64,000 nucleotides of DNA from Halodesulfurarchaeum sp. (GTDB lineage Archaea > Halobacteriota > Halobacteria > Halobacteriales > Halobacteriaceae). The stretch covers positions 896,001-960,000 of the forward strand of contig JAXHNL010000002.1 of NCBI GenBank assembly GCA_034520565.1, given 5' to 3'. Positions 1 to 64,000 of this stretch are shown here, one piece after another (within the stretch, counting starts at the first letter, position 1; each line of letters opens with the position of its first letter). The notes beneath the pieces were generated by a model. That model was given only the letters and a program-made list of their open reading frames with translations. It ran no database searches and was not told the origin of the DNA. A program made the translations under genes and the position numbers.

Positions 1-698
1 TGCCCGCCGTAGACGACGCTGTCGTTGACCCGGCCCATCGCGGTTTCCTCGGTGGCCGGAACCGGCGGAATCGGTGCGGAGCCGCTGGCGGTCAGGACGT
101 CCCCGGGATTGTAGCCGAGTTCGAACAGCCGGAACACGGCCAGTTCGGCGACCCGGCCGGCCCCGCTGACGCTGCCCGCGACGCTCCCGGTTCGGTAGGT
201 GGGGAGATAGACGGTCTCGGGAGCGACGCCACACCGGTCGGCGACGTGGGCCGCGACCGACGCGGTGGGCAGGACGTCAGATTCGACGGCCAGCACGGCA
301 AGATCGAAGGCGTCGGCGTAGTCGAGTGTCTGGAATTCGGTCTCTTCGGCCACGAGCGCCCTGGCCGGGCCGCTTCCCAGTCCCTCGAATCCCTCCTGGC
401 TCAGCTCCCAGCCGGACTTCTGGGAGCCAAGGAGGGCAAGACCCGGTTGGTCGGTCGTCACTTCGACGTGGGGGAACGGGGACCCGGCGACGGTGTCCAT
501 GCGGGTCTGGACGGTGGCGAGTCCGGCCGTCTGCAGTTCGGTGAGCAGGAGACCGGCCTCGATACCGCCGTGGCTTTCGACGCCGAAGTCGATCACGGTG
601 GCGCCGTTCTCGAGCTGATGGGGAAAGACGCCCAGTTCGTCGGCGAACTCGAGGGCCTCGTCGGCCAACTCGATCGCCATTCGATTGAGACTCTCCAT
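1..698 (-). CDS. mch: Methenyltetrahydromethanopterin cyclohydrolase family protein (3' end outside window)
   Basis: Not in the ORF track. Manual translation from ATG 698: MESLNRMAIELADEALEFADELG...ATVIDFGV...GGIEAG...LLGSQKSGW...GLGSGPARAL...AMGRVNDSVVYGG, which matches Mch family motifs. Confidence 0.9.
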   Translation of the reverse strand, partial: MESLNRMAIELADEALEFADELGVFPHQLENGATVIDFGVESHGGIEAGLLLTELQTAGLATVQTRMDTVAGSPFPHVEVTTDQPGLALLGSQKSGWELSQEGFEGLGSGPARALVAEETEFQTLDYADAFDLAVLAVESDVLPTASVAAHVADRCGVAPETVYLPTYRTGSVAGSVSGAGRVAELAVFRLFELGYNPGDVLTASGSAPIPPVPATEETAMGRVNDSVVYGG

Positions 699-875
699 GG
701 GCCGGACTTCTCGGCCTTCGGCTAAAGGACTTTGCGTGGAGCGGGAGAAAACGGGTTCCACCCGTCCGCCGATACCGGGGTTCCACCCGCCCGACGACGC
801 GGTGGCGCCACTCGGCCGTTCCCAAAAAATCGGGTTCGGGGATACAGCTTTCAGGTGCGGGTGCCTAGCACAACC

Positions 876-1139
876 ATGGACATGTCTGTCGAGGAAAAAC
901 TGGCCCAACTGGAGTCGCTCGTCGACCGGCTCTCTGAGGACCAGGATGTCGCGGAGGATGAACTCAGAGACATCGCTTCCCACCTCGAGACGGGCACGAA
1001 GTACACCTGTGCGAGCTGTGCGATGTACTGCACCGGGGAGAACATCATGGTCATCTACGACACCGAGAACGACGAGTTCATCCAGATCGAGGCCCCGATG
1101 GACGAGTCGAAGCCGGTTTCGGTCACCCGGGTCAGCTGA
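876..1139 (+). CDS. Small acidic hypothetical protein with CxxCxxxC motif
   Basis: ATG 876, 87 aa, Asp/Glu-rich halophilic composition, TCASCAMYC motif. Confidence 0.7.
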   Translation: MDMSVEEKLAQLESLVDRLSEDQDVAEDELRDIASHLETGTKYTCASCAMYCTGENIMVIYDTENDEFIQIEAPMDESKPVSVTRVS

Positions 1140-1188
1140 ACCGACGCCGAAGAGGTGCCTTCTTGTCCGGCTCGGTCCCAGGGCCTGT

Positions 1189-2106
1189 ATGGTCCTCGGC
1201 CCCGACGCCACGGTCTACCTTCTCGCCCTCGTTCCAGCTTTCATCTGGGGCTTTACGCCCGTCCTCGACAAGCGGGGCATGTCCCTCGACGGGACCGCCC
1301 TGCAGGCATCGCTCGTGGTGGTCCTCGTCGACCTTTCGCTTTTCACCGCCGCCCTGCTCATTACCCGAGGCCCGGACCTCCTCGTCGGGCTCGACCCGGC
1401 CGTGGCTGGCCTCTTCCTCTTCGCCGGGATGACGGGGACGGCTCTGGGTCGGTTGGCGATTTTCGTCGGCGTCGACCGGGTCGGTGCCAGTATCAACAGC
1501 GCCGTCGTGAGTGCCCGGCCCCTGTTCGCGACGGTCTTTGCCTTCGGCCTGCTCGGCGAACCCGTCTCGCTCGACACGGGGTTCGGGATCGTCGTGCTCG
1601 TCGCGGGGCTGGTCGTCCTCAGTCTTGCAAAGGGCGGGGACCTCGGCGGCTGGGAGACCCGCGACCTCATCTACCCGATCGGCTCGGGGACGCTGTTTGC
1701 CTTCGGCAACGTCCTCCGGCGGTTCGGGCTCGGGACCGGCGGGGCGGACGTGCTGCAGGCCGTCGCGCTCAACGAGGCTGGAGCCCTGCTCGTCTTCGTG
1801 ACCTACGCTGCCCTCCGCGGGACCGCCGGCTTTCGGTCCGCCGACCGGCGGTCCTACGCCTATTTCGCCTCGAGTGGCGGCCTTACCGCGATCGCCCTGC
1901 TCTCGATGTTCGGCGCGCTCGCGCTGCCGGCGGGTCGGGTGGCCATCGTCGAGTCGCTGGCCTCGACGGCTCCGCTTTTCACGACCCTGTTCGCGTATTT
2001 CCTGCTCCGGGACCTCGAGCGGGTGACGCCCGGAATCGTGCTCGGCGCGGTGCTGGTGGTCATCGGCGTGGTGTTCGTGACGCTGGAGCCGGGACTGGTT
2101 GGGTGA
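1189..2106 (+). CDS. EamA/DMT family transporter
   Basis: About 10 hydrophobic segments in two repeats, with ARPLFATVFA..LLGE and TAPLFTTLFAYFLL..LERVT motifs. Confidence 0.85.
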   Translation: MVLGPDATVYLLALVPAFIWGFTPVLDKRGMSLDGTALQASLVVVLVDLSLFTAALLITRGPDLLVGLDPAVAGLFLFAGMTGTALGRLAIFVGVDRVGASINSAVVSARPLFATVFAFGLLGEPVSLDTGFGIVVLVAGLVVLSLAKGGDLGGWETRDLIYPIGSGTLFAFGNVLRRFGLGTGGADVLQAVALNEAGALLVFVTYAALRGTAGFRSADRRSYAYFASSGGLTAIALLSMFGALALPAGRVAIVESLASTAPLFTTLFAYFLLRDLERVTPGIVLGAVLVVIGVVFVTLEPGLVG

Positions 2107-2650
2107 GGTCGGGAGAGTTGAGGAAATCGTGTCAGATCGGGGGTGTTGCTGGTTCTCGAACGGATCGATTCACGTGGTTTGCACTTGACGGGACGGTTGT
2201 GGAAGCGGGCCGAGGAGTTGATCGAGTGGGCTGGGGAACTTTCGGGGAATACCCATTCTCGCTTTATGGAACGATCAATGGGAACTCCCTGTTCTCTCTC
2301 CAAAATGGTGTGCAAGACTTAGAGCATACGTTCAGCAGTAGTTGTCGGCTAATGGCAACTGGGAATGGTCACTTCCCTGTTGGCGGTTCTGCCACCAACA
2401 CATTCACCCGAAAGTCAATACCCCAATTCAAACCTCCTTTCGTTCCGATCAACAGACGTCCGAGTAGGAAGCGGATCCGGTCCCATTCAAGCTGTCAAAT
2501 CCGATTTTGTTCTCCCAGAAAATCCGGCCATTCTGGTCATCTGGAGTCCCTTGACCGTTATCGGCAATTCGTATCAGTGTGGTTTCGTCGGTCCACGGCG
2601 TTCTCCCGCAAAAACACATTTGGTGTTGGCCCTGAAAACCCCGAAAGTAG

Positions 2651-5350
2651 ATGACAGCTGTCCCGATGACTGCCCAGGGGGCGAGAGACCAACTGTATGA
2701 AATCATCCGGAAAGAGTGTTCCTTCGAACAGAAGGCCCGGGAAGCACTCGATCTGGGACAGCGGTATCTCGATGCGGATAATGGACATCTCACACGAATC
2801 GATAGGGAAACCGATCACTGGGAGGTGCTCGTGAGTACCGATCCGGATGATGGGCGGTTCAAACCAGGTCTGGAACTCGATCTCGGGACGACTTACTGCC
2901 GTCATGTGATCGACGACAACGAACAGATAGCGCTTCACGACGCACCGAACCAGGGATGGGCCGAGGACCCTGCGTTCCAAACCCACGGTGTCCACTGCTA
3001 TATCGGGACGCCGTTGAACGTGGATGGGGAACCCTTCGGGACGGTGTGTTTCGTCTCCGAGGACCCACGCGAGCAGTTCAGCGACGATGAATTGATGTTC
3101 GCCGAACTTATCGCGAAATTGCTCGAACGCGAACTCGAACGGGAGCAGATCGAATCCGAACTCCTCCGGCAGACAAACCTCGCTATCGTCCTCAATCGAA
3201 TCCTTCGACACAATCTCCGTAATGATCTGGCTGTGATTCGGGGATTTACGCAGATGATGGTAGAGGAATTAGACGACCCCTCGTATGGCGAGACTGCAAT
3301 CGAGAACATCGACGACCTCATCGAACTCGCTGAAAAAGCCCGTCATTTGGACCGAAGTGTGGCCACTGACTACGAACGTCAACGTCTCTCGATTCCGAAC
3401 CTCGTCGAAGACATCGTCCGATCCGTCTCGTTAGCCTATCCCGACGCCACGTATTCTGTCGAATACGAGGAACCCGTTAAAGCGGCTGTCCAGCCAAACT
3501 TCGAACAGTCACTAACGGAGCTGATCGAAAACGCCGCCAAGCACGGGGGGAAGGCGCCGACTGTCACTGTGTCAGTCGAACTGGTGCCAAATGGCTTTCA
3601 GGTTCGAATTTCCGATGATGGCCCTGGGCTGGCCGATCACGAAGTTGACGTGCTCCAAACCGGATCCGAGACCCCGTTAACCCACGGGAGCGGGCTGGGA
3701 CTGTGGCTCGCTCACTGGATCGTAAGCAGTCATGACGGTTCTATCGAAGCCTCGATCACTGATGAAGGAACGACGATGACGGTTTCCGTCCCGAGAACTC
3801 CCACGTCGGGTGTTCAACAGCAACTGAGTAAACTTCGAAGGGCCCACGATCAGTATCAGGCGGCGTTCGTCGAGGCCAACGACGCGATGATCATTCTCAA
3901 TGATGATGCTCGAATCATCGATGCCAATCCCGAGGCGAGTACGATTTACGGGATGGAGGAAACGACGTTGCTCGGCCAACCATTGACCCGATTTTTTCCG
4001 GCCGACTTCGATTTCGAAAGCGCGTGGCAGGAGTTCAAAGTTGGCGAGCAGGCTCGTGACACAGTGACGATCATTGGTGCCGATGGGGTTGAACGTCAGG
4101 TGGAATATTCGGCGACAACTGATGTCGTCCCTGGTCAGCATCTGGTTGTGAGCCGTGATGTGACCAAACAACGAGAACGACAACAGGAATTACGGAGGAC
4201 GAAACAGCGGTTAGACCTCGCTCTCGAAGGAACTGACACAGGGGTGTGGGATTGGAATATGGAAACGGACGAAATCATCTGGGATGAAACGATGGAGCGC
4301 TTGTTCGGTCTCGAACCCGGTACGTTCGAAGGGACGTTCGACGCGTTCGTTGAGCGCATTCACCCGGACGACCGAGGAATGGTTGAAAACGCTATTGAAG
4401 GTGCCATTGAGCAAGGAAAGAGATACGAAGCCGAGTACCGGGTGCAGCGTGACGACGGCAAGGATATTTGGGGGCTTGCCAGAGGAGAAATGGTCTCCGA
4501 TGCGGCTTCGAAACGAATGGTCGGAATCGTCACCGACATCACCGAACACAAAGACCGCGAACGTGAGTTAGAAACGCTGAAAAACCGATACGAAGCTCTC
4601 CTTGACGCCGCGCCGGACCCGATTTTCGTGGCAGACGCAGAAAACGGGAAAATCACTCAAGTCAACCAAGCCGCTGAGACGTTGCTCGGAGAACCTCAAG
4701 AGGACATAATTGGCCGGCATCAATCCGATCTTCATCCGTCAGACCAGTCCGAGCAGTATCGCCAGCTATTCGAGGAGCAAGTCGAATCAGGAGGTGCTAG
4801 AAGAGAACTCCCGGATGGGTCACCCATTCTTTTGAAGACAAAAGACGGAAAGCAAATCCCAGTCGAAATCAATGCTAGTTCGGTCTCACTTCCCAACAGA
4901 ACAGTCATATTCGGTATTTTCCGCGACATCTCACGACGGGTCGAACGCGAAGCGGAACTAAAGACCCTGAAACGAGCGATGGATAAGGCACCGGTTGGAA
5001 TCACACTTACCGATCCTGGCAAGGATGACAATCCGATCGTTTATACAAACGAACAATTTCGTGCGTTGACTGGGTATGTCGAAGAGGGAATCATCGGCCG
5101 TAATTGCCGGTTCTTGCAGGGTGAGGAGACGGATCCCGAAACAGTGACCGGACTACGGGAGGCGATTGAAGCCCAGGAGCCGGTAACAGTGGTGATTCGA
5201 AACTACCGAAAAGACGGAACCAAGTTCTGGAACCGGCTCACCGTTGCACCGATTGCGGATGAATCAGGCGAGCTCATTCGCTATGTTGGTTTCCAAGAGG
5301 ATGTCACCGATCTACTCGACGGAAGAGAATACCTTAAAGAGACGAATTGA
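2651..5350 (+). CDS. GAF-histidine kinase-PAS-PAS-PAS-LOV sensor protein
   Basis: GAF (TYCRHV, YIGTPL); H-box LRHNLRNDL; N box ELIENAAKH; G1 DDGPG; G2 GSGLGLW; three PAS/PAC domains; C-terminal LOV signature GRNCRFLQG and NYRKDGTKFWN. Confidence 0.88.
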   Translation: MTAVPMTAQGARDQLYEIIRKECSFEQKAREALDLGQRYLDADNGHLTRIDRETDHWEVLVSTDPDDGRFKPGLELDLGTTYCRHVIDDNEQIALHDAPNQGWAEDPAFQTHGVHCYIGTPLNVDGEPFGTVCFVSEDPREQFSDDELMFAELIAKLLERELEREQIESELLRQTNLAIVLNRILRHNLRNDLAVIRGFTQMMVEELDDPSYGETAIENIDDLIELAEKARHLDRSVATDYERQRLSIPNLVEDIVRSVSLAYPDATYSVEYEEPVKAAVQPNFEQSLTELIENAAKHGGKAPTVTVSVELVPNGFQVRISDDGPGLADHEVDVLQTGSETPLTHGSGLGLWLAHWIVSSHDGSIEASITDEGTTMTVSVPRTPTSGVQQQLSKLRRAHDQYQAAFVEANDAMIILNDDARIIDANPEASTIYGMEETTLLGQPLTRFFPADFDFESAWQEFKVGEQARDTVTIIGADGVERQVEYSATTDVVPGQHLVVSRDVTKQRERQQELRRTKQRLDLALEGTDTGVWDWNMETDEIIWDETMERLFGLEPGTFEGTFDAFVERIHPDDRGMVENAIEGAIEQGKRYEAEYRVQRDDGKDIWGLARGEMVSDAASKRMVGIVTDITEHKDRERELETLKNRYEALLDAAPDPIFVADAENGKITQVNQAAETLLGEPQEDIIGRHQSDLHPSDQSEQYRQLFEEQVESGGARRELPDGSPILLKTKDGKQIPVEINASSVSLPNRTVIFGIFRDISRRVEREAELKTLKRAMDKAPVGITLTDPGKDDNPIVYTNEQFRALTGYVEEGIIGRNCRFLQGEETDPETVTGLREAIEAQEPVTVVIRNYRKDGTKFWNRLTVAPIADESGELIRYVGFQEDVTDLLDGREYLKETN

Positions 5351-5373
5351 CGGCAGACTCTCTATTTACAAGA

Positions 5374-5395
5374 TACGCGCGCTCTATTCAACACG
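5374..5395 (+). repeat. Copy 1 of a 22-bp quasi-palindromic repeat flanking the VOC gene
   Basis: TACGCGCGCTCTATTCAACACG, 18/22 identical to 6180-6201. Confidence 0.55.
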
Positions 5396-5561
5396 CTCCG
5401 TGAGATCTAATCAGAGTCTGTCAGAAACCGGTTGCTGCATTCAGAGACGGTATCTATCAAGGGACGTTTCCGTTGAGTTCACTGATAGATGTAGTCACAC
5501 TTTGGACTGACCGAGAGTTTTTTCCGGCATTCTTGTGACAAGCCGGGGTGTGGATCAGACC

Positions 5562-6005
5562 ATGACAGAAAATGGCATAATAACGGGAGTAGACCACGTA
5601 GAACTCTACGTTACTGACTGGGACGACGCAGCAAGCTGGTACGAGCACGTATTGGGGGTTACGCCAGATACCTCATTCGAAGAGTGGTGGGAGACTGAAT
5701 CGGGACCATTGATGCTGTCCGTCGACGATACCACTAAATTGGCGCTGTTCGAACGAGAGTCGGCAAAGCGTGGAGAAGAGGTGAGCCCCCATCGAATCGC
5801 CTTCCAAACAGATGTCGATGGCTTCCTCTCGTTTATTGACCGGCTTGAGACACTCGATCTGACCGATCGTAACGGCGATGGGGTCACTCCCGAGGACGTG
5901 GTTGACCACGACCTCTCATACTCGCTGTACTTCACAGATCCTGACGGGAACTGGTTGGAACTGACAACGAACGACTACGATGCAGTGGCGACCCGTCTCA
6001 GGTGA
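5562..6005 (+). CDS. VOC (glyoxalase/bleomycin resistance) family protein
   Basis: GVDHVELYV, HRIAF and SLYFTDPDGNWLEL motifs. Confidence 0.88.
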   Translation: MTENGIITGVDHVELYVTDWDDAASWYEHVLGVTPDTSFEEWWETESGPLMLSVDDTTKLALFERESAKRGEEVSPHRIAFQTDVDGFLSFIDRLETLDLTDRNGDGVTPEDVVDHDLSYSLYFTDPDGNWLELTTNDYDAVATRLR

Positions 6006-6179
6006 TGCCGCCATGGAGACTCCGTATTGGCAAAACTGCTGGGTTCCGCTGCCGATTGATCCTACTGACGACTGACCATGATGAGTACGCTTCGGTAGCT
6101 GTGGCGTCCGGATTGGCAGGCTCCCTCGACCTCAAATAGGTTTTTTTTCGAAACTGACGGGAGAGTATGAACTGCTGTG

Positions 6180-6201
6180 TATGCGTGCTGTATTCAGCAC
6201 G
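6180..6201 (+). repeat. Copy 2 of the 22-bp repeat, containing the inverted repeat CGTGCTG-TATT-CAGCACG
   Basis: Perfect 7-bp arms around a 4-nt spacer at 6184-6201; direct repeat of 5374-5395. Confidence 0.55.
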
Positions 6202-6283
6202 AGATTTGACTAATGGATGTGATTTCACAATAGCAAACGTAGCATATTCACAGACAAAAATGTGACCGGCTGCAGGCTGTCAA

Positions 6284-6416
6284 CGCCGGCGGGGATTTGA
6301 ACCCGATGGCACATCTTCGCTTGCTCACGGTTCAACCGCTCGCATCCACGAGACGCTCGCTGCGCTCGCGTCTCGCACCGCTCGGATTTGCGTGGTTCAA
6401 CTCCTTCTTGCACGCA
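6284..6416. repeat. tRNA-Gly 3'-end-derived fold-back repeat, degenerate copy B
   Basis: CGCCGGCGGGGATTTGAACCC...CGCTCGGATTTGCGTGGTTCAA is homologous to 7965-8065, with an extra internal hairpin GAGACGC..GCGTCTC. Confidence 0.8.
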
Positions 6417-6479
6417 TTGACTGTGTGTTAGCGCCATTGAGGAGCGGACACTGGGTGGGGAACTCCCGGTCCAACGGGA

Positions 6480-7637
6480 TCAGATCCCGGCGTTGGAGAG
6501 AATTGCAAAGATGTCCACTGCCTTGTATTCACGATACCGCTGTTTCCCAGTCGTCTCCTCCAGGATGCCCTTTGCTTCGAGCGCTGCGATCGCGTCCCGA
6601 GCCGTTTGATCGGACACATCGAGGAGTTCGACGACCGTTTTCGTATCGACGTATGGTTTTTGGAACAATCGCATGGCCAACCGGTCAGCGGCGGTTTTCT
6701 CGTGACCGTGCTCCCCCTCGTACTCCCGACGGAGGGCTCTCAATTCGCCGGTTCGTTCGAATGCCTGTTCTGCCTGCTCCGCGATTCCCCGAATGAAGAA
6801 CTCCAGCCACGGCTTCCACGCTCCCTCCTCGCTGACGGCCCGCATCCGACGAACGTACTCGACTTTATGCTTGTTGAAGTACGCACTCGGGTAGAGAAGC
6901 GGTTTGGTGAGATATTCGTTTTGGATCAGTTGCAGGGTAATGAGGATTCGACCCAACCGGCCGTTTCCATCTCCATAGGGGTGAATCGTCTCGATTTGGT
7001 AATGGACGATTCCACAGTTGACGAGATTGTGGTATTCGTTTCCCGTGTGAATATAGCGCTCCAGATTTTCCATCAGGCGGGGAACGTCCCGTGCAGGCGG
7101 CGGGATGAACCGCTCTTCAGCTGGAGACGGCGGTGGAATGTGTATCGGACCACGACGAAACTCGCCAACCTGTCTCGCTTCATCCCGTGCACCCTCTAAG
7201 AGTGTCTCGTGAAGACGGTGAAGGAGGGGGATCGTGATTTCACCAGTTCGTTGGACTTCTTCTGCGCCCGCTTGAATGGCCGTTTCATAATTGAGTGCCT
7301 CCTGGACGTCTTTCGCTGTCGTCTGTGTCGCGTCGATTTGGCTGGGCCTGAACAGCTCCTCGATGTCGATATCAGCCCCCTCGATGAGCACGGATTCCAC
7401 CGCCTCGCGACGGACCATCGTCGTATAGAGCAGCGGGCTGGTCGCTGCCTCTTCGCCGATCCCGCCCAATCGGCCCAGCTGGAAGATGGCATTTTCGAGT
7501 CCCTCTCGAATGTCCGGTGATACCTCGATCTCCTTTTTCGGGGGAAGTTCATCCGGTATATAATAGTTGCCCTCGCCAAAGTTGCGGTATTCCCCTGGCG
7601 CGATGTCCGGAAGAGACGTGCGTTCCATTTGGGTCAC
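6480..7637 (-). CDS. Fic family protein with N-terminal inhibitory helix and C-terminal HTH
   Basis: Fic motif HPYGDGNGRLGR, inhibitory SVLIEG, C-terminal wHTH-like VSDQTARDAIAALEAKGIL. The start may be ATG 7628. Confidence 0.92.
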   Translation of the reverse strand: MTQMERTSLPDIAPGEYRNFGEGNYYIPDELPPKKEIEVSPDIREGLENAIFQLGRLGGIGEEAATSPLLYTTMVRREAVESVLIEGADIDIEELFRPSQIDATQTTAKDVQEALNYETAIQAGAEEVQRTGEITIPLLHRLHETLLEGARDEARQVGEFRRGPIHIPPPSPAEERFIPPPARDVPRLMENLERYIHTGNEYHNLVNCGIVHYQIETIHPYGDGNGRLGRILITLQLIQNEYLTKPLLYPSAYFNKHKVEYVRRMRAVSEEGAWKPWLEFFIRGIAEQAEQAFERTGELRALRREYEGEHGHEKTAADRLAMRLFQKPYVDTKTVVELLDVSDQTARDAIAALEAKGILEETTGKQRYREYKAVDIFAILSNAGI

Positions 7638-7964
7638 TACCCGATTGGCAACTCTAACACAAAAATACTCGGGAATATTTTGTTAAAACCATCTCTAAAA
7701 CGGTAGGGATTTCAACGATGAATATGGGGGTACGGTTCTAATCAAAACGATCGGGGTTTGTTTTTCCCATCTCAGTGAGGTTGTGCTACGTTGGGTGGCA
7801 ACTCAATAAGGCAACTATTCTGCGGGAAATTTTGGTTAAATAAAGATAAAAGCACAAATAATTTGTACTTCGTTTTGGCCACCTATCCTCCTAACCAAAA
7901 TCGTCTTGGGCCCGTTCCGCAGCAGAACGATCGCGGGTCGCTCGACGGATTGGGTTGGTGAAAA

Positions 7965-8065
7965 TGCGCTGGCGGGGATTTGAACCCGATGGCAAATCTT
8001 CGCTTGCTCGCGGTTCCACCGCTCGCTGCGCTCGGATTTGCGTGGTTCAAATCCCCGCTAGCGCA
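7965..8065. repeat. tRNA-Gly 3'-end-derived fold-back repeat, copy A
   Basis: Left arm TGCGCTGGCGGGGATTTGAACCC is a direct copy of 8134-8156. Right arm GGTTCAAATCCCCGCTAGCGCA (8044-8065) is its inverted copy with one mismatch. Confidence 0.85.
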
Positions 8066-8133
8066 TCCATCAGCCGAATTCACGGCTCGCAACACAGCAA
8101 GCTGGTTGCTCGCCGGTAAACGTCTCGGAGAAA

Positions 8134-8204
8134 TGCGCTGGCGGGGATTTGAACCCCGGTTGTGACCATGGCAAGGTCACGTGATACCACTACACTACCA
8201 GCGC
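8134..8204 (-). tRNA. tRNA-Gly (GCC)
   Basis: GCGCTGGTAGTGTAGTGGTATCACGTGACCTTGCCATGGTCACAACCGGGGTTCAAATCCCCGCCAGCGCA folds as a cloverleaf, anticodon stem TGACC/GGTCA around GCC, T-loop GTTCAAATC, no encoded CCA. Confidence 0.96.
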
Positions 8205-8262
8205 TTGCCTTGCAATCCACACTCTGACACCCACGGGAAAAACCCTTTCGAAACCGCCGGGT

Positions 8263-8472
8263 TCACTCCGGGCCGCCCTCACGTCGCTCGATCTCCTGCT
8301 CTAACTCCCGCACCCGCTTCTCGAGATCGGCGAACCGCGACTCGTCCACCCGCCGCCGCCCGAACAGATCCCTGGCGAGCAGGAGCACCCCGATGACCGC
8401 GAGCAACGGCAACACGAAGAGCAACAGAATTACGCCGATCTCGATCCCGCCCGGAACGGCCAGTGGGAGCAT
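8263..8472 (-). CDS. Small single-pass membrane protein (TatA-like PGGxE N-terminus, short coiled-coil tail)
   Basis: MLPLAVPGGIEIGVILLLFVLPLL..., followed by an acidic helical tail. Confidence 0.7.
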   Translation of the reverse strand: MLPLAVPGGIEIGVILLLFVLPLLAVIGVLLLARDLFGRRRVDESRFADLEKRVRELEQEIERREGGPE

Positions 8473-8716
8473 GGCGGGACTCGGGACCGACTCCTCTTAA
8501 AGCCATTTGCGAGCCACGGAGCCCACGCGGCCCGCCGCACTGGTCTTGAGGCGCTGGGGCCGTTTGAATGCCGCTCCTGCTGACATATTCTCCACACGCA
8601 CACGGGTGACTTTGTATACTAGCGCACCCGATGGTCTCCGATGACCGTGACAAAACACCCCGAAACGCCCGAAATCGTACGTGAAACCGACTCACACTCC
8701 CGGAATGAAACGCCAC

Positions 8717-8725
8717 CCTTATATG
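8717..8725 (+). promoter_or_regulatory. Putative TATA box of the SPOUT-rpl3 operon
   Basis: CCTTATATG about 60 nt upstream of ATG 8781, in GC-rich context. Confidence 0.5.
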
Positions 8726-8780
8726 GGCGTGTTGAAAAGGAACGCCACAGTCTCATGGCGAGACGCGGACGCGGGCCGGC

Positions 8781-9653
8781 ATGACACGGAGCGTACTCGT
8801 GCCGTCGTCCATCGTCCGGGAGACCACCGACAAACGGGCTGCAACCCTCAAACTGGGTTATGTCGCCCGCGCGGCGGCGGTCTTTGGGATCGATCGACTC
8901 GGGGTCTTTTCGGACCCCGAGGGGATCACGCACTTGGACGGCGGGTTCGTCGAGACCGTCCTCCGGTACGCCGCGACACCGCCCTCCCTCCGAAAGGAGG
9001 TATTCGGGACGCGGGACGAACTGGAGTACGCCGGTGTCCTTCCGCCGCTTCGCCTTTCGTCATGGACCGGCTCCGAATCGAGCGGTTCGGGGTCGATACG
9101 TCAGGGAGTAGTGACCCAGGTCGGATCTGACGGGCGCGTTTGGGTCAATTGCGGTCTGCAACACCCAGTCTCGCTCCACGTGCCGTCCTCGATGACGGTC
9201 GTGGAGGGGGAACGCGTGACCATCAGGGTCTCTTCGCGAGAACCGGTCCGCGCGAAACTCGTCGACGAACCCGTTCCGGGTTTCGTCGTCGAAGGCGTGG
9301 ACCTCCGGGACGCTCTCACCCGTTCGGACGCCGGATTCCGGGTCGCCACCTCCCGCCACGGGACGCCACTCACGGTGTCTATGGCGGGCGAGTTGGCGGC
9401 CCGAGGCGTCGCGGACGGACTGACCGTCGCGTTTGGGGCGCCGGGTCGTGGCCTGCCAGAAATCCTCGGACTCGATCCGAGCGAGTTGGCGGCCGACTCG
9501 GGCCCCCCGTCGGCCAGCGAGACCCGTCCCACCACCGATCAACCGGGCGGATTCGACGCCTGGCTGAATACTATCCCGGACCAGGGCAGCGAGGTAGTGA
9601 GAACGGAAGAAGCGATGTTCGTCTCCCTCGCACACCTGACGCTCACGGAGTGA
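8781..9653 (+). CDS. Putative SPOUT-class RNA methyltransferase (DUF171 family)
   Basis: KLGYVARAAAVFG, LRYAATPP.LRK, AGVLPPL, VAFGAPGRGL and NTIPDQGSEVVRTEEA motifs; conserved archaeal position upstream of rpl3. Confidence 0.88.
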   Translation: MTRSVLVPSSIVRETTDKRAATLKLGYVARAAAVFGIDRLGVFSDPEGITHLDGGFVETVLRYAATPPSLRKEVFGTRDELEYAGVLPPLRLSSWTGSESSGSGSIRQGVVTQVGSDGRVWVNCGLQHPVSLHVPSSMTVVEGERVTIRVSSREPVRAKLVDEPVPGFVVEGVDLRDALTRSDAGFRVATSRHGTPLTVSMAGELAARGVADGLTVAFGAPGRGLPEILGLDPSELAADSGPPSASETRPTTDQPGGFDAWLNTIPDQGSEVVRTEEAMFVSLAHLTLTE

Positions 9654-9657
9654 TACG

Positions 9658-10671
9658 ATGCCACAACCAGACCGACCACGCAAAGGCTCGATGGGGTTCA
9701 GCCCCCGCAAGCGCGCCCGGAGTGTCGTGCCACGATTCGGCTCGTGGCCCGACGACGACGGGCAGGTGGGCCTGCAGGGATTTGCCGGCTACAAGGCAGG
9801 CATGTCCCACGTCGTCATGGTCGACGACCAGGCGAACTCACCGACGGAGGGCATGGAGACGACCGTGCCCGTCACCGTCGTGGAGACCCCACCAATGCGC
9901 GTTGCAGCGGTGCGTGTCTACCAGGACACGACCTACGGACAGAAACCCCTCACCGAGGTCTGGGCGGAGAACGCCCATCCAGACCTCGATCGAGCCGTCT
10001 CCATACCGGACGGTGCACAGGACGAGAACAGAGAAACGCTCACCGCGGCCCTCGAGGCCGGGGACGTCGACGACGTTCGCGTCGTCTCCTACACGGTCCC
10101 CGCCGAGGTCCCAAGCGTGCCGCGAACGAAGCCCGACGTGATGGAAAACCGCGTCGGTGGCGGCACGATCGGCGACCGGGTCGAGTTCGCCCTCGACCTG
10201 CTCGATACGGACGGCAGTTTCGAATTCGGTGACGTGTTCCGCGCCGGGGAGTTCCTCGACGTGGCCGGCGTCACCAAGGGACAGGGCCTGCAGGGCCCCG
10301 TCAAGCGCTGGGGCGTCCAGAAACGAAAGGGCAAACACGCCCGCCAGGGCTGGCGTCGCCGCATCGGCAACCTCGGCCCGTGGAACCCGAGCCGCGTTCG
10401 TTCGACGGTTCCCCAGCAGGGCCAGACCGGCTACCACCAGCGGACCGAACTCAACAAGCGCCTGATCGAATTCGGCGACGAAGACGACGTGACCGTCGAC
10501 GGTGGCTTCCCCAACTACGGGGAGATCGAGGGCCCCTACGCCCTCATCGAGGGTTCGGTTCCGGGTCCGGAGAAGCGACTCGTTCGCTTCCGCCCCGCCG
10601 TCAGGCCGAACAAGTCCCCGCGCCTCGATCCCGAGGTGCGCTACGTGAGCACCGCCTCGAACCAAGGATAA
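9658..10671 (+). CDS. rpl3: 50S ribosomal protein L3
   Basis: RPRKGSMGFSPRKRA, GYKAGM and GQTGYHQRTELNK motifs. Confidence 0.98.
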   Translation: MPQPDRPRKGSMGFSPRKRARSVVPRFGSWPDDDGQVGLQGFAGYKAGMSHVVMVDDQANSPTEGMETTVPVTVVETPPMRVAAVRVYQDTTYGQKPLTEVWAENAHPDLDRAVSIPDGAQDENRETLTAALEAGDVDDVRVVSYTVPAEVPSVPRTKPDVMENRVGGGTIGDRVEFALDLLDTDGSFEFGDVFRAGEFLDVAGVTKGQGLQGPVKRWGVQKRKGKHARQGWRRRIGNLGPWNPSRVRSTVPQQGQTGYHQRTELNKRLIEFGDEDDVTVDGGFPNYGEIEGPYALIEGSVPGPEKRLVRFRPAVRPNKSPRLDPEVRYVSTASNQG

Positions 10672-10673
10672 TC

Positions 10674-11423
10674 ATGCAGGTACCACTCAAAGCCCTGGAC
10701 GGCGAGGACCTCGATGAGATCGACCTTCCGTCGGTCTTCGAGGAGCCGGTCCGCACGGATCTCATCCGGCAGGCCGTCACCGCCGCCCAGGCCAACCGCC
10801 GACAGGACTACGGCGCCGACGAGCTGGCCGGAATGCGAACGTCCGGTGAATCCTTCGGGAGCGGGCGTGGGATGGCCCACGTTCCACGATCGGAGGGCAC
10901 CGGCGTTCGGGTTCCCAACACCGTCGGGGGCCGCACGGCCCACCCGCCGAAAGTCGAGACGGATCGCACGCGAACTATCAACGACAAGGAGCGACAGGCA
11001 GCGGTCCGCAGCGCCCTCGCGGCGACGACGGACCCGGAACTGGTCGCCGAACGCGGTCACCAGTTCGACGCCGAGACGCTCCCGATCGTCCTCAAGGACG
11101 ACTTCGAGGACCTGGAGAAGACCCAGGAGGCCCTCGCAGCGCTCGAAGCTGTCGGCGTCGATGCCGACATCGCTCGCGCCGACGAGGGGCGGACGATTCG
11201 GGCCGGTCAGGGCAAACGCCGTGGTCGCAAGTACCGGCGTCCCGCCTCCGTGCTCGTGGTCACCGCAAGCGAGTCCGGCCCGTCGCGGGCCGCTCGCAAC
11301 CTCGCCGGCGTCACCGTGGCGACCGGTCGAGAGGTGAACGCCGAGGACCTCGCACCGGGCGGTGAGCCCGGCCGACTGACGGTCTTCACCGAAAGTGCCC
11401 TCGCGGAGGTGGCCGAGCGATGA
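10674..11423 (+). CDS. rpl4: 50S ribosomal protein L4
   Basis: ESFGSGRGMAHVPR, GGRTAHPPK and RAGQGKRRGRKY motifs. Confidence 0.97.
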   Translation: MQVPLKALDGEDLDEIDLPSVFEEPVRTDLIRQAVTAAQANRRQDYGADELAGMRTSGESFGSGRGMAHVPRSEGTGVRVPNTVGGRTAHPPKVETDRTRTINDKERQAAVRSALAATTDPELVAERGHQFDAETLPIVLKDDFEDLEKTQEALAALEAVGVDADIARADEGRTIRAGQGKRRGRKYRRPASVLVVTASESGPSRAARNLAGVTVATGREVNAEDLAPGGEPGRLTVFTESALAEVAER

Positions 11424-11674
11424 CGAGCGTTATCGACCACCCGCTGGTGACGGAGAAGGCCATGAACGACATGGACTTCGAGAACAAGCTCCAGTTCCGC
11501 GTGGACATCGACGCGACGAAGACCGAGGTTCGCGAGGAAGTCGAGAACCGCTACGACGTCGAGGTCATCGACGTGAACACCATGATCACCATGAAGGGAA
11601 CGAAAAAGGCGATCGTCACGCTTTCCGAAGCCGACGAAGCACAGGACGTCGCCTCCAGAATCGGGGTGTTCTGA
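11420..11674 (+). CDS. rpl23: 50S ribosomal protein L23
   Basis: HPLVTEKAMNDMDFENKLQF and KKAIVTL motifs. Confidence 0.97.
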   Translation: MTSVIDHPLVTEKAMNDMDFENKLQFRVDIDATKTEVREEVENRYDVEVIDVNTMITMKGTKKAIVTLSEADEAQDVASRIGVF

Positions 11675-11675
11675 G

Positions 11676-12392
11676 ATGGGACGACGCATCCAGGGACAAC
11701 GACGCGGCCGCGGGTCGCCGACGTTCCGCGCACCCTCCCATCGCTACAAGGCCACCCTCTCCCACAAGGCCGAAGCGGGCGACCTCCTCGTGGGCGAAGT
11801 GACCGACATCGAACACGATCCCGCCCGGAGTGCCCCGGTCGCTCGCGTCGCCTTCGAAGACGGCGACGAGCGCCTGGTGCTCGCCCCGGAGGGCATCGGC
11901 GTTGGCGACCGGATCGAGGTCGGCATCTCCGCCGCCATCGAGCCGGGCAACACGCTGCCACTTTCCGAGATCCCGGAAGGGATTCCGATCGTCAACGTGG
12001 AGGCCCAGCCGGGCGACGGCGGCAAGTACGCCCGCGCCTCGGGCGTCAGCGCTGATCTGGTCACCCACGAACGGGACGCGGCAGTCGTCAAGCTCCCGAG
12101 TGACGAGGTCAAGCGGCTCTCGCCGGACTGCCGGGCGACCATCGGGGTCGTCGCCGGCGGTGGCCGGACCGAGAAGCCCTTTGTCAAGGCTGGATCGAAG
12201 TATCACAAGATGAAGTCCCGTGGCACGAAGTGGCCACGGGTTCGCGGGGTCGCGATGAACGCGGTCGACCACCCGTTCGGTGGTGGCGGTCGCCAGCATC
12301 CGGGCCGCCCGAAGAGCGTCTCGAAGAACGCCCCGCCGGGTCGGAAGGTCGGCGACCTCGGATCACGACGAACCGGCCGCGGAGGGAACTAA
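11676..12392 (+). CDS. rpl2: 50S ribosomal protein L2
   Basis: [13 protein letters not shown] and [16 protein letters not shown] motifs. Confidence 0.98.
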
Positions 12393-12393
12393 C

Positions 12394-12813
12394 ATGAGCG
12401 AACTACGAACCGGACGCGAAGGTGAGTTCACCTATCGCGGCTACGAACTCGAGGAGTTGCAGGACATGGAACTCGATGAAGTCGCGGAACTGCTTCCCGC
12501 ACGACAGCGGCGAACTATCACCCGTGGTCTCACAGAGGAGCATCGGAAGCTGCTCGAAGAAGCGCGAGACGCCGATCGAGAGGAGACGGCCAACGACCCG
12601 ATCCGGACACACCTGCGCGACATGCCGGTGCTGCCGGAGTTCGTCGGGCTCACGTTTGCCGTTTACACCGGCCAGAGCTTCGAACGCGTCGAGGTCCAGC
12701 CCGAAATGCTCGGGCACTACCTCGGCGAGTTCCAGCTCACGCGCACCCAGGTCGAGCACGGGCAGGCGGGCATCGGCGCGACCCGCTCTTCGAAGTTCGT
12801 GCCACTGAAATGA
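12394..12813 (+). CDS. rps19: 30S ribosomal protein S19
   Basis: [13 protein letters not shown] and [11 protein letters not shown] motifs. Confidence 0.97.
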
Positions 12814-12815
12814 GC

Positions 12816-13286
12816 ATGGGAATCAGTTACAGCGTCGAGGCCGACCCGGAGACCACCGCCAAGGGGATGCTCCGCGAGCGGCCCATCAGTCTGAAGCACA
12901 GCAAGGCCATCGCCCGGGCCATCAAGGGGCGAACGGTTCCGGACGCCCGGGACTACCTCGAGGCCGTCCGTGACGGCGAGCAGTCCGTCCCGTTCAAACA
13001 GCACAACAGCGGTGTCGGTCACCGTGGGGACATCGACGGCTGGGACGCCGGTCGCTACCCCGAGAAGGCCGCAAAGGCCTTCATCTCGCTTCTGGCCAAC
13101 GTCTCGAACAACGCCGAGCAGGCGGGCCACGAACCCGACGAGATGGAGATCGCCCACGTCGCCGCCCACAAGGTCGGCGAGCGACCCGGGCGCAAACCGC
13201 GTGCCTTCGGCCGCGCCTCTCCCTGGAACACCACGGAGGTCGACGTCGAGCTGATCGTCGAGACCCCCGAGGAGGGTGATACCTGA
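12816..13286 (+). CDS. rpl22: 50S ribosomal protein L22
   Basis: ISLKHSKAIARAIKG, GRYPEKA and PRAFGRASP motifs. Confidence 0.97.
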   Translation: MGISYSVEADPETTAKGMLRERPISLKHSKAIARAIKGRTVPDARDYLEAVRDGEQSVPFKQHNSGVGHRGDIDGWDAGRYPEKAAKAFISLLANVSNNAEQAGHEPDEMEIAHVAAHKVGERPGRKPRAFGRASPWNTTEVDVELIVETPEEGDT

Positions 13287-14203
13287 TGGCGGACGAACTC
13301 GAGTTCATCGAGGAGGGCCTCCAGCGCTCCCAAATAGATGAGTTCTTCGCCGAGGAACTGGCCCGAGCGGGCTACGGCGGCATGGAAGTCGCCCACACCC
13401 CGATGGGGACCCAGATCGTCCTCGAAGCCGAGAAGCCCGGCATGGTCATCGGCAAGGGCGGGAAGAACATCCGGAAGATCACGACCGAACTCGAGGACCG
13501 GTTCAACCTCGAGGACCCACAGATCGACGTGCAGGAGGTCGAGGAACCGGATCTCAACGCCCAGATCGTCGCCGATCGACTTGCAAACGCGCTCGAGCGC
13601 GGCTGGTACTTCCGGAAGGCCGGTCACACCACGATCGACCGGATCATGGAAGCCGGCGCGCTCGGCGCCGAGATCATCCTGGCCGGGAAGGTGACCGGCG
13701 CCCGATCCCGCGTCGAGAAGTTCAACCGCGGCTACATCAAGCACAACGGCGAACCCGCCGAGGAGATCGTCGACGCGGGTCAGGCCGTCGCGGTCATGAA
13801 ACTCGGCACGATCGGGGTCAACGTGAAGATCATCCCGCCGAACGCCGAGCTGCCCGACGACTTCCGCATCGACGAGGAGGCGGACATCTCCGACCTCGTC
13901 GTCGAAGAGGAGGGCGAATCGGTCGAGGAACTCCTCGAAGGCGAACCCGAGGACCCGGATGCGGGTGCCGAGGACTTCGAGGAAGTCGAGACCCCCGGCG
14001 AGGAGTCACCGGCCGAAGCGGCTGACGTCGAGGAGGAACTCCTCGAGGACGTCGAGGAGGCAGACGGTGAGGAGGCCGATGCCGACGAGGAGGACACGGA
14101 CGAATCGGGCGAGGCGCCCGAAATCGAGGACGTCGACGCGGACGCCGAGGAGGAAGCCGAAGCGCTGCTCGACGAGATGGACGAGGAGGTGGACGAGGAA
14201 TGA
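13286..14203 (+). CDS. rps3: 30S ribosomal protein S3 (long acidic C-terminal tail)
   Basis: [12 protein letters not shown] motif and [12 protein letters not shown]. Confidence 0.97.
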
Positions 14204-14424
14204 CGATCCTGCATCCCACAGAGATTCGAGACATGACGCCCGCCGAGCGGGAGACCGAACTCGAAGAACTCGAAACCGAACTCCTCAACGCGAAGGCCGT
14301 GAAGGCCGCCGGTGGGGCCCCGGAAAACCCGGCCCGCATCAGCGAGCTCCGACGGACCGTCGCGCGGATCAAGACGATCCAGAACGAGGAGGGCGACGCG
14401 GTAGCGGAGGATCAATCAGAATAA
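14200..14424 (+). CDS. rpl29: 50S ribosomal protein L29
   Basis: [11 protein letters not shown] and [18 protein letters not shown] motifs. Confidence 0.96.
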
Positions 14425-14783
14425 TGCTCTCACCCGAGACGCTCACCGGTCACGAACTCGTCGGACTACCCGTCCGCGTGAGTACCTCGACCGACCCCAG
14501 CCGGGTCGGCATCGAGGGGACCGTCGTCGACGAGACGACGAAGACACTCGTGATCGAGCGTCCCTCGGGTGAGGCTGTGGTTCCCAAGGCGGGGACCGAA
14601 TTCACGTTCGCGATCACAGATGAAGCCGCGGCGTCCGCGAAGGACGCCGGGACCGTCTCCCAACCGCTCGAGTCGGCTGGCTCGACCGGCGAGGTGGCGG
14701 CCTCCGTTACGGTGGATGGCACGCACTTGCTCTCACGACCCGCCCGCAGAACCGTTTCAGGAGGACGATTACAATGGCGATAG
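14424..14783 (+). CDS. rnp1: Ribonuclease P protein component 1 (Rpp29)
   Basis: HELVGLPVRV, GIEGTVVDETTKTL and VDG..LLSRPARR motifs; conserved position. Confidence 0.92.
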   Translation: MLSPETLTGHELVGLPVRVSTSTDPSRVGIEGTVVDETTKTLVIERPSGEAVVPKAGTEFTFAITDEAAASAKDAGTVSQPLESAGSTGEVAASVTVDGTHLLSRPARRTVSGGRLQWR

Positions 14784-15106
14784 GATTGAACGTAACGGAG
14801 CCGGAAGGCACCTGCGCCGATGACAACTGCCCGTTTCACGGAAGCCTTTCCGTGCGCGGGCAGGTCATCGAGGGCACGGTTGCCTCGACGGACATGGAGA
14901 AGACCGTCGTCGTCGAGCGGGAGTACGACGTCTACGTACCGAAATACGATCGGTACATGAAACGTCGTTCGCGCGTCGCGGCTCACGCCCCGGCGTGTTT
15001 CGATCTCGCGGTCGGCGACACGGTTCGAATCGCAGAGACACGACCGCTCTCGAAGACGAAGAGCCACGTCGTCGTCGAAATCGAAGCCGATGGGGGTGAC
15101 GCCTGA
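14774..15106 (+). CDS. rps17: 30S ribosomal protein S17
   Basis: [12 protein letters not shown] and ETRPLSKTK motifs. Confidence 0.97.
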
Positions 15107-15504
15107 TGGAAGCCATCAAGGCCGATGTCACCCCGGGCCTCGAGAAGGGTTCGCTGATCACCTGTGCCGACAACACGGGTGCACGCGAACTCAAGGTCAT
15201 CAGCGTTTCCGGATACCAGGGAACGATCAACCGGCACCCGAAAGCCGGCCTGGGGGATACCGTGACCGTTTCGGTCACCAAAGGAACCCCTGAGATGCGC
15301 CGACAGGTACTCGAGGCCGTCATCGTGCGACAGCGCAAGCCCATCCGACGACCGGACGGGACTCGCGTGAAGTTCGAGGACAACGCAGCCGTCATCATCG
15401 ACGACATGGGCGAGCCGCGGGGCACGGAGATCAAGGGCCCCATCGCCCGCGAAGTCGCAGAGCGGTACGGAAGCATCGCCTCGACGGCGACCATGATCGT
15501 ATAG
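15106..15504 (+). CDS. rpl14: 50S ribosomal protein L14
   Basis: [10 protein letters not shown] and FEDNAAVI motifs. Confidence 0.98.
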
Positions 15505-15506
15505 CC

Positions 15507-15868
15507 ATGAGTGAACAACCAACAAAACAACGCACCGCGGTCGACCGGGCGCCGCTCCACGAGCGACACCGCCAGGTCCGGGCCACGCTCAGCGACGACC
15601 TCCGAGAGGAGTACGACCAGCGCAACGTGACCGTCAACGCCGGTGACACCGTCAAAGTGCTCCGCGGCGATTACGCCGGAGAGGAAGGCGAGGTCATCAA
15701 GGTGGACCTCAAAGCGGCCGTCGTCCACGTGGAGGACGTCACCCAGGAGACCGTCGAGGGCGAGGACGTGCCTCGGCCCCTCGACGCGTCGAACCTGCAG
15801 GTCACGAAACTCGACCTGGACGATCCGGTGCGACGAGGACGCGCCTCGAGGAAGGTGACGACAGCATG
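15507..15868 (+). CDS. rpl24: 50S ribosomal protein L24 (3' end disturbed by indels)
   Basis: SEQPTKQR, APLHERH and GDTVKVLRGD motifs. The stop is lost by an apparent indel, so the end is approximate. Confidence 0.9.
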
Positions 15869-16744
15869 GCGACGGCACCGGAAGCGGCTCTCGGTGCCCG
15901 AGTCGTGGCCGGTCGAGCGGAAGACCGACCACGTTCACCGTCGAAGGCGGACGCCGGGCCCGCACGGCGAGAGCAGGCGCGCGTCCCCTGCGTCATCGTG
16001 CTGCGGGACGTGCTCGGCTACGTGGACACCGCGCACGGAGGCCGCCTGCTCGCGGCGAGGACTTCAGGTGGGGCGCTCGTCAACGGCGACAGCCGTCAGC
16101 AACGAGGCGCGTCCCGACCGGGATCGTATCGACATCGTCGGCGTTCGTCCGGATCGAGACGGAGTACTGCCGCGCTGTTCCCCGACGAAGGCGGGCCAGG
16201 CTACGGCGCTGTCCCGGCAATCGACGAGGCCGACGCCGGCTCGAAGCTCGGGCGGGTCATCGGCGAAGACCGCTGGTCGGCGGCGGCACGGGTCCAGCTT
16301 GAACGCTCCACGACGGGGCCAGACCCTCGGCGACCGAGGACGGCGAGTACCGCGGCAAGGACTCGCATGGTCGTCGACAACGAGGAGCGCAGGAGATCGT
16401 CACGCGCGCTTCCCGTACGAGCGAGGTCAGCTGCGTCGCCGGCCGTCGCCGGCACAGCACGCCGGCGAGATCGGCGCCATCGCGGAGATCAGCGGTCGCT
16501 GCCGGCTGCGCCCCGAACAGGCGTCGCCGTGGAGACGACGACGGCGAGCTTCGAGACCGTCGAGGAGTACGTGGTCGTCATCGACGAGAACTTCGTCGCG
16601 GACGACGGCACCCTCCCCGGCGAGGACGAGGCCACCGAGAGCGAGGATGCATCGGACGAATCCGAGTCCACAGCGGAGGCCGAAAGCGTTTCGGCCGAGG
16701 ACGACGCGGAAACCGAAACTGCAGCCGAGGAGGATGAAGAATAA
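15866..16744 (+). CDS. rps4e: 30S ribosomal protein S4e (multiple frameshifts, probably sequence error)
   Basis: Fragments in different frames: KRLSVPESWPVERK, LRDVLGYVD, HAGEIG, FETVEEYVVVIDENF. Confidence 0.88.
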   Translation: MATAPEAALGARVVAGRAEDRPRSPSKADAGPARREQARVPCVIVLRDVLGYVDTAHGGRLLAARTSGGALVNGDSRQQRGASRPGSYRHRRRSSGSRRSTAALFPDEGGPGYGAVPAIDEADAGSKLGRVIGEDRWSAAARVQLERSTTGPDPRRPRTASTAARTRMVVDNEERRRSSRALPVRARSAASPAVAGTARRRDRRHRGDQRSLPAAPRTGVAVETTTASFETVEEYVVVIDENFVADDGTLPGEDEATESEDASDESESTAEAESVSAEDDAETETAAEEDEE

Positions 16745-17289
16745 TGGCGAGTGCCGAATCCGAGTTCCACGAAATGCGGGAACCCCAGATCGAGAAAGTC
16801 GTCGTCCACATGGGCGTCGGCCACGGTGGGGAGGGTCGCCGGCTGGCCGAACGCCAACTGCTGAGGGAGATCGCAGGGCCGAGCAGCCGGTCCGCACGAC
16901 CGCGAAGAAGACCGAGCCGGAGTTCGGGATCCGCGAGGGTGACCCGATCGGGGCGAAAGTCACGGTCCGCGGCGAGGCAGGCCGTGAAGATTCCCTCGCA
17001 AGACGGGCGCTCGAGCATCGCGACGAGCTCTCGGCCTCGCAGTTCGACCAGGTCGGGGAACGTCGACTTCGGCGTCGAGGAGCACACCGACTTCCCGGGG
17101 CCGGGAGTACGACCCGAACAAGGGGATCTTCGGGCTGGACGTGACGGTCGGCAACCCTGGTCCGACCCGGCTATCGCATCTCCAAGCGCGATCAGGCCAG
17201 TCGCCAGATCCCGTCGAAACACCGGCTGACGGTCGAGGACGCCATCGCGTTCCTCGAGGATGCGAGTACGACGTGGAGGTGAGCGCATC
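16744..17289 (+). CDS. rpl5: 50S ribosomal protein L5 (frameshifted)
   Basis: [32 protein letters not shown] and [14 protein letters not shown] lie across frames; the end is approximate. Confidence 0.88.
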
Positions 17290-17466
17290 GAGCGAGAGCA
17301 GACAGACAAGACCGGAGAGCAGACCGGCCGAAGCGGACGGCCGAACTGCAGACTGCCCAGCACTGCGGCCGCGAGCAGGGCCTCGTCGGGAAGTACGACA
17401 TCTGGCTGTGTCGCCAGGTGCTTCCGGGAGATCGCCCCCGACATGGGATTCAAGAAGTACAGCTAA
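17287..17466 (+). CDS. rps14: 30S ribosomal protein S14 type Z (frameshifted)
   Basis: [31 protein letters not shown] across frames; the start is approximate. Confidence 0.85.
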
Positions 17467-17468
17467 CT

Positions 17469-17861
17469 ATGACGGCAGACGACCCACTGGCCAACGCGCT
17501 TTCGGGTATCGACAACGCGGAGAGCGTTGGGCAGTTGACACACACGGTAACGCCCGCCTCGAACGAGATCGGTGCGGTACTCGAGGTCCTTTACGACCGC
17601 GGGTACATCGGCGGCTTCGAATACGTCGATGACGGCCGCGCCGGCACCTTCGAGGTCGAACTGACGGGGTCCATCAACGAGTGTGGGCCCGTGAACCCGC
17701 GATACTCGTCGGGCGTGGACGACCTCGAGCAGTGGGAGAAACGGTTTCTCCCGGCTCGGGATTACGGCACGCTCATCGTGACGACTTCCAGCGGGATCAT
17801 GAGCCACTACGAGGCCCGGGAGAAGGGCATCGGTGGCCAGCTCATCGCGTACGTATATTGA
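17469..17861 (+). CDS. rps8: 30S ribosomal protein S8
   Basis: Intact ORF: [38 protein letters not shown]. Confidence 0.97.
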
Positions 17862-17863
17862 AA

Positions 17864-18417
17864 ATGACACGAACCGATATCCAACTACCCGAATCCGTAA
17901 CCGCGACGACCGATCGGTTCGACCTCACCGATCTGGCCGGGCGGAACGGTCAGCGTCGCCCGGCGGCTCTGGTTCCGGGCCGGGATGTCGTTTGCGAGTC
18001 GACGACGAGGGCGACCATCGGAGCGTCATCGAGGCTGACGCCGAAGACGCCAAGACGAACGCGACGGTGGGGACCTTCGAGAGCCACGTGGCAAACATGA
18101 TCCACGGGGTCACCGAAGGCTTCGAGTACCGGATGCAGATCCACTACTCTCACTTCCCCATGCAGGTTTCAGTCGAAGACGAAGCGGTCGTGATCCAGAA
18201 CTTCCTCGGCGAGACGGCGCCCCGACGGGCGCCCATCCGGGGCGACACGGAGGTACAGGTCGACGGCGACGAGATCACCCTCAGCGGCTCCGACAAGGAG
18301 GCCGTGGGGCAGACCGCCGGCGAGATCGAACAACTCACTCGGATTTCCGACAAGGATACACGCGTCTTCCAGGACGGCGTGTACATCGTCGAGAAACCCG
18401 GCCGTGGAGGTGCCTGA
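17864..18417 (+). CDS. rpl6: 50S ribosomal protein L6 (5' part frameshifted)
   Basis: [26 protein letters not shown] and [12 protein letters not shown] motifs. Confidence 0.9.
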
Positions 18418-18418
18418 G

Positions 18419-19147
18419 ATGAGCGACGAAACGGACGTCGAGGAGCGCGAACTCGAAGACATCAGTGGGATCGGCCCCTCCAAAGCGGATACGCTCCGCG
18501 AGGGGGGCTACGAGACGATCGACGGACGTCGCGGCCGCGAGCCAGTCGGACCTGGCCGACGTCGACGGCATCGGGAACGCGCTCGCCGCGCGGATCAAGG
18601 CCGACGTCGGCGGCCTCGAGGTCGACGAAGAGACCGAGGCCGAGGTCGAGGAGCGAGGAGGCCGAGGAAGCCGAGACGACGACGGAGGACGTCGAGACGG
18701 AACTGCGCCCGAAGGGCGTGGCCGAGAAGACGCCGGACCTCGACGACGAGCGGGCACGACTGCTCGCCCAGCGATCTCGGGAGGGCAAACCCGCCTTCAA
18801 CCAGCAGGACCACCACAAGAAAAAGCGCGACGCCCGACGTCCTGGCGCAGCCCGCGTGGCGGCCTCTCGAAGCAGCGACGCGGGCATCAAGGGCAAGGGG
18901 GCGACAGGTCGAGGCCGGCTTCCGGACCCCGACTGCCGTCCGCGGCCTGCATCCCAGCGGTTTCGAGGAGGTCCTGGTCCACCGACCGGCCGACCTCGAG
19001 GACGTCGACCCGGACCGGGAGGCGGTCCGGATCGCCAGTGCCGTCGGGGGGCGAAAGCGCGAACGCATCGAGGAGCTCGCGGCCGACGACGAGATCCGCG
19101 TGCTCAACCCCACTTACGAGGAAGTCGAGGTGACCGAGAATGAGTGA
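18419..19147 (+). CDS. rpl32e: 50S ribosomal protein L32e with N-terminal HhH extension (frameshifted)
   Basis: [39 protein letters not shown] and [10 protein letters not shown] lie across frames. Confidence 0.88.
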
Positions 19148-19604
19148 CCTCTCCACACAGAAACGACTCGCCGCCGACGTTCTCGACGTCGGCGAGAACC
19201 GGATCTGGCTCGATCCGAACGCCCAGGGCGAGATCGCCGAGGCGATCACCCGCGAGGACGTTCGCGAACTGGTCGACGAGGGACGCATTCGGGCAGAGGA
19301 CGCCGGCGGCAACTCGCGCGGTCGCGCCCGCGAGCGACAACGAGAAACGCGCCTACGGCCACCAGCAAGGGCCCGGGCACCCGCAAAGGGAAAGCCGGGG
19401 CGCGGTCGGAACCGAGAAGGACGAGTGGCAGTAACCGCATCCGCGCCCAGCGGCGCAGCTCCGACGAACTCCGCGACGACGGCGACGCTCGACCCCGACT
19501 GCAGTACCGCGAAGCTGTACAACATGGCGAGCGGTGGCGAGTTCGACAGCGTCCGCCGACTGAAGGCGTACATCGACAACAACTACGAGATGACTCGACA
19601 CTGA
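19140..19604 (+). CDS. rpl19e: 50S ribosomal protein L19e (internal frameshifts)
   Basis: [34 protein letters not shown] and [10 protein letters not shown] motifs. Confidence 0.9.
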
Positions 19605-20161
19605 TGGCAACAGGACCACGATACAAGGTACCGATGCGGCGACGCCGCGAGGTCCGGACAGACTACCATCAGCGGTTGCGCCTGCTGAAATCCGGCAAGC
19701 CCCGACTGGTTGCTCGCGTGAGCAACCAGCACGCCAGGGCGCAGCTGGTGACCCTCGGTCCTGACGGAGACGAAACGATCGCAAAGGCGATGTCGGCCGA
19801 CCTGGCCGACTTCGGTTGGGAGGCTCCGACGGGGAACCTTCCGGCGGCCTACCTGACCGGCCTGTTGGCCGGGACGCGGGCCCTCGACGCGGGACTGTCG
19901 ACGAGGCGGTCCTCGACATCGGCCTCAACACGGCGACGCCCGGCGCGAAGGTGTTCGCCGTCCAGGAGGGTGCCATCGACGCCGGACTCGAGGTCCCGCA
20001 CAACGAGTCGGTCTTCGCCGACTGGGAGCGGACCCGCGGCGAGCACATCGCCGAGTACGCCGAGCACAGCTCGACGAGCCGCTCTACAGCGGCGAGTTCG
20101 ACGCGACGGAGCTGCCGAGCACTTCGACGAGGTGCGGGAGACCCTCATGGAGGACGACTGA
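19604..20161 (+). CDS. rpl18: 50S ribosomal protein L18 (internal frameshifts)
   Basis: [28 protein letters not shown] and [13 protein letters not shown] motifs. Confidence 0.92.
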
Positions 20162-20165
20162 GTCG

Positions 20166-20806
20166 ATGAGCAACGACGGCTGGGAACCGCACGACCCGGC
20201 TCGGCCAGCAGGTACCGAGGACGGCGAGATCGAGGACGATGGCGGCCGCCCTCAACTCCGGGCTTCCCCTGAAGGAACCGGAGATCGTCGACACGCTCCT
20301 GCCGGGGCTCGACGACGAGGTACTGGACATCAACATGGTCCAGCGGATGACCGACTCCGGCCGCCGCGTGAAGTTTCGCGTGGCCGTCGTCGTCGGGAAC
20401 CGCGACGGCTTCGTCGGCTACGCCGAAGGTCGCGACGATCAGGTCGGCGGGGCGATCCAGAAAGCCATCGACATCGCGAAACTGAACATCATCGACGTCT
20501 CCCGGGGCTGTGGGTCCTGGGAGTGTGGCTGTGGGCTTCCCCACACTGTCGCGCTCCGAACGACCGGCAAGGCCGGGAGCGTCGAAGTCGAACTGATTCC
20601 CGCGCCGCGCGGCCTCGGGCTCGCGGCCGGCGAGACCGTCCGGCACGGTCCTCGAACTCGCCGGGATCGAGGACATCTGGACCCGCTCCTCCGGGAAGAC
20701 CCGGAGTACGGTCAACTTCGGGAAGGCGACGTTCAACGCCCTCAAGCGGACGACCGAGGCCCGGGTCCCCGACCGCACCCTCGAGGTGCGCGAGGTGATC
20801 GAGTGA
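20166..20806 (+). CDS. rps5: 30S ribosomal protein S5 (frameshifted)
   Basis: [24 protein letters not shown] and [10 protein letters not shown] motifs. Confidence 0.92.
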
Positions 20807-21273
20807 TGCAGGCAGTCGTGCAGATCCGCGGCGATGTCACCATGACCGGAGCCGTCGAGGACACCCTCGACATGCTCAACCTTCACGGGGTCAACCAGTG
20901 TACGCTGATTCCGGAAACTGACACCTACCGTGGCATGCTCACGAAAGTCAACGACTACGTTGCCTTCGGCGAGCCAAGCCAGGCGGTCCTGGAGACGGTG
21001 CTGTCGAAACGGGCCGAACCCCTCGAGGGTGACGCCGACGTCGACGACGACTGGCTCGCCGAGTACACCGAGTACGACGACGTTCGAGCGCTGGCCGAGG
21101 CGCTGCTCGCGGAGGAGACGACGCTGCGCGAGCAGGGGCTCTCGCCGACGTCCTGCGCCTGCACCCGCCCCGCGGCGGCCACGACGGCATCAAGCACCCG
21201 ACCAAGGAGGGCGGCCAACTCGGCACCCACAGTACCGAGGACGATCGACGAACTCCTCGAGGCGATGCGATAA
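20806..21273 (+). CDS. rpl30: 50S ribosomal protein L30 (short frameshifted segment)
   Basis: [17 protein letters not shown] and [17 protein letters not shown] motifs. Confidence 0.92.
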
Positions 21274-21275
21274 CC

Positions 21276-21791
21276 ATGACGAGCAAGAAACGACGCCAGC
21301 GCGGCAGCCGAACGCACGGCGGCGGCACCCACAAGAACCGGCGTGGGGCCGGTCATCGCGGGGGCCGCGGCCGCGCCGGCCGTGACAAACACGAGTATCA
21401 CCACTACGAGCCGCTCGGCAAGAGCGGCTTCAAGCGCCGCAGGAGCACCGGACGACGAGCGTCGAGAGGTCACAGCTCCGCGAGACTCGACGAGGACGCC
21501 GCTCCTCGTCGAGCCGGCGACGGTGGCCGAGGAGGACCGACGACGGCTACCGGATCGACGCGCGCGACGTCGTCGAGGACGAGCCACGGACGCCGACGTC
21601 GGTGAAGGTCCTCGGCGCGCGGGCAGGTCCGCCGACGCAGCTCGAGGTCGCCGCGGACGCGTTCTCGGACGGCGCCGCGCCGAGGCGATCGAGGCCGCCG
21701 GCGGTCGAGCGTGCTCTCGACGCGCTGGTCGAAGCGGCGCCGCCGAAGCGACCGAAGAGCACGACGGTACCGGACGACGATCGAGGACTGA
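21276..21791 (+). CDS. rpl15: 50S ribosomal protein L15 (frameshifted)
   Basis: [24 protein letters not shown] and LGKSGFKR motifs. Confidence 0.9.
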
Positions 21792-21794
21792 CCC

Positions 21795-23291
21795 ATGGGC
21801 TGGAAGGAGGCCGCCGAACCGGTATCTCACCCGGATGCCCTCGGTCCAGCGACCAACGGGCCACGTCCCGTTCAAGCGCAAGCTCGCCTGGACGGCCGGC
21901 GTCCTGGTGCTGTACTTCTTCCTGACGAACGTCTTCCTCTACGGGCTGCGCAGGCGGGCCAGGTAGCGACGCGTTCGGGCAGTTCCGCAGCCGATCCTCG
22001 CGGGCGGCCAGGGAACGATCCTGCAGCTCGGGATCGGGCCGATCGTCACCGGCGTCGCATCGTCCTGCAGCTGCTCGGCGGGGCCGAACCTCCTCGGCCT
22101 CGACACGCAACAACCCGCGCGACCAGGCGCTCTACCAGGGCCTCCAGAAAGTCCTCGTCATCGTGATGACCGCGCTGACGGCGCTTCCGATGGTGTTCAC
22201 CGGCAACTTCCTGCCGGCGAGCGCCGGCGACTCGCCCGGCGGCTGCGGCATCGGAACCTTCGGGGTCCAGACCCTGATCTTCGCCCAGATCTTCGTGGGC
22301 GGGCTCCTCATCCTGTACATGGACGAGGTCATCTCGAAGTGGGGTGTCGGATCCGGGATCGGCCTGTTCATCGTCGCCGGCGTCTCCCAGAGTCTCGTCG
22401 GCGGGCTGTTCTTCTGGGAGGGGGCGGTCGGCAACGAGGGCGTGATCCCGACGTGGATCGACATCGCCCTCGGCAACGCCGGCCAGATGCCGTCGATCGC
22501 TCACCTCGAGTGGACTCCACGATCCTCCTCGATCGAGCGGTCAGATCCTCGCGATCATCACGACCATCGTGATCTTCTCGATCGTCGTGTACGCCGAATC
22601 CGTCCGCGTCGAGATCCCGCTCAGTCACGCTCGCGTGAAGGGCGCCCGGGGCCGCTTCCCGGTGAAGCTCATCTACGCCAGCGTGCTGCCGATGATCCTC
22701 GTCCGGGCGCTGCAGGCGAACGTACAGTTCCTCGGGCGACTGCTCTACAGCCAGCTCGGGGAGGGGTTGCCGACCTGGGTCGGGGTCTACACCGAAGCCC
22801 AGGGGCAAGTCTATCCGGTCGACGGGTTGTTCTACTATCTGGCGCCGATCTACCAGCGATCCGACTGGATGTGGTGGCTCGGCGGGACGGCCCAGGACCC
22901 GGCCCAGATCCTGTTACGGGTCTCGGTGGACCTCTTCATCATGATCGTCGGCGGGGCCATCTTCGCCATCTTCTGGGTGGAGACCGCCGACATGGGCCCG
23001 AAGGCGACGGCCCAGCAGATCCAGAACTCGGGGATGCAGATCCCCGGCTTCCGGCAGAACGTCGGGGTCATCGAGAAGGTCATGGAGCGCTACATCCCGC
23101 AGGTGACGATCATGGGCGGCGCCCTCGTGGGGCTGCTCGCCGTCATGGCCAACATGCTCGGCACCATCGGGCAGGTCTCCGGAACGGGGCTGCTGCTGAC
23201 GATCTCCATCATCTACAAGCTCTACGAGGAGATCGCCGAAGAGCAGATGATGGAGATGCACCCGATGATGCGCCAGATGTTCCAGGAGTAG
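21795..23291 (+). CDS. secY: Preprotein translocase subunit SecY (5' half frameshifted)
   Basis: [62 protein letters not shown] and [10 protein letters not shown] motifs. Confidence 0.94.
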
Positions 23292-23306
23292 CGACTGGAA
23301 CTGGCG

Positions 23307-23346
23307 TTTTTTCAGGTTGTATAGTCTAAGGAGGAGTTTTTTTTTT
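23307..23346 (+). terminator. Probable oligo-T terminator region of the r-protein/secY operon
   Basis: T6 at 23307-23312 and T10 at 23337-23346, just after the secY stop. Confidence 0.5.
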
Positions 23347-23539
23347 AAATATCCCGACCCGATGTAGAACCAGTCTCGCGGCTCAATCACTACGTCTGTT
23401 ATTTGACTAGTCCATGCTGATGAACCTAGACATGCGATTCGGTACGTCGTTCGAGAATTATCACCAGGAGTCTATGTCCGCTCGGAGTCGAAACGGCTCG
23501 AACGCTTTTCCATATACGTCGGTATAGCAAACGTATACC

Positions 23540-23702
23540 ATGTCACGTGCGGAAATGACGTTAAATAACGAGGAGCCGGAGATGACCCCGGTCAATCTCC
23601 GGGCAAGCGAGGCCTTCCTCGAAGACATCGATACCATGTGGAAAGAAGCAGGACCCAATTCCCGCAGTGAATTCCTGCGGTACGCCATCAGTGATGCGGT
23701 TA
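23540..23702 (+). pseudogene. Truncated CopG/ribbon-helix-helix protein (antitoxin-like) remnant
   Basis: VNLRASEAFLEDIDTMWKEAGPNSRSEFLRYAISDAV is RHH-like; after it the frame runs into AT-rich, non-halophilic sequence up to 23869. Confidence 0.55.
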
Positions 23703-23917
23703 CCATCGTGTCCCTCGGTGTCCACATCGTGACGGGAACTTTCTTGGCGTCCACCGGCAGCTATTATATCATATTACTAACAGTGTTATTATATTTCCGG
23801 CATTCTCAAAAACGTCGCTGCTTTCCCGTGTTTTTTCTTCATTTTCACAGTCCTAATTATCACAATTGAAAAATACATCCCAACTTTTTAAAAATGGAGG
23901 TTAGCACTGCACAATGT

Positions 23918-24838
23918 ATGTCGAGTGAAACTGACCAATCGGTCGCCGACGTCGAGACAGATATCGACAAGGAAGCTGGCTATGACGACGAGGCTGCAAG
24001 CGAAGTTCAAACGGCTATCGCAGAATTGCAGGCCGCCGCAGACGAAATAGCCGAACGCTCGAGTTCGGTCATCGAATTGGCCCAGGAACAGCGAACGGGG
24101 ATGGGTGAGGTTGCAGACGAGATTTCGGACCTCAGCGCGTCAGTTGAGGAAATCGCCTCATCGGCCGAGGAAGTCGCAAGCGAAAGTGAAGAGGTCAATC
24201 AGCGAGCAACTGAGTCTCAGGAGTCCGCTCAATCCGCGAAATCGGCGATGAAAGAAATCGACGACGCGGCCGAGGACCTCACGCAGAAATTCGAATCGAT
24301 CGAAGCGCGGGTGAGCCAAATCGACGATATCGTCGAAGTGATAGACGAAATTGCCGATCAAACGAACCTCCTGGCGTTGAATGCGAGTATCGAAGCGGCC
24401 CGGGCCGGGGAGGCCGGACAAGGGTTCTCGGTCGTTGCAGCGGAGATCAAGGAACTTGCCGAACAGTCGATGAACCAGGCCGAGGAAATCGAAGCAATGG
24501 TCGATACCATCCACGAAAGTATCGACGAGGCGTGGGGCAGCCTCCAAACGAGTAACGAGCGGGTCGAAAAGGGCGTGGGAGAGGTGAACGAGACCATCGA
24601 CAATATGGAAGACATCACGTCCTCGATTCAGGAAGTCTCAGCAGCTGTCGAGCAAATGGCGAGTGCCACCGACCAGCAGGCGGCTTCCAGCGAGGAAGTA
24701 GCGGGCATGGTCGAACAAACACGAACCAACGCGAACGAGATTGCAGACGAAATCGACGAGGTCGGATCGGCAATCGAAGAACAGACCTCGATGATCCGAA
24801 ACGTCAATCAGGCCGTGGATCAGCTCGTCGAGGAATAG
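23918..24838 (+). CDS. Soluble methyl-accepting chemotaxis transducer (Htr family)
   Basis: [38 protein letters not shown] signalling hairpin; no transmembrane segments. Confidence 0.93.
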
Positions 24839-24847
24839 GTGGGACAG

Positions 24848-25261
24848 ATGGCTGCAGTTACTGACGACGAACATCAGGTCCTGGAATTCGAACTGGGCGA
24901 GAAAGATTTTTGCGTCGGCCTCGACGCCGTCGACGAAATCGTCAACAAGGACGACGATATCACCGGCATTCCGAACTCGGATCGAAAAGTGTCTGGCGTG
25001 ATGGACCTTCGCGGGCGGACGACGACGATAATCGACCCGGGAGTCGCCCTCGACGTTCAGGTCGAGACGGGTCCGAAATACGTGATCGTCTTCGAGTCCG
25101 AGGACAGGCCATTTGGATGGCTTATCGATGACGTCTCCCGTGTTTCCTCCCTTTCCGAGGAACACCTGGATGATTCGGTTGCGAACGGAACGATCGAAGG
25201 GGTGTTCAAACAGGACGGCGATTTCATCGTCTGGGTCGACCCGGACACCATCAATATGTGA
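24848..25261 (+). CDS. cheW: Chemotaxis protein CheW
   Basis: QVLEFELG, IPNS...VSGVMDLRGRTTTIIDP and GWLIDDV motifs. Confidence 0.92.
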   Translation: MAAVTDDEHQVLEFELGEKDFCVGLDAVDEIVNKDDDITGIPNSDRKVSGVMDLRGRTTTIIDPGVALDVQVETGPKYVIVFESEDRPFGWLIDDVSRVSSLSEEHLDDSVANGTIEGVFKQDGDFIVWVDPDTINM

Positions 25262-25435
25262 TGCAAGACGGTTGGAAACGAAGCCCTCCGCGAACATCGT
25301 ATCGGCGCTCGTAGATCCGGTTGTCATCTGGGATCCAGTAGACGGCTCGATAACCGACGGCAACCGGGCCGCCGCCGAGCGGTTCGGGAGTCCAACAAAT
25401 CCAATATTTGCGGACCGGTATCAACCGGAACGACC

Positions 25436-25562
25436 GTGCCAACCACGGACGGCGCCGGGGGACGACCGTGTCCGATCTGTGCGGAGCCGCTGTACCGTCG
25501 GCATTGCAAGTACGTGTGTCAGAATCACGGTGTCGAGTACGATTGCGCGTCCGTTCTGGTAG
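25436..25562 (+). CDS. Small CPxC-type zinc-finger microprotein (HVO_2523-like), apparently frameshifted near its 3' end
   Basis: GTG start; GGRPCPICAEPLYRRHCKYVCQNHGVEYDC. A PFW-stop ending lies in another frame at 25551-25562. Confidence 0.6.
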
Positions 25563-25704
25563 CATCGGTCGAGAACAGGCCGGTCGAGTTGCTGTATCAC
25601 GGATTTCCTTCTCTCGGACGTAGCCAACACCGGAGCGTGGGTATTGTTTTCATATATCGAGAAAGGGAGGTACAGCAATGGAGGCGGCGTGTCAATTTCG
25701 AGGC

Positions 25705-27459
25705 ATGAACAGCCCCATTTTTACGCATTCGAGACGAAATCGGAAGGGAAGACGTTCCGAGAACGGCCGGGCTGCTGTCGAAAACCACGGGCCTCCGCCG
25801 GAGCCGAACTCGCAGAAAACGGATGAGCCGTCACCGCAAGCCGCTACTCAGCATTCGGACGGAACGGCACGCCAGAATTCTTCGCTCACGAGACGACGGG
25901 TGCTCGAAATCGGATTCGCGAGCGCAGTGGCGGCGAGCGGCCTTTCACTGACCGCAGACCCGGTTCGGAGCCAGGACGTGGCCACGGCCGCAAAAGATGT
26001 CCTCGGCACCTGGCAAACCGCGTTCAACGACGGCGACATAGAGACGCTTCGCTCGCTCTATGGGCCGGAACCGCGAAATTCGCTCGTCCCGGTGGGCGAC
26101 ACCCCGCGGGGAACCGACCTCGTCCTCGCTTTCGACCGGGTGGCACACGCCATGGGCACCAGCGTGGAGATCTCCCTCGACCAACTGACGCTGGGCAGTT
26201 CGGACCCTATCCAACTCCAGGGACCGGCGACCCTCGAGACGATGCCGATGGGTTCCCTGTCCGGCGAAGCGTCGGTGACGATGCAGGAAACAGATGGCAC
26301 GCTCCGTGTCACTGACCTCGTCGTTTCCATCCCGATGGAGGTCCTCCTCGACAGTTGGGGCGATCCCGGCGAACTCCCGGCGGATGCGAAACCCCTGACC
26401 GATATGGAGCCCGGAGAGACGTTTCAGGGGGAACCGGGCGGACTCTATGGTGACTATCAAAACGTCCCGCCACTCGAGCAGCAGGAGGCAGCCGTCGACG
26501 CGTTGCACAACATTCAACCTCGTGACGGGGCCGGGAATCCCGCCGAGGACGGTACGGTCGGGTTCGTCATGCTGGGACCGTCCAACACGGGACGCTACTC
26601 GGGTGCGTTCATCGAACTGGTTCGAGAGGACCCGGACGTTCCCGAGTATCTATGGACACTCAACGGCTGTGAGGGGGCGTTTTCGAGCGACGCGCGTGCC
26701 TGGACGCTCGGTGACTACCCGGCCTTGTTGCTCGATCACCGGCTGGCTGAACTGGATTACGAACTCGAACAGCCGGGCCTTGCCCCCGAACAGGTCCAAG
26801 TGGGCTGGTATACGCCACACTACTACCACGACATGAGTGAACAGATCGACGCGGTGGGCTATGCCGAGGAGATCCACGAGTACGTCCGCGAAATGCTCCC
26901 GAAACTCAAGGACAACTTTCCGAACCTGGAGATCCTCTACCTTTCGGGGTTCCCGTACCTGGGCTATGCGAAAACGGGGTTCGGCGAGCCGATGGCCTAC
27001 GCGATGAATCTCGCCGCGAGATCGCTCATCCGAGCCCAGATCGAGGGCGATCCGAAGTTGAACCACGACCCCGAGGCGGGCGAGGTGAACGCCCCGCTGA
27101 TGCTGTGGGGGCCGTACTTGTGGGCCAACGGGGAGACCCCACGGAGCGACGGCCTCACGTGGTCGCCCGAGGATTATCAGGAGGTCGATGGCGCTCATCC
27201 CAGTCCACAGGGGGCGACGAAGGTCGCCGAACTCCTGTTGAAGTTCCTGCAGCAGAACACGTTCGCCCGGTCGTGGTTTCTGGACGTCGAACCGCCGGCC
27301 GTCGAGGATCTCGAAGCACCGACCCCGGTTGCCACGCCGACAGTGCAAACGACCGAGGGGGAAGCTCCCGGGTTCGGGCTCATGGGAGCAGTGGGCGGGA
27401 TCGGGGCCGCAATCGGGTATCATCTCCCTCGGGATCCTCATTTTGAATCGGAGGAGTAA
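25705..27459 (+). CDS. Tat-exported, PGF-CTERM-anchored surface protein with NTF2-like and SGNH-like domains
   Basis: LTRRRVL plus h-region; G-P-S-N and DGAHPS motifs; Thr/Pro linker, then APGFG and a hydrophobic stretch. The start is uncertain (25678 or 25705). Confidence 0.75.
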   Translation: MNSPIFTHSRRNRKGRRSENGRAAVENHGPPPEPNSQKTDEPSPQAATQHSDGTARQNSSLTRRRVLEIGFASAVAASGLSLTADPVRSQDVATAAKDVLGTWQTAFNDGDIETLRSLYGPEPRNSLVPVGDTPRGTDLVLAFDRVAHAMGTSVEISLDQLTLGSSDPIQLQGPATLETMPMGSLSGEASVTMQETDGTLRVTDLVVSIPMEVLLDSWGDPGELPADAKPLTDMEPGETFQGEPGGLYGDYQNVPPLEQQEAAVDALHNIQPRDGAGNPAEDGTVGFVMLGPSNTGRYSGAFIELVREDPDVPEYLWTLNGCEGAFSSDARAWTLGDYPALLLDHRLAELDYELEQPGLAPEQVQVGWYTPHYYHDMSEQIDAVGYAEEIHEYVREMLPKLKDNFPNLEILYLSGFPYLGYAKTGFGEPMAYAMNLAARSLIRAQIEGDPKLNHDPEAGEVNAPLMLWGPYLWANGETPRSDGLTWSPEDYQEVDGAHPSPQGATKVAELLLKFLQQNTFARSWFLDVEPPAVEDLEAPTPVATPTVQTTEGEAPGFGLMGAVGGIGAAIGYHLPRDPHFESEE

Positions 27460-27568
27460 CCGTCACGATCCGAACTCCCGGTCACGAGGCTGCACACGTT
27501 CATCGCTCCGGTGTGGCGGATACGGGATCGTTTCATCGACCACTTCGCTGGAGTGGCCGGCAGCAACG

Positions 27569-30103
27569 TCAGGACTCCAGTGGCAACTCGACGACGAACA
27601 CCGACCCCTTCGGCTCGTTGTCTTCGATTCGTAGACTCCCGCCGTATCGGTCCACGAGCGTGTTGACGAGGTAGAGGCCAAGCCCCGTCCCGTCGCTATC
27701 GAGGCCCTGTTCGCCCTTCTCGAAGATCGTCTCCTTCCTGTCCTCGGGAATGCCCGGGCCGTTGTCCACAAAGCGGACGGTGATCCACTGCTCGCCCGCC
27801 GTCGCCGAGACCGTGACAGTGGGTTCGTCCTCGTCGTTGTGGACGATCGCGTTCTGCAACAGGTTCCTGAACACCGACTCGAGCATGCCGTCCGCGAGGA
27901 TCGTGGCGTCGGGGATCGAGCCGTCTGTCTCGATCGCTGCCTGCTCGAAATTCGAGCCGACGGTCTCGATTTCGGCTTCGAGGACCGTCCGGACCGATCT
28001 CGGCTCCAGCTCGGTCTCCGAACTGAGTACGACGTCGGCCACGTCCCTGGCGGTCTGGGTGATCTCGATGGCGTTTCGGGCCGCCTCCAGGACGGTTTTG
28101 GCCCACTCGCGCCCCTCCTCGTCGACGTGGTCTTCGATCAGTTCCGTGTAGGAGACCACGAGCTGGAGGTCGTTTCTGATGTCGTGGCGGACGATCTGGT
28201 TGAGGATCTCGAGGGTGTCCCGCTGGACTTCGATCTGTTCCTCGTACTCTTTCCGCTCCGTCATGTTTCGGGCGTAGCCCAACACCCCTTCCGCGTCCGA
28301 CCCGACCGGTTCGTAGGGAATCAGGACGGTCTGGAACGTGAGCACGTTTCCCTCGGGCGTCCTGGCCTGGCGCTCGGGAATCACCAGTGACTCTCCCGAG
28401 TCGATGACCCCGAGGTCCTCCTCCCGGTACCGCCGGAAGGTTGCACTCCCCATCCCGAGCTCTCGCTCGGTTTTCCCGATCATGTCGGCGGGTTTCCGAC
28501 CGAACAGCGCCGCCACTGCCTCGTTTGCCAGGAGGTACTCCCCGTCACGATTCTTGACGAAAATCGGGTCCGGGACGAGGTCGATGATCTGGCGGAGCCG
28601 TTTTCGGGACTCTTTTCGCTCCTGTTCGGCTCGCTTCTGTTCGTCGACGTCCTGGTGGATGCCCACCGACCGGACGGGATTCCCGTCCTCGTCTCGCTCC
28701 ATCACCTTGCCGATGTTTCGGATCCACTTCCACTCGCCCTCTGCGGTTTTGAGTCGGTAATCGACGGTGTAGAGGTCCTTCTCCCCCTCGATATGTCCCT
28801 CGAGTGCTCGATCGTGGGGCTCCCGGTCGTCCGGGTGGAGGAGCCTCTCCCACCCGCCGATCTCGTTCGCTATCTCCTCGGGTTCGTACCCCAGCATCGC
28901 CCCCCACTGCCCGTTCCGGGTCACCGTGTCCGACTGCATGTCCCAGTCCCAGATGCCCAGGTCTGCCCCCTCGACCGCCAGGTCGAGTCGCTCGGACTTT
29001 TCCTCGAGTTCCCGCTCGCGCTCCTTCCGCTTCGTAACGTCCCGCATCGCGGTGACGTCGCCGACGACGGTCCCATCCTCGTCCCGGAGTGGGTAGAACC
29101 TGATGTCGAGGGCCCGCACTTCGCCCGCCGCGTTCTGTCTGGTCGTCTCGAAGGAGACCCGTTCTCCCTCGTAAACCTGCTCGAGGGAGGACTCGATCTC
29201 CTCGAAGTTTCCCCCGCCGATGACTGACTGATTGCGCACGCCCGAGAGGTCCGTCTCGGGGGGAATGTCGTAGAACTCCCGGTAGCGCTCGTTGGCAAAG
29301 AGGTACTCGTGATCCCGGTTCGAGGCCGCGAGCATGTCCGAGGAACTCTCGACGGCCTGTCGGTACCGCTCCAGTTTCGCCTCCTGGGCCTTACGCTCGG
29401 TGATCTTCCGGTCGATCGCGAAGAAGCCGATGACGGTTCCCGACTCGTCATAGCGCGGGATCTTGTTCACCGAGTACCAGTGCTCGGTCCCATCGGCGTG
29501 GGTCAATTTGCGTTCCCGGTCGAGGACTGTCTCTCCCTCCAGGACCCGCCGCTCGCGTGCCAGCACATCCTCGGCGAGGGCCGGTAACCAGAGTTCGTCG
29601 GTGCGCTTGCCGATCAATTCGGTCGGTTCGGCGTCGAGAACCTCGGCAAAGGACCGCCCGCAGTGCACGAGCCGGTGGTCGGTGTCTTTGAAGTACAAAA
29701 GGTTCGCAGAGGCCTCGGTGAGCAGTTCGAAAAGGTCGCGGTCTTTGGCCCGATCCCGCGTCGTGAGCAGGTGGTCGTCGAACTCGGTGGTCGCCCGATT
29801 CCGGCCGATCGTTTCGACCCACTGCCATTGCTCGTCGGCGGATTCGATTCGGTGGCTGATCGGATTCTCCGAGTTCCGTTCCCCCGCCACCAGGTCGGCA
29901 AACCGCGAGGCGACACGGTCGCGGTCCTCGGGATGGACGAGCGAGAGAACCGACTCGCCCTGAAGGGCCGACCGGTCGTGCCCGGTTACGGACTCGACGG
30001 CCGGGCTGACGTACGAAATTGCCCCCTCGTCGTCCACCAGGGTGATGACGTCTTGGACCGCCCCCAGCAGATCGTCGAGGAACGATTCGTGATCGCCTCC
30101 CAT
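27569..30103 (-). CDS. Multi-PAS sensor histidine kinase
   Basis: About five PAS/PAC domains; H-box VRHDIRNDL; NLLQNAIVH; DNGPGIP; GTGLGLYLV. Confidence 0.92.
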   Translation of the reverse strand: MGGDHESFLDDLLGAVQDVITLVDDEGAISYVSPAVESVTGHDRSALQGESVLSLVHPEDRDRVASRFADLVAGERNSENPISHRIESADEQWQWVETIGRNRATTEFDDHLLTTRDRAKDRDLFELLTEASANLLYFKDTDHRLVHCGRSFAEVLDAEPTELIGKRTDELWLPALAEDVLARERRVLEGETVLDRERKLTHADGTEHWYSVNKIPRYDESGTVIGFFAIDRKITERKAQEAKLERYRQAVESSSDMLAASNRDHEYLFANERYREFYDIPPETDLSGVRNQSVIGGGNFEEIESSLEQVYEGERVSFETTRQNAAGEVRALDIRFYPLRDEDGTVVGDVTAMRDVTKRKERERELEEKSERLDLAVEGADLGIWDWDMQSDTVTRNGQWGAMLGYEPEEIANEIGGWERLLHPDDREPHDRALEGHIEGEKDLYTVDYRLKTAEGEWKWIRNIGKVMERDEDGNPVRSVGIHQDVDEQKRAEQERKESRKRLRQIIDLVPDPIFVKNRDGEYLLANEAVAALFGRKPADMIGKTERELGMGSATFRRYREEDLGVIDSGESLVIPERQARTPEGNVLTFQTVLIPYEPVGSDAEGVLGYARNMTERKEYEEQIEVQRDTLEILNQIVRHDIRNDLQLVVSYTELIEDHVDEEGREWAKTVLEAARNAIEITQTARDVADVVLSSETELEPRSVRTVLEAEIETVGSNFEQAAIETDGSIPDATILADGMLESVFRNLLQNAIVHNDEDEPTVTVSATAGEQWITVRFVDNGPGIPEDRKETIFEKGEQGLDSDGTGLGLYLVNTLVDRYGGSLRIEDNEPKGSVFVVELPLES

Positions 30104-30173
30104 GTCATGCGTTCTCTCGGAGGCGCGGGATATACTGATTGTGGTCCCCACCTCGAATATTCGATCGGATATC

Positions 30174-31505
30174 TTAGGTGTATGGTTCGAATTCCCGGCC
30201 GAAGACGAGGAAATAGCCGGTTCCGAGGACGCCGATGGCCGCCGCGACGGTGAAGGCCAGTTCGGGGCTGGCGAACTCCCAGAGTGCTCCACCCAGGGCC
30301 GCACTCGGGATCACGAGCGTGTTTCGGAGCAGGTAGTAGGCGCCGGTCACCCGGCCGCCGGTCCCCCGCTCGGCCGGGCCGACGATCAGGGCCTTGTGTG
30401 TGGGGAGTCCGGCAAAGCGAAGCCCGGAAAAGGCGAAGACGGCGACGAGTGCGGGGGCACTCGCCGGGGCGTAGATCAGGACTAGCGGAAAGACGGCGTA
30501 GACGGCAAACCCGACGGTAACGACCGGTTTGAGGCCCACGAACTCGGCCACTCGAGCCGCCGGGAGCATTACCAGGAGCGCGACGAGCATCTCGACGCCG
30601 AGGAGGTACCCGAAAAACGCGGCCGGTGAGAGGGACACGGCGGTCGAAAATCCACCGATCGAAACCGTCGTTTCGAATCCAACCGAAAGCACCTGGGTGA
30701 CGACCAGGACGAAAAACACGTACACCATCCCGTTGGCAAAGCGGACGAACGTGTCGCCGACGAGAAGCGGGCGTAACTCGGGAGGGAGCGCCGCGAGATC
30801 CTGCCGAAGCTGGGACAGTCCCTCGAAGGAGTCCCCGATGGAGTCCTCGCTCGAATCGTAAAGGAAGTGCTGGGCGACGGTCCCCACCGCTCCGAAAAGG
30901 ACGGCCGCGCCGAGCACGTACTGGAAGCTCCGCGTGAAGGAGGGGTGGAGCCCGATCAGGAACGCCGCGAGAACGGGACCGACGAGAAAGGCCGTCCGCC
31001 GGAACGTTTCGGTTCCCGCGAAGCCGGTCGCCAGCCGCGACGGATCCGTCGCCTGCTTGACCACCGCGAAGGTGGCTCCGAGTCCGAAGGACTTCCAGGC
31101 CTGGGCCAGCACCAGCCCCACGAAGATCCAGATCCAGGGGGCGATGGTCACCTCGCCGACGGTGATCGGCCCGATCGCAGGGGCCACGAACCAGACGGCG
31201 AACCCGAGCGTCGAGAGCAGTCCGAAGACCGTGAGCGAATAGCGGGACCCGATTCGATCGGAGACGGCTCCGCCCGGATACGGGAACACCGCAGAAACCA
31301 CGTTTCCGGCCGTTCCAAAGAGGCCGACGACGAACCCGGAGGCCCCGAGTGCGACCATGTACTCGGGGAGAAAGCGACTCGTCATCTGGAAGCCGAGACT
31401 GAAGAGAAACATTGCTGCCGAGAGGACCAGGACGTCCCGTGGGAGCGCGAACAGCCCTTCCAGCCTGTCGAGTGGGCCGCCGGAAGCGGAACTGGACTCG
31501 CCCAT
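30174..31505 (-). CDS. MFS transporter
   Basis: About 12 TM segments and motif A GGAVSDRIGSR. Confidence 0.9.
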   Translation of the reverse strand: MGESSSASGGPLDRLEGLFALPRDVLVLSAAMFLFSLGFQMTSRFLPEYMVALGASGFVVGLFGTAGNVVSAVFPYPGGAVSDRIGSRYSLTVFGLLSTLGFAVWFVAPAIGPITVGEVTIAPWIWIFVGLVLAQAWKSFGLGATFAVVKQATDPSRLATGFAGTETFRRTAFLVGPVLAAFLIGLHPSFTRSFQYVLGAAVLFGAVGTVAQHFLYDSSEDSIGDSFEGLSQLRQDLAALPPELRPLLVGDTFVRFANGMVYVFFVLVVTQVLSVGFETTVSIGGFSTAVSLSPAAFFGYLLGVEMLVALLVMLPAARVAEFVGLKPVVTVGFAVYAVFPLVLIYAPASAPALVAVFAFSGLRFAGLPTHKALIVGPAERGTGGRVTGAYYLLRNTLVIPSAALGGALWEFASPELAFTVAAAIGVLGTGYFLVFGREFEPYT

Positions 31506-31537
31506 TGGCAAAACGTCCACCGAGAACAGTAAATGAC

Positions 31538-31619
31538 TGTCGGCATGGGCGGTATCGATCAGCGTGTCGGCGGGCGTGGCATCGATCAGCGTCGGCTTGG
31601 GCGGCATCGAACTGGGTGT
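31538..31619. repeat. Three degenerate 25-27 bp tandem repeats in a divergent intergenic region
   Basis: TGTCGGCATGGGCGGTATCGATCAGCG / TGTCGGCGGGCGTGGCATCGATCAGCG / TCGGCTTGGGCGGCATCGAACTGGG. Confidence 0.6.
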
Positions 31620-31672
31620 CGCCTGGCGAACGAAACGGTCTTGCACGGACCAATGCAAACTGCCCACTATCG

Positions 31673-32869
31673 ATGGACGTCTTTGGATCGGTCGCCCGGT
31701 CTGTCTCCGCCTTGCGCGGCGAGGGCCGTGGCCGGATCTTGCTCGCCGTCGCGGCTGGCTGGGGACTGCTCGTGGGGACCCGGATGAGCTACCCGGTGTT
31801 GCTCCCATACATCAGGGAGGCCTACGGACTCTCGCTTTCGGTCGCGGGATTGCTCGTGACGATCGTCTGGCTGGGGTCTGCGCTCGGACAGCTTCCGGGC
31901 GGCATCCTCGCCGACCGATTCAACGAGCGATACGTGATGACGGCGGGGCTGGTCGTCGTCGCGGTGGCACTCTCGATCGTGACGCTCTCCGGGAGCGTCG
32001 TGGTGGTATTTCTCGGCACCGGACTCGTCGGGCTCGGGCTCTCGTTGTATCCGATCGCTCGCATCACGGTTCTCACCGACATCTTCCCGGACGCGGTCGG
32101 GAGCGCACTGGGCGTGACGATGGCGACCGGCGACACGGGACAGACGGTACTGCCGCCACTCGTCGGTTTCCTCGCGGCCGCGGTCGCGTGGCAGGTCGGG
32201 TTGGGGGTTCTCGTTCCGGTTTTCCTCCTGTTGGCCGCGCTGGTCTGGGTCGTCGTGCCCGACGGAGCGCCCTCGGAGGAAGACGCACTGTCGTTCGACC
32301 GGGCTCGGGCCGTGTTCGTCGAACTTCGGACTCGTTCGATGGCCCTGGTTACTGTCGTCCTCTTCTTCTACATCCTCGTTTGGCAGTCCTTCACCGGCTT
32401 TTACCCGACCTACCTCGTCGAGATCAAGGGCCTCTCGCCGTCGGTGGCCGGCACGGTCTTTGCGCTGTTCTTCGGCGTCGGCGTCGTCGTGAAACCGATT
32501 TCCGGGGATGCATACGACCGCTTCGGCATGCGAGCCTCGCTTCTGGCCGTGCTCGTCGGCCCCGTCCTCGGGCTCGCGATGCTTCCCTTCGTCGAGGGCG
32601 TCGTCGCGTTGATCGCTCTGACGGCGCTGGTCAGCACGATGCTGGGGTCGGGAGCGATCACCCAGTCCTACCTCGCAGAGGAGATCCCGGCGGAGATCCG
32701 GGGCACCGGACTCGGCGTGGTCCGCACGACAGCCGCGTCGATGGGCGCGGCCGGTCCCGTACTGTTCGGGCTGCTGGCAGACGGTGGCTATTTCGACGAA
32801 GCGTATCTCGTCCTGGCCGCCCTGATGGTCCTCATTCTGGGACTGACGTCCCTGCTGCCCCGACCGTGA
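31673..32869 (+). CDS. MFS transporter
   Basis: About 12 TM segments; GGILADRFNER and SGDAYDRFGMR motifs. Confidence 0.9.
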   Translation: MDVFGSVARSVSALRGEGRGRILLAVAAGWGLLVGTRMSYPVLLPYIREAYGLSLSVAGLLVTIVWLGSALGQLPGGILADRFNERYVMTAGLVVVAVALSIVTLSGSVVVVFLGTGLVGLGLSLYPIARITVLTDIFPDAVGSALGVTMATGDTGQTVLPPLVGFLAAAVAWQVGLGVLVPVFLLLAALVWVVVPDGAPSEEDALSFDRARAVFVELRTRSMALVTVVLFFYILVWQSFTGFYPTYLVEIKGLSPSVAGTVFALFFGVGVVVKPISGDAYDRFGMRASLLAVLVGPVLGLAMLPFVEGVVALIALTALVSTMLGSGAITQSYLAEEIPAEIRGTGLGVVRTTAASMGAAGPVLFGLLADGGYFDEAYLVLAALMVLILGLTSLLPRP

Positions 32870-32904
32870 GGATTGTCCGCCGGTGAAGTTCCGCAGTCGG
32901 TGGC

Positions 32905-34575
32905 TTACTCCGCGTCCTCGACCGGTGCGTTCGGCGCGTTCAGTTTCACACTCTCGATCCCGTCCCTGGCACTGCTCCGGCTCGTGTATCCCTGTCCGCT
33001 ATCGGCCATAATCTGGCCGTTCCGGTGGCGCAATCGCCATCGCGTCGCTCCGGATTTGTCCTCGAAGAGTTCGAATGCGGCCGACCCGATTTCGAGCCGG
33101 TCGGCGTCGGGAACGTACGTGCGAACTCGGTCAATTGCCTCCTCGAGGGCACGCTTCGAACTGTATCCCTCGCCGCTGTCGGCCATGATCTCGTCGTTTC
33201 CACCACGGAGCCGGAAGCGATGTTCTCCGGCTTTGTCGGTGTAGGTTTCGAACTCCATCTCTTCGACGTCCGTTCGAATCGTTTCGATGGCCCGGCGGGC
33301 GTTCCCGCGGCTCGCATAGCCCTCGCCGCTGTCGGCCAAGATGTTCCCGTTCCGGTGGACGAGCCGCCATCGCCACTGCCCGGCCCGGTCCTCGTAGACT
33401 TCGAACGCGGTCGGGTCCGGCCAGAGGTAATCCGCCGGTCCGACGGAGGCTTTGACCCGATCGATCGCGTTCCCGGCCTCGTGTTTCGAGCTGTATCCCT
33501 CGCCGCTGTCGGCGATGATCTCGCCGTTGTCGTGGCGAAGCCGCCAGCGGTAGCCTCCCTCCCGATCCTCGTAGCGCTCGAACGTCGCATTGCTCTCACG
33601 AGTCTCGACCGGCTCGAACGTCTCCTCGGTTTCGGGAAGGTCCTCCTTTTTCTCGTAGAGGAGGACCGGCGCACCGTACGCGTCACGCCGGACGGCTTCC
33701 AGTCCGCTCTGGGCGTTGTGCATCTGGGTGTATCCCTGGCCGCTGCTGGCGATGATGTTACCGTTTCGGTGTCTGAGCCGCCACCGGTACTCCCCGGCCC
33801 GATCTTCGTACAGTTCGACGCGGCTCTGACTGGTGGCGATCGTCCGCAACCGTGCGGCGAGATCGTGTTCGTCGACTGCCGTGTCCGCGAGCTGTTCGCG
33901 AACCTCCCCGAGGACGGCCGCGAGGTCCGCTTCGTCCGCTTTGACGTCACCCACCCGGTCCCGAATCGTTCTCAGGACGACAGCGAGGTCGGATTCGTCG
34001 GCTTTCGCGTCCACGAGTTGCGCTCGGATGACGGCAAGGACTTTCGCGAGTTCGGCTTCGTCAGTCTCGGTGTCTTCGAGCGCCGATCGCAGGGCCTCGA
34101 GTTCCGATGCGAGTGCGCTCACTTTGGCTTCGAGTTCGGCCCGGTCGGTGAGCATCGGGACGAAGACGGCGCCGATGGCCATCAGGGCGAGCCCCCCAAG
34201 GTAAAGACCGATGATCGTGGTGTGACCGGTGTACTGGCCCCACTGTTCGGGATACGCGGCCACGAACCAGAGGATCGCGATTGCGTTCAGGGCCAGCCCG
34301 GCCCACACGAGCCAGGTCGCTTCGCGTCGCAGTGGAAGTCGAATGACCGGGCCGGCAAAGACGAGGGCGAGTCCAGCGGCCGCCAGGACGTACGCCCACT
34401 GCCGAAATGCAGCCGCCGGACTACTCGCGAGGAAGAGGAGTACCCCGAGAATCGCGAGTATCGTGCCGACGGCGAAAAGCCAGTATCCCTGGACCTCGTC
34501 GTCGGTCGACGGTTTTCCCACGTGCGTTCGATACCACTGGTGCAGTGTGCTGTTGCTCGTGGTCGTCGAATCCAT
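32905..34575 (-). CDS. Membrane protein with coiled-coil repeats and five YegP/DUF1508-like domains
   Basis: Four TM segments, four 21-aa repeats, and five FExYxD.xGxxRWRL...NG.I.A.SG.GY units. Confidence 0.85.
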   Translation of the reverse strand: MDSTTTSNSTLHQWYRTHVGKPSTDDEVQGYWLFAVGTILAILGVLLFLASSPAAAFRQWAYVLAAAGLALVFAGPVIRLPLRREATWLVWAGLALNAIAILWFVAAYPEQWGQYTGHTTIIGLYLGGLALMAIGAVFVPMLTDRAELEAKVSALASELEALRSALEDTETDEAELAKVLAVIRAQLVDAKADESDLAVVLRTIRDRVGDVKADEADLAAVLGEVREQLADTAVDEHDLAARLRTIATSQSRVELYEDRAGEYRWRLRHRNGNIIASSGQGYTQMHNAQSGLEAVRRDAYGAPVLLYEKKEDLPETEETFEPVETRESNATFERYEDREGGYRWRLRHDNGEIIADSGEGYSSKHEAGNAIDRVKASVGPADYLWPDPTAFEVYEDRAGQWRWRLVHRNGNILADSGEGYASRGNARRAIETIRTDVEEMEFETYTDKAGEHRFRLRGGNDEIMADSGEGYSSKRALEEAIDRVRTYVPDADRLEIGSAAFELFEDKSGATRWRLRHRNGQIMADSGQGYTSRSSARDGIESVKLNAPNAPVEDAE

Positions 34576-34660
34576 ATCGTATATTGACACGTCCGGACCA
34601 AATAACTCTATGCCTCCCCGCCATTCCAACGACGATTACTGATCATGCACCTGAGTCCGG

Positions 34661-34689
34661 GATTAATTACAGTTAATCAAATTTTATAT
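34661..34689 (+). promoter_or_regulatory. Palindrome GATTAA-N6-TTAATC next to TATA box TTTTATAT
   Basis: The TATA box lies about 25-32 nt upstream of ATG 34714 (leaderless spacing); the palindrome is at 34661-34678. Confidence 0.5.
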
Positions 34690-34713
34690 GGCTGGGCCGT
34701 GTGACCACCGGTA

Positions 34714-34914
34714 ATGAGCGATTACACGACGATTTCTCTCAAGAGAGAGTTCGTGGAGGACGTCGAGGCGTACATCGAGGACGAACCCTTCAGCTCCGTC
34801 AAAGAATTCGTCAAACACCTCCTCCTCCGGGAAATGGAGTCCGAGGAGGGCATTTCGGAGGCGGAGGCCAAGGCCCTCGGACAGAAACTCCAGGACCTCG
34901 GGTACGTCGATTGA
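34714..34914 (+). CDS. Small CopG/RHH-like DNA-binding protein
   Basis: YTTISLKREFVEDV...FSSVKEFVKHLL and C-terminal LQDLGY. Confidence 0.75.
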   Translation: MSDYTTISLKREFVEDVEAYIEDEPFSSVKEFVKHLLLREMESEEGISEAEAKALGQKLQDLGYVD

Positions 34915-35127
34915 ATGACTGGGAACCGCCAGCGGGCGAGTACTTCCCTCTCGCGGTACGACGCGATCCTGCTCGCGATCCCGGCGCTTTTCCTCGCGAC
35001 GGGGCTTGCAGCGACGGTCTTCGACGTGAACCACCTGCTTGCACTCGCCACGGCCTCCCTCGCGAGTGGACTCCTTGTCGCTGACTCCCTCTTTTTCAAC
35101 CCGCCGGTCGAGAGCGGGATTCGCTGA
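34915..35127 (+). CDS. Small two-TM membrane protein
   Basis: SRYDAILLAIP...DSLFFNPP, with two hydrophobic helices; abuts the upstream stop. Confidence 0.7.
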   Translation: MTGNRQRASTSLSRYDAILLAIPALFLATGLAATVFDVNHLLALATASLASGLLVADSLFFNPPVESGIR

Positions 35128-35174
35128 ACGGGCTTTTCGAAAGGGCAAGGTGGCTGCCGTCCGAGGCGTTTCTC

Positions 35175-35453
35175 ATGGCTCCAACCGTTGATGATCGCCG
35201 GAACGAGATCCGCGAGGCTGTCGGTCGCCACGCGAGGATCGAGTCGACGGCGTTCACGAAGGAAGCCCTCGCGGCCATCTGCGAGGCAGTCGGGGAGCCC
35301 GTCGAACCGGGCCGGATGCCGTCGAAATCGACGATGCGGGCCCGGATCCTCCAGGCCATCGATCCGGAGGCAGAAGCCCCTTCGAACCCCTTCGATCGGG
35401 CCTTTCGCAAGGCCGAACTCGATCGGATCGCCGCAGCACTGAACGGGGAATAG
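35175..35453 (+). CDS. Hypothetical protein (92 aa)
   Basis: ATG start, typical codon usage, internal FTKEAL / FRKAEL repeat. Confidence 0.7.
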   Translation: MAPTVDDRRNEIREAVGRHARIESTAFTKEALAAICEAVGEPVEPGRMPSKSTMRARILQAIDPEAEAPSNPFDRAFRKAELDRIAAALNGE

Positions 35454-35515
35454 CGGCCGGCCCCGACGGGGTCTCGTCGACGGGGTATTTCACCTTGTGG
35501 CCCGACAGGGTTCGT

Positions 35516-36028
35516 ATGGCCGCGCTGGCAACCGCATTTCGGCGATTTCCACGTGACCGGCCGGTTATTTCACTGCTCGTGAGCGTGCTGGCCGTCGAAA
35601 TCGTCGGGGCCTCGGGCGCCGTGTTCACGGTCCAGGGGCTGGGCGAATGGTACGGATCGCTCACCCAGCCCGCAATCGCGCCGCCGAACTGGCTCTTCGG
35701 CCCGGTCTGGACCACGCTGTTCGGCCTGCTGGGGATCGCCGTCTGGCTCGTCTGGCGACGCGCCGAAGACTCCCCGGAACGGGTCCGCCTTGCGATGGGG
35801 GTCTTCGCGATCCACTTCGCGTTCAACCTGGCGTGGTCGGCCGCCTTCTTCGCGTTGCAGGCGATCGCTCTCGGGCTGGCGGTGATCCTCGTCCTCTGGG
35901 CTCTCATTCTCGCCACCATCTGGGCCTTCGACCGGGTCGATCGACGGGCCGCTTTGCTCCTCGTTCCCTACCTCTTGTGGGTCACCTTCGCCACCCTCCT
36001 CAACTACCAGTTCTGGATCCTCAACTGA
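35516..36028 (+). CDS. tspO: TspO/MBR family tryptophan-rich sensory protein
   Basis: WYGSLTQP..APPNWLFGPVWTTL, NLAWS..FF and LLVPYLLWVTFATLLN motifs. Confidence 0.92.
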   Translation: MAALATAFRRFPRDRPVISLLVSVLAVEIVGASGAVFTVQGLGEWYGSLTQPAIAPPNWLFGPVWTTLFGLLGIAVWLVWRRAEDSPERVRLAMGVFAIHFAFNLAWSAAFFALQAIALGLAVILVLWALILATIWAFDRVDRRAALLLVPYLLWVTFATLLNYQFWILN

Positions 36029-36198
36029 GCCGTGTCGAGTGCAACGCCTCGTTCCTGGCCGAGCGGGTGGAATTCCTGGCCGTCGAAGGTGACCTTTTTG
36101 CGGTCGGTCCCGAAACGGTCGGCTATGGGCGTCGATCGACCGCGTGACAGTTCCGAACCGTCGGTCAGTGATCGTCCGGACCGGAGGATTCGAGACCG

Positions 36199-37509
36199 AT
36201 GAGGAGGAACTGGTTGGTCTCGTGGGGACTGGGAGCGGTCTCCTTTGGCGGGGCCTCTTTGCTCGTTCCGCTTTACATCGTCCGTCTGGGGGCATCACCT
36301 TTCGACCTGGGGATCATGGCCGCCGCGGCCGCGATAATCGCCGCTCCCGGTGCCATTCTCTTCGGGCGGCTGGCGAGTGGAGCGAGTCACCGCCGGGCAC
36401 TGGTACTTCTCACGCTGGCGACGGCGACGGTCACGCTCTCGGCGATACCGTTGCTCCAGTCGATTCGTGGCGTGATCGTGGTGAACACGATATTCTGGTT
36501 CGTTATCGCCTCGGTCGGGCCGGTGGTCACGATGCTCGTCGTCGAGAACACCCCCGAATCCGAGTGGAGCACGCAAATCGGCGTGGTGAACACGTACTAC
36601 GGCTATGGGTGGGCCGGCGGCCTCGTGCTCGGGATGGTCTGGCCGCTCCTCGGGACCCGGCTGTTCGAGGCGGCATTGGTAGATCGGGGGCTGTTCTGGC
36701 TGCTTGCCGGCGTGGCCGGACTCAGCACACTGAGTGCGGCCTGGACGTTGCCGAAGCCGGACCCGGCAGATGACGTCACGACCGCGCGGACGGCCCGTCG
36801 CGTCGCCAGGTTGCTCGCCCGTTCCGGCCGGCACGTCCGCGGGGCGACTTTCGTCTTCCCGGCGAACCGTCTCTACTGGTCGACTCGGGGTTTCCGCGTG
36901 TCCAAGCTGGGTGCCATTCTCGATTCGACACTTTCGGTCTTTCTGCTCGCGTCGGGCCTGTTTTTCGCCGGGTTCGCCGCATTTTGGGCGCCGCTCCCCC
37001 ACCTGCTTGCGGGGGTTGGCTACGATTCCGGCCACATCTTCGGCCTGTACCTCCTCTCGAGTCTCTCGGGGGCGGTGCTTTTCGAACCGGTCGGCAAACT
37101 CGCGAGGCGCACGGACGAGTGGTGGTTGGTCGGGGGCGCACTCGCGGTTCGTGGGGTCCTGTTTCCGATTGTCGCGGTTGGGGCGGGACTGGGGCTTACG
37201 GCCCTTGGAATCGTCCTCCTCGGGGGCCTGCTTCTGGCGGTGGGAATCACGTGGGCCGTGATCGCCGTGGTCGGGACGACCATCGTCACTCGCCTCGCCC
37301 CGCCGGGTCTTCGCGGGGAAGCACTCGGGAGCTACGTGGCAATCGGCGCGGTCGCCGGCGGGATCGGAAGCGCGCTTGGCGGCTGGCTGGCGACGTTCGG
37401 GTTTCTCCACGCGTTCGCCGTCGCGGGCGGGCTGGTGCTTTCCGGATCGCTCCTCGTGGTTTCGTTGCGGGACCGCTCGACAGAACCGCCCTCGAAGGGG
37501 GACGGCTGA
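36199..37509 (+). CDS. MFS transporter
   Basis: About 12 TM segments in two halves; APPGLRGEALG motif. Confidence 0.85.
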   Translation: MRRNWLVSWGLGAVSFGGASLLVPLYIVRLGASPFDLGIMAAAAAIIAAPGAILFGRLASGASHRRALVLLTLATATVTLSAIPLLQSIRGVIVVNTIFWFVIASVGPVVTMLVVENTPESEWSTQIGVVNTYYGYGWAGGLVLGMVWPLLGTRLFEAALVDRGLFWLLAGVAGLSTLSAAWTLPKPDPADDVTTARTARRVARLLARSGRHVRGATFVFPANRLYWSTRGFRVSKLGAILDSTLSVFLLASGLFFAGFAAFWAPLPHLLAGVGYDSGHIFGLYLLSSLSGAVLFEPVGKLARRTDEWWLVGGALAVRGVLFPIVAVGAGLGLTALGIVLLGGLLLAVGITWAVIAVVGTTIVTRLAPPGLRGEALGSYVAIGAVAGGIGSALGGWLATFGFLHAFAVAGGLVLSGSLLVVSLRDRSTEPPSKGDG

Positions 37510-37929
37510 TCACCGAAGGACGCTCTTCGCGTAGGCCCCGGCGAGCATCCCGGCGATCGCGACGAGTATCGGGTAGTTTCCGATCCCGACGCTGGCGTAG
37601 GCGGCGCCCGGGCAAATGCCCGAGAGTCCCCACCCGACCCCGAAGAGGACCCCTCCCAGCAGGACGTCATGGTCCATCGACCGGAGCCGCTTCGTGTACG
37701 CGGCTCCGGTGAGCGGCGCGGTTCGATCGAGCCGCGTACCCACCGCGATGGCCAGCCCGGTCACGACCGCGCCGCCGCCCATGACGAAGAGCAAGCCGAA
37801 GTCCGCAAGCTGGAGGAAGGAGAGCACGACCTCCGGACGGGCCATCTGGCTGATCGCCAGGCCGAACCCGAACAGCAACCCACCGAGATAGACCACGACG
37901 TAGAAGCCGAGTCCCCGGTCGCCGTTCAT
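37510..37929 (-). CDS. YeeE/YedE family sulfur-compound transporter subunit
   Basis: GLLFGFGLAISQM and GGVLFGVGWGLSGICPG motifs. Confidence 0.88.
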   Translation of the reverse strand: MNGDRGLGFYVVVYLGGLLFGFGLAISQMARPEVVLSFLQLADFGLLFVMGGGAVVTGLAIAVGTRLDRTAPLTGAAYTKRLRSMDHDVLLGGVLFGVGWGLSGICPGAAYASVGIGNYPILVAIAGMLAGAYAKSVLR

Positions 37930-37963
37930 CGGCTCACCTCCCGGGCGGGGACCCCATCGCCGG

Positions 37964-38455
37964 TCATGGTGTCACCCCGAGCGCCATGACCCCGAGGGCG
38001 GTTCCGATCGCCACGAGGAGGAAGACGATCACGTTCGTGATCGAGGTCTCCGAGAGCGAGCCGACCCCACAGATCCCGTGGCCGGACGTACAGCCCTTCC
38101 CGAGACGGGTTCCCAGCCCGACGAGGAAGCCGCCGACACCCAGGCGCCAGAGTTGCACTTCGGTCGTCCAGATTCCCCCGCCACTGACGACCGTGAAGAG
38201 GACGGCCCCCGAGACGATCCCGGCGGTGAAGACGAGTCGCCAGCCACGGGAACGCTTCAGCGGGAATCGATTGAGCGACGGCCGACGGGAGACGTAGCTC
38301 AGCGAGGATTCGAGCACCGTACTCGCACCCGGCGTGAGTCCGGTCAACGCGTAAATGAACGAGACCCCGAGCCCGATGAGCACGCCCCCGACCGCGTAGT
38401 GGAGCACCCCGTTTGGAAACAGCGACGCGAGAAGCTCCGGTGGAACGAGGGCCAT
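37964..38455 (-). CDS. YeeE/YedE family sulfur-compound transporter subunit
   Basis: GGFLVGLGTRLGKGCTSGHGICG motif. Confidence 0.9.
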   Translation of the reverse strand: MALVPPELLASLFPNGVLHYAVGGVLIGLGVSFIYALTGLTPGASTVLESSLSYVSRRPSLNRFPLKRSRGWRLVFTAGIVSGAVLFTVVSGGGIWTTEVQLWRLGVGGFLVGLGTRLGKGCTSGHGICGVGSLSETSITNVIVFLLVAIGTALGVMALGVTP

Positions 38456-38457
38456 GG

Positions 38458-39651
38458 TTAGCTCGTCGTTGCGCCCTGGCTCGCCGCGCAGTTGTTCGGC
38501 CCGAGTTCGATGCGGAACGCTTCTGTCTCGTCGATCGCCCGATGGCCGAGGTTGGCGTCGATGATCGTCTCGTAGTTGGCCGGTCGCGGAGGCATGTTCG
38601 CGAGAATGTGCTCGACGAAGTCCTCCTTTGCCATCGACAGTGCCGGCATGGTCTTCCGGAGGTCGCCCAGTCTGGCCGTGTACGTCCCGTCAGTGGCCGG
38701 CTTCTCGTTTTCGGCTCGATGGCCCCCGGCGACGATCACGTCCGGATCGAGGGAGAGGAGTTTCTCTTGCAGACTGTCGTAGAGCTGTCGTGCAGCCTCG
38801 GGGGCACCTTCATCGCCGGCTTCGAGGTCCGGACGGGCGACGCTGCCGACGAAGAGACTGTCGCCGGTCAAAATTACGGCCCCGTCGACGAGATAGCTGG
38901 TCATGCCGGTGGTGTGTCCCGGCGTGTGGATGGCCTCGATGGTCACTTCGCCGACCTCCACCGTGTCGCCGTCATCGATCTGGGTGAGGTCGGCCTCGAC
39001 TTCCATCCCCCGCTCGACGGTCGTCTGGGGAACGACTCCCTCGACCCCGGCTTCCGAAAGCGAGCCCACGCCGCTCACGTGGTCTGCGTGGCAGTGGGTG
39101 TCGATGGCGTACTCGAGGTCGGCCTCTCGAGCCGCGCTATCTTCGAGATATCGGTCGGTAAACGCCCTGAGCGGGTCGATCACGGCGGCCTCGCCGTCGG
39201 ATTCGACCAGGTAGGACAGACAGCCGGTCGAGGGGCGGTGGTACTGGACGACCGTGGCGTTCCCATCGGACGCGCGGATCTCGGTCGCGTCGTAGAGACT
39301 CGCCCACGCGTCCATCCCGCCCTCGAGGGTGACGGCCTCGCGGCCGGCGTCCTCGAGCAGGCCGGCGACGTAGGCACTCGCGTCGCCTTCGGCACAGACC
39401 ACGACGAGCGGATCGCCCTCGGGACTTCGTTCGACCGTCTCGGCTTCGTTCTCGAGGAACACGTAGTAGGGGATGTTTTCGACCTCGACGGCCTCGCCGT
39501 CGATGTGCCACGTTTCGAAATCGCCTTCGACACGGACGTCGAGGATCGAGACCGGGTCGCCGTTCTCGATTCGGCTGCGCAGCGTGGCCGGGCCCATCGT
39601 TCCGGCCCGAGCCTCGGCATTAGGCAGGCCATCGGGGTCGGATTCGTTCAT
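38458..39651 (-). CDS. Rhodanese-metallo-beta-lactamase fusion (persulfide dioxygenase-like)
   Basis: Rhodanese ILDVR..VVVCAEG..LEGGMDAW; MBL THCHADH, HTPGHT and TGDSLF motifs. Confidence 0.9.
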   Translation of the reverse strand: MNESDPDGLPNAEARAGTMGPATLRSRIENGDPVSILDVRVEGDFETWHIDGEAVEVENIPYYVFLENEAETVERSPEGDPLVVVCAEGDASAYVAGLLEDAGREAVTLEGGMDAWASLYDATEIRASDGNATVVQYHRPSTGCLSYLVESDGEAAVIDPLRAFTDRYLEDSAAREADLEYAIDTHCHADHVSGVGSLSEAGVEGVVPQTTVERGMEVEADLTQIDDGDTVEVGEVTIEAIHTPGHTTGMTSYLVDGAVILTGDSLFVGSVARPDLEAGDEGAPEAARQLYDSLQEKLLSLDPDVIVAGGHRAENEKPATDGTYTARLGDLRKTMPALSMAKEDFVEHILANMPPRPANYETIIDANLGHRAIDETEAFRIELGPNNCAASQGATTS

Positions 39652-39711
39652 TAGTGGTCTCGATTTGTTTGGTCCCCAGGGCTAAAAACCCTGAGTGAAC
39701 GTGCAAGGGAT

Positions 39712-40500
39712 CTACACGTCCCGCCGCCGGAACCACTCGGCGCTGGCGATGAGGAGGCCCAGCGCCACGGCGAGGAGGACGAGCGCCCCGGCGACGTCGT
39801 ACTCCCCGTCGACGAGGATCGCCGCCGGATCGTAGTACCGCGTCGGGCTCAACGCCCCGAGCCACTCGACGTCGGTGTTGTAGGTCACCGTCTCGAGGGT
39901 GAAAAGGCCGAAGAGGACGCCCAGGCCAGCACGCTGTGGAATGTCGGCCCGATCGAAAAAGACCGAGAGAAGGAGACCGATTGCCGCGGCAACCAGCAGG
40001 TACGGGACTGACAGGGCATGGAGCATGACGACGTCGAACACGGGGAGTGACTCCCCGATCGAGTGGACGGCGACCAGCAACACGACCGGCATGAGAACGT
40101 TGATCGCGAGTATCGGCACGAGCAGGGAGAGGTATTTCTCCACGACGATCCGGACCCGGGAGACCGGTGTCGCGAGCAGGGTATCGATCCGGCCCGATTC
40201 GACATCCGCCGCGATCAATCCGCCACCGAGGTAGGTGACATAGAGCCCCAGCATGAGGATCCAGATGAACTGGTAGATCTCGGCGGCGAGAAACCCTCCG
40301 ATCGTGGTGATCGACTCGATGGCGAAGGCACCCTGGAAGGCCTCCGGGAGCGATTCGGCGTACTCCTCGAACGCGGCACCACTGGCCTCGATCGAGGGAA
40401 ATACCCAGACGAGCATGAAGATGTAGAAACTCACGATGACGAGAAGCGTGGCCGTCCCCCTGGCCCGCTGGCGCGCCTCGTATTTCATGATCTCTAGCAT
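39712..40500 (-). CDS. ABC-2 type transporter permease
   Basis: Six TM segments; ESGRIDTLLATPVSR motif. Confidence 0.88.
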   Translation of the reverse strand: MLEIMKYEARQRARGTATLLVIVSFYIFMLVWVFPSIEASGAAFEEYAESLPEAFQGAFAIESITTIGGFLAAEIYQFIWILMLGLYVTYLGGGLIAADVESGRIDTLLATPVSRVRIVVEKYLSLLVPILAINVLMPVVLLVAVHSIGESLPVFDVVMLHALSVPYLLVAAAIGLLLSVFFDRADIPQRAGLGVLFGLFTLETVTYNTDVEWLGALSPTRYYDPAAILVDGEYDVAGALVLLAVALGLLIASAEWFRRRDV

Positions 40501-40584
40501 GGATCCACTCCTCCGGTTGGGTCCGCCAGTCGTTTCCCTGCCGTCTTCGCCCGGGGTGAGTACAGAGACAGCGGGGTTCCTCGC

Positions 40585-41469
40585 TCAGACATGGTCCTCC
40601 CCGTAGTAGTGCATGAATATCTCCTCGAGGGGCGGTTCCTCGATCTCCATGTCCACGAGCGAGTACCCGGAAAGTGTCCCGAGCAGTTCGTTGTAATCCC
40701 CGGTGAACGTGAACCGGGTAACCGTGCCAACCTGTTCGAACTCGACGACCCCTTCGAGGTCGAGGTCCTCGGCCGACAGCGGATCCTCGGTGTGGATCCG
40801 CACGCGTTTGCCCCCCTTCGACAGGAGCGACTCGATGTCCTCGAGGGCCACGAGTTTCCCCTCCCTGATGATCCCGACCCGGTCACAGGCCCGCCTGACC
40901 TCGCCGAGCACGTGCGAGGAGAAAAAGACCGTCGTTCCGGCCGCCCGCTCGTTCCTGAGGAACTTGTTGAGCTGTTCCTGTTTGAGTGGGTCCAGCCCGC
41001 TGGTTGGCTCGTCCATGATGACGAGGTCCGGATCGTGCATGAACGTCTGGATGAGCCCCAGCATCTGCCGGTTGCCGCTCGAATAGGTCCTGATCTTCCG
41101 GTCGAGAGGCGGATCGAAGATGTCGGTCATCTCATCGAGGCGCTCGCCGCCCTTCAATTTCGCCTGGTACTCGAGGAATGACCGACCGGTGACCGACTCG
41201 GTGAAGGCCAACTCGCCGGGGAGATAGCCGATGTTTCGCCGGGCTTCGCGCAACGCTTCGGCGTCGGTGATGTCCGCCCCGAGGACCGTCGCCGTCCCGC
41301 TGGTCGGCGAGATAAATCCCAGTAGCTGACGGATCGTCGTCGTCTTCCCGGCCCCGTTCGGACCGAGATAGCCGAATATTTCCCCCGCCTCGACGCCGAA
41401 CGTGAGGTCGTCGTTCGCGAGCGTATCCCCGTAATCCTTCGTGAGCCCGGTGACGTCGATGACGGTCAT
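40585..41469 (-). CDS. ABC transporter ATP-binding protein
   Basis: Walker A GPNGAGKT, signature YSSGNRQ, MDEPTSGLDP, SSH. Confidence 0.94.
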   Translation of the reverse strand: MTVIDVTGLTKDYGDTLANDDLTFGVEAGEIFGYLGPNGAGKTTTIRQLLGFISPTSGTATVLGADITDAEALREARRNIGYLPGELAFTESVTGRSFLEYQAKLKGGERLDEMTDIFDPPLDRKIRTYSSGNRQMLGLIQTFMHDPDLVIMDEPTSGLDPLKQEQLNKFLRNERAAGTTVFFSSHVLGEVRRACDRVGIIREGKLVALEDIESLLSKGGKRVRIHTEDPLSAEDLDLEGVVEFEQVGTVTRFTFTGDYNELLGTLSGYSLVDMEIEEPPLEEIFMHYYGEDHV

Positions 41470-41474
41470 GTCGC

Positions 41475-43379
41475 TCACCGGTTGAGCCACCACCAGCCGC
41501 CACCCAGCAGGCCGATTACAACGACCGCGAGTCCCGCGATCAGTATCGAGCTTCCCGTGGTCTCGCCCCCGCCATCGACGGTTATCGGCACGAGGTGTGG
41601 CCCATCGACCACCGTTCGGTCAGTCTCCGTTTCCGCAGTAAGGTTCAGGGCGAGCGTGTCGGTCGTCTCGATGCCATCCTCGGGGGTGGTAACCTCGAAG
41701 GCCACCACTGCTGATTCGCCCGGTTCGAGGCTCGCCACGTAGGCGGTCGGTGACTGGCTCTGGTATGGCGGTTGGGCTGTCAGGCTGGCCCGGATGTCCT
41801 CGAAGGACTCCGTGCCTTCGTTGGTAATCCGCACCCGGAGTTCGTTCGAGCTGTCGAGGTCGAAGGTGTTGTTCACCGGCTCGACGGTGAAGAGGTCCCC
41901 GGCGGTTGCCAGTTCGGCCCAGATCGTCGTGGTCTCGCTCCGGGCGGCCTGTCCGCCCTCGCCCGCGTATCTGACTTGTACCTCGAACGACTGGGAGGTC
42001 CGGTCGTCCCCAGCAACCCTGAGTTCGGCGCTCACTGTCGTCGATTCGCCCGTTCCGAGCGTGCCGACGGCGCTCCATCCATCGGTGACCTGCACGCCCG
42101 GGGTCCTCGAGGTGAGGGCGACGACCGCGTTTTCGATCGGTTGCTCGCCGGTGTTCGTCACCGTGGCCGAAAGCACCGGTCCCGGTCCAGTGTGGGTCAC
42201 GAAAACGTCGCTGTACTCGAACACCTCGACGGCTGTCACCGGGATTCCGACCGCGATCGGCCCGCTCTCGGACTGGATGCCGGCGGGATGCTCGAAGGCG
42301 AGAGTGGCTCGAATCGGAACCGACCCGGCCGAGACGGATTCGGCCGCGCCGACTGCCACGCTGACGGTCCGTTCCTCCGTTGGCGCCCATTCGCCGACGA
42401 AGTGCGTGGCCGCTTTCGCCCCGTCGAGCGTCAGGCCGGACCCGGTCGGTTCGAGGCGGAGCACGGCCTCACTGAGCGTCGTCTCCCCACGGTTCTCGAG
42501 TGTCAACTCGACGGTCCCGGTCTCGCCCGGTGAGACAGTCCCCGTGGTTTCAGCGACACCGAACCGGGTCGTTTCGGCCGGAGCGACCCCGATCGTTCGA
42601 GTCGGAGTTTGCGTCGTGATCCCGTTCGCGTTTCGATAGGACGGGGCCACCTGCAGGTCGTACGGCTGGGCCAGGGCCGCTCGCGTGGCCGTGACGGCGA
42701 CGGTCGCCCGGGCCGTGTCACCCGGTTCGAGGGTGCCGAGGAAGGTCGACGAACGGGCCTCGCCACCGACGGTCAGCGCCGCGTGCTGTGAGGAAAGCGC
42801 GACGCTCGCGTTCCGCGCCGGCTGTGAGCCGTCGTTTGCCATCGTGAGCGTCACCGTTCCGGTTTCGCCGGGATGGAGGTCGACGTCGACCGATTCGATC
42901 GCGAAAATCGGCCGTTCGGGAATCACGACCCTCGCCGTGACCGTCTCGGTCTCCCGTTCGTCGCCGTCGTATTCGTACGTAACCGCAAGTGGGAGGTGAT
43001 AGGTGCCGCCGGGAGCGCTGGCCGGAACCTCGATCCCGAGGTCGACGGTCGTGGATTCGCCGTCGGCGAGCCGGCCGAGCTGTCGTTCCCCGGAGGCGAC
43101 CTCGATCGGCGTCGATCCGCTCTTCGCCGTGACTTTCACGTTCGAAGCCGGTTTGACCTCGTCGTCGACGTCCGCGGCATCGTTCGTGAGCGTGACGGTG
43201 AGGGTCTGGGTTGCCCCCGGCTGGAGTTCCGGTTCGGGGACGCTCGTCTCGAACCGCGGGTCTTCGGCTGCCGAGACCGGCAGGACGAACAGGCTGCCGA
43301 CGACCAGGAGGACGAGCAACACGCCAAGGGCGCGTCGGGCCAGGGAGGGTGTGGAGGGCGAGAGGCGGTGACGCGACAT
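41475..43379 (-). CDS. COG1361 S-layer-domain (Ig-like repeat) secreted protein with C-terminal TM anchor
   Basis: Signal peptide, repeated LxPGExxTV / LxNxG beta-sandwich units, C-terminal TM segment. Confidence 0.82.
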   Translation of the reverse strand: MSRHRLSPSTPSLARRALGVLLVLLVVGSLFVLPVSAAEDPRFETSVPEPELQPGATQTLTVTLTNDAADVDDEVKPASNVKVTAKSGSTPIEVASGERQLGRLADGESTTVDLGIEVPASAPGGTYHLPLAVTYEYDGDERETETVTARVVIPERPIFAIESVDVDLHPGETGTVTLTMANDGSQPARNASVALSSQHAALTVGGEARSSTFLGTLEPGDTARATVAVTATRAALAQPYDLQVAPSYRNANGITTQTPTRTIGVAPAETTRFGVAETTGTVSPGETGTVELTLENRGETTLSEAVLRLEPTGSGLTLDGAKAATHFVGEWAPTEERTVSVAVGAAESVSAGSVPIRATLAFEHPAGIQSESGPIAVGIPVTAVEVFEYSDVFVTHTGPGPVLSATVTNTGEQPIENAVVALTSRTPGVQVTDGWSAVGTLGTGESTTVSAELRVAGDDRTSQSFEVQVRYAGEGGQAARSETTTIWAELATAGDLFTVEPVNNTFDLDSSNELRVRITNEGTESFEDIRASLTAQPPYQSQSPTAYVASLEPGESAVVAFEVTTPEDGIETTDTLALNLTAETETDRTVVDGPHLVPITVDGGGETTGSSILIAGLAVVVIGLLGGGWWWLNR

Positions 43380-43552
43380 GATTGCAAACTCGCGTGGTGT
43401 CCCTATAAGCATGGGTGACTATTTGTTCAGTCCCGTCTGCTGGCATTCCTCGCCCGTTTGGACGGGGATCCGCAGAACTGTGTATCCGGCAAATATTCCG
43501 GGACGACCGCGGGTCGCCACCCTTATACCCCTATCCCGTGCTACGGAGGTGC

Positions 43553-44428
43553 ATGCTGACGGTCACGGCTCCGGCGACGAGTGCGAATCTCGGGAGCGGC
43601 TTCGACGTCTTCGGCGTGGCGTTCGACCGTCCCCTCGACGTGGTCCGTGTCGAGCGGGCCGAAGCGACGACCCTCGAGGTCGAGGGCGTCGGGAGCCAGT
43701 ACATTCCGACAGATCCCGAACGCAACACCGCCGGGGTCGTCGCAGCGGAACTCGGCACCCCCGCGCACATCGTCATCGACAAGGGAGTCAGGCCGGCATC
43801 GGGGCTGGGCTCCTCCGCGGCCAGCGCCGCCGCGGCCGCCGTCGGGCTCTCGGAACTCTACGATACGGGTCACACCCGCGAGGAACTGGTCCGCATCGCC
43901 GCCGAGGGCGAGGCGGTGGTTTCCGGTTCCGCCCACGCGGATAACGTCGCGCCGGCGATCCTCGGCGGCTTTACAGTCGTCCGCGAGAACGGCGTCGAAT
44001 CCGTCGACGCGACGGTTCCGCTGGTCGCGTGTCTCCCGGAAACCGTCGTTTCGACCCGGGAGGCCCGGCAGGTGCTTCCCGAGCGGGTCGACCTCTCGGC
44101 GATGACCGAGACGGTCGGCAACGCCGCCACGCTCACGATCGGCATGCATCGCAACGATCCGGAACTGATCGGTCAGGGGATGGCCGAGTCGGTGGTCACG
44201 CCGGCCCGGGCGGCACTCATCGACGGCTACGACGAGGCCGTCGCGGCGGCCAAAGCCGCCGGCGCGACGGGGGTCACCGTGAGTGGGGCGGGGCCAGCCC
44301 TGCTTGCCGTCACCCACTCCGGGGACCAGCGAGCGGTCGCGGCCGCAATGGTCGACGCCTTCGAGGCAAAGGGGATCGAGGCCAGAACGTTCTCGACGAT
44401 GATCGGGGACGGCGCGCAGATTCACTGA
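43553..44428 (+). CDS. thrB: Homoserine kinase
   Basis: APATSANLGSGFD, GLGSSAAS, HADNVAP and SGAGP motifs. Confidence 0.95.
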   Translation: MLTVTAPATSANLGSGFDVFGVAFDRPLDVVRVERAEATTLEVEGVGSQYIPTDPERNTAGVVAAELGTPAHIVIDKGVRPASGLGSSAASAAAAAVGLSELYDTGHTREELVRIAAEGEAVVSGSAHADNVAPAILGGFTVVRENGVESVDATVPLVACLPETVVSTREARQVLPERVDLSAMTETVGNAATLTIGMHRNDPELIGQGMAESVVTPARAALIDGYDEAVAAAKAAGATGVTVSGAGPALLAVTHSGDQRAVAAAMVDAFEAKGIEARTFSTMIGDGAQIH

Positions 44429-44895
44429 TCGACGCCGTGGGAACGATCGACATCGTGGGAATGCTCGTGTTGGGTATCCACCCGATCCGCCTCGACGACG
44501 GTCAGCTTGACGTTGTGGACGCCCTGTAACGGCCGAAGACGGGAGACCAGCGACTCGATTCGCTCGCCCGGACCGTCGACAGCGATCGACTCCAGACAGA
44601 GGTCGTGGCTGAGGTGGACGTGATGGACGGCGATGATTGTCTCGGTGAAGTCGTGTTGGAGTTCGGTCATCGTGTCGGTCACGTCCCCGTGCTCGTGCTC
44701 GAAGAGGACCACCACCGTCCCGCTGAGATTGCCGGAGAGCCCGGTCTGCTGTTTGAACTCCGTGAGAAACGCCCTGAGTGCGTCCCGTGTCGCCTCGGAC
44801 CGGCTGTCGTACGCTCCGGCCTCGACCACCGCGTCGAGTTCGGCGAGGAGTTCCGGCGGGAGCGTGACTGACATCCGGTCGACGTCCCTGCTCAT
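44422..44895 (-). CDS. nikR: Nickel-responsive regulator NikR family protein
   Basis: N-terminal RHH RMSVTLP..SRSEATRDA; C-terminal QH...HHVHL...CLE metal ligands. Confidence 0.85.
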   Translation of the reverse strand: MSRDVDRMSVTLPPELLAELDAVVEAGAYDSRSEATRDALRAFLTEFKQQTGLSGNLSGTVVVLFEHEHGDVTDTMTELQHDFTETIIAVHHVHLSHDLCLESIAVDGPGERIESLVSRLRPLQGVHNVKLTVVEADRVDTQHEHSHDVDRSHGVDQ

Positions 44896-44961
44896 GGGCG
44901 TGTCTTTTTCGGGCACCGAGTTAACTGTGCCCGTGAGTTAGAACCCGACGCGACTCCCGAT

Positions 44962-45951
44962 CTATCGGTCCGACAGCCGGTCGAGAATGGCCTTCGTGAC
45001 CGACTCGGTCGTCCCGTTTCCACCCAGGTCGGGGGTCCGCGGGCCGGATTCGAGGGTGTCCTCGACGGCGGAACGAACCCGTTTGGCGGCTCCGTCCTCG
45101 CCGAGATACTCGAGCAACATCGCCGCGCTCAACACCATCGCGCTCGGGTTCGCGATCCCCTCGCCGGCGATGTCGGGAGCCGATCCGTGGACCGGCTCGA
45201 AGAGGGCCCGGTCCGGGCCGACGTTCGCGCTCGGAAGCAGACCGAGGCCGCCGACCAGGCCCGCCGCGAGGTCCGAGAGCACGTCCCCCGCGAGATTGGG
45301 GGTGACGATCACGTCGAACTCCTCGGGGCGGAGGATGAGGTGCATCGCGAGTGCGTCCATGAGCACCTCGTCGGTCTCGACGCCGCGGTTCTCCGCGACC
45401 CGAGCGACGGCGTCCCGGAACCGGCCGTCGGTCTCGCGCATTACGTTTGCCTTGTGGGCGATCGTGAACGCGTCGAGGCCGCGATCGGTCACGTACTCGC
45501 AGGCGTATTCCGCGAGCCGCTCCGAGGCATCGTCAGTGACGACCCGTGTCAGCGTGCTCAGGTTCTCGGAGAGTCGGTCCTCGTGGCCCGAATACACGCC
45601 CTCGGTGTTCTCCCGGAGGAAGACGAGGTCGGTGTCGGGTTTGACTGCGTCGACGCCGGGATAGGTTCGGGCCGGCCGCACGTTGACGAACGAATCCACG
45701 GCCGACCGGAGCGGGAGGATGACGTCTGCGGCGGTCTCACCGGCTGCGCCGAAGAGCGTGGCGTCGGTCGAGGCGGCCAGTTCCCGGGTCTCCTCGGGGA
45801 GTGGGTCACGGCCCTCCGCAGCCACGTGGTCGCCTGCCTCCGCCTCGACGAACTCGACGTCCACGTCGACGGCTTCGAGAACCGACACGGCAGCCGGCAT
45901 GACCTCGTTCCCGATGCCGTCCCCCGGGATCACGCACACTTCGACGGTCAT
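44962..45951 (-). CDS. leuB: 3-isopropylmalate dehydrogenase
   Basis: [22 protein letters not shown] and [13 protein letters not shown] motifs; operon context. Confidence 0.93.
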
Positions 45952-46595
45952 CGTGCCTCCGGGATCTCTCCGCTCTCGATGTAGGGAAGTGCCTGGGCTC
46001 GCTCGCGGACCGCCTCGAAGTTCGCCCGCATGACGGCGGTCGTGTCCCAGGTCCCCTCGGAGAGCGCCTGCTGCTGGGCGCCGTCGATCTCGACGTCGAT
46101 GGTCGTGTCGCCGTAGGTCACGGTGGCCGCCTCGACGTCGATCTCGATCTCGCCGTCGGGATTGTCCTCGATCCAGTCCTGAATTTGTGTGACCGTCTCG
46201 GTGTCTGCAGTCACCGTCGGGAGTCCCAGTGCGAGACAGTTCCCGCGGAATATCTCGGCGAAGGACTCGCCGATCAGGCCCTGGATGCCCCAGCGCATCA
46301 GCGCCTGTGGGGCGTGCTCCCGGGAGGATCCCGAGCCGAAGTTCGCGTTGACGGCCATGATCGAGGCCGTGCGGAACTTGTCGTCCTCGAGGGGATGGTT
46401 CTCGGCCTCGGCTCGCTGGTCGTAGAAGGCGTACTGGCCCAGTCCCTCGAAGGTGACGACCTTCATGAAGCGGGCCGGGATGATCTGGTCGGTGTCGATG
46501 TCGTTGCCGCGGATGGGAATGCCGGTTCCGGACACTGCCGGAATCCGCTCGGCTGGCGGTTCGTTTCCTCCCTTTCCGCCGTCCGTCCCGTTCAT
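45948..46595 (-). CDS. leuD: 3-isopropylmalate dehydratase small subunit
   Basis: [12 protein letters not shown] and [12 protein letters not shown] motifs. Confidence 0.95.
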
Positions 46596-48010
46596 GCCGG
46601 TTTCACCTCCGTGAAGGAGCGGATATCAGTCACTTCTCCGGTCACCGCCGCCGCCGCGACCATCTGTGGACTCATGAGGACGGTCCGCCCGTCCTTCGAG
46701 CCCTGCCGTCCGATGAAGTTGCGGTTCGATGAGGAGGCAGATACTTCGTCGCCCTCGAGCTGGTCCTCGTTCATTCCCAGACACATCGAACAGCCCGCCT
46801 CGCGCCATTCGAAGCCGGCCTTGCGGAACACCTCGTCGAGTCCCTCGGCTTCCGCTGCGGCCTTCACTCGCTGGCTGCCGGGGACGACCATCGCCCGAAC
46901 ATCGGGGTGGACCTCCCGCCCCTCGAGCACCGCCGCAGCCTGTCTTAGGTCGGAGAGCCGGCCGTTCGTACAGGTCCCGAGGAACGCGACGTCGACGTCG
47001 TATCCGTCCATCGTTTGGCCCGGCTCGACGCCCATGTGCTCGTAGGCCTGCTCGGCCGTCTCCCGCTTGTCCGCGGGCAGGTCCTCGGGCACGGGAATTG
47101 GCTCCGAGATGCCGACGACTTGCCCCGGGTTGATGCCCCAGGTGACCGAGGGCTCGATCGCGGACCCGTCTATCTCGACTACGTCGTCGTAGGTTGCATC
47201 TGGGTCGGAGCTGATCGATTCCCAGTAGGCTTTGCGCTCCTCGAGGGCCTCGCCTTCGGGGACTGCCTCCCGTCCCTCGAGGTACTCGTATGTGGTCTCG
47301 TCGGGGTTGACGTAGCCGGCACGTGCGCCACCCTCGATTGACATGTTACACAGCGTCATCCGCTCGTGCATCGACATCGACTCGACCACGCTCCCCCCGT
47401 ACTCGTAGACGTAGCCGACACCGCCGTCGGTGCCCAACTCGCGGATGATCGACAGTACCACGTCCTTCGCGGTGACGCCCTCGCCGAGCTCGCCGGTCAC
47501 CTCGATCTTTCTGACCGCCTGTTTCTCCATCGCGACCGACTGGGTCGCGAGCACGTCCCGGATCTGGCTCGTGCCGATCCCGAAGGCCAGGGCCCCGAAC
47601 GCGCCGTGGGTGGCGGTGTGACTGTCTCCACAGACGATCGTCATGCCCGGCTGGGTCAACCCCTGTTCCGGACCGATGACGTGGACGATGCCCTGGTTGC
47701 CGGTCTCGGGGCCGGAGAATCGGATGCCCGCTTCCCGCACGTTCTCCTCGAGTTCTTCGAGCATCGTCTCTGCGGCCCCGTCCCCGAACGGCCGCGAGCG
47801 GTCCCCGGTCGGGACGATGTGATCGACGGTCGCGTGGGTCCGCTCCGGGAAGGCCACCTCGAGAGACCGCTCCCGGAGCATGCCGAATGCCTGCGGGCTC
47901 GTGACCTCGTGGATCAGGTGGAGGCCCACGAACAGCTGGTCCTGGCCCGTCGGAAGCGTTTCGACGAGGTGCTCGTTCCAGACGTGATCGTAGAGGGTGC
48001 CCTCACTCAT
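46592..48010 (-). CDS. leuC: 3-isopropylmalate dehydratase large subunit
   Basis: [31 protein letters not shown] and SNRNF motifs. Confidence 0.96.
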
Positions 48011-49013
48011 CGTCGGCCCACGCGAACATCGATCGCAGTCGTTCGCCGACGTCCTCGATCTCGTGGTTCTCTTCGGCGTTTCGCTGCTGGGTGTAGGCCG
48101 GGCGCCCGGCCTGGTTCTCCGCGATCCACTCGCGTGCGAACTCGCCGTTCTGGATCTCCTCGAGGATCGCCTCCATGTTTGCCTTGACGTCCTCGTCGAC
48201 GACGACGTCTCCGCGGGTGAGTCCGCCGTATTCGGCGGTATCCGAGACCGAGTTCCACATCTCACCCAGCCCACCCTCGTACATCAGGTCGACGATGAGT
48301 TTGAGTTCATTGAGGACCTCGAAGTAAGCCATTTCGGGGCTGTAACCGTTCTCGGTGAGGGTCTCGTAACCGGTCTTGACGAGGCTCGTGACGCCGCCAC
48401 AGAGGACGGCCTGCTCGCCGAAGAGGTCGGATTCGGTCTCCTCCTGGAAGCTGGTCTCGATGACCCCTGCTCGTGCACAGCCGATGCCCTGCGCGTAGGC
48501 CAGTGCCTCCTCGAGGGCCTCGTCGGTGGCGTCCTGGTAGATCGCGACCAGTGCCGGAGTTCCCTCGCCGGCCTCGTAATTGCGCCGCACGAGGTGACCG
48601 GGACTCTTCGGTGCGACCATCGTTACGTCGACGCCCTCGGGCGGTTCGATCTGGTTGTAGTGGATGTTGAACCCGTGGGCGAACTGGAGGGTGTCTCCGG
48701 GATCGAGTTCGGGTTCGATCTGCTCGTAGACTGCGGGCTGGACCGTATCGGGGACCAGCATCGAGACGACGTCGGCCTCGGCGGCTGCCTCCGTCGGCGT
48801 CGCGACTCGGAGGCCGTCTTCTTTGACTGCGGCCCGTGTATCCGAGCCGGCTTTGAGCCCGACGACCACGTCGACCCCGCTCTCAGCGAGGTTCTGTGCG
48901 TGGGCGTGGCCCTGGCTGCCGTAGCCGAGGACGGCGACGGTCTTCTCGGTGATCTTGGAACTGTCCGCGTCTTCGTCGTAGTATACCGGTCGGGTGAATT
49001 CGTCGTCTGTCAT
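48003..49013 (-). CDS. ilvC: Ketol-acid reductoisomerase
   Basis: [18 protein letters not shown] and [12 protein letters not shown] motifs. Confidence 0.96.
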
Positions 49014-49600
49014 GTGGTGGATTGCGTGCCGCTGGCGAGGGCGGCGGTGCCCGTGCGGGCGACTTCGTGTACGCCGAACTGTTCGAACGCCTCGATCGCG
49101 GCGTCGATCGCTGCTTCCGTGCCCGTCAATTCGACCGTGAGGATTCCGTCGTCGCATTGGAGGGTCTGCCCGTCGTACATCTCCGCGAGCGCGGCGACCC
49201 CTGCCGGGTCGTCGCCGTCGACCTTGATGAGTGCGAGTTCGCGCTCGACGGCTCCCCTGACTTCCCGGACCGACCAGGCGTGTACCTCCTTTCTGAGCTG
49301 CCGTTTGGCCTGCTCGATGCCCGGTTCGTCCTCCTCGACGACGATGGTCATGCGGGCTTTCGACTCGTCGATGGTCGGCCCGACGGTTAGACTCTCGATG
49401 TTGAGCTGTCGTCGCGCGAAGAGCCCGGACACGTTGGCCAGGACGCCGGGCTCGTGATCGACGAGCGCCGAGATCACGGCCCGCCGCTCCTCGAGTTCGG
49501 CCTCGGCCTCCGGGTCGATCCGGATCCCCTGGGCGTTCCGGCGGCCGGCGGGCATCTCCCGTTCGTCGGGAGCGGCCCCTTGCATCCGTTCTCCCGTCAT
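49010..49600 (-). CDS. ilvN: Acetolactate synthase small (regulatory) subunit
   Basis: ACT domain [25 protein letters not shown]; ERELALIKV; EVARTG. Confidence 0.93.
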
Positions 49601-51387
49601 AGGTGATCGGCCCCCAGTGCGAACCGCGCGTTGTTGCCACCGCTTGGCACCATCGGGTACACGTCCGCCACGGGATCGACGTGGAAGTCGATCACCGAGG
49701 GGCCGTCGTAGGCGAGTGCCTCGTCGATCGCGTCCGGCACCTCGTCATAGCCCATCACTCGCAGCCCCTGGGCCCCATAGGCCTCCGCCAGCGTCGCGAA
49801 GTCCGGGCCCCAGTCCCACTTGCTCTCGTAGCGCCGTTCGTCGTAGAAGGCGTCCTGCCACTGCCGGATCATCCCGACGTAGCTGTTGTTCAGGATGGCG
49901 ACGGTGATGTCGAGTTCCTCTCGCACCGCCGGCGCGATCGCCTGGCTGGTCATCAGGAAGGAACCGTCGCCCTCGAAGGCGATGACCTGCTTCTCGGGGG
50001 CGGCCAGTTTGGCCCCCACTGCAGCAGGAGCGCCATAGCCCATCGTTCCCAGCCCGTTCGAGGAGACCCAGGTCCGGGGCTCCGTGTAGGTCCAGTACTG
50101 GGCGGCCCACATCTGGTGTTGCCCGACGCCGGTGGTGACGATCGCGTCGTCGGCTGCGGCTTCGTTCATCGCTTCGACCACGAACTGCGGTTTCAGCGGC
50201 TGGTCCTGTGGCGTCTCGTAGCCCATCGGATACTCGGCTTTCCACGATTGAGTGCGGTCCCGCCACGCATCGGCCGGCGGTTCGGTCGGCATGGCCCCGT
50301 GTAACTGCTCGAGAACCGCCCCGGCGTCGCCGATGAGCGGGTACTCGGCGTGGATGTTCTTCGAAATCTCGGCCGGATCGATATCGACGTGGATGACTTC
50401 TGCTCCGGGTGCGAACGTCTCGATGCCGCCGGTCAACCGGTCGTCGAAGCGGGTGCCCACACCCAGCAGCACGTCGCAATGGCTCAACGCCATGTTGGCG
50501 TAGCCAGTCCCGTGCATGCCGCCCATCTCCATCGCGAGTGCGTGGTCCTCCGGGAAGGAGCCCAGGCCCGGCATGGTCGTGACGACCGGGATGCCGTACT
50601 CCATGGCGAATTCCCGGAGTTCCTCGCTCGCCTCGCCCTTGATCACGCCACCGCCGGAGAGGATGAGCGGTCGCTCGGCGTTCGCGAGTGCCTCGGCGGC
50701 CGCAGCAACCGTCTCGGAGTCGGCCTCTGGGCCCGGCACCTGATACGATTCGGGCGTGGTCGGCATTGACGGCTCGACGTCGGTTTCGCCCTGTGTCACG
50801 TTCTTGGGGAGATCCACCAGCGTCGGCCCCTGCCGTCCCTCCTTGGCCAGCGCCATGGCGGTTCCGACGTCGTCGCCGACGGAGTCGGGATTCGTGGCAA
50901 AGATGTTGGCCTTGGTGATCGGGGCAGTGATGCCCATCGTGTTCGTCTCCTGGAAGGCGTCGTTACCGACCATCTCCTGGGCGACCTGGCCGGTCAGCGA
51001 GACGACCGGGTCCGAATCCAGGTTGGCGTCGGCGATCCCCGTGACCAGGTTCGTCGCGCCCGGTCCCGAGGTGGTGATCGTTACCCCGGGATCGCCCGAG
51101 ACGATCCCGTAGGCGTCGGCCGCGTGGGACGCACCCTGTTCGTGGGCCATCGAGACGTGGTGGATGTCCGAATCGTGGAGGGCGTCGTAAACCGGCATGA
51201 TCGCCCCGCCCTGCACGCCGAAGGTTATCTCGACGTCGGCTTTCTCGAGGGCCGTGACGACCGAGTGGGCGCCGGTCGTCTGTTCCTCGTCTGCAGTCGT
51301 TTCACTCGTTTCACCTGTTTCGGCCGGCGAGTCCGCTGACTCCGCCGGCGGGTCGGTCGGTTCCGGTTTCGGTTGGGGTTTGCTCAT
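49597..51387 (-). CDS. ilvB: Acetolactate synthase large subunit
   Basis: [32 protein letters not shown] motif GDGSF..NN. Confidence 0.96.
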
Positions 51388-51499
51388 TGGTTTCCGTGGG
51401 CGTGATCGGTCAGTTGCGAATCGATACCCGCTGTCCCGTTCGGATGGACCCTGCTCGGGGCAATATCGGCCTGCCGAACGAGACGATCTGGAGAAGGTG

Positions 51500-51580
51500 T
51501 TACTGGGGGCCCGGGGCCCCTACGATCGCGATGCTGGCCGCACATGCCACGGAAATCGACTGCTGGCGAACGTGGGCCAT
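51500..51580 (-). promoter_or_regulatory. Putative ilvB leader peptide ORF (MAHVRQQSISVACAASIAIVGAPGPQ) with overlapping GC hairpin
   Basis: ATG about 28-33 nt downstream of an ATAAAT TATA-like box; 6 Ile/Val codons; GGGGC-N5-GCCCC stem at 51506-51520. Confidence 0.5.
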
Positions 51581-51624
51581 TGTATCCCCATAGTGGGAAA
51601 CGAGTCGATTTATGCGTTCCGGTC

Positions 51625-51768
51625 GGTCCGGATCGTGGGTCCGCGTTAGGTCCGGATCGTGGGTCCGCGTTAGGTCCGGATCGTGGGTCCGCGTTAGGTC
51701 CGGATCGTGGGTCCGCGTTAGATTCGGATCGTGGCTCCACGTTAGGCGCGGACCGCAGTCTCGCGTTG
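51625..51768. repeat. 24-bp tandem repeat (4 perfect and 2 degenerate copies)
   Basis: GGTCCGGATCGTGGGTCCGCGTTA at 51625, 51649, 51673 and 51697; variants at 51721 and 51745. Confidence 0.95.
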
Positions 51769-51820
51769 GACCGTGGTCCTGCGTGTATTGGCGGGCTTGC
51801 GGGCCCGTTCCGCCGGTGGC

Positions 51821-53041
51821 TCATGCCTTGACCTCCGTCGAAGCGGCGGCTCGATCGACGCCGACGGCGGCCGCAAAGCGGTGGAGATCCTCGAGCGTGA
51901 TCGTGTGTTTCTCCGCGGCCCGGTTTTTGACCCGCTCGGTGATCTCCCCGACTTCCTCCTCGGTCGGGGCGTAGCCCGCCTCTTCGAGGTGTTCGCGGAC
52001 CGCGTTCTTGCCGGTGTGCTTGCCCAGGACGATCGCTCGCTGGGCACCGACCATTTCGGGGGTCATGATCCCCGGTTCGAAGGTGTCGGCGTTCTCGATC
52101 ACGCCGGCCGCGTGGATGCCGCTCTCGTGGGAGAAGGCGTTCTCCCCGACGATCGACTTGTTCGGCGGGATCGGCACGCCCGACTTCTCCTCGATGATCG
52201 CCGCGATCTCTGAGATTCGGGTCGTGTCGATGCCGGTGTCCACCCCGTAGATCGACTCCGCGGCCATGACGACCTCCTCGTAGGCGGCGTTGCCGGCCCG
52301 CTCGCCGATGCCGTTGACCGAGACCTGGGCCTGGTCGGCCCCGGCTTCGATGCCGGCGATGGCGTTCGCGGTCGCCATCCCGAAGTCGTCGTGCGTGTGC
52401 ACGTCGATCCGGGCGTCGGTGTGTTGGCCGACGAAGCCGATCAGGTCCGCGAACCGCGAGGGACTCGCGACCCCGGTGGTGTCCGGGATGTTGACCCAAT
52501 CGACGTCGACCTCGTCGACGGCCTCGAGGACGTCGGCCAGGTACTCCCGATCGGTACGCGTGGCGTCCATCGGGGAGAACATGACCTCGGCGTCGCTCGC
52601 CTTGGCCTGTTCGACGGCCGCGACCGAGCGCTCTTTTACCTCCTCGCGGTTGGAGTGCATGGAGTCCTCGATCTGGACGTCGCTGGTGCTCGCGAAGACG
52701 TGGATCATGTCCACGCCCGAGTCGATGGCGGCCTGCACGTCGGACTCGACCACCCGGGCGAGGCCCGCGACCGTCGTCTCCGTAAACTGCGTGATCTCCT
52801 GGATGGCCTCGAACTCCGCGTCGCTGTTGGCCGGGAACCCCGCCTCGATGACGTGGGTCCCCATCTCGTCCAGTACCGTGGCTATCTCTCGCTTGTCCGC
52901 CCTTGAAAAGGAGGTGCGCGGGGTCTGTTCGCCGTCACGTAGGGTCGTATCGAAGATCCGGACCGAGTCGAACTCGCTACGTGTAGCTAACGTGCCCTGG
53001 AAGAACTCGACCGCCCGAGCTTGCGCCGAGCGACTCCTCAC
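51821..53041 (-). CDS. leuA: LeuA family 2-isopropylmalate/citramalate synthase, short form without the C-terminal regulatory domain; start codon unresolved
   Basis: IFDTTLRDGEQ, HTHDDFGMA, NGIGERAGNA and HESGIH motifs. The only canonical in-frame start upstream of the catalytic motif is GTG 53041. Confidence 0.9.
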   Translation of the reverse strand: MRSRSAQARAVEFFQGTLATRSEFDSVRIFDTTLRDGEQTPRTSFSRADKREIATVLDEMGTHVIEAGFPANSDAEFEAIQEITQFTETTVAGLARVVESDVQAAIDSGVDMIHVFASTSDVQIEDSMHSNREEVKERSVAAVEQAKASDAEVMFSPMDATRTDREYLADVLEAVDEVDVDWVNIPDTTGVASPSRFADLIGFVGQHTDARIDVHTHDDFGMATANAIAGIEAGADQAQVSVNGIGERAGNAAYEEVVMAAESIYGVDTGIDTTRISEIAAIIEEKSGVPIPPNKSIVGENAFSHESGIHAAGVIENADTFEPGIMTPEMVGAQRAIVLGKHTGKNAVREHLEEAGYAPTEEEVGEITERVKNRAAEKHTITLEDLHRFAAAVGVDRAAASTEVKA

Positions 53042-53051
53042 TTCGTGTCAT
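52977..53051 (-). promoter_or_regulatory. Putative leaderless uORF (MTRSEESLGASSGGRVLPGHVSYT) overlapping the leuA 5' end out of frame
   Basis: ATG 53051 lies 25-30 nt downstream of TTATCA, which is preceded by a purine-rich BRE-like stretch. Confidence 0.5.
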
Positions 53052-53297
53052 CAAGTACCTCGAACGTCTTGCCGTTGATAAGTCTTCCCTTCGTCGTCGG
53101 TTTCGGTGGTCGGTTGCTCGGGTTTGCGTTTGCGTCCGGTGTAACGGTGCGGCGTGTTCCAGACGGTTCGAGTCATGACACTCCCGGTTCCCGCTGGGGT
53201 CAGGCCCACGATCATTTTCTCCTCCGTGTGGACATTTTCCTCCGGGCGAGGAAGGGTACATTTTTCTCAGGGAGAAGCAAACGTCGCGTCGGAACCG

Positions 53298-54218
53298 ATG
53301 GATGAGGAGGCGTTGATTGACATCGGCCTGTTTCTCGCCTACGCCGTGCTCGGAGCGTCCTCCTTCGTCGGGGCGAAGGCCGGATTACCGTATTTCCCGC
53401 CACTCTTGTTCGGTGCACTCAGGCTCGACCTGGGTGCCGCGTTGCTCGTCGGCTACGTGTATGCGACCCAGTCCTACTGGACACCCAGGACCCGAACGGA
53501 CGTCGTTTCCACGCTGATTACCGGCGTTTTTACCGTCGGCTTGGCGATTCCGTTGTTGTATCTTGGCCAACAGTACGTCACCAGCGGCGTCGGGTCGGTC
53601 GTGTACAGCTTCACTCCCATTTTGACGGGCGTGGCTGCAATCGGACTGTTACCCGGCGTGAAATTCGGTTTCACCGACGCAATCGGCTTTGTTTTCGGAC
53701 TGGTTGGGGTAGCGGTCGTCGCCGGTGTCGACCCGGGGAAATTGGTCACCAGTGACGTGCGCGGGGTCGCACTTATCTTCGGAAGTGCCTTCGTTTTCGC
53801 ACTCGGGAACGTGGTCGTCCAGCGCATTCGGCCGTCGTTACCGAGCCTCACGCTCACCGCCTGGGGGCTGGTCCTCGCCGCGCTCACCAGTCACGCGATG
53901 AGTCTCGCGACAGGTGAATCACTCACAGCAATCCAGTGGACGACACAGGCGTGGCTCGCCCTCATGGTCACGGGCGTTTTTGCGAGTGCGCTTTACTACG
54001 CCATCCACTTCGAGCTGGTGAGTCACATCGGGTCGACGCGGACGAATCTCGTGTACTACCTGATGCCGATCTCGGCGACGATCGCTGGATGGCTGCTGCT
54101 TGCAGAGCAGATCACACTGCCGACGATCACCGGTTTCGGATTGATCTTCGTCGGGTTTGTCTCACTAGAATACCAGTCGTTGCGCGCGGCGGTCCGCCGG
54201 GAATCGGCCGCTGACTGA
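53298..54218 (+). CDS. EamA/DMT family transporter
   Basis: About 10 TM segments; FPPLLFGALRL and YLMPISATIAGWLLLAEQIT motifs. Confidence 0.88.
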   Translation: MDEEALIDIGLFLAYAVLGASSFVGAKAGLPYFPPLLFGALRLDLGAALLVGYVYATQSYWTPRTRTDVVSTLITGVFTVGLAIPLLYLGQQYVTSGVGSVVYSFTPILTGVAAIGLLPGVKFGFTDAIGFVFGLVGVAVVAGVDPGKLVTSDVRGVALIFGSAFVFALGNVVVQRIRPSLPSLTLTAWGLVLAALTSHAMSLATGESLTAIQWTTQAWLALMVTGVFASALYYAIHFELVSHIGSTRTNLVYYLMPISATIAGWLLLAEQITLPTITGFGLIFVGFVSLEYQSLRAAVRRESAAD

Positions 54219-54305
54219 CTCAACCGCTTCGATACGGGGGTGAGTACGGGGACGTCCCGGTGTCGTGAAAGAGACGTCGAGTAACGGGTCGCCACGTGTC
54301 AGAAA

Positions 54306-54554
54306 TCAAAACCCGTCGACGATCGGGACCTGGTCGGGATCCAGGTCGTCGGACAGGACCAGCTCGTCGACGAGGGCATCGTCATCGACCGTCACCATTC
54401 GCATGCCGTCGCTGAGTTCTCTGACGTCGACGCGGTCGTCGGTAAGCACCGTCCCGGTGAGCAGGAAGAACTGGCCGCTGGTATCGACGGCGAAGAAATT
54501 GCCGTCGTCGTCGGTATACTCGGGATGCAACTGGAAGTGCTGGTCGGCTGCCAT
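54306..54554 (-). CDS. Small acidic hypothetical protein
   Basis: 82 aa, very Asp-rich, typical codon usage. Confidence 0.65.
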   Translation of the reverse strand: MAADQHFQLHPEYTDDDGNFFAVDTSGQFFLLTGTVLTDDRVDVRELSDGMRMVTVDDDALVDELVLSDDLDPDQVPIVDGF

Positions 54555-54635
54555 CGTCCCGCGGTTTGCCGGATTTCGGGATAAACGCCTCGTTTGCGAG
54601 TTGCCGTCGCTTGCGGGAGGGGGGCGCTGTCCGCC

Positions 54636-55940
54636 TCAGGTGACCGCGAGCGGATCCTCGAAGAGCCGAAGCGCGACCTTCGAGAGCACGGACACACCGA
54701 TGGGGAGACTGGCCTCTTCAACGTCGAACGTCGGCGTGTGATAGTCCCCGGGGTGGGTCGTTCCGATCCCAATGAGCGTGCCGTACCCCCCGCTGTCGCT
54801 GACGGCCTCGAGCAGATACGTGACGTCCTCGCTGGATCCCATCTCCATCCATGGGGTCACCTCGGAAACGCCGTCGACCTCGCCCGCGATTTCGGTCACC
54901 AGTTCGACCAACGCGTCGTCCGAATCGTGTCTGATCGATTGCCCGATCGTTCCGTACTCGACGGTGCACTCGTGCATGTCGGCGGCGGATTCGAGGATCC
55001 GCTTGACGTTCGCTCGCATGTATTCCATCAACTCGGTCGTCTCCCCGCGAACCTCGACTTCCGCCCGCACGCGATCGGCGATGACGTTCGTTCCGTTCTC
55101 CGAGGAGACCTGCCCGACGTTGATTCGAGTCGAGCCCTCCCGGTGCCGCGGAATTCCATAGAGGTTTTGGCCGGCCGCGAGGAAGGCCTGGAGGGCGTTT
55201 TCGCCCTCGTTCGGCGCGAGTCCGGCGTGGGCCTGTGTCCCCTCGAACTCGAATTCCATTCGATTGAGTGCGAGGGCCCCACGTGCTCCCGCGACGACCG
55301 CCCCGGTCGGCTGGCCCAGTCCGACGTGGGTCCCGAGCATGTAATCCACGTCCGCGACGTGCGGGCCGTTGGCCATCGCCTTCCCGCCACCGAGCAATTC
55401 CTCTGCAGGCTGGAAGAATACCGTGAACGTGCCCTCGAAGTCACTGTTCGCGAGCGTCTCGATGGTTCCGAGCCCGAACGTGATGTGTGCGTCGTGGCCA
55501 CAGGCGTGCATGTAGCCCTCGTTCTCCGATCGAAACCCCGCCGAAGCGGGGACGTGATCCGGATCCGTGGATTCCGTGACCGGGAGGGCGTCGATATCCA
55601 CCCGGAGGCCGACGGTTGGCCCGTCGCCCCGCTCGAGGACGGCCACGACGCCCGTCTTTCCGCCTTTGATCGCATCGAAAACCGCAGACGTGCCTTCGTA
55701 GCGATCCCTGGCCTTCGTGAACCATTTCTCGAGTTCCGCTGCATCCGGGACGCCGAGTCGCTGTGCGGGGTCGAGGGCGTCGGCGCCCACGAAAATCTCG
55801 TCGACGCCGATGGACTCGAGTTCGTCGACGATTCGGACTGTCGTGAGAAACTCCCGCCACCCGGGTTCGGGATATCGATGGAAGGATCTCCGAAGGTCGA
55901 GGAGTCGACTCCGGTCCGGTGTCGTATCGCCACCTGTCAT
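54636..55940 (-). CDS. M20 family amidohydrolase (AbgA-like)
   Basis: HRYPEPGWREF, LRVDIDALP, MHACGHDAH, FQPAEE, GSSEDV and YHTPTFD motifs. Confidence 0.9.
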   Translation of the reverse strand: MTGGDTTPDRSRLLDLRRSFHRYPEPGWREFLTTVRIVDELESIGVDEIFVGADALDPAQRLGVPDAAELEKWFTKARDRYEGTSAVFDAIKGGKTGVVAVLERGDGPTVGLRVDIDALPVTESTDPDHVPASAGFRSENEGYMHACGHDAHITFGLGTIETLANSDFEGTFTVFFQPAEELLGGGKAMANGPHVADVDYMLGTHVGLGQPTGAVVAGARGALALNRMEFEFEGTQAHAGLAPNEGENALQAFLAAGQNLYGIPRHREGSTRINVGQVSSENGTNVIADRVRAEVEVRGETTELMEYMRANVKRILESAADMHECTVEYGTIGQSIRHDSDDALVELVTEIAGEVDGVSEVTPWMEMGSSEDVTYLLEAVSDSGGYGTLIGIGTTHPGDYHTPTFDVEEASLPIGVSVLSKVALRLFEDPLAVT

Positions 55941-56116
55941 ACGTTGGTGGTAGGCGGCGTCGCTTCGAAGTACCTTTTCCCCGTTACAGGCAGTTTGATG
56001 GCTCGAATCCGATATCATCGGGACGGCACAGACGATTCGTCCACGTTTGCAAGTTCCATCGAGCCACTCAATCGTTATGAGGTTGCGTACCAATACTATA
56101 CGCAAATGACGGGTTC

Positions 56117-58408
56117 ATGAATCCACCAGGAGAGCCAATCCGCGTTCTGCTCGTGGACGAGGACGCGGATTTCGCGGACATGGCCGCGACGATTCTGGAG
56201 CAGAACGAACGATTCGTCGTTGTGACAGCAAGCAGCGCGAAAGAGGGACGTTCTCACCTCGACGAAGCCGATGTTGACTGTATCGTCTCGGACTACAAGA
56301 TGCCCGAACAGAACGGCATCGAATTTCTCGAAGCCGTCCGCGAGAACCATCCCGACCTCCCGTTTATCCTCTTCACTGGCAAAGGGTCCGAGGAAGTCGC
56401 CAGCGAGGCACTCTCTGCCGGGGCGACGGATTACCTCCAAAAACGAGCCGGAACCGAACAGTACGACCTGCTTGCAAACCGCATACGAAATGCCGTCGAT
56501 CAGTATCGGTCGACCGAACGGACACGAGATCTCGAACGAATCCGCACCCTCATCTCCGATATAACCCAGGAGCTCGTCCATGCCGAGGCGCAGTCGGTTC
56601 TTGAACAACGGGTCTGTGAACGGTTCACCGCCGCAGAGCCCTATCGGTTCGCCTGGATCGGTGAGATCGACGAGGAGGACGATATCGTATGGCCACGCAC
56701 GTGGGCTGGGATCGAGCGGGGGTATCTCGACGACCTCGAAATCGCCATCGACGACTCCCCGGAAGGGCGGGGACCAACCGGTGAAGCGGTAAAATCGGGG
56801 ACAATCGCCGTCCAGCAGAATATCTCCGAAGACGACGAGTACGAACCGTGGCGGGAGGAGGCCATAAAACGAGGATATCAGTCGAGTGCCGCCGTCCCAC
56901 TCGTTCGGAATGACATCTGGTATGGCGTTCTCAACGTGTATGCCAATCGTTCATATGCGTTCGATGACCAGGAACGCGACTTGCTCGCGGAGTTAGGAGA
57001 CGACATCGCACACGCGCTCGCCCGGATCGAGAACGAGCGCGAACTTCACCGATACGAGGCCGCAGTCGAAGGGGCCACGGACATGTTAGTGGCCGCGGAC
57101 GGGGACCGACGCGTTCTCTTCGCAAACGAGCACTTCCGAGAGCGCTTCGGGCGACCCGTGGGTGACCTGTGTGGAACTCACCTCCGAGAAATCGTTGGAG
57201 CGGTGGAATTCGAGGAACTCGAACCGCTGTTCGAACGGAGCCTCGATGGGGAACGAGTCCAATTCATTCGGGATATATCGACTGACGGGGATGAAACTCG
57301 CATCCTCGATGTTCACTTTTACCCGCTTTTGAAACGTTCAGGAGATGAAATTACGGGGGTCGTGGCGTCACTGCGGGACGTGACGACACACGAACTGCAA
57401 AAGCGAAAACTGCGCGAGTTCAAGCAAGCGGTGGATGCGGCGGGACAGGCCATCTATATGACCGATCCTGCTGGAGATATCACGTACGCAAATCGGGGCT
57501 TCGAAGGTATTACCGGATACTCGCCGGAGGAGGCCATCGGACGGAATCCGCGTCTCCTCAAATCGGACAAGATGCCGGACGGGTACTTCCAGGGTCTCTG
57601 GGAGAGCATTACGAGTGGCGATATCTGGGATGGTGAAGTCGTCAATCGTCGGAAGAACGGTGAGTTATATTACGCTCATTTGACAGTGGCTCCAGTCACG
57701 AACGATACGGATGACATCGAGGCCTACGTCGCCATCCAGACGGATCTCACGGAGCGCAAGGAGCGCGAGGACCACTTGCTCGCCCTCGATCGGATGCTTC
57801 GCCATAATCTCAACAACGAGTTGAATGTCGTCCTGGGACGAGCGTCGATGATCGAAGAAGCGGGGTCCGGGAACGTTGGGGACTACGCAGAAGCGATTAT
57901 TGAAGCGAGCAATCGGCTGCTCGTGCAGGCAACCAAAGAACGCGAGATCGTGCGAATACTTACCGAGCCACGGACGCCGACATCGCTCGATCTCACCCAA
58001 CTCATTCGGTCCATTACAGCGCGGCTGCAGGAGGAGTATCCTGCGGCGGGGTTCGAACTCGACCTGCCTGCCGAACTGGAGATATCCACCATCCCCGAAA
58101 TCGAACGTGCCATCGAAGAGTTACTCCACAATGCCATGGTTCATGCAGCGGACGGGAAACCGACGGCTCGAATCGCCGTGACCGAAGCCGAAGGCAGCAT
58201 CGAAATCGAAATCGAGGATAGCAATCCCACAATTCCGCCCGAGGAGCGGGCGGTTCTTTTGGGTGACAGCCACATCGACGCGCTGACGCACACGAGCGGA
58301 ATGGGGTTGTGGCTCGTGAAGCGTATCCTCACCCGAGCGGGTGGGAAACTGACATTTGATAGTAACGGATCGAGCGGAAACCGGATCACCGTCGTGCTCC
58401 CCACCTGA
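56117..58408 (+). CDS. Hybrid REC-GAF-PAS-PAS histidine kinase
   Basis: REC VLLVDED..VSDYKMP..FTGKG; GAF GPTGEA..SSAAVPL; PAS GRNPRLLKS; H-box LRHNLNNEL; SGMGLWLV. Confidence 0.9.
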   Translation: MNPPGEPIRVLLVDEDADFADMAATILEQNERFVVVTASSAKEGRSHLDEADVDCIVSDYKMPEQNGIEFLEAVRENHPDLPFILFTGKGSEEVASEALSAGATDYLQKRAGTEQYDLLANRIRNAVDQYRSTERTRDLERIRTLISDITQELVHAEAQSVLEQRVCERFTAAEPYRFAWIGEIDEEDDIVWPRTWAGIERGYLDDLEIAIDDSPEGRGPTGEAVKSGTIAVQQNISEDDEYEPWREEAIKRGYQSSAAVPLVRNDIWYGVLNVYANRSYAFDDQERDLLAELGDDIAHALARIENERELHRYEAAVEGATDMLVAADGDRRVLFANEHFRERFGRPVGDLCGTHLREIVGAVEFEELEPLFERSLDGERVQFIRDISTDGDETRILDVHFYPLLKRSGDEITGVVASLRDVTTHELQKRKLREFKQAVDAAGQAIYMTDPAGDITYANRGFEGITGYSPEEAIGRNPRLLKSDKMPDGYFQGLWESITSGDIWDGEVVNRRKNGELYYAHLTVAPVTNDTDDIEAYVAIQTDLTERKEREDHLLALDRMLRHNLNNELNVVLGRASMIEEAGSGNVGDYAEAIIEASNRLLVQATKEREIVRILTEPRTPTSLDLTQLIRSITARLQEEYPAAGFELDLPAELEISTIPEIERAIEELLHNAMVHAADGKPTARIAVTEAEGSIEIEIEDSNPTIPPEERAVLLGDSHIDALTHTSGMGLWLVKRILTRAGGKLTFDSNGSSGNRITVVLPT

Positions 58409-58787
58409 CTGATGCATATCACCTCTCGGTCAGCATTCTCCCGAGTTTCGAGGGAAATCGGTCGGGAGTCGGCGTCTGTTGTGGTACCCAATGACCGATC
58501 AGCGTGATGTATCCAGTACGAAAACTGAGAATCGTTCGTTCTATCGATTATGGCGTGCACGATACTGAGGCAATCTTGCACGAGACGTTCGAATAGCAGA
58601 CAGACACGGGTCTCGCTCAAACCGGCAAGTGCGTTTCCGAGAAAATTGCCCCGAGTCACAGTTCGAGTCGACTGGGTGGAGTGTGGTCGGCGACGGTACG
58701 GGCTCGTGGAGACGGACGACGGAATTCGACGCGACAATACGGTCTGTGTGTCGGAACGTTCTTTTTGTTGGCGCGACCACATGTGGT

Positions 58788-59375
58788 ATGTCCTCGTCAG
58801 ATCACCTTGACGACCTTCCGGTCATCGAGAGCGCTCTCGCTGGCGCCGCCGCGTGGATGGCCGGCTATGTCCTCACAGCCCTCATCGTCCTCGCTCGGAT
58901 GGGAGACACACAACTGGGCGAGATAGCTGACGGCGTCGGCGACGGTGGCAGCGGCATCGACTTCGTCGGCTGGGTGTTCTTCAATAGCCACTTCGTCGAT
59001 ACGGTCATCGAGGCTGGCTTCCTCGGAGTGGGCGGATCGAACGCGGTGTCGTTTATCGGCGGTGACGGGTTTACGCCGCTTCTGTACCTGATTCCGGTGG
59101 CGCTTTTGGTCGGTGCCGGACTGGCCGTCGGTCGCTCGCTCGGTATCACCGAGACTGACGACGGAGCGGTCGCCGGCGCACTCGTCGCCCTGCCGTATCT
59201 GGTGCTGTCGGCAGTTGGCGCGATGGTGTTCCGTGTCTCGACGGAAGCGCTCGGTAGCAGTTTCAGCGGCCAACCCGATCTCCTGCCGGCGATTCTTCTG
59301 GCAGGACTCGTGTTCCCCGCCGTCTTCGGCGCTATTGGTGGTATCGTCGCCGCGAACACCGGGACGGGACGATAG
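58788..59375 (+). CDS. Hypothetical multi-pass membrane protein
   Basis: About 4-5 TM segments; GWVFFNSHFV and LLYLIPVALLVGAG motifs. Confidence 0.75.
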   Translation: MSSSDHLDDLPVIESALAGAAAWMAGYVLTALIVLARMGDTQLGEIADGVGDGGSGIDFVGWVFFNSHFVDTVIEAGFLGVGGSNAVSFIGGDGFTPLLYLIPVALLVGAGLAVGRSLGITETDDGAVAGALVALPYLVLSAVGAMVFRVSTEALGSSFSGQPDLLPAILLAGLVFPAVFGAIGGIVAANTGTGR

Positions 59376-59705
59376 TGGGCGGTTCGGCTCACTGAGTCAC
59401 TGGGCGAAGCGATAGAGACAGGGGCAGGCAAACGGGTTCTGCTGACCGATTCGTGCATCAAGACGCGGGAGGACACTCCCTCTCGACCTGGCTCGGCCGG
59501 TTCCGGATTCGAAATCGGCGGATCACCTGCTGGATATGTGCCCCGAAATCCGCACGACCACACAAACTCCCACCAGTGACGAACGCCGGTCGTCACGCTG
59601 CGAGTGGATTCCCGAGTACCGAATACGAAATTCCGAATGGCCCCAGTCGGTGTTCCAGACACCGGGACCAACACGGCTTTGAGACCGGCCATCTTCCCCC
59701 CGAAC

Positions 59706-60365
59706 ATGTCGGCGGATGACATGCCGTGGTACCTCGCTCCCTTGCCGCGGCAGATCGAAGACTTGGCCCTCCGGCTGGCGGTCCCCATTGCGCTGATCAA
59801 CCTCGCCGGGACCGCCTTTGGCTTCTGGTACTACCAGTACCAGTTTGCCCTGACGCCGATGGTCGCCTGGCCGCTGGTTCCGGACAGTCCGCTTGCGACC
59901 ATGTTCGTCGCCTTCTCGCTTCTTGCCTACCGGTTCGGCTACGAGGCCGACTGGCTCCACGCCCTCGCCTTCTTCGGGGCGCTCAAACTGGGCCTCTGGA
60001 CGCCGTTCGTCCAGCTGTTCCTCAACGGCCCCGAGGGGATCGCCGCGTGGCTCTACGTCTTCTTGATACTGAGCCACCTCGCCATGGCCGCCGAGGCGTT
60101 CGTCATCCACCGCTATGCCACCTTTTCGATTCCGGCGGTCGCGGTGGCGACTTTCTGGTACGGTCTCAACGACGTCGTCGATTACTTCGTGCCGGTCGCC
60201 GGACAGGTCCATCACACCCTCATTCGAGCCGAACAGGTCGTCGGCGGGTTCAGCCACGACCTCCCGGCTCATGACTTCGCTGCGGCCGCAGCGGTCGTGT
60301 TGACCCTGCTGGCGACGTTTCTCGCACTCTCGACCCGGATCTCCGAACTCGAAGGCTCGAGGTGA
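59706..60365 (+). CDS. DUF1405 family membrane protein
   Basis: INLAGTAFGFWYY, WPLVPDSPLAT, KLGLWT, SHLAM and NDVVDY motifs. Confidence 0.82.
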   Translation: MSADDMPWYLAPLPRQIEDLALRLAVPIALINLAGTAFGFWYYQYQFALTPMVAWPLVPDSPLATMFVAFSLLAYRFGYEADWLHALAFFGALKLGLWTPFVQLFLNGPEGIAAWLYVFLILSHLAMAAEAFVIHRYATFSIPAVAVATFWYGLNDVVDYFVPVAGQVHHTLIRAEQVVGGFSHDLPAHDFAAAAAVVLTLLATFLALSTRISELEGSR

Positions 60366-60595
60366 CCGGACCACCAGCCGAACCGAGATCGAAGCGGAAG
60401 CGTTTGGGTGCCGGAGGTTCAAGTACTAGAACGAAGCAATCGCCGCTCGTGACCCGGGGCTCGCGGACGGACCGGGCCCACCCACGACCGGCGAGAAACC
60501 CATGTCCAACACTTCGCGAACCGACCCGATGGCTGTTCGACGGCAGCGACCCCCGGGGCGATCTCCCCACAGCCGAGGCCGACGCGGTCGAATCC

Positions 60596-60976
60596 ATGCG
60601 GATCGAGTACGAAGAACCGCTGTACGCACCCCTTCCCGAGACGGCGGTGGAGGCCGTCCGGGAGCTGTTCCGGGGGTTTCACGCCCACACGCCGTACCGA
60701 CGACTTGCCACGATCGAACAGGCAGACGATCAGACGATCCTCGTCACCGGGGAGAAGCGATCGAGCAAAAGCGACGCCGATGGGTTCGAACCCCACATCC
60801 ACGATCGGGACGTCGAGGCGATGCAGTCCGAACTGACCGACTTTTTCGGCCCGCTCTGGCGCGTTCGACGCCGGTCGGGAGCCGCGGGACGGGACCCGAT
60901 CGAGGGTCGGGTGGTCATCCGTCGCGTCGTCGGTCGACGGTTTCACCATCCCGGGACCGAAGGTGATCGACAATGA
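60596..60976 (+). CDS. Hypothetical protein coupled to the downstream AAA ATPase (start uncertain, may extend to about 60502)
   Basis: Typical codon usage; stop overlaps ATG 60973 (ATGA). Confidence 0.6.
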   Translation: MRIEYEEPLYAPLPETAVEAVRELFRGFHAHTPYRRLATIEQADDQTILVTGEKRSSKSDADGFEPHIHDRDVEAMQSELTDFFGPLWRVRRRSGAAGRDPIEGRVVIRRVVGRRFHHPGTEGDRQ

Positions 60977-62043
60977 CCGATTCGGGGGAGGAACCGAGGG
61001 AGACCGTACCGACCTGGACCGAGGACGAGGCGTATTACGATCTCGACGGGTTGCGGGTCGACGTCGATCCCGACCGACTGCTCGCCGGGCGGCCCACGGG
61101 CAAATCGCATGCCGGACTCCGCGTGCTCACGGACGACCATCCGGCCGTGCCCGAAATCGAGGTCCCCTACTTCCCCGCGCCACTGGATGGGGTCCCTCGT
61201 AACACCGAGGAGACGTTCTTCCGGGCGCTGTCGCTCGACAAACCGGTCATTCTCGAGGGCGAGGCCGGGACGGGGAAGAACCACCTCGTTCGGTCCGTCG
61301 CGTCGACGGTCAATCTCCCCGTCTACCGCCAGGAGTTCGGTGCGGACACCTCCGTGCTGGACGTCGTCGGGGAGAAGGACCTCGACGGGCAGGGTGGTAC
61401 CTACTACATCCTCGGGCAGGCCGCGAAGGCCGCGATCTTCGGCGGGATCTACGTCGCCGACGAACTCAACATGGCCAGCGGGTCGGTCACCGCCTCTCTC
61501 CACCCCCTGTACGAGGACCGGGGCAAGCGGGAACTGCACCTGCGCGGGGTTGGGCGCACGCTCAGAGACCTGCCCGCCGGCGAGGAGTGGGACCCCGAAA
61601 CACACCTCGGGCGATACATCCATCCCGACTTCCACGCGACGGCGACGATGAACCCCCTCCACTACGCCGACACCGCCGAACTCAACGACGCCCTCCGCTC
61701 TCGGTGTGTCGTGATCGAACACCCGTATCTCGCCGCGAGCGAGGACGACGAGGCCGGGATCGAGACCGAGGTGGAACTGCTCAAGACCGAAACCGGCGCG
61801 ACAGACGAGGGTCGGTTGCGCGATCTGGTCCGCTTTGCCGCGGTCCTCCGGGAAGCCAGGCGAGAGGCAAACGCCATCACCACGCCGATCGGGCACCGGG
61901 AACTTCGGGACACCGTCGAGATGGCCGGTCCGGACGAGGAATTTATGGCCTACGGCGAGGCCGCTCGCGTGAAGTTCGTCGGCCAGGCGGCCTTGAAAAG
62001 CGACAAACAGTTCATCAGGGACGCGATCACCGACGAACTCTGA
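60973..62043 (+). CDS. MoxR/CbbQ/CobS-like AAA+ ATPase
   Basis: Walker A GEAGTGKN, Walker B YVADELN, sensor-1 ATMNP, Arg finger ALRSR, C-terminal IGHREL. Confidence 0.88.
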   Translation: MTDSGEEPRETVPTWTEDEAYYDLDGLRVDVDPDRLLAGRPTGKSHAGLRVLTDDHPAVPEIEVPYFPAPLDGVPRNTEETFFRALSLDKPVILEGEAGTGKNHLVRSVASTVNLPVYRQEFGADTSVLDVVGEKDLDGQGGTYYILGQAAKAAIFGGIYVADELNMASGSVTASLHPLYEDRGKRELHLRGVGRTLRDLPAGEEWDPETHLGRYIHPDFHATATMNPLHYADTAELNDALRSRCVVIEHPYLAASEDDEAGIETEVELLKTETGATDEGRLRDLVRFAAVLREARREANAITTPIGHRELRDTVEMAGPDEEFMAYGEAARVKFVGQAALKSDKQFIRDAITDEL

Positions 62044-62079
62044 CCGTGGCCGCGGCACTGCTGTGCCGTCTTTCCCATC

Positions 62080-63996
62080 ATGACAGTACCGCTCACGCCC
62101 GACCTCGATCGGGACGCTCTCGTGACCGCCCTCGGCCGGACCGTGGACCGGCAGGCTGTTCGCACCGGTGAGGCCCGTCGTCGGCGACTCCAGAAGAACC
62201 TCCGGCGACTGTCCCGTGCCTGGGAGACGACGGTGGAAATCGACGAGGAGCTCCCCACGACGGCTCTCGAATCCACGGGGCCGGGGGACGATCCCGAATA
62301 CGTGGTTACGATCACGGGTCGCCGGGTCCCCCAGCCGGTGACGGAGTACGACCCACGAGCCTGGGACTGGCTCGTCCAGCGGGCTCTCGCCGTCCACGAG
62401 GCCGGGCACATTCGGTATACGGACTACGCGGACTGGGCGTCCCGACTCGATGCGGTCGATTCCAGGGACGAGGGCGTCGCCCATACGCTGCACAACGCCC
62501 TGGAGGACGCCGCGATCGAGACCCAGATCGCCGACCGCTGGTCGAACTACCGGGAGCCCCTCCGGGCGCTTCGGGCGAACCTGCTCGAAAACGCAACCGT
62601 CGGCATTCCGGACCCCGAACAGGGCGGTTTCGTCTATCCCCTCGTCCACGCCGTTCACGCCTCGATTCTCGACGGCTGGCTCGAGGCCGTTTACGGGCTG
62701 GAGTTCGGGGTGCTCGATTCGTTGCTCGATCCGACGGATCCGGCCCATCACTTCACGCCCGGTTCGGCCGACCGGGCCCTGTTCGAGACCGAGGTCGTGC
62801 CCCATCTTCCGGGCGTCGTCGAAACGGTCAGGGAGACGCCGGCGGCCGCGGTCCGGAACGAGACGATCTTCGCGTTCGTCAGGCGGGTCCTCGACGTACT
62901 GGACGAAGCTGATGTCGACGGCCGAAGCCAGCAGAAGGGTCGGGCGGACGCGGGTGAAACTGGCGGCGGCATGCCGGACGATTCCCGGGACAACGACTCG
63001 GGGGAGAACCTGGCGGAAGCCGACGCACTCGGCGGGTCCGGTGACGAGGAAGCCGACTCGCTGGCGGAGGCGCCCCGGGACGTCCCGTCGACGGCCCCCG
63101 GCGCGGTCGAGACGATCCCGGACCTCCAGGCCCGGGCCGTCGGGGAGGCCGCGGACGACGCCCGGGCGGAGGCAGGGGTGACCGACGCCGAACTGGACGA
63201 ACTCGAGACGCTGCAGGACGGGATCGCCGGGAGCGGCACCCGGGCCGGTGACGGGCTTCGCTCCGCCGACATCATGCTCCCGACGGAGGACTGGAATGCC
63301 GACCAGGCCGTCCTCGAGGGGATCGAGGCGGACTACCGGCGGCTTGCCCGGCTTTTCAGGAACCGGTTGCAACACGAGCGACGAACTGCCATCACGCGCG
63401 GGACCCGGCGGGGACGCCTCGATCCACAGCGGCTCTATCGCACCGGCGTGGAACCCATGCCGGGGGACCTCAAGCGCAACCGCGAAACCCCCGAGGAGAA
63501 GGCCTATCATATGGCGTTCGTCCTCGACCGGTCGGCCTCGATGGGCCGGAAGATCCGGGAGGCGGAACTCGCCCTCGGCCTGTTGATTTACGCCCTCGAG
63601 GAGGTGGGCGTGGAGACGGAAGTGTTCGAACTGTACGACTCGGCCGTTCGACTCGCCAAGCCGTTCGGGATTCCAGCTCAGTCACGGGAGGACCGGCTCT
63701 TTCACGGCCGAACTGGTGGTGGAACGCCGCTATCGACGGTCCTGCGGGTCGTCCGGACGCGACTGAACCACGAATCGGTGCGGGGAACTCGGCGGGCGAT
63801 GTTCGTCGTGACCGACGGCAAACCGGCTGACCCCCGGGCGTTTTCCGAGACGATCGCCGCGACGACCTTTCCCGTCCTCGGGGTCACCCTCGCCGGGAGG
63901 CAAACGACGGGGACCTATACCCGGTCGGTCGCGGCGAAACCCGGGGCCGAGCTCACGGAGAAATTGCGCCAGTTGGCGACGGAAGTCATGCTGTAG
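62080..63996 (+). CDS. vWA-domain protein with N-terminal HExxH metallopeptidase-like domain (CobT-like architecture)
   Basis: AVHEAGH and HNALEDAAIE, an acidic linker, RGRLDPQRL, MIDAS DRSAS, GGTP and VTDG. Confidence 0.85.
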   Translation: MTVPLTPDLDRDALVTALGRTVDRQAVRTGEARRRRLQKNLRRLSRAWETTVEIDEELPTTALESTGPGDDPEYVVTITGRRVPQPVTEYDPRAWDWLVQRALAVHEAGHIRYTDYADWASRLDAVDSRDEGVAHTLHNALEDAAIETQIADRWSNYREPLRALRANLLENATVGIPDPEQGGFVYPLVHAVHASILDGWLEAVYGLEFGVLDSLLDPTDPAHHFTPGSADRALFETEVVPHLPGVVETVRETPAAAVRNETIFAFVRRVLDVLDEADVDGRSQQKGRADAGETGGGMPDDSRDNDSGENLAEADALGGSGDEEADSLAEAPRDVPSTAPGAVETIPDLQARAVGEAADDARAEAGVTDAELDELETLQDGIAGSGTRAGDGLRSADIMLPTEDWNADQAVLEGIEADYRRLARLFRNRLQHERRTAITRGTRRGRLDPQRLYRTGVEPMPGDLKRNRETPEEKAYHMAFVLDRSASMGRKIREAELALGLLIYALEEVGVETEVFELYDSAVRLAKPFGIPAQSREDRLFHGRTGGGTPLSTVLRVVRTRLNHESVRGTRRAMFVVTDGKPADPRAFSETIAATTFPVLGVTLAGRQTTGTYTRSVAAKPGAELTEKLRQLATEVML

Positions 63997-64000
63997 TCGT

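Follow-up and report, generated by a model that had tools for sequence, protein, structure and literature searches.

A candidate programmed +1 frameshift with a leucine sensor codon at the start of archaeal leuA

The leuA gene studied here lies on the minus strand of a 64,000-nucleotide stretch of Halodesulfurarchaeum sp. DNA (the window), and the comparison of its reading frames with those of other archaea indicates that its expression very probably requires a frameshift. The explanation that we favour as a whole, and hold to be rather probable, is a programmed +1 frameshift combined with leucine sensing. The frame would change at a leucine codon in the ribosomal A site, and that this codon acts as the sensor (a "hungry" codon) seems to us somewhat better supported than not. 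Two overlapping open reading frames (ORFs) are involved; the upstream one has a start codon, and the downstream one, in the +1 frame, encodes the functional protein.

Gene context and reading frames at the start of leuA

The operon order is leuA-ilvB-ilvN-ilvC-leuC-leuD-leuB. The LeuA protein matches PF00682 (1e-79) and PF22617 (2.9e-24), i.e. the DRE-TIM catalytic (HMGL-like) domain and the post-HMGL subdomain (HCS_D2), and its DTTLRDGEQ motif is encoded at 52951-52925. The domain search agrees with the original prediction that this is a short form without the leucine-binding regulatory domain, as LeuA_dimer (PF08502, the C-terminal leucine-binding allosteric domain) is absent from the window's protein. 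Because that C-terminal domain is missing, the scores fell below the curated LeuA cut-offs (best NF002085, 450.9 bits against 517; TIGR02090, 407.7 against 484.75), and the LeuA role is assigned from the operon leuA-ilvBNC-leuCDB and from the assignment of Haloferax volcanii HVO_1510 in the text of Pfeiffer and Dyall-Smith (2021; PMC8305020). The neighbouring ilvB also has a conserved leader peptide, which ends in Ile-Val-Gly-Ala.

All earlier statements on the sequence were re-checked in the window. It was confirmed that ATG 53051 is out of frame with leuA, that the LeuA frame is +1 to the upstream ORF, that GTT-CTT-C stands at 53006-53000 and that a TATA-like stretch occupies 53092-75. The zero-frame ORF that opens at ATG 53051 has 24 codons, MTRSEESLGASSGGRVLPGHVSYT. 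In the LeuA frame, GTG 53041-53039 is the sole ATG, GTG or TTG ahead of IFDTTLRDGEQ (52957-52925). The first in-frame Met lies beyond this motif, so an internal ATG start would cost LeuA its catalytic motif. Coordinates are collected in Table 1.

Table 1. Features at the 5' end of leuA in the window
Feature	Position	Strand	Remark
BRE/TATA-like promoter element GAAGGGAAGACTTATCAA	53075..53092	-	from sequence
Zero-frame ATG, out of frame with leuA	53049..53051	-	from sequence; conserved
TGA in LeuA frame, overlapping the ATG	53048..53050	-	shuts the LeuA frame upstream
GTG, rival start in LeuA frame	53039..53041	-	not conserved
GC-rich hairpin, GCAA loop 53024-53021	53009..53036	-	3' end adjoins the E-site codon; proposed 5' stimulator
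CGA (Arg), proposed E-site codon	53007..53009	-	CGA kept, rarely CGG
Proposed shift site G-TTC-TTC; zero frame GTT (Val, P), CTT (Leu, A), C	53000..53006	-	conserved; frame-specific synonymous changes
Remaining leuA coding sequence, +1 frame to stop	51821..53002	-	short-form 2-isopropylmalate synthase
TAG stop of the zero-frame ORF	52977..52979	-	unshifted ribosomes end here after 24 codons
LeuA catalytic motif IFDTTLRDGEQ	52925..52957	-	precedes first in-frame Met

Of 98 related loci, 88 have an AT-rich 8-mer that begins 32–37 nt ahead of the out-of-frame ATG; in the window the distance is 35 nt. Transcription would start at, or a few bases from, ATG 53051, and the mRNA would have no leader or almost none. 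Rfam returned no match for 51300-53400 at E values up to 1. Between 53051 and 52925 there is no run of four or more T, and the single hairpin found is upstream of the regulatory codon. A leader-peptide transcription attenuator was considered and rejected, as a terminator/antiterminator pair and a T-run are absent downstream of the leader ORF.

The frame arrangement was compared in 140 distinct haloarchaeal leuA 5' regions, comprising 97 loci and 43 further ones (Haloferacaceae and others, 15 Haloferax species included); the related genomes behind these counts are not independent samples. An upstream ATG in the frame of the short ORF, which the original prediction had expected to be conserved, was present in all 98 loci for which 100 nt or more upstream were available and in 43/43 further loci, and it follows a TATA-like box by about 33 nt. 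It stands in the same register, 39–66 nt ahead of the GTT, in each of the 98. Counted by frame, the related loci have 129 ATG codons in the zero frame vs 3 and 2 in the other two. The arrangement of the out-of-frame ATG is far beyond chance. A conserved in-frame start was likewise absent, as anticipated: none follows the zero-frame ATG in 75 of 97 loci and 41 of 43 further loci, and 46 of the 97 lack an in-frame ATG, GTG or TTG altogether.

These counts bear directly on an alternative in which there is no frameshift and LeuA begins in its own frame (at GTG 53041, and elsewhere at other or non-canonical codons) with the peptide AVEFFQGTLATR. The ATG ORF would then be a separate regulatory leader whose translation, or stalling at its leucine codon, modulates the start; bacteria classically rely on short leader ORFs with regulatory codons, and ilvB beside leuA has such a leader. 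The window does contain a GTG 10 nt after the ATG, 24 of the 140 loci have an in-frame start after the ATG, which would allow ordinary initiation gene by gene, and an in-frame CTG is among the options given in the text of Pfeiffer and Dyall-Smith (PMC8305020). An in-frame start is also annotated in all 14 public protein records examined, of 48 hits; if the frameshift reading is true, all 14 start in the wrong place. Against ordinary initiation, 116 of the 140 loci have no ATG, GTG or TTG in frame on the presumed mRNA after the out-of-frame ATG, and the in-frame starts of the 22 of 97 loci that have one are scattered across nine positions. The annotated starts are equally scattered (MRSRS.., MQVRG.., MPLIP.., MTTWT..). 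The equivalent of GTG 53041 is CTG in three genomes of the same genus (L004, L006, L007), and in four loci (L099, L057, L015, L070) an in-frame stop only 18–30 nt ahead of TTCTTC leaves only codons of the type CCC CGG CGG ATC GAG. Initiation at an internal codon that lies 10 nt from the 5' end of a leaderless mRNA and lacks a Shine-Dalgarno sequence would moreover be weak, and the first in-frame Met comes too late to serve. We therefore regard initiation in the LeuA frame as improbable.

A one-base assembly error, or decay of the gene into a pseudogene, is effectively refuted. The window genome is a metagenome-type assembly, 81% complete, and some orthologues are flagged as pseudogenes in the text of PMC8305020, but the same frame layout is found in all 140 distinct haloarchaeal sequences, isolates with complete genomes included, and purifying selection on LeuA is clear (65–94% identity, no internal stops). 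The original prediction had singled out a possible indel at 53000-53051. No assembly indel was found, and independent contigs from another study span 52842-53101 (X5), 52803-53045 and 52847-53015 (both X3) without gaps. The listed differences include indels only in one X3 contig of a relative, where two at 52981/52985 compensate each other. The X1 contigs, which show zero differences, may come from the source sample and so are not independent.

Putative shift site, proposed mechanism and hairpin

The block CGA-GTT-CTT-C is nearly invariant in haloarchaea. Within it TTCT is identical in 99/99 sequences, the G of column 43 is kept in 97/99, the T of column 48 in 98/99 and the C of column 49 in 97/99; two loci depart from the core, with GTTCTCG (L051) and GTTCTTG (L082), and GTT-CTT is found in 43/43 further loci. 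The original prediction had expected nucleotide-level invariance to extend further downstream. It holds for GTTCTTC and fails for CAGGGCAC, in which the Gly codon is GGC, GGT, GGG or GGA. These changes are synonymous in the LeuA frame, which places the shift before CAGGGCAC. On the other side, CGA is replaced by CGG in L012, L013 and L020, a change that is synonymous in the zero frame and turns Glu into Gly in the LeuA frame. Since the CGA to CGG change is synonymous only in the zero frame and the Gly changes only in the LeuA frame, the comparison places the switch within GTT-CTT-C and narrows the location of the frame change to 7 nt. A single four-base step, with GTTC read as Val, gives an open product of 409 residues.

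According to codon usage in the genome, the zero-frame codons of the site are minor (CTT 10%, GTT 13%, CGA 20%, CCA 13%), and those of the LeuA frame are major. CUU, with its 10% of Leu codons, is wobble-read by tRNA-Leu(GAG), which also reads the major CUC (55%). As this tRNA serves CUC too, CUU should be slow only when leucine itself is short.

In the mechanism that we propose, the TATA-like box would give rise to a leaderless or nearly leaderless mRNA, on which the ribosome would initiate at ATG 53051 and translate 16 codons, MTRSEESLGASSGGRV. It would then pause with the E site at CGA, tRNA-Val paired to the P-site codon GUU, and CUU exposed in the A site. If Leu-tRNA is accepted, the zero frame would be kept and termination would follow eight codons on. 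If Leu-tRNA is late, the P-site tRNA-Val would move by one base, from GUU to UUC, and the LeuA frame would be entered. GUUC would thus be read as one step, and the product would contain ...GGRV-FQGTL..., with the junction peptide VFQGTLATR. Scarce leucine would in this way lead to more LeuA. Re-pairing from GUU to UUC entails a mismatch at the first codon position.

A second conserved element is the GC-rich hairpin just 5' of the site. In the window it has a dG of −14.5 kcal/mol (z −2.0). A hairpin forms at this place in 78/78 distinct relatives, with a mean dG of −14.46 vs −6.76 in 1485 control windows; 77 of the 78 reach −10 or lower vs 12% of the controls. The relatives have 48 distinct inner stems, and in 42/78 the stem's 3' end and GTT are 2 nt apart. 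Covariation was read from the per-sequence folds. RNAalifold gave no consensus pairs on the ungapped 99-sequence alignment, because the stems occupy at least three registers. Once the P site has reached GUU, the hairpin's 3' arm should be within the ribosome. We also considered that the G-rich 3' arm might pair with the 3' end of 16S rRNA (GGAUCACCUCCU) in the manner of a Shine-Dalgarno sequence, and rejected this, as a C interrupts the G-run in half of the sequences.

Engineered GC-rich hairpins placed beside the E site were reported to raise +1 shifting on 70S and 80S ribosomes with a slow A site (Huang, Cho and Chang 2018; PMC6321510). By analogy, we propose that the hairpin, which ends beside the E-site codon, would favour the forward slip. 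Both systems have a stable GC-rich stem at the E-site codon (CGC in the engineered construct), but the engineered one is artificial and was described with CUUUGA in E. coli and yeast lysates (PMC6321510), and the haloarchaeal element would be a putative natural counterpart.

Correction at the RNA level, by RNA-polymerase slippage or by editing that inserts or deletes a base close to the site, we hold to be very improbable. The methanogen versions have runs of T5–T6 (CGTTTTTTAC), which are tracts of the slippage type, but such a tract is short for efficient polymerase slippage and the haloarchaeal GTTCTTC has no homopolymer run. The conserved Leu/Ile identity of the codon and the hairpin would also stay unexplained. 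The RNA runs found reached at most 0.13 of the sampled words.

Relation to known recoding and regulatory systems

The bacterial RF2 gene (prfB) is subject to an autoregulatory +1 frameshift, and the leu, ilv, thr, his and trp operons of bacteria are regulated by leader-peptide attenuation. The output logic at leuA would be that of RF2 autoregulation or of attenuation, reached by a change of frame. As in RF2, the site would combine a +1 slip in the P site on an NUU-type codon with A-site decoding that is tied to the product of the gene or pathway, a duplex lies just 5' of the site, and unshifted ribosomes would terminate early. In contrast to RF2, leuA has a sense codon (Leu) in the A site where RF2 has a stop, and its 5' element is a hairpin within the mRNA where RF2 has a duplex between mRNA and 16S rRNA. 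The leuA site is 15 codons away from a presumably leaderless 5' end, the host is an archaeon, and what is sensed would be an aminoacyl-tRNA rather than a protein factor. With attenuation, leuA shares a short ORF at the 5' end whose codons include some for the amino acid that the operon produces, and at these the speed of the ribosome would be the sensor. The bacterial output is a choice between terminator and antiterminator, whereas the output at leuA would be the reading frame itself. To our knowledge, little is known about the regulation of amino-acid pathways in archaea with leaderless mRNAs. If true, the frameshift would be a natural case of sensing by a sense codon that specifies the end product.

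There is also a likeness to Ty1, Ty3 and the hungry-codon shifting of Gallant, where a slow sense codon in the A site drives the +1 shift; in Ty1 it is the P-site tRNA that slips, and in Ty3 the tRNA entering the A site pairs out of frame (Atkins et al. 2016; PMC5009743). The slow codon of Ty elements depends on a constitutively rare tRNA and gives a fixed ratio, whereas the leuA codon names the end product of the pathway. In the text of that review the natural role of starvation-induced shifting is called unclear, and isopropylmalate synthase does not appear there (PMC5009743).

Known archaeal frameshifts include those of magnesium chelatase, Sulfolobus fucosidase and haloarchaeal virus tail genes and, like the present one, were deduced largely from conserved overlapping ORFs (PMC5009743). 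As given in the text of the review, the cellular cases differ from leuA in being −1 shifts on A-rich heptamers, the HSTV-2 haloarchaeal virus tail gene is a very likely +1 case with no cellular +1 gene beside it, and none of the archaeal examples belongs to amino-acid biosynthesis or is proposed as an amino-acid sensor (PMC5009743). If confirmed, leuA would add to the archaeal cases a programmed +1 frameshift in a cellular gene of central biosynthesis.

Slippage in HVO_1510 (leuA2) was previously raised as an open issue (Pfeiffer and Dyall-Smith 2021, Genes 12:963; PMC8305020). That annotation issue concerns the same ortholog set as the window's leuA. Slippage is given there as an alternative from 16 curated genomes, in a main text that contains no shift site, hairpin, frame-specific substitutions, methanogen homologues or Ile cassette of the paralogue; the supplement may hold more (PMC8305020). 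ArcPP peptides upstream of Met-93 of HVO_1510 are also reported, in a text that does not state which frame they have at the junction (PMC8305020). Our searches for HVO_1510 returned only this paper and its preprint, and those for frameshifting in isopropylmalate synthase, citramalate synthase or leucine biosynthesis of archaea, haloarchaea or methanogens returned nothing beyond it. In the literature searched we found neither a demonstration of the slippage nor any mention of the wider pattern beyond HVO_1510. Should the frameshift be real, it would resolve the question of the leuA start codon, over which curators and pipelines have arrived at scattered starts or pseudogene calls in many archaeal genomes.

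The cassette outside Halobacteria and in the paralogue

A zero-frame NUU followed by a Leu codon was found in 30 of 44 outgroup loci (15 families), where the Leu codon is UUA in 14, CUU in 10, CUA in 4 and UUG in 2; carriers include Methanohalophilus, Methanococcoides and Methanolobus. No in-frame start exists in 12 of these 30 cassettes and some in-frame start in 18, and L114, L130 and L143 have an in-frame ATG a few codons ahead of the catalytic motif. In outgroup loci with Phe-Phe in the LeuA frame, the first Phe is TTC (zero-frame CUU) in 11/11, from 7 families. The leucine identity is partly forced, as Phe followed by a codon that starts with U in the LeuA frame makes 6 of the 8 overlapping codons Leu.

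In Methanosarcinales and other classes the same cassette stands ahead of long-form LeuA that keeps the allosteric domain; LeuA_dimer was found in a methanogen LeuA (L113) and in the long paralogue. The suggestion of the original prediction that recoding replaces allosteric feedback finds no support, as long forms with LeuA_dimer carry the cassette too.

The original prediction had also assigned the slip to tRNA-Leu(GAG). In this alternative, CUU in the P site would re-pair to UUC while the minor codon CCA is awaited, and the product would read ...RVL-QGTL..., with the peptide VLQGTLATR. Leucine would not be sensed through an empty A site; the shift might be constitutive or respond to some other signal. 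CUU-N is the slip codon at the RF2 and Ty1 sites, CUU to UUC pairs better (G.U, A-U, G-C) than GUU to UUC, the next zero-frame codon is always a minor NNA (CCA, CGA, CAA or GCA; CCA makes up 13% of Pro codons), and tRNA-Leu(GAG) is encoded in the genome. But this slip fails with the UUA, UUG and CUA cassettes of other classes (e.g. UUA to UAC) and likewise with the AUU or AUC of the paralogue; re-pairing is poor in L051 (CUC-G), and the match between codon identity and pathway product is left without a reason. The methanogen codon pairs UUU-UUA, CUU-UUA and UUU-CUA point instead to the preceding codon (GUU to UUC in haloarchaea). When all versions of the codon pair are considered, only a +1 slip from NUU onto UUY with a leucine codon in the A site fits, and we consider the slip of tRNA-Leu unlikely. 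We also considered that tRNA-Leu might slip by −2, returning from CUY to UUC, which would give the peptide VLFQGTLATR; this fits the haloarchaeal variants and not the UUA and UUG sites, and was ranked below the +1 model.

The preferred reading, with tRNA-Val slipping and leucine sensed in the A site, finds its counterpart in the long paralogue of the citramalate-synthase type (isoleucine pathway). The paralogue has the cassette in two architectures, and 50 of its 51 distinct rows carry it with ATT (40) or ATC (10) in place of the Leu codon. In family f34 the two versions occur within single genomes, ..WDRF-L.. in LeuA vs ..WDRF-I.. in the paralogue. The sensor codon thus matches the product of each pathway, and the idea of amino-acid-responsive recoding, put forward in the original prediction, gains support from the Leu and Ile codons of the two paralogues. 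In type 1 of the paralogue the Leu in the LeuA frame is TTA in 31/31 rows, and TTA makes up 2% of Leu codons in the window genome. An in-frame GTG or TTG is present in 40 of the 50 CimA-type rows. Transposon insertion in Haloferax HVO_0644 leads to isoleucine auxotrophy (PMC4300041). The long paralogue of the window genome is probably the counterpart of HVO_0644; the NCBIfam models did not separate LeuA from CimA for it, and the matches to PDB sequences were generic members of the family only.

Whether the phylum of Halobacteria and methanogens has a family of translational frame switches for branched-chain amino-acid synthesis we judge to be evenly balanced. Such switches would act soon after initiation on a leaderless mRNA, with NUU (or GAA) in the P site and the codon of the end product in the A site, Leu in LeuA and Ile in citramalate synthase, and scarcity of the charged tRNA would cause a +1 slip into the enzyme frame. 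The cassette would be older than the split of LeuA and CimA, or would have been copied between the paralogues, and the conserved ilvB leader peptide might be a third arm of the family. If it exists, the family would be an archaeal counterpart of bacterial attenuation and the first case in nature where hungry-codon frameshifting serves to sense a metabolite. Haloferax volcanii is genetically tractable, and a swap of the Leu and Ile codons between the paralogues would be a sharp and cheap experiment there. The cassette, at less than 60 nt, could also serve as a portable amino-acid-responsive switch.

A search of genome contigs for the pattern AGGGATCGYTTTTTAC was rejected as a guide to the cassette, as 100 of 120 matches are chance matches in unrelated bacteria and the Methanocorpusculum match is not beside leuA. 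A scan of the whole genome (G000) for a short ATG ORF overlapping a start-less long +1 ORF gave 343 hits, mostly GC-rich shadow ORFs, and was uninformative. The targeted scan for GAY-CGN-(T/C/G)TT cassettes returned a single gene, the long paralogue.

The leuA start region in the window and across Halobacteria

The LeuA of the window, a 2-isopropylmalate synthase of the short form, is encoded on the minus strand by the first gene of the operon leuA-ilvB-ilvN-ilvC-leuC-leuD-leuB and has HMGL-like and HCS_D2 domains. A domain search of this protein did not find LeuA_dimer, and the lack of the C-terminal domain keeps its score under the curated NCBIfam cut-offs. The original prediction described an ATG that is out of frame with leuA and opens a short ORF, with the LeuA frame lying +1 to it, and all its statements about the sequence of the start region are correct on the minus strand (table). 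We call the frame of this ATG the zero frame. The first in-frame Met of LeuA lies 3' of the catalytic motif.

Sequence features of the leuA start region
Feature	Position	Strand	Basis	Remark
TATA-like stretch	53092-53075	minus	sequence	35 nt ahead of ATG 53051
Zero-frame ATG	53051 (stop 52979-52977)	minus	sequence	opens the 24-codon ORF MTRSEESLGASSGGRVLPGHVSYT
TGA closing the LeuA frame	53050-53048	minus	sequence	overlaps the ATG
GTG	53041	minus	sequence	sole canonical LeuA-frame start before the catalytic motif
Catalytic motif IFDTTLRDGEQ	52957-52925	minus	sequence	

Contigs from public sequencing runs were compared with 52800-53250 to test for an assembly error. A contig of run X1, possibly the source sample, shows no difference from this region. 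A different study supplied X5 record 28 (52842-53101) and X3 records 15 and 17, which are gap-free over the site. Apart from two mutually compensating indels (52981/52985) in an X3 contig from a relative, none is listed. The apparent frame break, for which a check of reads had been proposed, is thus no assembly error.

Orthologous 5' regions were taken from 30 relatives and 80 named genomes, giving 100 distinct loci after removal of 10 duplicates, and a later scan added 43 new distinct loci, chiefly from Haloferacaceae (15 Haloferax species among them). ATG codons 30-66 nt 5' of the GTT of the putative shift site number 129 in the zero frame versus 3 in the LeuA frame and 2 in the third frame. 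The zero-frame ATG is present in all 98 loci having enough upstream sequence, at a spacing of 39 to 66 nt with every difference a multiple of three. An AT-rich 8-mer begins 32-37 nt 5' of it in 88 of the 98 loci, a spacing that fits an mRNA with little or no leader; most haloarchaeal transcripts lack a leader (available text of PMC3986360).

LeuA-frame ATG, GTG or TTG codons are absent altogether in 46 of 97 scored loci, and none lies 3' of the zero-frame ATG in 75; the other 22 have one at nine different positions. Of the 43 later loci, 41 likewise lack a LeuA-frame start 3' of this ATG. Three congeneric genomes (L004, L006, L007) have CTG in place of GTG 53041, and at L099, L057, L015 and L070 a LeuA-frame stop lies just 18-30 nt 5' of TTCTTC with no start thereafter. 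The alignment therefore bears out the expectation of a conserved upstream ATG without a conserved in-frame start. Because LeuA-frame starts are mostly absent, scattered or closed off by a stop, an ordinary in-frame start cannot, judging from these sequences, be the general route to LeuA, and a +1 frame change is very probably required to make the protein.

The ortholog set of HVO_1510 has major start-codon problems (Pfeiffer and Dyall-Smith 2021, PMC8305020, available text), and the suspicion of a frameshift for Haloferax is already in print. This work, as paper and preprint, was the sole literature match for HVO_1510; its supplements (Text S1, Figure S1) may add more. Public protein records (14 fetched of 48 hits) all start in the LeuA frame, at scattered positions and with no shift modelled. 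Two records of one gene of Halalkalicoccus paucihalophilus (P0030 and P0031) have starts 11 residues apart, and the one beginning MTTWTPP.. must start at a non-canonical codon because the longer one reads ..LITTWTPP..; the mismatch illustrates the annotation disorder in the ortholog set.

Proposed shift site, upstream hairpin and candidate slipping tRNA

TTCT is invariant in a 99-sequence alignment and the block TCGA-G-TTCTTC is nearly so. The change of CGA to CGG at L012, L013 and L020 is silent in the zero frame (Arg) and turns Glu into Gly in the LeuA frame, and the codon before CGA varies (GAT/GAC/GAA/GAG/GGT), encoding Asp, Glu or Gly in the zero frame and Ile, Val, Thr, Asn or Ser in the LeuA frame. 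The Gly codon 3' of the site varies among GGC, GGT, GGG and GGA, which is silent in the LeuA frame and gives His, Tyr, Asp or Asn in the zero frame. Given these frame-specific synonymous changes on either side, the ribosome would be in the zero frame at CGA and in the LeuA frame by the Gly codon, which places the predicted switch inside GTT-CTT-C(N). When GTTC is read as one step, a single open product of 409 residues results, MTRSEESLGASSGGRVFQGTL....

The core is altered at L051 (GTTCTCG), at L082 (GTTCTTG) and in two Marine Group IV MAGs (CGACTTCTTC). L051 (362-419) is a MAG and L082 (1464-1521) belongs to the complete genome of Haloferacaceae archaeon DSL9; despite departing from GTTCTTC, both retain a zero-frame NUU-Leu codon pair.

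The zero-frame pair at the junction is NUU and then a leucine codon in every version. Halobacteria have GUU-CUU at 139 of 142 loci (CUU-CUU at 2, GUU-CUC at 1), and the outgroup loci described below use UUU (18), CUU (10) or GUU (2) as first codon and UUA (14), CUU (10), CUA (4) or UUG (2) as second. Re-pairing of tRNA-Leu from CUU to UUC, as originally proposed, is not favoured, since it is unworkable on UUA, UUG and CUA. A +1 slip of the NUU tRNA onto the invariant UUY is compatible with all versions: re-pairing is perfect from UUU to UUU/UUC and keeps two of three pairs from GUU to UUC, and the slip from CUU to UUU is the same as at the RF2 site. As only the NUU slip fits all versions, we infer that the leucine codon occupies the A site; the tRNA on NUU would slip +1 onto UUY while this codon waits. 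On balance, we lean towards a device that senses aminoacyl-tRNA supply.

Zero-frame codons at the shift site are minor in the window genome (CGA 20%, GTT 13%, CTT 10%, CCA 13%) and the overlapping LeuA-frame codons are major (GAG 63%, TTC 82%, CAG 79%). Its tRNA genes include Leu GAG, CAG, UAG, CAA and UAA, Val GAC, CAC and UAC, Arg UCG and Phe GAA.

All 78 distinct sequences fold into a GC-rich hairpin in the 30 nt 5' of the site, with a mean dG of -14.46 kcal/mol and a mean z of -2.3 versus dinucleotide shuffles (below -2 in 42 of 78). A dG of -10 or lower is found in 77 of 78; 1485 control windows of equal length from the same genes average -6.76, with 12% of them at -10 or lower. Inner stems of 48 different sequences occur among the 78, such as CGTCGG/CCGGCG, CCTCTGAC/GTCAGGGG and CCCCGG/CCGGGG, and in 42 of the 78 the stem ends 2 nt 5' of GTT, at the E-site codon. 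RNAalifold gave no consensus structure on the ungapped alignment, because the stems sit in different registers, so that the apparent covariation is descriptive only. With a slow A site, an engineered stable GC-rich hairpin adjoining the E site boosts +1 shifting by ribosomes of both bacteria and eukaryotes (PMC6321510, available text).

The cassette in long-form LeuA and in the probable citramalate-synthase paralogue

We sampled 120 other genomes of the same phylum and took 44 outgroup 5' regions from 22 families. The best homologues beyond Halobacteria are long-form LeuA proteins of 500-550 residues. The cassette layout (out-of-frame ATG, short zero-frame ORF and NUU-Leu pair ahead of LeuA) was found at 30 of the 44 loci, in 15 families, with short ORFs from ATG such as MNITEQRDRFLRH, MEMRDRFLQ.., MARKDFAGDRLLHR and MSVETSAWDRFLPS. 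A LeuA-frame stop immediately 5' of GGG-ATC is frequent in these cassettes, and 12 of the 30 have zero LeuA-frame starts ahead of the catalytic motif. Thirteen loci from six families (f20, f24, f26, f29, f32, f33) are without the cassette; their proteins are not extended at the N-terminus, and a plain in-frame ATG stands 3-20 codons ahead of the motif. L150 adds another cassette and a paralogue that is ambiguous, and in-frame starts are present in family f27. In a pattern scan 20 of 120 hits were leuA cassettes and the others chance matches, the carriers including Methanohalophilus euhalobius, Methanococcoides sp. FTZ1, Methanolobus and Methanosarcinales MAGs.

Short ORFs with ..RDRFL.. precede long-form LeuA at L113-L119, L160, L167, L224 and other loci, from Methanosarcinales (Methanohalophilus, Methanococcoides, Methanolobus) and many other families, with a stop just 5' of GGG-ATC closing the LeuA frame, and these genes also seem to need a +1 shift. 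L114, L130 and L143 have an in-frame ATG 5-6 codons before RIFDTT, like the cassette-free families, and here the short ORF might not impose a frameshift but serve as a leader that controls an ordinary start. The cassette-bearing long forms keep the allosteric LeuA_dimer domain; the device would thus accompany feedback inhibition, not replace it as the original prediction had it.

Leu identity in the zero frame is maintained via five of the six Leu codons. All 11 outgroup loci with Phe-Phe in the LeuA frame (7 families) use TTC for the first Phe; TTT would make the zero-frame codon Phe. Part of this identity follows from the overlap itself, as Leu accounts for 6 of the 8 codons that could stand there, and the paralogue gives the stronger evidence for a match of codon and product. 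The cassette is found in 50 of 51 distinct paralogue rows, in two architectures, with an Ile codon at the homologous place (ATT 40, ATC 10; ATT in the window genome). Type 1 (31 rows) reads M-T-x-D-R-F-I with (CGN/CAC)-TTT-ATY, and type 2 (19 rows) reads ..A-A-G-R-E-I.. with (CGN/TGY)-GAA-ATY and has a covarying GNRA-loop hairpin of its own on the 5' side, separated by a 6-nt spacer. The Leu codon in the synthase frame of type 1 is TTA in 31 of 31 rows though TTA makes up 2% of Leu codons in the window genome, which points to a nucleotide-level constraint. One genome's two paralogues (family f34) read ..W-D-R-F-L.. and ..W-D-R-F-I... Any synthase-frame start is absent in just 10 of 50 rows, so the need for a shift is less strict than for leuA.

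The window genome's long paralogue (G000:C1:99285-100817, outside the window) has LeuA_dimer, and its own out-of-frame ATG and short ORF MTTDRFIAGAN lie at G000:C1:99281-99316. It would correspond to HVO_0644 of Haloferax volcanii, where a transposon insertion led to isoleucine auxotrophy, taken by the authors as support for citramalate synthase (PMC4300041, available text).

Literature searches for frameshifting with isopropylmalate or citramalate synthase or leucine biosynthesis in archaea, haloarchaea or methano- organisms found nothing further on this. In the available text of a 2016 frameshifting review (PMC5009743) 'isopropylmalate' is absent, the archaeal cases are limited to magnesium chelatase, Sulfolobus and tail genes of viruses, and the natural role of hungry-codon shifting is called unclear. 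As far as these searches reach, the following are new: the placing of the shift within 7 nt, the conservation of a hairpin 5' of it, the occurrence of the cassette with long-form LeuA of methanogens, the A-site assignment of the leucine codon and the isoleucine-codon version in the paralogue.

Neighboring features

A 26-codon ORF, MAHVRQQSISVACAASIAIVGAPGPQ, lies at 51500-51580 (minus strand). A TATA-like GCATAAAT precedes it by about 25 nt, and the ilvB ATG follows about 110 nt further on. By a crude filter, 19 of 30 related loci have a comparable short ORF with the ending ..I/V-I/V-V-G-A, and the ORF probably encodes a leader peptide through which ilvB senses Ile/Val. At 51630-51760 (minus strand) a 24-nt unit, CGGACCTAACGCGGACCCACGATC, is repeated in tandem about five times; the copies sit between the leuA stop and the promoter of this leader. 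Outside the window, G000:C2:869532-869786, in an open frame of 154 residues, weakly matches the allosteric domain of the LeuA model (positions 408-496, E 7.7e-4) and could be a free-standing regulatory-domain remnant or protein.
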